Below, in pieces: positions 1 to 34,997 of a stretch of DNA of 34,997 nucleotides. The notes under the pieces are model-generated. The model saw nothing but the letters and a program-made list of their open reading frames with translations, did not search any database and was not told the DNA's origin. The position numbers and the translations under genes are program-made. The stretch covers positions 11,442,675-11,477,671 of the forward strand of contig NC_057719.1 of assembly GCF_004010195.1 (NCBI RefSeq), written 5' to 3'. Origin of the DNA: Chiloscyllium plagiosum (lineage: Eukaryota). How positions within the stretch are numbered: position 1 is the first letter of the stretch; every line of letters begins with the position of its first letter.

Positions 1-215
1 TTTCCACCTATCACATTTCCGACGTCCCTCCCCCAAGTCCCTCCTCCCCATCTTTTATCTTAGCCTGCTGGACAAACTTTCCTCATTCCTGAAGAAGGGC
101 TAATGCCCGAAACGTCGATTCTCCTGTTCCCTAGATGCTGCCTGACCTGCTGCGCTTTTCCAGCAACACATTTCCATCTCTGATCTCCAGCATCTGCAGA
201 CCTCATTTTCTCTCC
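1..215 (+). mobile_element. 3' end (pLTR) of a Penelope-like element
   Basis: Homologous to the reverse complement of ~21030-21200, the tail of the GIY-YIG element. Confidence 0.8.
85..120 (+). ncRNA. Minimal hammerhead ribozyme motif (Penelope type)
   Basis: ATTC-CTGAAGA-A-GGGC TAAT GCCC-GAAA-C-GTC-GATT: both core boxes, stem II, palindromic ACGT stem III and a GUC triplet. Confidence 0.75.
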
Positions 216-424
216 CTCATTATGGGCATTTAAGCGGGCATTGGATAGGCATATGGAGGATAGTGGGCTAATGTAGGTTAGGTGGGCTTGGATCAGCACA
301 ACATCGAGGGCCGAAGGGCCTGTACTGCGCTGTATTCTTCTATGTTCTATGAATGCAAAGCAAACTTCAACTTGTATTCATTTGAGCAGACCAAAAATTC
401 TAATCCAGCCAAGCAAATACTCAC

Positions 425-483
425 AAATGGAAGAAGACATTTCTTGACTTGTCCAAACTGCCCAAAATATTCTTTGATTTCTT
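425..483 (-). CDS. SLIRP: SLIRP coding exon 2 (59 nt)
   Basis: Acceptor ttctcttcatttttgcAG, then (K)EIKEYFGQFGQVKKCLLPF, then a GTGAGT donor (424-419). Phase fits exon 1. Matches recalled human [20 protein letters not shown]. No further SLIRP exon seen in 1-424, so the rest presumably lies left of the window. Confidence 0.93.
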
Positions 484-607
484 CTGCAAAAATGAAGAGA
501 ATCACTTAATATTGTATAAATCATGTTTCAAGAAGAATACGGTAAATAAAAAGCAACAAAAACAGAAATTGTCAGAGAAGTTCAGCAGGACTGGCAGCAT
601 CTGTGGA

Positions 608-643
608 GTTAACGTTTCAGTCCCAATGACCCTTCTTCAGAAC
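608..643 (-). ncRNA. Minimal hammerhead ribozyme motif in a Penelope-derived short repeat (~550-645)
   Basis: Minus: GTT-CTGAAGA-AGGGTCATTGGGACT-GAAA-C-GTT-AAC. Stem I is GTT/AAC. Confidence 0.6.
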
Positions 644-1357
644 AGTAAGTGGAAGGAGTGGACAGCATGATCCTAAGGACTGCCATTCAGTATGATCATG
701 GCTGGTCTTCTGCTTTAATGCCATTTTGCTAGTGCATTTTATATCAACTAATATTCAAAGTATAAAAATCAAAGTATTTGATCTTTGAGGGTATTCAACT
801 TTAGGGCATTCAAAACCGTCAGGTAGATTTTTTTTCCCTTTATCTTAGCATAAGAGATGAATCACTTAAGACTAATGTTAAATCCCCATTTTCTAGATTC
901 CTTAGCCAGTGTCTATCATGTTCCTTCAAAATACTCAATGTTTCAATGCCGTACCCTATCTTCTAAAGTCCAGACAGCACGTACACAATTTACTCAGCCT
1001 CTCAGAGGTTGTTGAACCTAGTGAACCTTTGCCAGACTGCCTCAAAGCCATGTATCAGTCCATCCTTTAAAACTGCAGACCAAAATTTCACACAGTACCA
1101 GGTATGGCTTTACCAAAGCTTTGTAAAAATATAGCAAGACTTCTTTGTCTTGTATTCCAATCCCTTTGCAGTGGACACCAATATTTGACTCGGCAAATGC
1201 TCACTGTAGCTATATGTAATATTATGTTCTTGAGTTTAGTCAGAACCCCATGAACATCAACATTTTCAAATACTGAGTTCTGAGGAAGAGTCACTCAATC
1301 CAAAATGTTAAAACCGATTCCTCTGCATTGCAAGCTGTCAGACCTGCTGAGCTTTTT

Positions 1358-3440
1358 AAGAGTCAGAGAGATGTACAACACAGAAACAGACCCTTCAGTC
1401 CAACTCATCCATACCAACCAGATATCCCAACCTAATCCAGTCCCACTTGCCAGCAACCAGCCCATATCCCTCCAGATGCCTTTTAAATGGTGCAATTGTA
1501 CTAGCCTCCACCACTTCCTCTGGCAACTCATTCCATACACATACCAACCTCTGCGTGAAAAAGTTGTCCCTTCGATCTTTCTCATATCCTTCCCCTCTCA
1601 CCCTCTAGAGCTTGACTCCCCCACCCCAGGGAAAAGACTTTGTCTGTTTATCCTACCCATGCCTCTCATGATTTTATAAACCTCATAAGGTCACCGCTCA
1701 GCCTCCGATGCTTCAGGGAAAACAGCCCTAGCCTATTCAACCTCTCCCTATGGGTCAAATCCTTCAACCCTGCCTACATCCTTGTAAGTCCTTTCTAAAT
1801 CCTTTCAAGTTTCACAACATCCTTCTGATAGGAAGGAGACAAGTGCACTCAATATTCCAAACATGGCCTAACCAATATCCTGTACAGCCACAACATGACT
1901 TCTCAACTCCTATACGCAGCACCTCGTATTTATCTGAATTAAACTCCATCTGCCACTCCTCAGCCCACTGGCCTATCTGATCAAGATCCCACTGTAATCT
2001 AAGGTAACCTTCTTCGCTGTCCACTACACCTCCAATTTTGATGTCATCTGCAAACTTACTAACTATGCCTCTTATGCTCACATCCAAATCAATAATAGAA
2101 AATGATGAGAAGTAGTGGACGCATCACTGATCCTTGTGGCACTCCACTGGTCACAGGCTTCCAGTCTGAAAACCAACCCTCCACCACCACCCTCTGTCTT
2201 CTACATGTGAGCCAGTTCTGTATCCATATGTCTAGTTCTTCCTGTATTCCATGAGATCTAACCTTGCCAACCAGTTTCCCATTGGGAACCTTGTCAAACG
2301 CCTTGATGAAGTCCATACAGATCACGTCTATCACTCTGCCCTCATCAATCCTCTTTGTTACTTCTTCAAAAAATTCAATCAAGTTTGTGAGACATGATTT
2401 CCCACGCAGAAAGCCATGTTGACTATCCCTAATCAATCCTTGCCTTTCCAAATACATGTACATCCTGTCCCTCAGGATTCCCTCCAACAACTTGCCCACC
2501 ACCGTTGTAAGGTTCACCAGTCGATAGTTCCCGGACTCGTCGTTACCACCTTTCTTAAATAGTGACACCATGTTTGCCAACCTCCAGTCTTCCAGCATCT
2601 CACCTGTGACTATCGATGATGCAAATATCTCAGCAAGAGGCCCAGCAGTCACTTCCCTATCTTCCCACAGAGTTCTAGGACACACCTGATCAGGTCCTGC
2701 GGATGTATCCACTTTTGTGCGTTTCAAGACATCCAGCACTTCCTCCTCTGTAATATAGACATTTTTCAAGATGTCACCATCTACATTTTTCAAGATGTCA
2801 CCATCTATCCCCCTACATTCTATATTCTTCCATGTCCTCCTCCACAGTAAACACTGACGCAAAATACTCGTTTAGTATCTCCCCTATCTCCTGTGACTCC
2901 CCACAAAGGCCACCTTGCTGATCTTCTCTCCCTAGTTACCCTTTTGTCCTTAATAGATTTATAAAATCCCTTTTGATTATCCTTAACCTTATTTGCCAAA
3001 GCTATCTTGTGTCCCCTTTTTGCCCTCCTGATTTCCCTCTTAAGTATACTCCTACTGCCTTTATACTCTAAGGATTCACTCTATCTATCCTGTCTATACC
3101 TGACATATGGTTCCTTCTTTTTCTTAACCAAACCCTCAATTTCTCTAGTCATCCAGCATTCCCTACACCTACCAGCCTTTCTTTTCACCCTAATAGGAAT
3201 ATACTGGACTCTCGTTATCTCATTTCTGAAGGCTTCCCATTTTCCAGCCATCCCTTTACTGCGAACATCTGCCCGCAATCAGCTTTTAAAAGTCTAATAC
3301 CGTCAAAATTAGCTTCCCTTCAATTTATAATTTCAACTTTTAGATCTGTTCTATCCTTTTCCATCACTTTTAAAACTAATAGAATTATGGCTGCTGGCCA
3401 CAAAATGCCCCCCCCACTGACACCTCAGTCACCTGCTGCA
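1358..3440 (-). mobile_element. CR1 (HER1-like) LINE, 5'-truncated and internally deleted
   Basis: ORF 2089-2862 has NYRLVNLT, QHGFLRGKSCLTNLIEFF, DFIKAFDKVP and SGVPQGSV. KFADD at 1812-2087. CR1-type 3' UTR near 1360. Confidence 0.93.
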
Positions 3441-3519
3441 ATTTGTTTTTGTTTAACAGTTTCAACCTTCTTGCTCTGCAATAAAAAGCATCTCAAGCCT
3501 GATGATAACTAGTTATAAA

Positions 3520-5070
3520 GTCACAGATTCATTCAGCATTGAAATAAACCCTTCAATCCAACTCGTCCATGTTAACCAAGTTTCCTAAACTATCAGTAGT
3601 CCCACTTGCCTGCATGTAGCCCATAACCCTCAAAACCTTTCCTAAGCATGTGTTACGACACAGGGTAAACTCTCCTGCTTTAAACCAGCAACACAGAAGA
3701 GATTTATCTCATGTGGTAATCTGTGAAAATTTGAGAGGACAAGCACAGAATAGTTAACTAACAACTATTTACAACTCCATCCTCTAACCTAATGTTTACC
3801 TTCCCCTTCCACAGTACAAGTCCAATAAAACTCCCAATTAAGATTTACAAAACAAAACTTATCGCAAAACTAGGCAGCTTTCAGTTCTATTTGGATCTCC
3901 CAGAGTCTTCTTTTTAGGGATCCTGCTTCAAGGTTACTGATCGATTAAGGTACTTTTGAGAGCTATTTTTTAGGCAGTCTTTTTACATGCTTGTAGCTGG
4001 GCAGTTCTCCTCTCAATTGTTCAATTTTCCCTAGTCTTATACCCACCCCCACAAAGCTTCAGATTGTGTCATTGGCTTTTAAGATTGTCAATATACTAAA
4101 TTCAAACTGGATTGGAGTTTGATATTTTTCGGGGTATAATTTAAACTGATTGGCCAAATTTGAACATGGTGTGTCATTTCCAGGCAACCAGCTAATTTAG
4201 CTTCTGACCAAGTGTTACATTGTTACCTTATTGAGAACACTTGATGCTATCAGGTAGCTCTACCAGCTTTTAACTCTCAAAAGGTACAGTACACCCACAT
4301 CTTCATAACACATGTACCTGTCCAAATGTCATTTGAATATTATTAAAAATGTATACCTGTATCTGCCACCATTTCTGGCAATTCATTCAACATACAAACC
4401 ACCCTGTGTGAAAAGTTTACCCCTCAGGTCTCTTAAATATTTCTTGTCTCACTTTAAAACTATGCCCCTAGGTTTGAACTTCCCCACCCTAGGGAAAACA
4501 TCTTTGCTATTCACCTCATCTCTCCCCTTCATGATTTTATAAACGCCAAGAAGGTCAACCCAACCTCCTACACTCCAGTGAAAAAAGTCCCAGCCTATCC
4601 TTAACATAAATCCTCCAGTCCCAGATACATCCTCTTCTGAACCCTCTGCAATTTAATAATATCGTTCTAATAGCAGGGCAACCAGAACTGTACACAGTAC
4701 TGCAAACTGTGGCCTCACCTACATCCTGTACAACCTCAACATGACATCCCAAATGCTGTATTCAACACTCAGAAATAAGTCAAGCAGGCTAAATATCTTC
4801 TTAATGCGCCCTATCGACCTGTTGCACAGCTTTCAAAGAACTACCCCTGGGACTCCATTCAACAACACTACCTAAGGTCCTACCATTTACTGTACAAGTC
4901 TTGCCCTTGTTTGTCTTACCAAAATGCAGTACCTAATTTTTCCAAATTAAAATCTATTGGCACTTCTCAGCCTGTTGGCCCAATCAAGATCCCTTTGTAA
5001 TCTTTGATGACCTTGTTCACTGTCCACTATAGCATCAATTTTGGTGTCATCTGCAAACTTTCTAACTTAT
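3520..5070 (-). mobile_element. Decayed CR1 3' portion, split by the solo LTR
   Basis: Colinear with 1360-2060. LFSLECRRL and gtcatctgcaaact (KFADD) seen. Confidence 0.8.
3651..4310. mobile_element. Solo LTR (660 bp) inserted in a CR1 3' end
   Basis: TGTTACGA...TCATAACA termini and a perfect 4-bp TSD CATG (3647-3650, 4311-4314). CR1 3' sequence resumes on both sides. Confidence 0.85.
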
Positions 5071-6480
5071 CATCCAAATCCCAGAGTATTTACAGCCAAA
5101 GTTGCTTTTGAAAAGTAAATTCATTTGCAATGTAGGAAACCTGAAACCAATGTGTCTAAGCAAGCTTCTATTCTAGTAAGGTAATGTTAAAATATTACAT
5201 TGTACTATCTCTCTGGACAATAATGTAATGTTAAAGGGTTAAACTGTACTGACTTGCTCCAAGAAGCTGAACATTCGGGGGGGGGAAGCAACATTTTGTC
5301 TCACAGACAGAATGCAGGAATGTGGAAGACTATCCATTGTAACTCACACTTCATTTAGGCAGCCATTCATTACTATTCTACTGCTAATATCAAATTAAAC
5401 TTATTCATTCCCTTCCATTCTGAAATGCTTTCATTGCCATTCGCCAGCCAATCAAATTCATTTGCATGATCATCCCCAGAAGCTAGGATGTATCACATCT
5501 ACATTGTCTTGGGGAATCACTGAGTCAGAAAATCAGTTGCAGAAGATTCCCCAGGATTAGGGCATTTACATTATCTGACCAAAGGGTCTGTTTCCATGCT
5601 GTACATCTCTATGACTCTATGGTCATTAATCCTATCATTGTAAGTGGGGCAACATGTCATTATGGCAGGGTGGCCAGAGTACCTGTGAGCATTACCAACT
5701 GACCTGTCTAAAGGGTACGTGTTGTTTCCTTTGTTCAGGACCTCTTGACTGAACTTTGCACACCTGCGAAGAGTGTCAAAGGTGTCACCTAGCTTGTACA
5801 AGCTTTAATAAACTGTAACTGTGCACACAAATTGCATCTTGTGTGTGAAACCTCAGGAAAAGAACCTAACAGAAATGTTGCAACAGAATAATCAGTGTTA
5901 AAATGAACTCAGACACCAGAACCATTCAGCTCAAGGATGGAATACTAATATGTAAATGAGAAATATGTAACTAATCAATGTTTCTTATTAGAACTCACAA
6001 AAGATCAGACAAGCCTTTAAACAGTTGGCACTGAGAGGATGTTCCCCGTCATGGGGAAATCGAGAACTTAATGGGCAGTTTCAAATTATGGGTTATCCCA
6101 TTTAAGACGGAAATAAAGAGGAATTTCATGTCTCAGAAGGTCACTGGCGTTTGGAACTCTTCCATAGAGAACGATAAAATTGGGTCACTGAAAATATCCA
6201 AAGCTGAGCCAGACAAATTTTCAATCAACAAGAGAGTTAAAGGTTTATTTTTGGGTGGAAACAGGGGCGGGCAAATAAATAGAATTCAGGCCACAATCAG
6301 ATCAAACACGATCTTATCGCATGGTACAGAGGCCCAAACCCTCCTGCCCTTAATTCTAATGATCCTTTGAACCAACCCAGTCTGGGAATTACCACAGTAA
6401 AATGGCGAATGGTAGATATCTGAAACAAAGACATGAGATTGCTGGAGAAGGATTTGGTAACACCTGCACAGAGAGAGAGT

Positions 6481-6516
6481 GTCAACCTTTCGATTCCAGT
6501 GACCCTTCTTCAGAAC
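6481..6516 (-). ncRNA. Degenerate minimal hammerhead motif, same repeat family (~6423-6520)
   Basis: Minus: GTT-CTGAAGA-AGGGTCACTGGAATC-GAAA-G-GTT-GAC. Stems II and III are mutated. Confidence 0.45.
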
Positions 6517-6628
6517 TGGTTGTTGGAAACCACCAAAACAACTGCTTCAAATCTACCCCCATTAAAGAACTTCCGCTCACAGTCGCGACCAATACTGGGA
6601 GAGGGTGATAGTAGTATCTGTCACTCAC

Positions 6629-6695
6629 TGCTTGCCAAAAACCAGGGAATCCGCGACACGAAAATCTCCAAACTCTTTCGCGAAGGAGCCGCCAT
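6629..6695 (-). CDS. SLIRP: SLIRP coding exon 1 (SRA stem-loop-interacting RNA-binding protein, mitochondrial RRM protein)
   Basis: Minus strand reads acaag ATG GCG GCT CCT... = MAAPSRKSLEIFVSRIPWFLAS + 1 nt, then a GTGAGT donor (6628-6623). Resembles the recalled human SLIRP N-terminus (AFVRRIPWTAAS) with a phase-1 intron. Too short for the ORF track. Confidence 0.93.
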
Positions 6696-6913
6696 CTTGT
6701 AACGGCCGCCTGGGCCCGCGCGCTGACCTTCGACCTCCCCTCGTCAGTGTTAAAAATAAGTTAAAGGATTAAAGTTTCTGAAGTCAGCTGCATATTGAAT
6801 ATAACTCAATTTCAAGATAGGGCTGGGGCCGTGAGTTTATAAAATCGAAGCGGTGAATAGATGTGGCGGATTCAGTTGTTGTTGTTGTTGTTGTCGCCAC
6901 CGGGCTGCAGCAG
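6696..6913. promoter_or_regulatory. Bidirectional promoter / 5' UTRs shared by SLIRP and ALKBH1
   Basis: 218 bp between divergent ATGs, locally CpG-rich. YY1-like (A/C)AGATGGCGG overlaps both start codons. TGACCTtCGACCT nuclear-receptor DR1-like motif at 6724-6736. TSSs are not observable. Confidence 0.75.
6875..6893 (+). repeat. (GTT)n microsatellite upstream of the ALKBH1 ATG
   Basis: gttgttgttgttgttgttg read directly. Confidence 0.9.
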
Positions 6914-7042
6914 ATGGCGGCCGCTCTCCTGGAGCAGGGTGAAGATGCCTTCAGGAGGCTCTTCAAATATTACAAGAGGCGCCAACCCCCGCCCGATTTC
7001 TCGGGGATCGTTGACTTCTCCAGAGCGCAGCAGACCTGTAAA
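6914..7042 (+). CDS. ALKBH1: ALKBH1 coding exon 1 (AlkB homolog 1, Fe/2OG nucleic-acid dioxygenase)
   Basis: cagATGG start, MAAALLEQGEDAFRRLFKYYKRRQPPPDFSGIVDFSRAQQTCK, then a GTAAGT donor at 7043 (phase 0). Matches recalled human GEDAFRKLFRFYRQ...GVIDFS. Confidence 0.95.
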
Positions 7043-7268
7043 GTAAGTGCTGGAACTCGACAAAAAATCTTTAGTGTTGACGGTCCACTCTCTTTTCACC
7101 CTATCCCGAAAAGAATGCACGCAAAGTATTTTGTTGGCTTGTAAATATAAAATCCAGATAGTCATGGAAAAGGTTGTTTTAGACTCTTCATGGGTAAATA
7201 CTGAACGCATTTGCGTGATTTCTTTTTTGAGGTGATCTTGTTAAAGCATAGAATACTCTTAAGGGGCT

Positions 7269-7596
7269 TAGAGTCACAGAGATGTACAGCACGGAAACAG
7301 ACCCATCTGTCCAACTCGTCCATGCCGACCAGATATCCCAACTCAATCTAGTCCCACCTGCCAGCACCCGGCCCATATCCCTCCAAATCCTCCCTATTCA
7401 TATACTCATCCAGATGCCTTTTAAATGTTGCAATCGTACCAGCCTCCACCGCTTCCTCTGGCAGCTCATTCCATATGTGTGCCACCCTCAATGTGAAAAA
7501 GTTGCCCTTTAGGTCTCTTTTACATCATTCCCCTCTAACCCTAACATGTATGGGCTCTAGTCCTGGACTCCCCCACCCTAGGAAAACACCTTGTCT
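7269..7596 (-). mobile_element. CR1 3' end fragment
   Basis: Closely similar to 1360-1650. Confidence 0.85.
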
Positions 7597-8455
7597 TCAA
7601 AGTTTGTGAGAAGATTTGTAGCTCGGGTGCTCGTTGCTGTGGTTCTGTTCGTCGAGCTGTAAGTTTTTGTTGCAAACGTTTCGTCCCCTGTCTAGGTGAC
7701 ATCCTCAGTGCTTGGGAGCCTCCTGTGAAGCGCTTCTATGGTGTTTCCTCCGGCATTTATAGTGGCCTGTCCCTGCCGCTTCCGATTGTCAGTTTCACCT
7801 GTCCGCTGTAGTGGCCGGTATATTGGGCCCAGGTCGATGTGTTTGTTGATGGACTTTGTGGATGAGTGCCATGCTTCTAGGAACTCCATCAACAAACACA
7901 TAGACCTGGACCCAATATACCAGCCACTACAGCGGACAGCTGAAACTGACAAACGGAAGCGGCAGGGACAGGCCACTATAAACACCGGAGGAAACACCAC
8001 AGAAGCGCTACACAGGAGGCTCCCAAGCACTGAGGATGTCACCTAAACAGGGGANNNNNNNNNNNNNNNNNNNNNNNNNNNNNNNNNNNNNNNNNNNNGC
8101 GGATACCTTGTATAGGTGTTCCTCTTCCTCTTTTTGCAGTTCTGGTTTGCTGCAGTGTGTTGTGGCCCTTTTGAACAGTGTCTTGATGCAACTTCGTTTG
8201 TGTGTATTGCGGTGGTTGCTTTCATAGTTCAGGACTTGGTCTGTGTGTGTGGCTTTCCTGTGTACCTTAGTGGTGAATTCTCCGTTTGGTGTTCTCTGTA
8301 CCCTCACGTCTAGGAATGGGAGTTGGTTGTCCTTTTCTTCCTCTCTCGTGAATCGGATTCCTGTGAGTGTGGAGTTGATGATCCGGTGTGTATTCTCTAT
8401 TTCCGTGTTTTTAATGATTACAAAGGTGTCATCAACGTATCTGACCCAGGGATAC
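7597..8455 (-). mobile_element. Penelope-like element with inverted pLTR and RT fragment
   Basis: Inverted arms ~7684-7852 and ~7885-8054. Minus ORF has WVRYVDDTFVII, LPFLDV and HRKATHTDQVLNYESNH. N gap at 8055-8098. Confidence 0.88.
7672..7711 (-). ncRNA. Hammerhead ribozyme motif in the Penelope pLTR
   Basis: Minus: GCA-CTGAGGA-T-GTCACCT AGAC AGGGGAC-GAAA-C-GTT-TGC. A second copy starts at ~8027 on plus and is cut by the gap. Confidence 0.7.
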
Positions 8456-9240
8456 GTTAACTTCACTTTTGGTCTTATCATCTCGCTGATGGTCTTTTCA
8501 TTGCATTACGTACTGTCTGGTCATATTTACTCCTTTCAAACTTATTCCACAGTTTAGAGGAGTCTAAAACCAGAGGGCATAAGTTTAAGATGAGAGAGGA
8601 AAGATTTAAAAGGGATGTAGTGGGTAACTTTTTTTTCATGCAGAGGGTGGTGCATGTATGGAATGAGCTGTCAGATGAAGTGACGGTGGCAGTACAATTA
8701 CAACGTTTAAAATGCACCTGAAAGAGTACATGAATAGGAAAGGTTGAGAGGGATATGGGTTAAATGCTGGCAAATGGGACTAGATTAATTTAGGATATCT
8801 GTTTGGAAAGGACAAGTTGGACTGAAGGGTATGTTTCCTTGCTGTACATCTCTAAATGTTCTTCTAAATTTCATCAAGTACATACCAGAGTTTTTAACCA
8901 CTCCTCGTATAACAAGCATTAGGAGGTATAGTTAATAAGTTTGCAGATGACATCAAAATTGGAGGTATAGTGGACAGCAAAGAAAGTACAATGGGATCCT
9001 GTCAGATGGGTCAGTGGGCTGAGGGGTGACAGGTGGAGTTTAATTTAGATAAATGCATTTTGGAAAGACAAATCAGAGCAGGATGTATACACTTAATGGT
9101 AAGGTCCTGGGGAGTGTTGCTGACTTTCAAATGCAGGTTCATAGTTCCTTGAAAGTAGAGTCACAGGTGGATAGGATCGTGAAGAAGGTGTTTGGTAAGC
9201 TTTCCTTTATTGGTCAGAGCATTGAGTATAGGAGTTGGGA

Positions 9241-9421
9241 GTGGTGCTGGAAAAGCACAGCAGGTCAGGCATCATCCGAGGAGCAGGAAAATCGATGTTT
9301 CGGGCAAAAGCCCTTCATCAGGAGTTTCCTGCTCCTCGGATGCTGCCTGACCTGCTGTGCTTTTGCAGCACCACTGTAATCTAGACTCTGGTTTTCAGCA
9401 TCTGTAGTCCTTGTTTTTACC
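9241..9421. mobile_element. 181-bp fold-back Penelope-derived mini-element with hammerhead motif
   Basis: ~50-bp inverted arms (9240-9290 / 9325-9375) around minus-strand CTGATGA-A-GGGC TTTT GCCC-GAAA-CATC. 14-bp direct repeat TATAGGAGTTGGGA at 9227-9240 and 9422-9435, inside a CR1. Confidence 0.82.
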
Positions 9422-9559
9422 TATAGGAGTTGGGATGTCATGTTGTGGCTGTAAGAACATTGGTTAGGCCACTTTTGGAATATTGCATGCAGTTCTGGTC
9501 TCCTTCCTGTCAGAAGGGTGTTGTGAAACTTGAAAGGGTTCAGAAAAGGTTTACAAGGA

Positions 9560-9900
9560 TTAGATTAGATTAGATTAGATTCCCTATAATATGGAAACAG
9601 GCCATTCAGCCCAACAAGTCCACTCTGACCTTCCAAAGAGCAACCACCCAGATCCGTTCTCCTACGTTTACCCCTGACTAATATACCTAACACTAGGGCC
9701 AATTTAGCATAGCCAGTTCACCTGACCTTTGGATTGCACATCTTTGGATTGAGGGAGGAAACTGGAGCACCCGGAGGAAACCCTTGCAGACACGGGGCAA
9801 ATGTGCAAACTCCACACAGACCGTCACCTGAGGCTGGAATCAAACCAGATCCCTGATGCTGTGAGGCAACAGTTCTAACCACTGAGCCACCGTGCCACCC
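9560..9900 (-). mobile_element. tRNA-derived SINE (HE1-like) with (TCTAA)n tail
   Basis: Minus GGCACGGTGGCTCAGTGG A-box, B-box-like GGTTTGATTCC, and a gtttgcac core. Confidence 0.85.
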
Positions 9901-11289
9901 CTAGATTTTGCCAGGGTTGGAGGATTTGAGCTATAGAGAGAGGTTGCATAGGCTGGGGCTGTTTTCCCTGGAGCATCGGAGACAAAGGGGTGACTTCATA
10001 GAGGTTTATAAAATCACGAGGGGCTTGAATAGGATAAATAGACAAAATATTTTCCCTGGGGTGGAGGAGTTGAGAATTCAAGAGTATAGATTTAAGGTGA
10101 GAGGGGAAATTTATAAAAGGGACTTAAGGGGCAACATTTTCACACGCAGGGTGGTGCGCGTATGGAATGAGCTGCCAGAGGAAGTGGTGGAGATTAGTAC
10201 AATTGCAATATTTAAAAGGCATTTGGATGGGTAAACTAATAGGAAGGGTTTAGAGAGATATGGGTCAAGTGCTGGCAAATGGGACTAGATTTGGTTGGGA
10301 TATCTGGTCAGCATGGACAAGTTTGACTGAAGGGTCTGTTTTCATGCTGTACATCTCTATGACTCTTCAGCCCTTCATCCTGGCATCATTCTCGTAAGCA
10401 TCCTTAAACACCCTCCAGATCCTCTCCATCTGAACTTAGATTCGCAGCCCAAAACTGCTCACAGTATTCCAAATGCAGTCTGACCACAGCCTTTCGCAGC
10501 ATCAGGAGTATATTTCTGCTCTTGTATTCTAGCCCTCTTGAAATGAATACTAACATTGTATTTGCATTTATAAGTATCACTGTCAATCACGATCAAATGG
10601 TGGAGCAGATTCAGTGAGTCACATTGCCTAATTCAGCTCCTGTATCCTACAGCCCTTTCCATGTTGTCAACACTCTGAGTCTAACATCTCATCAGAAAGG
10701 CATCATTCATTTCCAGCAATGCAGTGTCTCGTACTTAAGTGTCAACCCTGATTTTTGTATCCACTGAGCCCAGAACAACTTGCACAAACTGACCATATTA
10801 CTGAAACTTGGCACATGAGATAGTCACTGCCGCTGAATCAAAATCCTGAAACTCCGTTTGTAATAGCACTATGCCATCTCAAGCAATTAGAGGTGGGCAA
10901 TAAATGCTGGCCTAGTCATTGATGCCCAGATTTATGAAAGAATTTTCAAAAAGAAAGATAGATAATGCAATCAAAATTGGCTTAATGGAGTCACACTGAA
11001 GCGTCAGAAGGATGATTGCCTTACGTACCAGGATCTTTCTGTTGGCATGGATGTCAGTCAACAAAGACTCTCATCCTTTGGTATCTGAAGGCAGTGCTCA
11101 CACATTGGTTGCAAAGTTGAATTACACATCAATTTCAACTTCAGATGAGGTAGCTTCTCAGCAAAAGTTGTGGACTGCAGATGCTGGAGATCAGAGTCGA
11201 GAGTGGGGTGCTAGAAAAGCACAGCAAGTCAGGCAGATCCGAGGAGCAGGAGAATCCAGGTACAGGAAACATTCCGCATTTAGGAGGAT

Positions 11290-13500
11290 TTCTCCACTGA
11301 TTTTAATGGAGGGACAGACTGGAACTTGACCTGGGACGGTTTGGCTCGAGGATTTGAGTCTTGTTGAAGTTATAGTGGAAACCAATTCTTCGAAATGCTT
11401 TTGTGGAAGCATAACACGAGACTTGAAGATTCTCTTCCGAGAGAGCAGAGATGTGTCCTGTAGAAATTACACAAGTGAGGTAGGAGTCATTTCCTTGTTG
11501 AATTTTAACTGTTGGCGTTGATAAGTTGTCCATCAAAACAATATCCACACCATAGGGAAGTTCATTCTTGACAAAATGAAGAATGGTGGCAATGAAGATG
11601 GAGAAAAGGAAGGTGATAACATCTCCCTGCTTGACCCCTGCCTTGACATCAAAGGATTCTATATTAGCATCAGTGAGGATGGTTGCCAATGTCTTGCCAT
11701 TGCTGGAGAAAGAGCATTTTGATGAATTTCACTGGACAGCCAGCCTTTGACATGGTCTTCCATAGCACTTCCCAATTGACTGTGTCAAAAAACCTTAGTT
11801 GATTTAAGGCTATGTAGAATGGTTGGTGTTCTTCCTGGCATTTGTTTTGGATTTGCCCAGCATGGAAAATCATGTCCATAGTTCCATGGTTTTGTCAGAA
11901 GCTACCCTGGCTTTCAGGAAGGATTTCCTCCAAGACTGGGAGAAAGCACCTAGCGAGGATTTAGGCAATGATCTTCCCTGTGATGGAGAGTAGGGGGATT
12001 CCTCAATAGACCCCACTATCCACTTACTCTCTTTTCTTGATTGTAACATTCCTGACAATGTATGGGGTTTCTTCTTTCCCAGATTTACAGGAACAGTTGA
12101 TGGAAATAACAGGTAAGCTCTGCTCCTTCAAGTTTGAAAATTTCTAGTGGAATCTCATTACTGCAGCTTTTCCATTGTTCATGTGTCTAATGGAGGCTTT
12201 TAATTCTCACACCACTAGGTGGGAGTCCAAGATAACCTTTGCTGGGAGTTGGGGAATTTGCTTAAAGATGTGCAATTATAATGTTTAAAAGGCATCTGGA
12301 CGGATATATGAATAGGAAAGGTTTAGAGGGATGTGGGCGAAGTGTTGGCAAATGGGGCTAGATTAATTTAGGATACCTGGTCAGCATGGATGAGTTGTAC
12401 CAAAGGGTCTGTTTCCATGCTGTGCATCTGTATAACTCTTAAAACGTCCTCATCAATGATTTATTGCAGTTCGTTGAAATGTTGTCTCCATTGGAGCCTG
12501 ATGTTTTCTCTGGCTCTCGAAAGGATACCATATTTATTGCACAGCAAGGGTGTTGAGTCCTTCTATTTCTGTACATTGGTGGCACTGAAGAAACCCCAGG
12601 TTTTGTGCTTGTCAGCAAGGAGTTGCAGTTCCTTAGCTTTCTCAGTCCACTGTTGGTTCTTGATTTTCCCTAGTTCTTCTTTGTAACTCTGACTTTGCTG
12701 TTTAATGACTTATCCTCTTTGCCTTGTGGGTGATGTTATTTTGGCCGAAGAGTTTTCTTCTTCATGTGGATGAGGCCTTGGATTAAGTATTCATTCTTAT
12801 CAAACCAGTTCTGGTGTTTCCTGGTCTCGTAGCCAACATTTTATTCACAGAATGAAATGGCAGTCTTCAGCTCTTTTCAAATTTCCTCTACTCCATTAAA
12901 ATAAACTCTTTGGAGATTTGGTGAGAACATGTTGGAAGTTCATTTGTCTGTTTGGTTCTTGAAGCTGTTCAATATAGAGTTTGTTTTCTGAACTGTTTCT
13001 TTGGTTGCATCTGGTGGTATTTGATGGACATTGAGGAGTAGGTAAGCCAGTGGTCTGACCAGTAGTCATTTGCACTTGTCATTTCTTTGGTAATGAGGAC
13101 ATCATTTAGGTCTCAGGATTGAACAATGACCTCATCAATCATGTACCAGTGCTTTGATCATGGATGCCTCTAAGAAGTCTTGGACATGATATTTTGGCAG
13201 AACAGTGTGTTAGTGATGGCCAGCTAGTGTGCTGCATTTTTGGTGAACAGGCGAATCCCAGTGGTGTTGCAATTTCTGACTTCTCCATTTTTGATGGTTC
13301 CATTTCAGAGTTTGGCATTGTTTCCAAACCTGGTGTTGAAGTTTCAGAAGAGGATAATTTTATCTTCCTTAAGGATGTTGGTAAGTGTGGTGACCTCTGC
13401 AACATCAAGAGTTGGACCACACAGGCACTCGCAGCCTGTTGGTTTGTGGCAAGTTGTAGGTAAAGAGTCATGAGGCAATTGTTGAAAATTGTCATTTATA
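11290..13500 (-). mobile_element. Decayed RTE-clade LINE (endonuclease + RT remnants), with a CR1 tail inserted at ~12280-12440
   Basis: QIQNKCQEEHQPFYIA, FDTVNWEVLWK..GCPVKFI and FDVKAGVKQGDV. An endonuclease-like TSxRHPxSKHWYMID remnant lies near 13135-13180. Confidence 0.78.
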
Positions 13501-13544
13501 ATTCAAAATCTGGTAACTAAACACCCTTGCAATTTTTTAATCAT

Positions 13545-14545
13545 CAGGGAGAACCAGCACATAGTCATGACAAGTCATGCCTGACAAACCTCATTGAATT
13601 CTTTGAACAGGTGGCTGATAGTAAACAGAAGAATGTCTGTGGATGATGTTTATATGGACTTCCAGAAGTCATTTGATAAAATCCCACAAAAGAGACTGTT
13701 AACTTATGCACAAGCCCACAGAATTGAGGACAAATTCCTGATAAGGCTGGGAAATTGGTTGAATGGCAGGTAACAGAAAGTAAGGATAATGGCTCGGTGC
13801 CCAAATTGGCAGTATGTGACCAGTCCCACAGGGATCTGTGTTAGGGCCTCAATTATTCATATTATTTATGAATAGCATGGATATTGCATAGAAAGTCATA
13901 TATTCAAATTTGCTGATTATACACCGTGCAGATGATAGAATTAAATTACAAAAGGACCGACTAAGTGAATGGGCAAAACTGTGGCAGATGGAGGTCACTG
14001 TCAGCAAGTGTCAGGTTATCCATTTTGGACTGAAAAAGGATAGATCAGAATACTTTCTAGATGGTATGCATACCATGCCCAGAGAGATTTGGGGGTTCAG
14101 ATGCATAGATCTTTAAAATGTCACAAAAGGTGCAAAAACTAACAAGAAAGCTAATGGAATGCTGGCCTTGATATCTAGAGGACTGCAGTACAAGGATGTA
14201 GGAGTTATGTTGCAGTTGTACAAAACCCTGGTTAGACCCCACTTGAAGTACGAAAACAAATTTGGGAACCAAACCTTAGGAAGGATATATTGGTCTTGGA
14301 GGGACCAAGTTTTTAAGGTTTACAAAAATGCTACCTGGACTTCAGGGTCCAACTTATGAGGACAAATTACACAAATTAGGTCTGTTTTCTAGAATTTAGA
14401 AGGATAAAGAGTGATCTGGTCGAAGTCTTCAAGACTAACCTGAAAAGGCAGGGTTGATAAAAATAAACTACTTCTGCTGGCTGCGGTTCTAGTGCAGAGA
14501 ACTAGGGCCATACCATTCAGGAGAGATGTTAGGAAGCACTTCTGG
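13545..14545 (+). mobile_element. Old CR1 LINE RT remnant
   Basis: KSCLTNLIEFF-encoding segment, LSEWAKLWQME and LQLYKTLVRPHL. Confidence 0.8.
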
Positions 14546-16642
14546 AGTCATAGAATCATAGCGCTGTACATGATGGAAACAGATCCTTTGCTCCAGCTTG
14601 CCCTTGCCAATCAGATATCCCAAGTTAATCTAGTCCCATTTGCCAGCATTTGACCCATACCCTTCTAAATCCTTCCTATACATATACCCATCCAGATGCC
14701 TATTTAAGTGTTATAATTGTACCTGCCTCCACCACTTGCTCTGGCAGGTCATTCCATATACACACACACACATCCCTCTACACGAATAAATTGCCCTTAG
14801 GTCTCTTTTAAATCTTTCCCCTCTCACATTAAACCTGTGCCCCCTTATTTTTAGACTTCCCTACCTTGGGGAAAAGACCTTGGCTATTCATCCTATCTAT
14901 GGCCCTCAACATTTTATGAACTTCTATAAGGTCACCCCTTATACTCCAACACTCCAGAGAAAATACCCCCAGCCTCTTCAGCCTTTTCTTATAGCTCAAA
15001 CCCTCCAACCCTGGCAACATCCTTGTGAATCTTTGTTGAATCTTCTCCAGTTTCACAACATCCATCCGATAGCAGGGAGACCAGAATTGCGTGCACTATT
15101 CTAAAAGTGGCTTAACCAATGTTGTGTACAACCGCAACGGACATCTGAACTCCTATACTCAGTGCATTGACCAATAAAGGCAAGCATACCTAACACCTTC
15201 CTCAGTATTCTATTTACCTGCGACTCTACTTTAAAAGAACTATGAACCTGCACCCCAAGGTCTACTTTTTCAGCAAACAAAGGACCTTACCATTAAATGT
15301 ATGTGTCCTGCCCTGATTTGCCTTTCCAAAATTTAACACCTCACATTTATATAAATTAAACTCCATCTGTTTCTCATTGGCCAATTTGGTCAAGGTCCCA
15401 ATGTACTTTGAGGTAAGGGTATTCTTCTTTGCTGTTTACTACACCACCAATTTTGGTGTCATCTGCAAACTTACTAATCATCCCTCCTATATTCACTTTC
15501 AAATCATTTTTATTAATGACAAAAAGCAGTGAACCTAGCACCGATCCTTGTGGCACACTACTAGTCACAGGCCTCCAGTCTGAAAAGCAACCCTCCACCG
15601 CCATCCTCTTCTACCTTCAACACAGTTCTGTATCGAAATGGCTAGTTCTACCTGTATTCCATGTGATCTAATCTTGTTCACTAGTCTACCATGAGGAACC
15701 TTGTTGAATGACTTACCGAAGTCCATATAGATCATGTCCACTACTCTGCCTTCATCAGTCCCGTTCATTACTTCTTCAAAAAAACTCAATTAAGTTTGTG
15801 ATGTCGTCCTGCTGCCTCCTCAGTCGAAGCAAAACACTTCGAGACACTATATAGTTTTACCTCCTTCATCTTTATTCCTGGCCCTGGCGGGGGAGAGAAC
15901 GATTACCCATGTGCACAGAGACATGAGTTCACTGTCTTCTCTGGAATAACAGAATTCTTAATGAATTATATAGTCCATTTTACAGGGAGGAGCATCCAGA
16001 TAGGACAACATACATATTGATTAGGTGACTGTTACAATCAGCGAGCTTCAACAGTAAAGATTAAGCCATCTGCTGTTACACAGTGAATGTTCTAAAACTT
16101 AACTGGCTTCACATAATGAATACTTTTCACCTTGTTAATCCATTACCCTTGTCTCCAGCACCCCATTGTTAACTGCACGTTCTTACCTGATCTGAGTCAT
16201 GCTCAGCTGAACCTCTTGTTTCACAAAACTCAGCACTTAACTCTTTCCCTACCTGCTCATACCTTATACACTTTCTCATTCCCTCCTTTTATCATTTCAT
16301 GATAACCACCAAGATGGAATTACCAGCTTTCATAAGACTCTGACAGCCAGTATTTAAGCAAGTTATTGCCACAGAGCATACAATGATTATAACAATAAAA
16401 ATTACTAATCCGTTACAGTAAATAGAGTTTGAAGAATCCTTCCATGTGAAAAAAAAATTCACTTGTAAAGTTCTTAAATCCACAGTCCTTAGTGACCACT
16501 CCATTCTCTCCAACTGGAGTGGAAAGAGGCCAGTTCTCCAAAATCTCCTTTAGCAAAGTCCAAACTGAAAACAAAATTCAGTCTTTTCTTCTACATCACT
16601 CCACACGGATATCTGAATTCTTGGATAAGGACAGGTAAATGC

Positions 16643-16962
16643 TTCACAAAACTGGCGAGACTTCCATCCTTGCAGAGACGCTTCAAATGGAGGATACCAC
16701 CGCATCTGAGTGTGTAGTGCAGCTGCTCCAACTGAAGGCTAGGTGAATGCAGCATTCTTTGCTGCTTCTGCTCCCACTCTGCTGTTAAATGTAACAAAGC
16801 AAACTGGCTGTTTTGATGTTAACTTGATCAGTGAACCATCATATCCCTTAAATGATCGAAAGACAAGGTAAAGCTCATGTGGTTTAATGTCCATAGGGCA
16901 CTGACAAAATGTGTACTGACCTCCTCTTCACTGTTGTTAGCTTCTTCACTTTTTGTGCTCAT
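16643..16962 (-). pseudogene. RBPMS2: Processed, internally deleted RBPMS2-like retrocopy in LTR element A (frameshift and stop)
   Basis: [21 protein letters not shown] /frameshift/ [83 protein letters not shown]. This includes the diagnostic RBPMS-family C-terminus. Confidence 0.9.
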
Positions 16963-18019
16963 GACTGGGGAGCTGATTGGATCAGGCTGTGGAGGGGTGC
17001 GTGGTGGTCCGAAGGCATGCATTACCTGTGAATGGAGAAACTTTAGGGACGATGTTAGCTGCTGAAAGTATCTTTGCATTTTCTGTCTCAAGCATGACCA
17101 CTGACCCAATTTTTTTAAAAAATAGGTATTGTAGAATTTCAAACAAATTAGGGGCTCAAGGCACTCAATCAATTTGTTTTAAGTTATAAGTTTGATCATT
17201 TTAAAAAGGACATGATGTTGTATAATTTCAATGTAAAAACAAAATCTGCCCCATTACATAGCCCACAAAACGCATTCAGTTGAGATCCTGATTCAAACAA
17301 CACAAAGCAGTTACCTAAAATGGATTTTCTGAACCAGTATTTTAACAAACCAACATGTTTAAACATCAAACACTCTCAGCATGGCACAATTTACATTGAA
17401 ACTTTCCTTTTACACCACAAGTATTAGTACAACCTTAATTTCAGCGTTGCATGTTTTTTTCTATCCTCTCACTGAAATTACACTTATAAAAAGAGAAAGC
17501 CCTCACAGCGAACCACAAGGTGCCGCAATCCAAGCCACTCTCTTCACCCAGAACAAAGACACACAGAGCCTCAAATTTCGCCACTAGTGGACTTTAACTC
17601 CTTTCTCACTTTACTCCTCACGGAGGCTTAAGCCCAATTAAATACAAAACTCAAACCCCACTTAAACACAGAATTCGAGCACCAATTAAACACAGAACCC
17701 AAGCCTCAAATAAACACACACAACTCGAATCTTAATTAAACACAGAGCTCGAACCCCAGCACAGCACGGAGGACTCTAACCTCAATTACACTCCCCTCCT
17801 CCCAATGCAGTGCAGAGAACTTGAACCTCTGTTTGTCAGTACGCTTGAGAAGCTGTATCTCTCAAATGAACTAATTGCCGTTCGAGGAATCCGTGGAGTA
17901 GAGTGCGATTGAGCGAGGGGACCAACTCCGGCACACAGGAATATCGAGAGGGACCAAGGTTTAAAATCTTACCTTGTGGGCCCGTCTGCCTCGAGGCACC
18001 GATGTTTCGGGTGGTTTGG

Positions 18020-18037
18020 ATCCTGCCGACTACACCA
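18020..18037 (-). other. Primer-binding site complementary to the tRNA-Ser 3' end (copy A)
   Basis: TGGTGTAGTCGGCAGGAT, 17/18 match to the same tRNA-Ser complement. Confidence 0.85.
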
Positions 18038-18974
18038 GTCATGCTCAGCTGAACCTCTTGTTTCATAAAACTCAGAACTTAACTCTTTTCCTTCCTGCTT
18101 ATTCTCAGTAAGACACTATTCCCTATGCACAAAGTCATATTGACTATCCCTAATCAGTCCTTGTATTTCCGAATAATGTACATCCTGTCCCTCAGTATCG
18201 TCCCGTTTGTTGCAAAGAAAGGTGCCAAAACACTTACCTGTTCCTATTCCAAGAGCATAATGACTGAGACAAGCTCTACCACCTACATGCTGGTCCAAAA
18301 CTAGGGACTTCCAAATCTCTCAATTCTGTTCTCATCACCTCTTGCCGATTACCATCGGGCTTGTATCATATATGTATGGCGGTGAGGGAGTTTTGAATTT
18401 CTCTAGGTTGATTCCTTGTGCGGGACACCTTTTAATGTAAGAATGCTGTTGCACATTAGTAGACACACGGTCGTTGACAGAAGGTGGATCTGGTTTCAGT
18501 GGCAGGCAAAACTCAACAGCCGTTGTCCCCTTCTGCTGGAGTCGTCTTCAACCATATATTGCCACCTTGCTATGGTAGAAAGACTTGAGTGCTCCATTAA
18601 TCCCGAGATTGATGCCGTCATGAGTTCTCAATTCCTGGCAGGATCACACATGACCGTAAGATTGGAGGGGAAAAACCAGAAAAAGCACAATTCAAAACAA
18701 GTCATCAGTGATGATTTAGGCTAAAGATGCCAGTGTGATATCAATGGTTCAGATGACTAATAGATGGAGATTAAATATTTTTGATGGTAAACTGCAGTGT
18801 GCATAAAGGCCTTGGTGAACTTTTTTTTTATTACAACCTTCTCTGGGGCAATTAGAAAATTACAAGCAGCACTGATAGCCCATGAATTCATAATATATAA
18901 AAAAAACTTGCCAGGCTGTTGTTGGGTAAATATGTCATGATTCTGACCTAAGTTTGCAGGAAGAATTACAGAAA

Positions 18975-19290
18975 AATCATAGAATACTTACAGTGCTGAA
19001 AGAAGTCATTCGGCTCATCAAGTCTCCAATGACCTCTGAAGAGCATCCAACTCTAACCCTGTAATCTCGCATTTAGCTTGGCTAATCCACCTGGCCTGCA
19101 TGTCCCTGGAAACTATGGGGCAATTCACAATGGGCACTCCATCTAACCTGTACATCTTTCGACTATAGGAGGAGACCAGAGCAGCCAGTGGAAACCCACA
19201 CAGACATGTGGAGAATGTGCAAACTCCACACAGATAGTTGCCCAAGGATGCAATGAAACCACTGCTAACTGTTGAGCCACTGTGCTGCGT
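18975..19290 (-). mobile_element. HE1-like SINE, diverged
   Basis: cacagtggctcaaca head and tgtggagtttgcacattctcc core. Confidence 0.75.
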
Positions 19291-20612
19291 GTTCATGAAG
19301 AGGCTTTTGAGAATTAGGAGTCTTGATTATCCTGACTATATATGACTATATATTGACCTCATCAATATCTTCCGTAGTGTCTCAAGGTGAATTAGTTTTG
19401 CTGGGATCAGTGCAGTAACCTCTCTTAGTTTGCCACTTCATCGAATCTGTATTCTAAGAAGTCTTCCAAAGCAACCTAATACACCTTTATCATTTTCTAT
19501 ATTGATCTGTAGTGGAGATGTGATCAAGGTGGTGATTAAGAACATAGTTTGTATCTCCCGTTTGGTTTATCTATCACTGCTTTTTCCTAGTGATTTAATG
19601 CAATGTTAATTCTCCAGGCTGGTTTCCATGGAACAGCTGCTATATATACTTCCAAATCAAAAAAATTCCACTTTTACCTTTCAAAGTGCTCTTCAGTTGT
19701 AACTTTCTTTTATGTATATCTCGAAGGCTTTGTTCTCTTTTTTTCATCAAAACAATAATCAGAATACTGTAATAATCTACTGTTAATAAAGTCAGAATCT
19801 TTTCTCCAAAAAAAAGTATTCTTCCACTTTACTGAACAGAACTTGCAGAGGCGAAAGGAACTGTACAGTTTGCAATCCAATCTCAATTTTTCATTTTCTA
19901 TATTCTCGACTACATTCACTGTTTTATGTCCTGTTGTTTTTCCTTTCAACTTTGTACCAAAGGTTTTAATTAGAAGAAATAAATCAGTAAAGCAAGTTAC
20001 TTGAAGCAATCAAACGTTAGTTTGAAAATGTGTCAACAAGACCAAGCTGTAATTTGCATTTTCTCCTTCCCATTCCACTGCAGTTTAGCTAATATTCTTC
20101 TGGTCTTAAAACTCTGGAATTGCTTTCCATTTGTATCTCTAATTTTTTTACCTCCTTCAAACAAAGTAATTGAACCATGGCTGAAAAGCGCTGTCAACTG
20201 TGAATCATAGGTTCAGTATTATTCCTCCGCTTGAGCACAAAAGTCAAGGTTGAATTCCAGCACTGATGAGAGCTGTACATTGCGAAGCGATTACTTTCAA
20301 GCATTCAGATGTTAAGTGGATGTAAAAGATCCCAAAGCACCATTTGAAAGATGAACAGAGTTTTCCCCTGTGTCTTGGTCAATATTTATCACGAAAACAA
20401 AATCGCAAAAACAGATTATCTGTTGATTATCACAATGCTGTCTGTGAAACTTTGCTATACACAACCTTCCCCCCATATTTTCTACATCACAACAATGATT
20501 ACTGAAATAACTCCACAGAAGCAGATCGCGTCACCAAATCACCCATTATTTACAAGTGGAGAGTCCTTGACACTGACCCAGCACCAACAGAACGAACTGG
20601 ATCTCTGACACT

Positions 20613-20920
20613 TCTTTTTTTTGTGTGTGTGCAGGTGTGAGACACAGTGAAAGACACAAAGTGCACAAATTTTTATTCAAATTTCTACCACCAGGAAGAA
20701 AAGAAACATCCAAGTGGCCAGTGACAAGCAGTGCCCTTCACATCAAAAGGCAATGCTGCGTGAGACACTTCTGTTCTTTTTTTTTAACTGCTGTTTTATT
20801 TTAGAACCCCCACACTACTGCCTAACTGCGGTAGTGCTTATTTTTTCCCCCAGCACCCATGTGGTGTGTGTGCAGGTGTGAGACACAGTGAGAGACACAA
20901 GGTGCACGAATCTTTTTTTT
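20613..20920 (-). repeat. Poly(A)-tailed ~150-240-bp repeat units (2 copies)
   Basis: gtgtgtgcaggtgtgagacacagtgaaagacac...cagtgcccttcacatcaaa unit, preceded by T-tracts on the plus strand. Confidence 0.8.
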
Positions 20921-21024
20921 TAAGCTCACTGGATGTGGGCAGCTGGTCCAGAGTCAGTCCCCTTCCCCTCTGATACAATCAAGAAGGAGAGTCCTTGCAC
21001 ACACACACTGGTCCAGCTTCCAGA

Positions 21025-22235
21025 GAGCTGAAAAATGTGTTGCTGGAAAAGCACAACAGGTCAGGCAGCATCCAAGGAGCCGGAGAATTGACATTTCAGG
21101 CATAAGCCCTTCAGGAATGAGGAAGGTGTGCCAAGCGGGCTAAGATAAAAGGTAGGGAGGAGGGACTTGGGGGGAGAGGCATTGGGAATGCGATAGGTGG
21201 AAAGAGGTTAAGGTGAGGGTGATAGGCCAGAGAGGGGGTGGGGGCGGAGAGGACAGGAAGAAGATTGCAGATCAAGAAGGTGGTGCTGAATCCGAGGGTT
21301 GGGACTGAGATAAGGTGGGAGGGGAAATGAGGAAGCTGGAGAAATCTGCATTCATCCCTTGTGGTTGGGGGATTCCGAGGCGGAAGTTGTGGCGCTCTTC
21401 CTCCAGGCGTCGTGTTGCCATGGTCTGGCGATGGAGAAGGCCAAGGACCTGTATGTCCTTGGAGGAGTGGGCGGGGGAGTTAAAGTGTTCAGCCACAGGG
21501 CAGTTGGGTTGGTTGGTGCAGGTGTCCCAGAGGTGTTCTCTAAAACATTGTGCAAGTAGGCGGCCTGTCTCCCCAATGTAGAGGAGGCCACATCGGGTGC
21601 AGCGGATGCAGTAAATGGTGTGTGTGGAGGTGCAGGGCAATTTGTGACGGATATGGAAGGATCCCTTGGGGCCTTGGAGGGAAATGAGGGGGGAGGTGTG
21701 GGCGCAAGTTTTGCATTTCTTGCGATGCAGGGGAAGGTGCCGGGAGTGGAGGTTGGGTTGATGGGGGGTGTGGACCTGACGAGGGAGTCGCGGAGGGAGT
21801 GGTCTTTCCGGAATGCTGATAGGGGAGGGGAGGGAAATATATCCTTGGTGGTGGNNNNNNNNNNNNNNNNNNNNNNNNNNNNNNNNNNNNNNNNNNNNNN
21901 NNNNNNNNNNNNNNNNNNNNNNNNNNNNNNNNNNNNNNNNNNNNNNNNNNNNNNNNNNNNNNNNNNNNNNNNNNNNNNNNNNNNNNNNNNNNNNNNNNNN
22001 NNNNNNNNNNNNNNNNNNNNNNNNNNNNNNNNTTGGTCGCCCGAGATAGAAATGGAGAGGTCTAGGAAGGGGAGGGAGGAGTCTGAGATGGTCCAGGTAC
22101 ATTTGAGGTCAGGGTGGAAGGTGTTAGTAAAATGGATGAACTGTTCAACCTCTTCGTGGAAGCACGAGGTAGCGCCGATACAGTCATCGGTGTAGCGGAG
22201 GAAAAGGTGGGGGATGGTACCAGTGTAGCTGCGGA
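21025..22235 (-). mobile_element. Penelope-like retroelement, 5'-truncated (RT C-terminus + GIY-YIG endonuclease)
   Basis: LFLRYTDDCIG and LPFLDL (RT). CKTC..CTSTHTIYCIRCTRCGLLYIGETGR..REH (GIY-YIG). The 3' tail matches the repeat at 1-215. Contains an N gap. Confidence 0.9.
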
Positions 22236-22261
22236 AGATGAGAGACAAGATGCTTGACACT

Positions 22262-23279
22262 CCTGTTCTTTTTTTTTTGTCTGGCACCCTTGGTTTTTTT
22301 TTTGTTTCTTCCCCCACACTACCGGTTAACTGCGGTAGTGTTTATTTTTTCCCCAACGCCCATGTGTTGTGTGTGTGCAGGTGTGAGACACAGTGAAAGA
22401 TACAAGGTGCACGAATCTTTATTCAAATTTCCACCACCAGCAAGAAAGGAAATACCCGAGTGGCCTGTGACAAGCAGTGCCCTTCACATCAAAGGGCAAT
22501 GCTGCGTGAGACACTTCTGTTTTTTTTCTCTGGTCCAGCTCCCTCAAGAGCCAGCTCTCAGAGTGAACAGAACCTCTGACAGTCTTTTTAAGAGCCAGCT
22601 CTCAGAGTGAGCAAGATGTCTGAGACTCCTGTTTATTTTTTTTTTCACACTACCGCCTAACTGCAGTAGTGCTTATTTTTCCCCAGCACCCATGTTGTGT
22701 GTGTGCAGGTGTGAGACACAGTGAAAGAGACAAGGTGCACAAATATTTATTCAAATTTCCACCACCAGGAAGAAAAGAAACACCCGAGTGGCCTGTGATA
22801 AGCAGTGCCCTTCACATCAAAGGGCAATGCTGCGTGAGACACTTCTGTTCTTTCTTTTTTTTAGACACAGAGTGAACGAATCTTTATTCAATTTCCACCA
22901 CCAGGAAGATAGGAAAACACCCGAGTGGCCAGTGACAAGCAGTGCCCTTCACATCAAAAGGCAATGCTCCTCCTGGTTATATTTCTTTTCTTTTTTTTTT
23001 CTTAATAATTTAACCCCCACACTACCACCTAAGTGCGGTAGTGCTTATTTTATCCCCAGCACCCATGGTGTGTGTGTGCAGGTGTGAGACACAGTGAAAG
23101 ACACAAAGTGCACCAATCTTTATTTAATTGCCACTCCTGTTTATATTTTTTTTTTTTACACAGTGAAAGACACAAAGTGCACCAATCTTTATTCAATTTC
23201 CACCACCAGGAAGATAGGAAAACACCCGGGTGGCCAGTGACAAGCAGTGCCCTTCACATCAAAGGGCAATGCTGCATGA
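22262..23279 (-). repeat. Tandem array of ~5 more copies of the same poly(A)-tailed unit
   Basis: Same unit, each copy bounded by a T-tract and a gacac(t/c)ctgtt-like motif. AATAAA and a cactaccgc..gcggtagtg hairpin are present. Confidence 0.85.
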
Positions 23280-23679
23280 GACACTTCTGTTCTTATCTGT
23301 CAGTCAGGGCTCCCTGATTGGACCAGATTTACGGCCCCAGTTAGGAAACTCATATTCCATGAAGTCCATCTAGCTGAATTTCTTGCAGTTACTGCAATTA
23401 CACTTCAGATGTCTGTATAACTCTATACAAATCCAAGTCCTTATTTTATACTTCACCTCAAATAATGTCTCCTCCTTCCGCATGGTGTTGATTTTCTGCC
23501 TGATTTAGGCTCCATGGAAGCTTATACTATGTTTGAGATTTTGGAGAAGATTTGTAGCTCAAGTTGTGGATCCGGTTGTAAATTTGGTTGCTGAGCTGGT
23601 AGATTTCGTCTCAGATGTTTTGTCACGTTACTATGTCACTGGCACTATATAAATGCAAGATACTGTTCAGAATATGGTC

Positions 23680-23965
23680 CACAATACAGTGCAGAACAGG
23701 CCCTTCAGCCTTCAACGTTGCGCCGACCTGTGAACTATTCTCAGCTCGTCCTCCTACACTATCCCATCATCATCCATATGGTTATCTAAGGATTGTATAA
23801 ATCTCCCTAATGTGGCTGGGTTGACTACATTAGCAGGTAGGGCATTCCACACCCTTACCATTCTCTGTGTAAAGAACCTGCCTCTGACATCTGTCTTAAA
23901 TCTATCACCCCTCAATTTGTAGTTTTGCCCCCTCATACAAGCTGACGTCATCATCCTAGGAAAAA
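23680..23965 (-). mobile_element. CR1-type LINE 3' end
   Basis: RGQNYKLRGDRFKTDVRGRFFTQRMVRVWNALP. Confidence 0.8.
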
Positions 23966-25129
23966 TTATATCTTTTCTCATTTGTATAAAATTATTGTAA
24001 AGATTTAATTCTTTGTTGATTTGCTTCGTTGGAATAGTGATCTCTAATCTGAATTGGAGGTTCAGCAAAAGACAAGTGGCAGCTTAAGCTGAACCTCCCG
24101 TGAGTTACCACTGATTTCTTTAGGAGCTGGTGGAGTCCACTTTGGTTTTTTCATTCCAGTGGAAAGGTTTGACTCGTGTAATGATTTAGAAGGTGGTGGA
24201 GAAGCTGGCATCTCTTCCAATAATAAAGGCTTGCTTTTTACTGGAGCTGCAGCTACAGGAGCTGTAGGAATGTTGTTGAGTTTTGAAGATTTTTTCTCCT
24301 TTTTGCTTTGTTTTTTAATTTTATCCTTTTAATTTTATGCAGTATCAGGAAAACCTGCCATATCATGGATTAAGGGGTATATCTTTATAAGTGTTAATAT
24401 ATCCTCCTAATAGTGATTTTGTTTGGAGAAAGGGGGAAATTTGTTTAAGTGTACACAACCCCTTGAACCTTTCTCTTTTATGAAGCTCCACTTGCACTGT
24501 AGCTTAAAGGGTTAGCCTTGAGTGCAGCCTGTATAAGAACTTTTAGAAATCTGCATGAATGCTGATTTAGAGGGAACATTGATTACTATTAACTCCTTCT
24601 GTGTTGACTTAGCATCTTCACTATACCAATTTTCTAGATTGAATCCCATTAGAATTCATATAAACCAAAAGTCTTTAAAGTTAATCATTGTTTGTAATTG
24701 TGTTAATTTTTAAGTGCAGTTTCCATTGTGACTATTCTCTTTCAGTCTGTAAATTATCATTTATACATACTCTCTCATAATTATACCCAGCCTGATGTTG
24801 AGCATTGTTGCAGCTTGATCTAATTTTAAACTGTGCTTCTGTAAGGCTACGATTGCTTTGCATAATGCACACTTGCATTTTACTGAGACTGTAATATTCC
24901 TTCAGTGCCTCCTGCAATTGGTGCAATGTTAAAATCCCTGGAGAGACATTCAGTATAATTGGTTTCTTTGTCAGTCTACTGTCTAGATGATCTAAGCTTT
25001 AAAAAACAAAAAAAAACTTTAGAAGATTATTTCTTTAGGAATATTTTTTCCTGTACATTGGTGGAAAACATTTCACTATCATCCTTGCTTTTAATATTTG
25101 AAATGGTTATTTCTAATCTAAGGAATTTA

Positions 25130-26132
25130 TACAGAAAACGGTTGAGGTAGTTGGTTAGCTCACCGAACTGCTGGGTTATAATGCAGACGTTCGTTACCAT
25201 GCTGGGTAACATCATCAATGCGACTTCTGTGAAGCGCTGTTGTTCTGTCCCACTTTGTTTTTATGTGGCCCAGTCTGTTGGGGTGAGTGTCACTTTCAGG
25301 TCTTCTCTGCAGCGGTTTATACACTGGGTTCATCCCTGTGTGAGTTGATAGCCTTTTTGGTAGAAACCCATGCTTTCATTTGATGTCATGGCCCTATTCA
25401 CCTCCATTGACACACCATTAGTCAAGGAAACAATTGCCATGCTACCAGAGGATCCAGTAACAATTACTTCTAGCAACACCATCAGCACAGACAACATGCT
25501 CAAGCTACTTGACTTATTCCTCACTACCCCACTTTGTCTTCAGTGGCCAGATATATCAACAAGTCAACAGCACACAAATGGGCCCTCTCATGATTAGATT
25601 CCCTATAGTGTGGAAACAGGCCCTTCAGCCCAACAAGTCCACACCAACCCACCGAAGAGTAACCCACCCAGACCCATCTCCCTCTGACTAATGAACCTAA
25701 CACTAGGGCAATTTAGCATAGCCAATTCACCTGACTTGCACAACTTTGTGTGCTGTGGGAGGAAACCAGAGCACCCGGAGGAAACCCACGCAGACATGGG
25801 AAGAATGTGCAAACTCCACACAGACCGGAGACTGGGATCGAACCTGGGACCCTAGTGCTGTGAGGCAGCAGTGCTAACCACTGAGCCACCGTTCCGACCG
25901 GACTAATGTCATGTCAGGACTAATAGCAGAAGCAGTCATGCAGAGATTTGAAAACACAGCCCTTCCCCTAATCCAACTGAGCTATGGACACAATCCGTGG
26001 ACAACACATTTGTTAACATCAAACATACAAGACTAGAGGAAACACACCATCTCATGAACAGTATACTCACCGGCATCAAGTTTACCAGGAGGAAGAGAAG
26101 ATCAACCAAGTCGCATTCCTAGATGACATGAT
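25130..26132 (+). mobile_element. Decayed Penelope-like element (inverted pLTR remnant + RT), continuing at 29527-29610
   Basis: SFDVMALFTSID and YQQVNSTQMG RT motifs. Homology to the 8099-8455 RT resumes after LTR element B. Interrupted by a SINE. Confidence 0.7.
25592..25898 (-). mobile_element. HE1-like SINE
   Basis: A-box GTGGCTCAGTGG, B-box GGTTCGATCCC and the shared core. Confidence 0.87.
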
Positions 26133-26234
26133 TGAGAACGTGTGTAAGGTATGAGCAGGTAGGGAAAGAGTTAAGTTTCAAGTTTTGTGAAACAAAAGAT
26201 TCAGCTAGCATGACTTGGAGGCAAGGATAATGGT

Positions 26235-26428
26235 TTAACAAAGTGAAGAAGCATTTATTATGAGAAGTCATTTAACAAGATGATGAAGAATTTATTATGA
26301 GAAGCCATTTAACAAGATGATGAAGCATTCATTATGTAAAGCCATTTAACAAGATGAAGAAGCATTTAATATGTAAAGTTAGTTAACAAGGTGAAAAGTA
26401 TTCATTATGTGAAACCAACTAACAAGGT
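26235..26428 (+). repeat. ~36-37-bp tandem repeat (5 units) in U3 of the 5' LTR of element B
   Basis: Unit approximately ttaacaagatgatgaagcattcattatgtaaagccat. Confidence 0.85.
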
Positions 26429-26734
26429 TTAGAACTTTCATTGTGTAACAGCAGATGGCTTATCTTTATCATTGACACTCGCTGATTGTAACGGTCACTC
26501 AATCAATATGTATGTTGCCTTATCTGGATGCTCCTCCCTGTAACTGACTATATAATTCATTAAGAAACTAGTTTTCGAAAAAAGAGAGCTCATGTCTCTG
26601 TGCACATGGGCGATCGTTCTCTCTCCCTCCTGGAATAAAGATGAAGGAGGTCCAGAATAAAGATGAAGGAGGTAAAACTATACTGTCTCGCTGAGCGTTT
26701 TGCTTTGACTGAAGTGGGAACGGGTCGACAATAT

Positions 26735-26752
26735 TGGCATAGTCGGCAGAAT
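26735..26752 (+). other. Primer-binding site complementary to the tRNA-Ser 3' end (copy B)
   Basis: 16/18 match to TGGCGTAGTCGGCAGGAT, the reverse complement of the recalled vertebrate tRNA-Ser(AGA/TGA) 3' end plus CCA. Sits just after the LTR. Confidence 0.85.
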
Positions 26753-27009
26753 CCAAATGAATAGTTACGATCGGATGGTGTCAGCGATCTCCCGGAACAT
26801 TGTTATCTCGAGATGGACAGGCTCACAAGGCAAGATTTTAACCCTTGGTCCCTCTCGATATTCCCGTGTGTTGGAAACGGTCCCCTCGTTCAATTGCTTT
26901 CTATTCTACGGACTCCTCGAATGGTACTTAGTTCAGTCGAGAGAAACAGTTTTGCAAGTGCGTAGACAAAGAGGTTCATGTCCTCTGTGCTGTATTGGCG
27001 GGGATGGGG

Positions 27010-27200
27010 TTTAATTGTGGTTCAAATCCTCTGTGCTTTTTTCGGAGGGATTAATTGAGGTTAGAGTCCACTGCGTTGTATTGAGGTTCGAGTCCTCCGT
27101 ACTGTTTCGGGGTTTGAGTTCTCTGTGTTTAAGTGGGATTTGAGTTTTCTGTGTTTAATTGCAATTCGAGTCCTCTGTGTTTAATTGGGGTTTGAGCCTC
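27010..27200 (+). repeat. Degenerate ~26-35-bp tandem repeat in the leader of element B (mirrored at ~17625-17800 in copy A)
   Basis: Recurrent ttcgagtcctctgtgtttaattgggg-like units. Confidence 0.7.
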
Positions 27201-28388
27201 CATGAGGAGTAAAGTGAGAAAGGGGTTAAAGTCTCCTAGTGGCAATAGTTGAGGCTCTGCGAATTTTGATGTTTTAAAATGTTGGTTTATTAAAATACTG
27301 GTTCAGAAAATCCTTTTAAGTAACAATTTTGCCTTATTTGAATCCAGACCTCAATTCCCTGTATTTTGAGGGCTATGTAATGGGGCAGATTTTGTTTTTA
27401 CATTAAAATTGTCTAACATTTATGTCCTTTTTAAAATTATCAAACTGGTAACCTTAAAACAAATTGATTGAGTGCCTTGAGCCCCTGATTCATTTGAAAT
27501 TCTACAATGCCTATTTAAAAAAACAGTTGGGTCAGTGGTCATGCTTTAGCCAGCTGAGAGTATTGTACTAAAATATCTTTGCTGTGTTTTTAATGCAGAG
27601 TGTTCACAAAAAGAAGAGTGCATTTTGAGTTTGATGTTTTGTTAAGATTTTAGAGAATATTAGAAGTTGAGGCTGAGCTGTTTCAGTTCTGTTAATTATT
27701 ATTAAGAATTCATTGGCCCCCTTCATATTGCAAATTCAAAGAATATTGATCTGTACCAAAAGTTGGCACTGTAATTCTGACTATTTTATTTAGGAAGTTT
27801 CATTTGGAGAACATATTTTAAAATACTCAGCATTTGTTTCCCACAAATATTTTGAGATTTAAATCTAAACTGAAACTGCCTCTTTAATTACGAAAGCACA
27901 GAAAACATTTTGTTGTTTTCTTGCTATTCGAGACTTTTGAAATAGTTTTCCTGACAGCTTTCACACTAGCCAAGTATTAATTTGTTAAAGGAAAGTAATT
28001 TTTGAATAACCTGAATGGGGTCCCCCAAGGGTTTGATTATAGGACCACTGATTGTTGTTTATAACTGACTGAATTGTCTAGGCAGTACAATTTAAAAGTT
28101 TATGGATTTTATAAAACTTGATAATGTCATAAATAGAGAACAGAGTAATAGACTTCAAGAATTCAAAACATGTTGAAATAGGCCGACACAATTTAGTGTA
28201 GTTGAATGTGTGACTGTCTTCATACTGATAATCACCTTGGCAAGGAAAGAGTGAGAGAGGAAATGCAAATATACTTTCAGCAGCTAACATCTTCTCTAGA
28301 GTTTCTCCATTCACAGGTAAAGCACACCTTCGGACCACTGTCCACCCCTCCACAACCTGATCCAATGATTTCAATCAGCTTCCCAGTC

Positions 28389-28655
28389 ATGAGCACGAAA
28401 AGTGAAGAAGCTAGCAACAGTGAAGAGGAGGTCGGTACACTTTTTGTCAGTGACATTAAACCACATGAGCTTTACCTTGTCTTTCGATCATTTAAGGGAT
28501 ATGATGGTTCACTGATCAAGCTAACATCACAGCAGCCAGTTTGCTTTGTTACATTTAACAGCAGAGCGGGAGCAGAAGCAGCAAAGAATGCTGCATTCAC
28601 TGGGCCAGCTGCTGCACTGCTCACTTCGGAAGGATGGAAGTCTCGTCAGCTTTAA
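28389..28655 (+). pseudogene. RBPMS2: Processed, internally deleted RBPMS2-like (RBPMS-family RRM) retrocopy in LTR element B; 88-codon open frame
   Basis: [71 protein letters not shown]...EGWKSRQL. Recalled RBPMS2-type sequence: [61 protein letters not shown]...AAFTYP...QGWKSRQFC. No introns. RBPMS2 versus RBPMS is less certain than the family call. Confidence 0.88.
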
Positions 28656-29616
28656 GTATTTAACTGACCTTACCCAAGTATTCAGATTTCCCCATGGAGT
28701 GGTGTGCAAGGACAGACTGGATTTTGTGTTCAGGTTTGACTTTATTGAAGGAGATTTTGGATAACTGGCTCGCTTCCACTCGACTTGGAGGGGATGGAGT
28801 GGTCACTAAGGACTGTGGATTTAAGAACTTTACTGGTGATTTTTTTTCCACAAGAGAGGATTGTTTAAATTCTATTTACTGTAACAGACTAATAATTTTT
28901 GTTGTTATAATCATTGTATGCTATGTGTCAATAACTTGCTTAAATAATGGCTGAGAGAGTCTTATGAAAGATGGTAGTGCCATCTAGGTGGTTATCATGA
29001 AATGAAAGAAGGAGGGAATGAGAAAGTGTATAAGGTATGAGCAGGTAGGGAAAGAGTTAAGTTTTGGGTTGTGTAACAAAGGCTCAGCTAGCTTGACTTG
29101 GACCAGATAAGAACTTACAGTAAACAATGACGTGCTGGAGACAAGGGTAGTAGGTTAATGAGATGAAAAAACATTCATTATATAAAGCCAGTTAACAAGG
29201 TGAAAAGCATTTATTATGTGAAGCCAGTTAACAAGGTTAAGAACGTTCATTGTATAATGCCAGATGGCTTAATCTGTATTGTTGATGCTCGCTGTTTGTA
29301 ATGGTCACCCAATCGATATAGATGTTGCCTTATTTGGATGCTGCTCCCTGTAAGTGACTAGATAATTACTGAAGAATCTGCTGTTCAAGAGAAGCCAGAG
29401 AACTCTGTGCACATGGGCAATCGTTCTCTCCCCCTCCAGAGCCCAGAGTAAAGATGAAGGAGGTAAAGCCATACTGTGTCTCAGCGTCTTGCTTCGACTG
29501 ATATGGGACAGGGAAACAGGACAACAATATAACCAACAGGGGATTTACAACCAAAGTGTACAGGATACCCACCACACTGACCAGATCCTCAACTACAATA
29601 GCAACCACCCTACTTT

Positions 29617-29921
29617 TTAGATTAGATTACTTACAGTGTGGAAACAGGTCCTTCAGCCCAACAAGTCCACACCGACCCTCCGAAGAGACCCACCCAGACC
29701 CATTCCCCTACACCTAACACTAGGGGCAATTTAGCATGGCCAATTCACCTAACTTGCACATTTTTGGACTGTGGGAGGAAACCGGAGTACCCGGAGGAAA
29801 CCCACGCAGACACGGGGAGAATGTGCAAACTGCACACAGACAGTTGCCTGAGGTGGGAATTGAACCCGGGTCTCTGGCGCTGTGAGGCAGTAGTGCTAAC
29901 CACTGTGCTACCGTGTCGCCC
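29617..29921 (-). mobile_element. HE1-like SINE
   Basis: A-box GTAGCACAGTGG, B-box GGTTCAATTCC, shared core and tail. Confidence 0.87.
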
Positions 29922-31629
29922 ATGATTCTACTCATGAATCTGTTCATGATCTGACACTGTTTTAAATATCACATGAATAATGCTTATACTATTCCATTGA
30001 AGTCGGATGGCTAGGTTTCTCCCTGTTTGTGTACACAATTACTGTATAGAAGTACTATATATTGATGTAGGATGAAAGCACAGAATGAAACATTCACAAA
30101 AGTCATGTGCACCCTGAACTCTTGATTTGGGTTAGTTTAACTTTACCACTGGTGTGAAATATAATCAGAGTTCCATCATTCTTGTTCAGACTACTTTGTT
30201 CAGACCGAGGTGTCTCAAATGGACTCAGTTGGTCTCAGATGGACTATTTCTGTTCCTCAATCATTTCATTGCTTAATTCTGTTCTATCAAATCAGGATAA
30301 TATATGAAAATCCTTTTCTATTTCACCAAAGCTTATTAATTTTTAATAATTTGGCATTTTTATTTAAACTTTACTCTTGCAATCCATTAAATCTCACTAG
30401 TGTTCAGTCTCAGTTATTTGCCAAATAAGTGAATAGATCAATACTGATGTAGAATTTGACATTTCCTGTATTTAATTTTATGCCCACATACTCATTCTTT
30501 TACCACTAGTTTGGCTTTTGAGATTGAATTGCCTACTGCAGAGTTTGACCAATATTTGCAAGAAAATTGAGTTCGTAAAAACAGAGGAATTGTGTGTTAC
30601 GCCCTTGATGTGCAAAGCCTCAAATGATCATTCATCTCTTGATTTAAAAACTTTAAAAGTAGCAGGTAAGTGATAGTGTGAATGCAACACTAGTACTCTT
30701 CCATCAACCAGACTCTACAGCAATATAGAGTTTTTTTTAATCCAGGGGCATTGGAGGCAATTATTTCAACTTTTATTGTATTTTAGAATAAGGGAGAAAG
30801 ATGATCCCCAGTTCCTGCTGCAGCGGTGTTGGATGTTACTAAATACTGGCTCTTGTTTTGTGATGCCATGCTCTTCTTGAAGCTGCCAAATTGGATCTGA
30901 CAGCAGAAAGGCCACAGTATAAGATCTGTTACTGATCTCCTTCAACATTGCACTATATGATGGCTCAGGTAGCCTGTACTTATTGATTGTGAAATCACCT
31001 CAGGGTGCAGAGTGAAACCTTCCACCATTTATCAACACTTAAATTTTTACACCATGAGTTAGATTCTGTTCTCTTGCTGCCAACATGTAGAATTTCTGAA
31101 AATAGCATGAGAAAAGAATCAATATGAGCAGGAAATATATTTGACCTTTATTTCTGTATGAGATGATAAATGACAAAGAAGCTATGGGAGAGTTTTTCAC
31201 TTTTTCTTTCCCTAATGCCTAATTCAAAAAATACACTAATTCATGAAATTCAAAGCTGCTATCCTCCAGTTCTATCCTCCAGTCAGCATTAGACCTCTCT
31301 TTTCTGCTTTGTTACTTCCAGCTGGCTGTAGTGTATAATGCATTCTTTAAATTTTGATTCATGGCAAGAGCTCACTGTTAGAAGTCCCAATCATGCTCCT
31401 GTGTGAAATTCAGTGTTAAAATTATCCAGCTGAATGTTTGTAGCTGGCTATTCCAGCTATATAGTCCATACACAAAAATCCACAAAAAATATAAATGAGC
31501 ACTTCAATAACTGAGGACCTTTCATTCTGAATCTGATCAACAAAAAAAAGACTTGCAGTTGACTGACCAGCTGTTTTACAGTAACACAAAATGTATTTTG
31601 AATGTTTTTGAAAAGCAATTACATACAAT

Positions 31630-32005
31630 TTACAAATGAATTCAATAAAGATAAATGTGAGGTGTTACATTTTGGAAATAAAAATAATTTGCGTCTTTCT
31701 TATACAATAAGAATCTAAATGGAGTAAATGAGTGAAGATATTTAGGAGTACTAAAAGTTGTAGCATAGATTAAGAAGGTCTTCAAAAAAAGTAAATTAAG
31801 CACTTGGCTTTAATTTCTAGAGGAATAGAATAGAAAAGTAAGTCGTGCCAAATTTGTATCAAACCCTGGTTAGACCATACCTAGAGTATTGAGGATAATT
31901 CCAGCCACTAAATTATAAGAAAATTTAGAGTTATTGGAGAAAGTGCATAAAGATTTAAAAGAACGATTCCACAAGTGGTTGGATATACTCATCAGGACAG
32001 AATAA
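31630..32005 (+). mobile_element. Highly decayed CR1 RT C-terminal fragment
   Basis: aaatgtgaggtgttacattttgg (KCEVLHFG) and accctggttagaccatacctagagtattg (LVRPYLEY). Confidence 0.7.
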
Positions 32006-32364
32006 ACATGAGAGAGAAGGGAATAGTAGATTATTTTGATGGTTTCATATGGAAATTAAGAGGAAACTCAAGAGGAGCATAAATGTTGGTGCAAGTGATT
32101 TTTCTGTGGCACATTCTATGAAATGTTGTAATAAGATACCCATATATCGTTTTGTCAGTGTATCTTAACCTATTCTGGGATGAAAACGTGAGATATATTT
32201 AAACTTTTAGAGTCTGGATTTCAAAAAGTAGTCATGGGTGTTGGTTACTTTTGTGAAGCCATTTCTTTTTTTTAAAAAAGTCAAAGATTCCTTCCATAGC
32301 AGGGTTGATTTTAGTTCAAGAAAACCCAGAATTTTCTTAAGGAAATTTGGAGGAGATGAAGATG

Positions 32365-32810
32365 TTGAATCCCTACAGTGCAGAAAGAGACCATTCAGCC
32401 CATTGAGCCTGCATCGACCCTCCAAACAGCATCCCACCAAGGCCGAGCACCTGACCCTATCCCTATAACCCTGTATTTATCATGGCTAAACCACTTAACA
32501 TGCACATTCCTGGACACTATTGGCAAGTTAGCATGGCTGGCACTGTGGCTCAGTGGTTAGCACTGCGCCAGGGACCCAGATTCAATTCCATCCTTGGACA
32601 ACTGTCTGTGTGGAGTTTGCATGTCCTCCCCGTGTCTGTGTGAGTTTCCTCTGGGTGTTCCGGTAACCTCCCACAGTCCAAGGTGTGCAGATTAGGTGGA
32701 TTAGCCATGCTAAAAATATTGCGCACAGTGTCCAAAGATGTGCGGGCTAGGTGGGTTAACCATGGGAAATGCACGGTTACAGAGATAGGATAATCTGTGT
32801 CTGATTGTGA
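32365..32810. mobile_element. Two HE1-like SINE pieces: minus 3' half (~32365-32535) and plus copy (~32537-32810)
   Basis: gtggctcagtggttagcactgc and tgtggagtttgcatgtcctccccg on plus. Tail sequence on minus. Confidence 0.75.
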
Positions 32811-34168
32811 TTCTCTTCTGAGCCATCATGCCGCCCCTGACTAGGGTCAGAAGCAAGTTTTAGTCTTATCTCCTTACAGAAGTATAGGAAATTTCAGGGA
32901 TGTATGGTCACCTCCATAGAAGAGTTTAATTTTGGCAACTTCCAAACCAAGAGAGTTTTATTAGAAATCTGCAAGTTATTCGAACTGAGAAGGCTTAGGC
33001 TCTCAAAGCTGTGGAAGAGTTCATGTTGGCAGATTGGAAAACACTTCACATTGTGTCTACTTCCACAGCAAACAATCTACTAGGACACACAAAATAAGGA
33101 GCTGAGTTGGGTGTACTTTCTTGATATATGACCTTCTGTAAGTTAATGGTGTTAACAAATAAGTTACAAAAACTTTATTTCGCTCGGAGTTTGAAGATTT
33201 TTCTAGATGCATTCTGTACTTATTTATTTTCATTTATGCTTTTGTAATAAACTTCTGTAATTAAAGAAAATCTGCAGCCCATTGTCTATCAAATCAGGTT
33301 TCGTTCTGAGATCTGACTTGTCCAGTAGTTTTTAAAAATAAAGCTGTTACTCCATACTTTCTTCACAGAATGAATAACCTCATAGCTTGTATTCAATCTG
33401 TAAGCAGCAGGAAAGGGTCTTGTGACACGGTGGTCGTATCCCTACCAGACAATCTAGATCCAAATCACATGTTCCAGAGTGTGTCATAACATTATCTGAA
33501 CAGGTTGATTAAAAATAATTAATAGCAGCAGGACTGGGAGTAAGATCTATTACACAATAGTCTCCCAGTTTTATTTGTATATAGTCTATATGTGTAAAAA
33601 TAATCTTCAAATAAAGAACCCATATTAATATTTTGACAGTCCAAATATATATGGTGAACAGAGGTGAGCATAACAAAAAAGCCTTATAAGTTAAGAAGAT
33701 AGGAATGCAAGTTGGACATTCAGCCCGTCAAACCTGCTCCAACGGTCAGTTAAATCATGGTTGATCCTCATTTTAACTCCGTTTTCCCTCCTTGACTTGC
33801 CTTCAACAGGGTTTTGGATTTCCAGTATCATTTATGTAAAGGTGTTCTCCAGATTTCATGTCTGAACATCCTAATTTTAAGACAATGCTGTCACGTTTTG
33901 GACTTGTTCACTGTTGGAAGTAACCTATTCCTATCTTCCCTATAAACATAGAAGATAGGAGACAGCCATTGAGCGGATTTCAGCTCTGCCATTCATGATT
34001 ATGACTGATACTCTTAACACAAAGTAAGTTCTTTAATGAACTTAAAACACTTCAATTTGATCATTCTGTCCCAACTCCCCACCCCTTTGCTATGTCCTCT
34101 ACAATATTCATTATCATTTTAATAATTCCAGAGATCTTCCAAATGATTGTGTAACCTTTTTCTTGCAG

Positions 34169-34277
34169 GTATTGATCACACCACTTAATGTGACTTCCAT
34201 CAGTGATAAGGATGCCTCTAAAGCTGGATTGAAGCCAGTTTGCAAATGGAAAGCTTATAGTTTAGAAGACTATCCAG
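34169..34277 (+). CDS. ALKBH1: ALKBH1 coding exon 2 (109 nt)
   Basis: Acceptor cctttttcttgcAG, then VLITPLNVTSISDKDASKAGLKPVCKWKAYSLEDYP(G), then GT at 34278. Matches recalled human VIKSQLNVSSVSEQNAYRAGLQPVSKWQAYGLKGYPG and is in frame with exon 1. Confidence 0.94.
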
Positions 34278-34835
34278 GTACTGTACATTTCGCAACCCAA
34301 ACAGGTCATAGCACCCTATCATTGCCAATGAAATATGAATGGAATTGCTGTCTACATGGGCTTAAATGGTCGACCTGACCAAGCGTACTCCCCACCGCAA
34401 CTAAGTCTTGCTGTGGAGAACCCTAACTTTACAGTTTAAAACAAATATAAATAGAACCATAAAGCACAGGAGGTGATCATTCAGTCCAGCATGCATGTGC
34501 ATTCTCTTTGAAAGTTGGGAAATCCATCAGACAAAGCTGGCCTAGATTTCTAGATAAACGTAAAGCCACACAACATTGCTCTCAAACAGCAGGCACTAGC
34601 CAGCTGTCTAGGTTGCGTACAAGTAAGAACAATTGTAGTTGGTTAGGCAGTAAAGTACAGTTACTCTTTTCTGTATCAGTTGTAGGGAATGGTGTTCTGT
34701 TTCTGGTCAATCCTTTCTCAAGCTAGTAGTTTATCTCAGAATAATGTTCCATCAGTCCTTTTACTTTGTACTTTTCTAGATGGCTGAATTTCATCCCATC
34801 AAGAGATGCACTGCAAGATCTGGGCAATCATAATT

Positions 34836-34997
34836 GCTTTCTCTCCTTTCTCATTCTCTTTTTGTGGTCTGTCTTTATTTTTTTCACTTTTTTTTCTCTC
34901 TCTCAGTTTTGTCTTCTCACTTCCTCTTTTACCTCTCTCATCTCTTTCTGTCTTTTCTCTGTTTTCTTTCCTTGTGGTCTTGTTTTCTCTTTCTTTT
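34836..34997 (+). repeat. Pyrimidine-rich (CT/T) low-complexity tract in ALKBH1 intron 2
   Basis: Almost purine-free on the plus strand. Confidence 0.8.

Follow-up and report, generated by a model that had tools for sequence, protein, structure and literature searches.

A probable RBPMS2 mRNA capture in a high-copy, non-autonomous class I endogenous retrovirus derivative of the shark Chiloscyllium plagiosum

The window analyzed here is a stretch of 34,997 nucleotides of the Chiloscyllium plagiosum genome (contig NC_057719.1). Positions 26133 to 29526 are occupied by an element composed, from 5' to 3', of an LTR, a primer site, a repetitive leader, an AT-rich segment, an integrase remnant, an RBPMS2 fragment, a polypurine tract and a second LTR (Table 1). 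An earlier interpretation made from the letters alone, hereafter the sequence-only reading, had proposed the order LTR, primer-binding site, leader, RBPMS-family ORF, polypurine tract and LTR, and this order is borne out by alignment.

Table 1. Features of the element and of the second copy in the window (window coordinates)
Feature	Position	Strand	Remarks
Second element copy	15802-18107	-	80% identity to window 28252-29501, plus leader and LTR ends
5' LTR	26133-26730	+	TG...CA; ends set by comparison with other copies
37-bp tandem unit, 5.2 copies	26234-26426	+	inside 5' LTR
Primer-binding site, tRNA-Ser(AGA)	26735-26752	+	16/18 bases; separated from 5' LTR by 4-nt ATAT spacer
Leader	26753-27262	+	26-bp tandem array at 27109-27196
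AT-rich non-coding family-specific segment	27265-28210	+	adjoins cargo also in L025 and L028, at 80-82% identity
Integrase remnant	28211-28340	+	N-terminal piece 28211-28250 joined to pre-C-terminal-domain linker 28252-28340
RBPMS2 5'UTR remnant	28341-28388	+	28370-28432 has 90% identity to native exon 1
Truncated RBPMS2 frame	28389-28655	+	88 codons plus stop (28653-28655)
RBPMS2 3'UTR, two native exons	28656-28866	+	exact join 28662/28663; without poly(A)
Retroviral 3' tail	28868-29018	+	ends in polypurine tract; 28868-28922 and 28889-29005 align to cargo-less L037 and L032
3' LTR	29019-29526	+	TG...CA; by alignment to 5' LTR

LTR ends were defined against 12 other copies. The two LTRs are 83% identical over 495 aligned bases (K2P 0.19), with the 37-bp tandem unit reduced to 2.7 copies in the 3' LTR. 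The polypurine tract (...AAAGAAGGAGGGAA) lies directly 5' of the TG of the 3' LTR and is kept in 12 of the 12 copies shown. As for the proposed tRNA-Ser primer site, its matching bases are complementary to the tRNA 3' end, with CCA added, as given by three tRNA-Ser(aga) genes in this genome, and two other loci (L026 and L027) have the same site, decayed differently. No clear target-site duplication is seen, the flanking tetramers being TGAT/ATAT (2/4) for the copy at 26133-29526 and TTGG/TTCG (3/4) at L027; decay at K ~0.19 can mask a 4-bp repeat. The leader has no Pfam match in any frame, and a search of the genome with it returned 400 uncurated first-look candidates at 70-82% identity. An ARAGORN 'tRNA-Tyr' call within it (26956-27039) is taken as spurious because an Rfam scan of the window returned no family. 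The AT-rich segment is found too in hybrids with another LTR type; it has no similarity to the stretches of the native RBPMS2 gene that we fetched, to the sister family described below or to one cargo-less endogenous retrovirus (ERV).

The open frame (28389-28652) matches RBPMS/RBPMS2 structures of the PDB with E = 5e-22 and aligns to shark RBPMS2, in agreement with the identity first proposed. It covers only the N-terminal half of the RRM (Pfam RRM_1, 18.1 bits against a cutoff of 20.7). Relative to shark RBPMS2, the residues after ...AAKNA up to AFTYP are missing, a private loss of four residues is seen and the C-terminus is shorter; about 180 bp of the 5'UTR region are also deleted at 28365/28370 in comparison with L009-L014. 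The window ORF is a decayed fragment rather than a whole RBPMS2 coding sequence. Whole coding sequences are kept in a sister family, whose LTRs are unrelated to those of the window and some copies of which have an integrase core; there the RRM domain is complete, but stops are present. Nearly all the cargo copies that we read contain a stop, frameshift or deletion that breaks the frame.

The RBPMS2-derived frame might have been a working accessory gene, for example an RNA-binding helper, selected for the propagation of the element. Every subfamily indeed retains the cargo despite the loss of gag, pol and the integrase core, and two public bamboo-shark gene models, P0010 (132 aa) and P0011 (126 aa), are open element-derived frames. 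Furthermore, the eleven differences common to at least 60% of the whole-coding-sequence copies are split 1/2/8 by codon position. This pattern could reflect past selection on the cargo instead of the host gene; however, purifying selection acting on the host gene since the capture would be just as likely to produce it. Moreover, dN/dS is 0.74 over 66 copy-to-copy pairs and singleton differences are spread 59/60/42 over the codon positions, while the most prolific form of the family is the one without the C-terminal half of the RRM. Together with the interruptions, these observations make an accessory function improbable. The family copies are old and decaying neutrally.

The cargo derives from the native RBPMS2 gene on contig C40, a locus of more than 105 kb whose exons show 100% identity to the public shark protein P0003; our comparison covered the native exons other than those for residues 15-52. 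Four exact exon-exon joins, three coding and one in the 3'UTR, are present in the cargo. At locus L015, of the sister type, three exons that lie 6.2 and 6.3 kb apart in the gene follow one another directly, with boundaries at query positions 1275/1277 and 1426/1427. The last coding exon meets the 3'UTR exon at L015 8841/8842 and window 28662/28663, precisely at the native GT donor and AG acceptor (donor GTATTTA/GTAAGT, acceptor CCAG/ACTG); in the window, 28630-28662 corresponds to the last coding exon and 28663-28849 to an exon lying 2.9 kb downstream, at 85% identity. Homology to exon 1 likewise ends at a native donor, GAGGAG/GTAAGG. The captured mRNA fragment comprises some 110 nt of 5'UTR and the coding exons and ends about 215 nt inside the second 3'UTR exon. 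With its exact exon joins, its lack of poly(A) and viral sequence on both sides, the insert is what the sequence-only reading had proposed, a spliced host RBPMS2 mRNA in a defective LTR vector.

Comparison with cargo-less relatives locates the two fusion points. The 5' fusion, to the integrase linker, lies at a shared CACTG; the 3' fusion falls inside the 3'UTR exon, at a shared CCTAT, and is followed by a tail common to the cargo-less relatives. Five of these relatives match the window up to 28338-28340 and then continue, in the cargo's place, into the integrase C-terminal domain (..RWKGPFQVLLQTPTAVKV..); ERV homology restarts at window 28868. The remnant upstream of the cargo matches, at 79-87% identity, two non-adjacent stretches of the integrase region in cargo-less L032, L035, L036, L037, L039 and L040. 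The intervening core (~650 bp), deleted in the window, is kept between both parts at L015 (Pfam rve, E = 6.7e-9). The earlier statement that no gag, pol or env is recognizable needs correcting in view of this integrase remnant. It had also been suggested that the cargo stands instead of gag/pol. Since both joins are against retroviral sequence, the cargo took the place of the integrase C-terminal domain and of any sequence beyond it; the region from gag to RNase H and the integrase core were lost later, and separately. Of the two joins, the 3' one is the more secure, because a stretch of about 130 nt that separates the CACTG from unambiguous 5'UTR homology in the sister family is absent from today's native gene. 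As identical joins recur in all subfamilies examined, we take the capture to have happened once.

Processed pseudogenes are the commonest origin of intronless gene copies in vertebrates, and the cargo is intronless. A pseudogene of RBPMS2 made by a LINE could thus have inserted into a defective LTR element, which then amplified. The fusion points make this very improbable. A private poly(A) and target-site duplication had been named in the sequence-only reading as the marks of LINE insertion; neither a poly(A) run nor a bracketing repeat is present at the joins examined. The cargo stops within the 3'UTR exon without any A-run and directly adjoins sequence of the cargo-less ERVs, and its 5' end adjoins the integrase linker at the shared CACTG. 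In addition, the ERV sequence expected between the joins, from the integrase C-terminal domain onwards, has been lost rather than pushed aside.

The sequence-only reading held that the chimera had transposed as a family, and copies are indeed found on many contigs: 44 matches came from the 40 scored among 661 first-look candidates, and a 30-nt pattern from the C-terminal part has 150 matches in the genome against 0 in the control. Copy numbers are uncurated first-look candidate counts, at 661, 552 and 400 per search; for the whole-coding-sequence form, 84 candidates yielded 57 intronless matches. The second copy in the window, already described as a separate insertion with the same cargo, is truncated, without most of the 5' LTR and without the equivalent of window 27553-28252, and its cargo has an in-frame stop (...AAKNAAFT*P...). 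Duplication at the DNA level, instead of retrotransposition, is scarcely conceivable as the origin of this pair and of the family: the two copies are 8 kb apart, but they lie on opposite strands in non-homologous flanks, matches occur on dozens of contigs, and every full copy is bounded by an LTR pair of its own, at a divergence of 0.10-0.19.

Returning to retroviral capture and retrotransposition, the sister family allows a series of derivatives to be recognized. The first type, represented by L015 (4.3 kb), has the integrase core and the whole RBPMS2 coding sequence. The second comprises 3.4-kb copies without the integrase core, a deletion common to the window and the sister family. In the third (L045 and L046), the sister LTR is retained, but the interior has the AT-rich segment and the cargo bears an internal deletion. 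The fourth is the window type, in which the LTRs are unrelated and the tRNA-Ser primer site and leader also differ. Hybrids associating a window-type interior with a sister-type LTR exist. Local alignment of the window and sister LTRs gives a shuffle-level score (z -0.7 to 0.6), and the two leaders, at equal offset from the LTR, have a marginal z = 3. A tRNA-Ser(GCT)-type 3' end considered for the sister primer site had no exact match in the genome. As judged from these sequences, the mRNA capture took place in another LTR backbone than that of the window's element, whose family received its cargo, already shortened, from elements with different LTRs.

The nature of the parent is indicated by the viral remnants. 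At L015 the integrase core (Pfam rve) lies immediately upstream of the cargo; searched against the PDB, this core had no match. A cargo-less relative on contig C21 has matches to Pfam RVP, RVT_1 (weak) and rve, and its RT fragment has MMLV RT as best match (E = 1.4e-8). No Pfam match was found downstream of the integrase in one scanned, decayed cargo-less relative; since env was not detected in the relatives, the label 'retrovirus' rests on likeness of RT, protease and integrase. We conclude that the element at 26133-29526 is very probably a non-autonomous class I (gammaretrovirus-like) ERV derivative with a transduced host mRNA, an assignment to class I that rests on relatives, the window itself retaining just 130 bp of integrase. 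We identified no intact helper: a single cargo-less relative, followed over 10 kb, is decayed and has no LTR like either type within that span, which does not extend to its 5' LTR, and a non-exhaustive search returned no autonomous partner combining the window's LTR with gag-pol.

The fusion to RBPMS2 may have arisen when reverse transcriptase switched template between co-packaged viral and host RNA. A second round of template switching would account for the change of LTRs, with breakpoints at the border between polypurine tract and U3 and upstream of the integrase remnant. Intact relatives would have supplied the Gag-Pol that copied all derivatives in trans in the germline, the RBPMS2 sequence being presumably a passenger and today's copies fossils. 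RBPMS2 is an oocyte gene associated with the Balbiani body, and we may also hypothesize that its RNA (UTR and 5' coding parts) gave the chimera a germline edge through stability, localization or packaging. We consider this improbable. If true, it would explain why the RBPMS2 segment was kept in every derivative while viral genes were shed, how the cargo survived the move to a second LTR backbone, and why the chimera out-multiplied all known gene-carrying ERVs.

Capture of host mRNA by retroviruses is textbook knowledge for tumor viruses, and a handful of low-copy cases are known for germline ERVs and LTR elements. The acutely transforming retroviruses are exogenous, somatic and selected for cell growth. 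Like the shark element, they are defective and helper-dependent and carry a spliced cellular mRNA in place of 3' viral genes; the shark element is, in contrast, endogenous, ancient and fixed in the germline, and to our knowledge RBPMS2 is not an oncogene. Another parallel is provided by ETn elements and MusD: ETn kept its LTR, primer site, leader and polypurine tract, lost its coding capacity and reached high copy number via a helper. ETn carries no host gene, whereas the shark element does, with no helper of matching LTRs found so far. Transforming retroviruses with v-onc genes are treated in a review (PMC13297096), and the pairing of ETn with MusD is named in the methods of PMC5131818.

Closer precedents come from crocodilians, in which CrocERV31 captured nectin3 and CrocERV29 the KIT-ligand (Chong et al. 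2014, PMC4299795). As in the shark, germline ERVs acquired a spliced host mRNA and spread it by retrotransposition, so that several insertions share one capture, and the nectin3 cargo of CrocERV31 was gained at the cost of a viral gene (PMC4299795). According to that paper, the crocodilian lineages have few copies (six named nectin3 insertions), kept gag-pol, and have ORFs reported under purifying selection. The shark element differs from them by the loss of nearly all viral genes, its hundreds of copies, the neutral decay of its cargo and the passage of this cargo to a second, unrelated LTR pair. Chimeric retrocopies made by LTR-mediated retroposition, including maize Bs1 and HERV-K FAM8A1 as cited there (Tan et al. 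2016, PMC5131818), also resemble it: an internal retrocopy of a 3'-truncated mRNA without poly(A) lies between parts of one LTR element, microsimilarity is seen at the switch points, and recopying as a non-autonomous LTR element is possible. Secondary retroposition in the reported cases is small (1-5 copies for Bs1, few sites in flies), as opposed to the hundreds of copies, graded deletion series and LTR exchange of the shark family. The published literature searched yielded no description of RBPMS or RBPMS2 within an ERV or LTR element.

The case is thus a high-copy, vector-swapping example of an already known process, retroviral or LTR-mediated mRNA capture. One practical consequence concerns annotation, as element copies are labelled 'RBPMS2-like' genes and one of them is fused to a hatching-enzyme-like gene model. 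A single capture can be traced here as a fossil series, from integrase plus whole gene through loss of the core and cargo deletions to the exchange of both LTRs. This series, which ends in hundreds of copies, renders the template-switch model testable at each step and illustrates that a cargo can pass between vectors.

The element that the sequence-only reading had placed at 26133-29526 proved to be real, with LTR pair, primer site, leader and RBPMS-type frame all present. Its LTRs are direct repeats sharing 83% identity across 495 aligned bases (K2P 0.19). Each starts with a TG that immediately follows a purine run and has ACA as its last bases, as set by aligning the equivalent junctions of 12 other copies; a 37-bp tandem unit occurs 5.2 times in the 5' LTR versus 2.7 times in the 3' LTR. 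The primer-binding site was compared with the reverse complement of the tRNA-Ser(AGA) 3' end plus CCA, and three tRNA genes in this genome, typed tRNA-Ser(aga) by ARAGORN, have the matching 3' end. The leader 3' of this site contains a 26-bp tandem array and is followed by an AT-rich stretch (27265-28210), in which we found neither reading frames nor Pfam hits, and then by the frame at 28389-28655. A tRNA-Tyr called by ARAGORN in the leader (26956-27039) is probably spurious, as Rfam detects no tRNA there. The second copy in the window, also expected from the earlier reading, carries the same cargo and is a separate one, given its different flanks and private deletions.

The 88-residue frame matches solved RRM structures of RBPMS and RBPMS2 (E = 5e-22), and aligns with shark RBPMS2 proteins over the N-terminus and the first half of the RRM. 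It then skips from ...AAKNA to AFTYP... and terminates in GWKSRQL; half of the RRM is missing and the score lies under the Pfam cutoff.

The element is inserted in another, older repeat (25990-26132 and 29527-29620), which we take to resemble an RT-bearing retroelement and whose reading frame runs on across the insertion (...VAFLDDMI / YNQQGIYNQSVQDTHHTDQILNYNSNHP...). A repeat of about 300 bp, probably a SINE (families D4-D6 and D16), is present in three to four copies (9570-9900, 25592-25899 and 29620-29921, also 19117-19260), with one copy adjoining the element on either side.

Coordinates of the element, its second copy and the native RBPMS2 gene (contig C40)
Feature	Position	Strand	Basis or remark
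5' LTR	26133-26730	+	self-comparison of window
3' LTR	29019-29526	+	self-comparison of window
Primer-binding site	26735-26752, 4 bases past 5' LTR	+	18-mer, 16/18 match to tRNA-Ser(AGA)
Second copy	15802-18107	-	same cargo; different flanks; deletions of its own
RBPMS2 start-codon exon	C40:25026164		native gene
RBPMS2 exons, residues 53-74, 75-124, 126-173	C40, ~62, 68, 75 kb downstream of start-codon exon		
RBPMS2 last coding exon	C40:25128921-25128995		
RBPMS2 3'UTR exon	C40, 2.9 kb past last coding exon		

The native gene lies on contig C40 of the 3.56-Gb genome, and its exons for residues 53-74, 75-124 and 126-173 are all three 100% identical to the public shark protein P0003, a native isoform. 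RBPMS2 exons adjoin to the base in element copies. In L015, a copy of a sister family with unrelated LTRs and the whole coding sequence, three coding exons are joined at query positions 1275/1277 and 1426/1427. The stop-codon and 3'UTR exons are joined at L015 8841/8842 and window 28662/28663, where the native gene reads GTATTTA/GTAAGT and CCAG/ACTG; cargo homology to native exon 1 stops at the GAGGAG/GTAAGG donor. Cargo and native gene are 83-94% identical in nucleotide sequence over the exons listed in the table. The exact joins at native splice sites and this identity show that the cargo, previously read as an intronless captured host message, derives from a spliced mRNA of the C40 gene.

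The alternative last exon of P0003 (QDDRNWMQYS...HPIYM) looks repeat-derived: three diverged look-alikes occur elsewhere in the C40 gene region (L023/L024/L029), and a decayed provirus on contig C21 holds a related frame.

A query with the part of RBPMS2 absent from the window raised 84 candidates, which yielded 57 matches without introns. Sister copies have their own LTRs (430-490 bp) and share with the window only 28211-29023, LTR and leader being different; a tRNA-Ser(GCT)-type 3' end, the candidate for their primer site, gave no exact match in the genome. Their cargo is preceded by the C-terminal part of RNase H and the N-terminal part of integrase, and the type of L015, L034 and L038 retains the integrase core (Pfam rve, E = 6.7e-9). 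A DNA search with this core returned relatives without cargo. L032, L035, L036, L037 and L039, all cargo-less, match the window as far as 28338-28340, past which an integrase C-terminal domain stands in place of RBPMS2. One cargo-less relative, read over 10 kb, has protease, RT (weak) and integrase matches, its RT fragment matching MMLV RT best (1.4e-8). ERV homology restarts at window 28868 and reaches the polypurine tract (L032, L037); similarity to the native 3'UTR stops somewhere between 28849 and about 28866.

Around the 5' join, the ERV part closes with ...ACCACTG, the stretch upstream in the native gene is ...AGCACTG TCCACCCCCTCC, and that of the elements is ...ACCACTG TCCACCCCTCC; the 3' join has a shared CCTAT. 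These joins show the marks described for LTR-mediated retroposition, for which a template-switch mechanism has been presented (Tan et al. 2016, PMC5131818). An internal poly(A), which together with an internal TSD the sequence-only reading held would point to LINE-mediated insertion, was looked for at the 3' end of the cargo, and no A-run was found when the window join was compared with the native 3'UTR and the ERV. The microsimilar joins to ERV sequence and the absent A-run exclude a LINE-made pseudogene.

In the sister family (L015 8029-8180; equivalents in L016 and L017), about 130 nt separate the CACTG/integrase join from clear RBPMS2 5'UTR homology, which begins 77 nt before the ATG. Nothing equivalent to this stretch occurs within 1.4 kb 5' of the native start exon; the gene may have lost it, the element may have gained it, or it may stem from a different 5' exon.

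The element is multicopy, as had been suspected, with matches on many contigs and not only at the two window loci. First-look candidates numbered 661 for the cargo region (44 matches, 78-87% identical, from the 40 that were scored), 552 for the 3'UTR part of the cargo and 400 for the leader; a degenerate 30-nt C-terminus pattern gave 150 hits versus 0 for the reversed control. The integrase remnant of the window has a core deletion identical to that of the sister family, and the window cargo has additional deletions with breakpoints off exon borders, which makes the window type a descendant of the sister type. L045 and L046, two of the four loci taken from the C-terminal pattern search, combine the sister LTR with an interior of the window type, including both the AT-rich segment and the cargo deletions. 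These hybrids show that the interior was altered first and the LTR exchanged afterwards. No similarity is observed between window and sister LTRs (z -0.7 to 0.6 against shuffles), the leaders of the two types show a marginal z of 3 at equal offset, and their common sequence stops exactly at the polypurine tract/U3 border. We infer that the LTR was exchanged by another double template switch, in which the co-packaged RNAs came from two related ERVs.

In a sub-variant of the whole-CDS family (L009/L017, L012/L018, L019, L022, L034, L038, L011/L016), ...YTTELTPA jumps directly to the 3'UTR (...RLDFVFR...), so that about 40 C-terminal codons and the stop are gone. In L026 (C3:44927123-44934122) both LTRs end with a duplicated piece comprising the spacer and the first primer-site bases (...GACAATATTGGCGGGAAACGG...); the start of the primer site has thus been copied into the LTR.

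For two copies of the window type the LTR-pair K2P is 0.18-0.19, and for seven of the sister type it is 0.10-0.17; taking general vertebrate neutral rates, this would mean tens of millions of years. Among 12 whole-CDS copies compared over 122 codons, dN/dS is 0.39 between copy and native gene and 0.74 among the 66 copy-to-copy pairs. Singleton differences are distributed 59/60/42 by codon position; decay after insertion is therefore neutral. Differences common to at least 60% of copies are distributed 1/2/8, a pattern that purifying selection could produce by acting on the host gene since the capture, on the master element or on the two together. Nearly all cargo copies read have stops, frameshifts or deletions. 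Together with the half RRM and sub-cutoff Pfam score of the window frame, these broken copies mean that the cargo protein was dispensable for the largest burst.

The family also turns up among public gene models. P0010 and P0011, annotated in bamboo shark as RBPMS2-like, start with an integrase-linker remnant and are element frames. In P0001, an epaulette-shark protein labelled low choriolytic enzyme-like, the deleted cargo forms the N-terminus and is followed by the astacin domain (PF01400) of a hatching-enzyme-like protein; either an element copy has been exonised here or the fusion is an artefact of annotation.

Our literature search found nothing on RBPMS or RBPMS2 within ERV/LTR elements. 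Among known cases, the mRNAs of KIT-ligand and nectin3 were taken up by crocodilian ERVs (Chong et al. 2014, PMC4299795); these are reported there to have few copies and ORFs under purifying selection. For LTR-mediated retrocopies, secondary retroposition is described as yielding a few copies (PMC5131818). Zebrafish rbpms2 is reported to have roles in the oocyte and Balbiani body (PMC6049948), and by analogy such an oocyte role would be consistent with germline availability of the mRNA.
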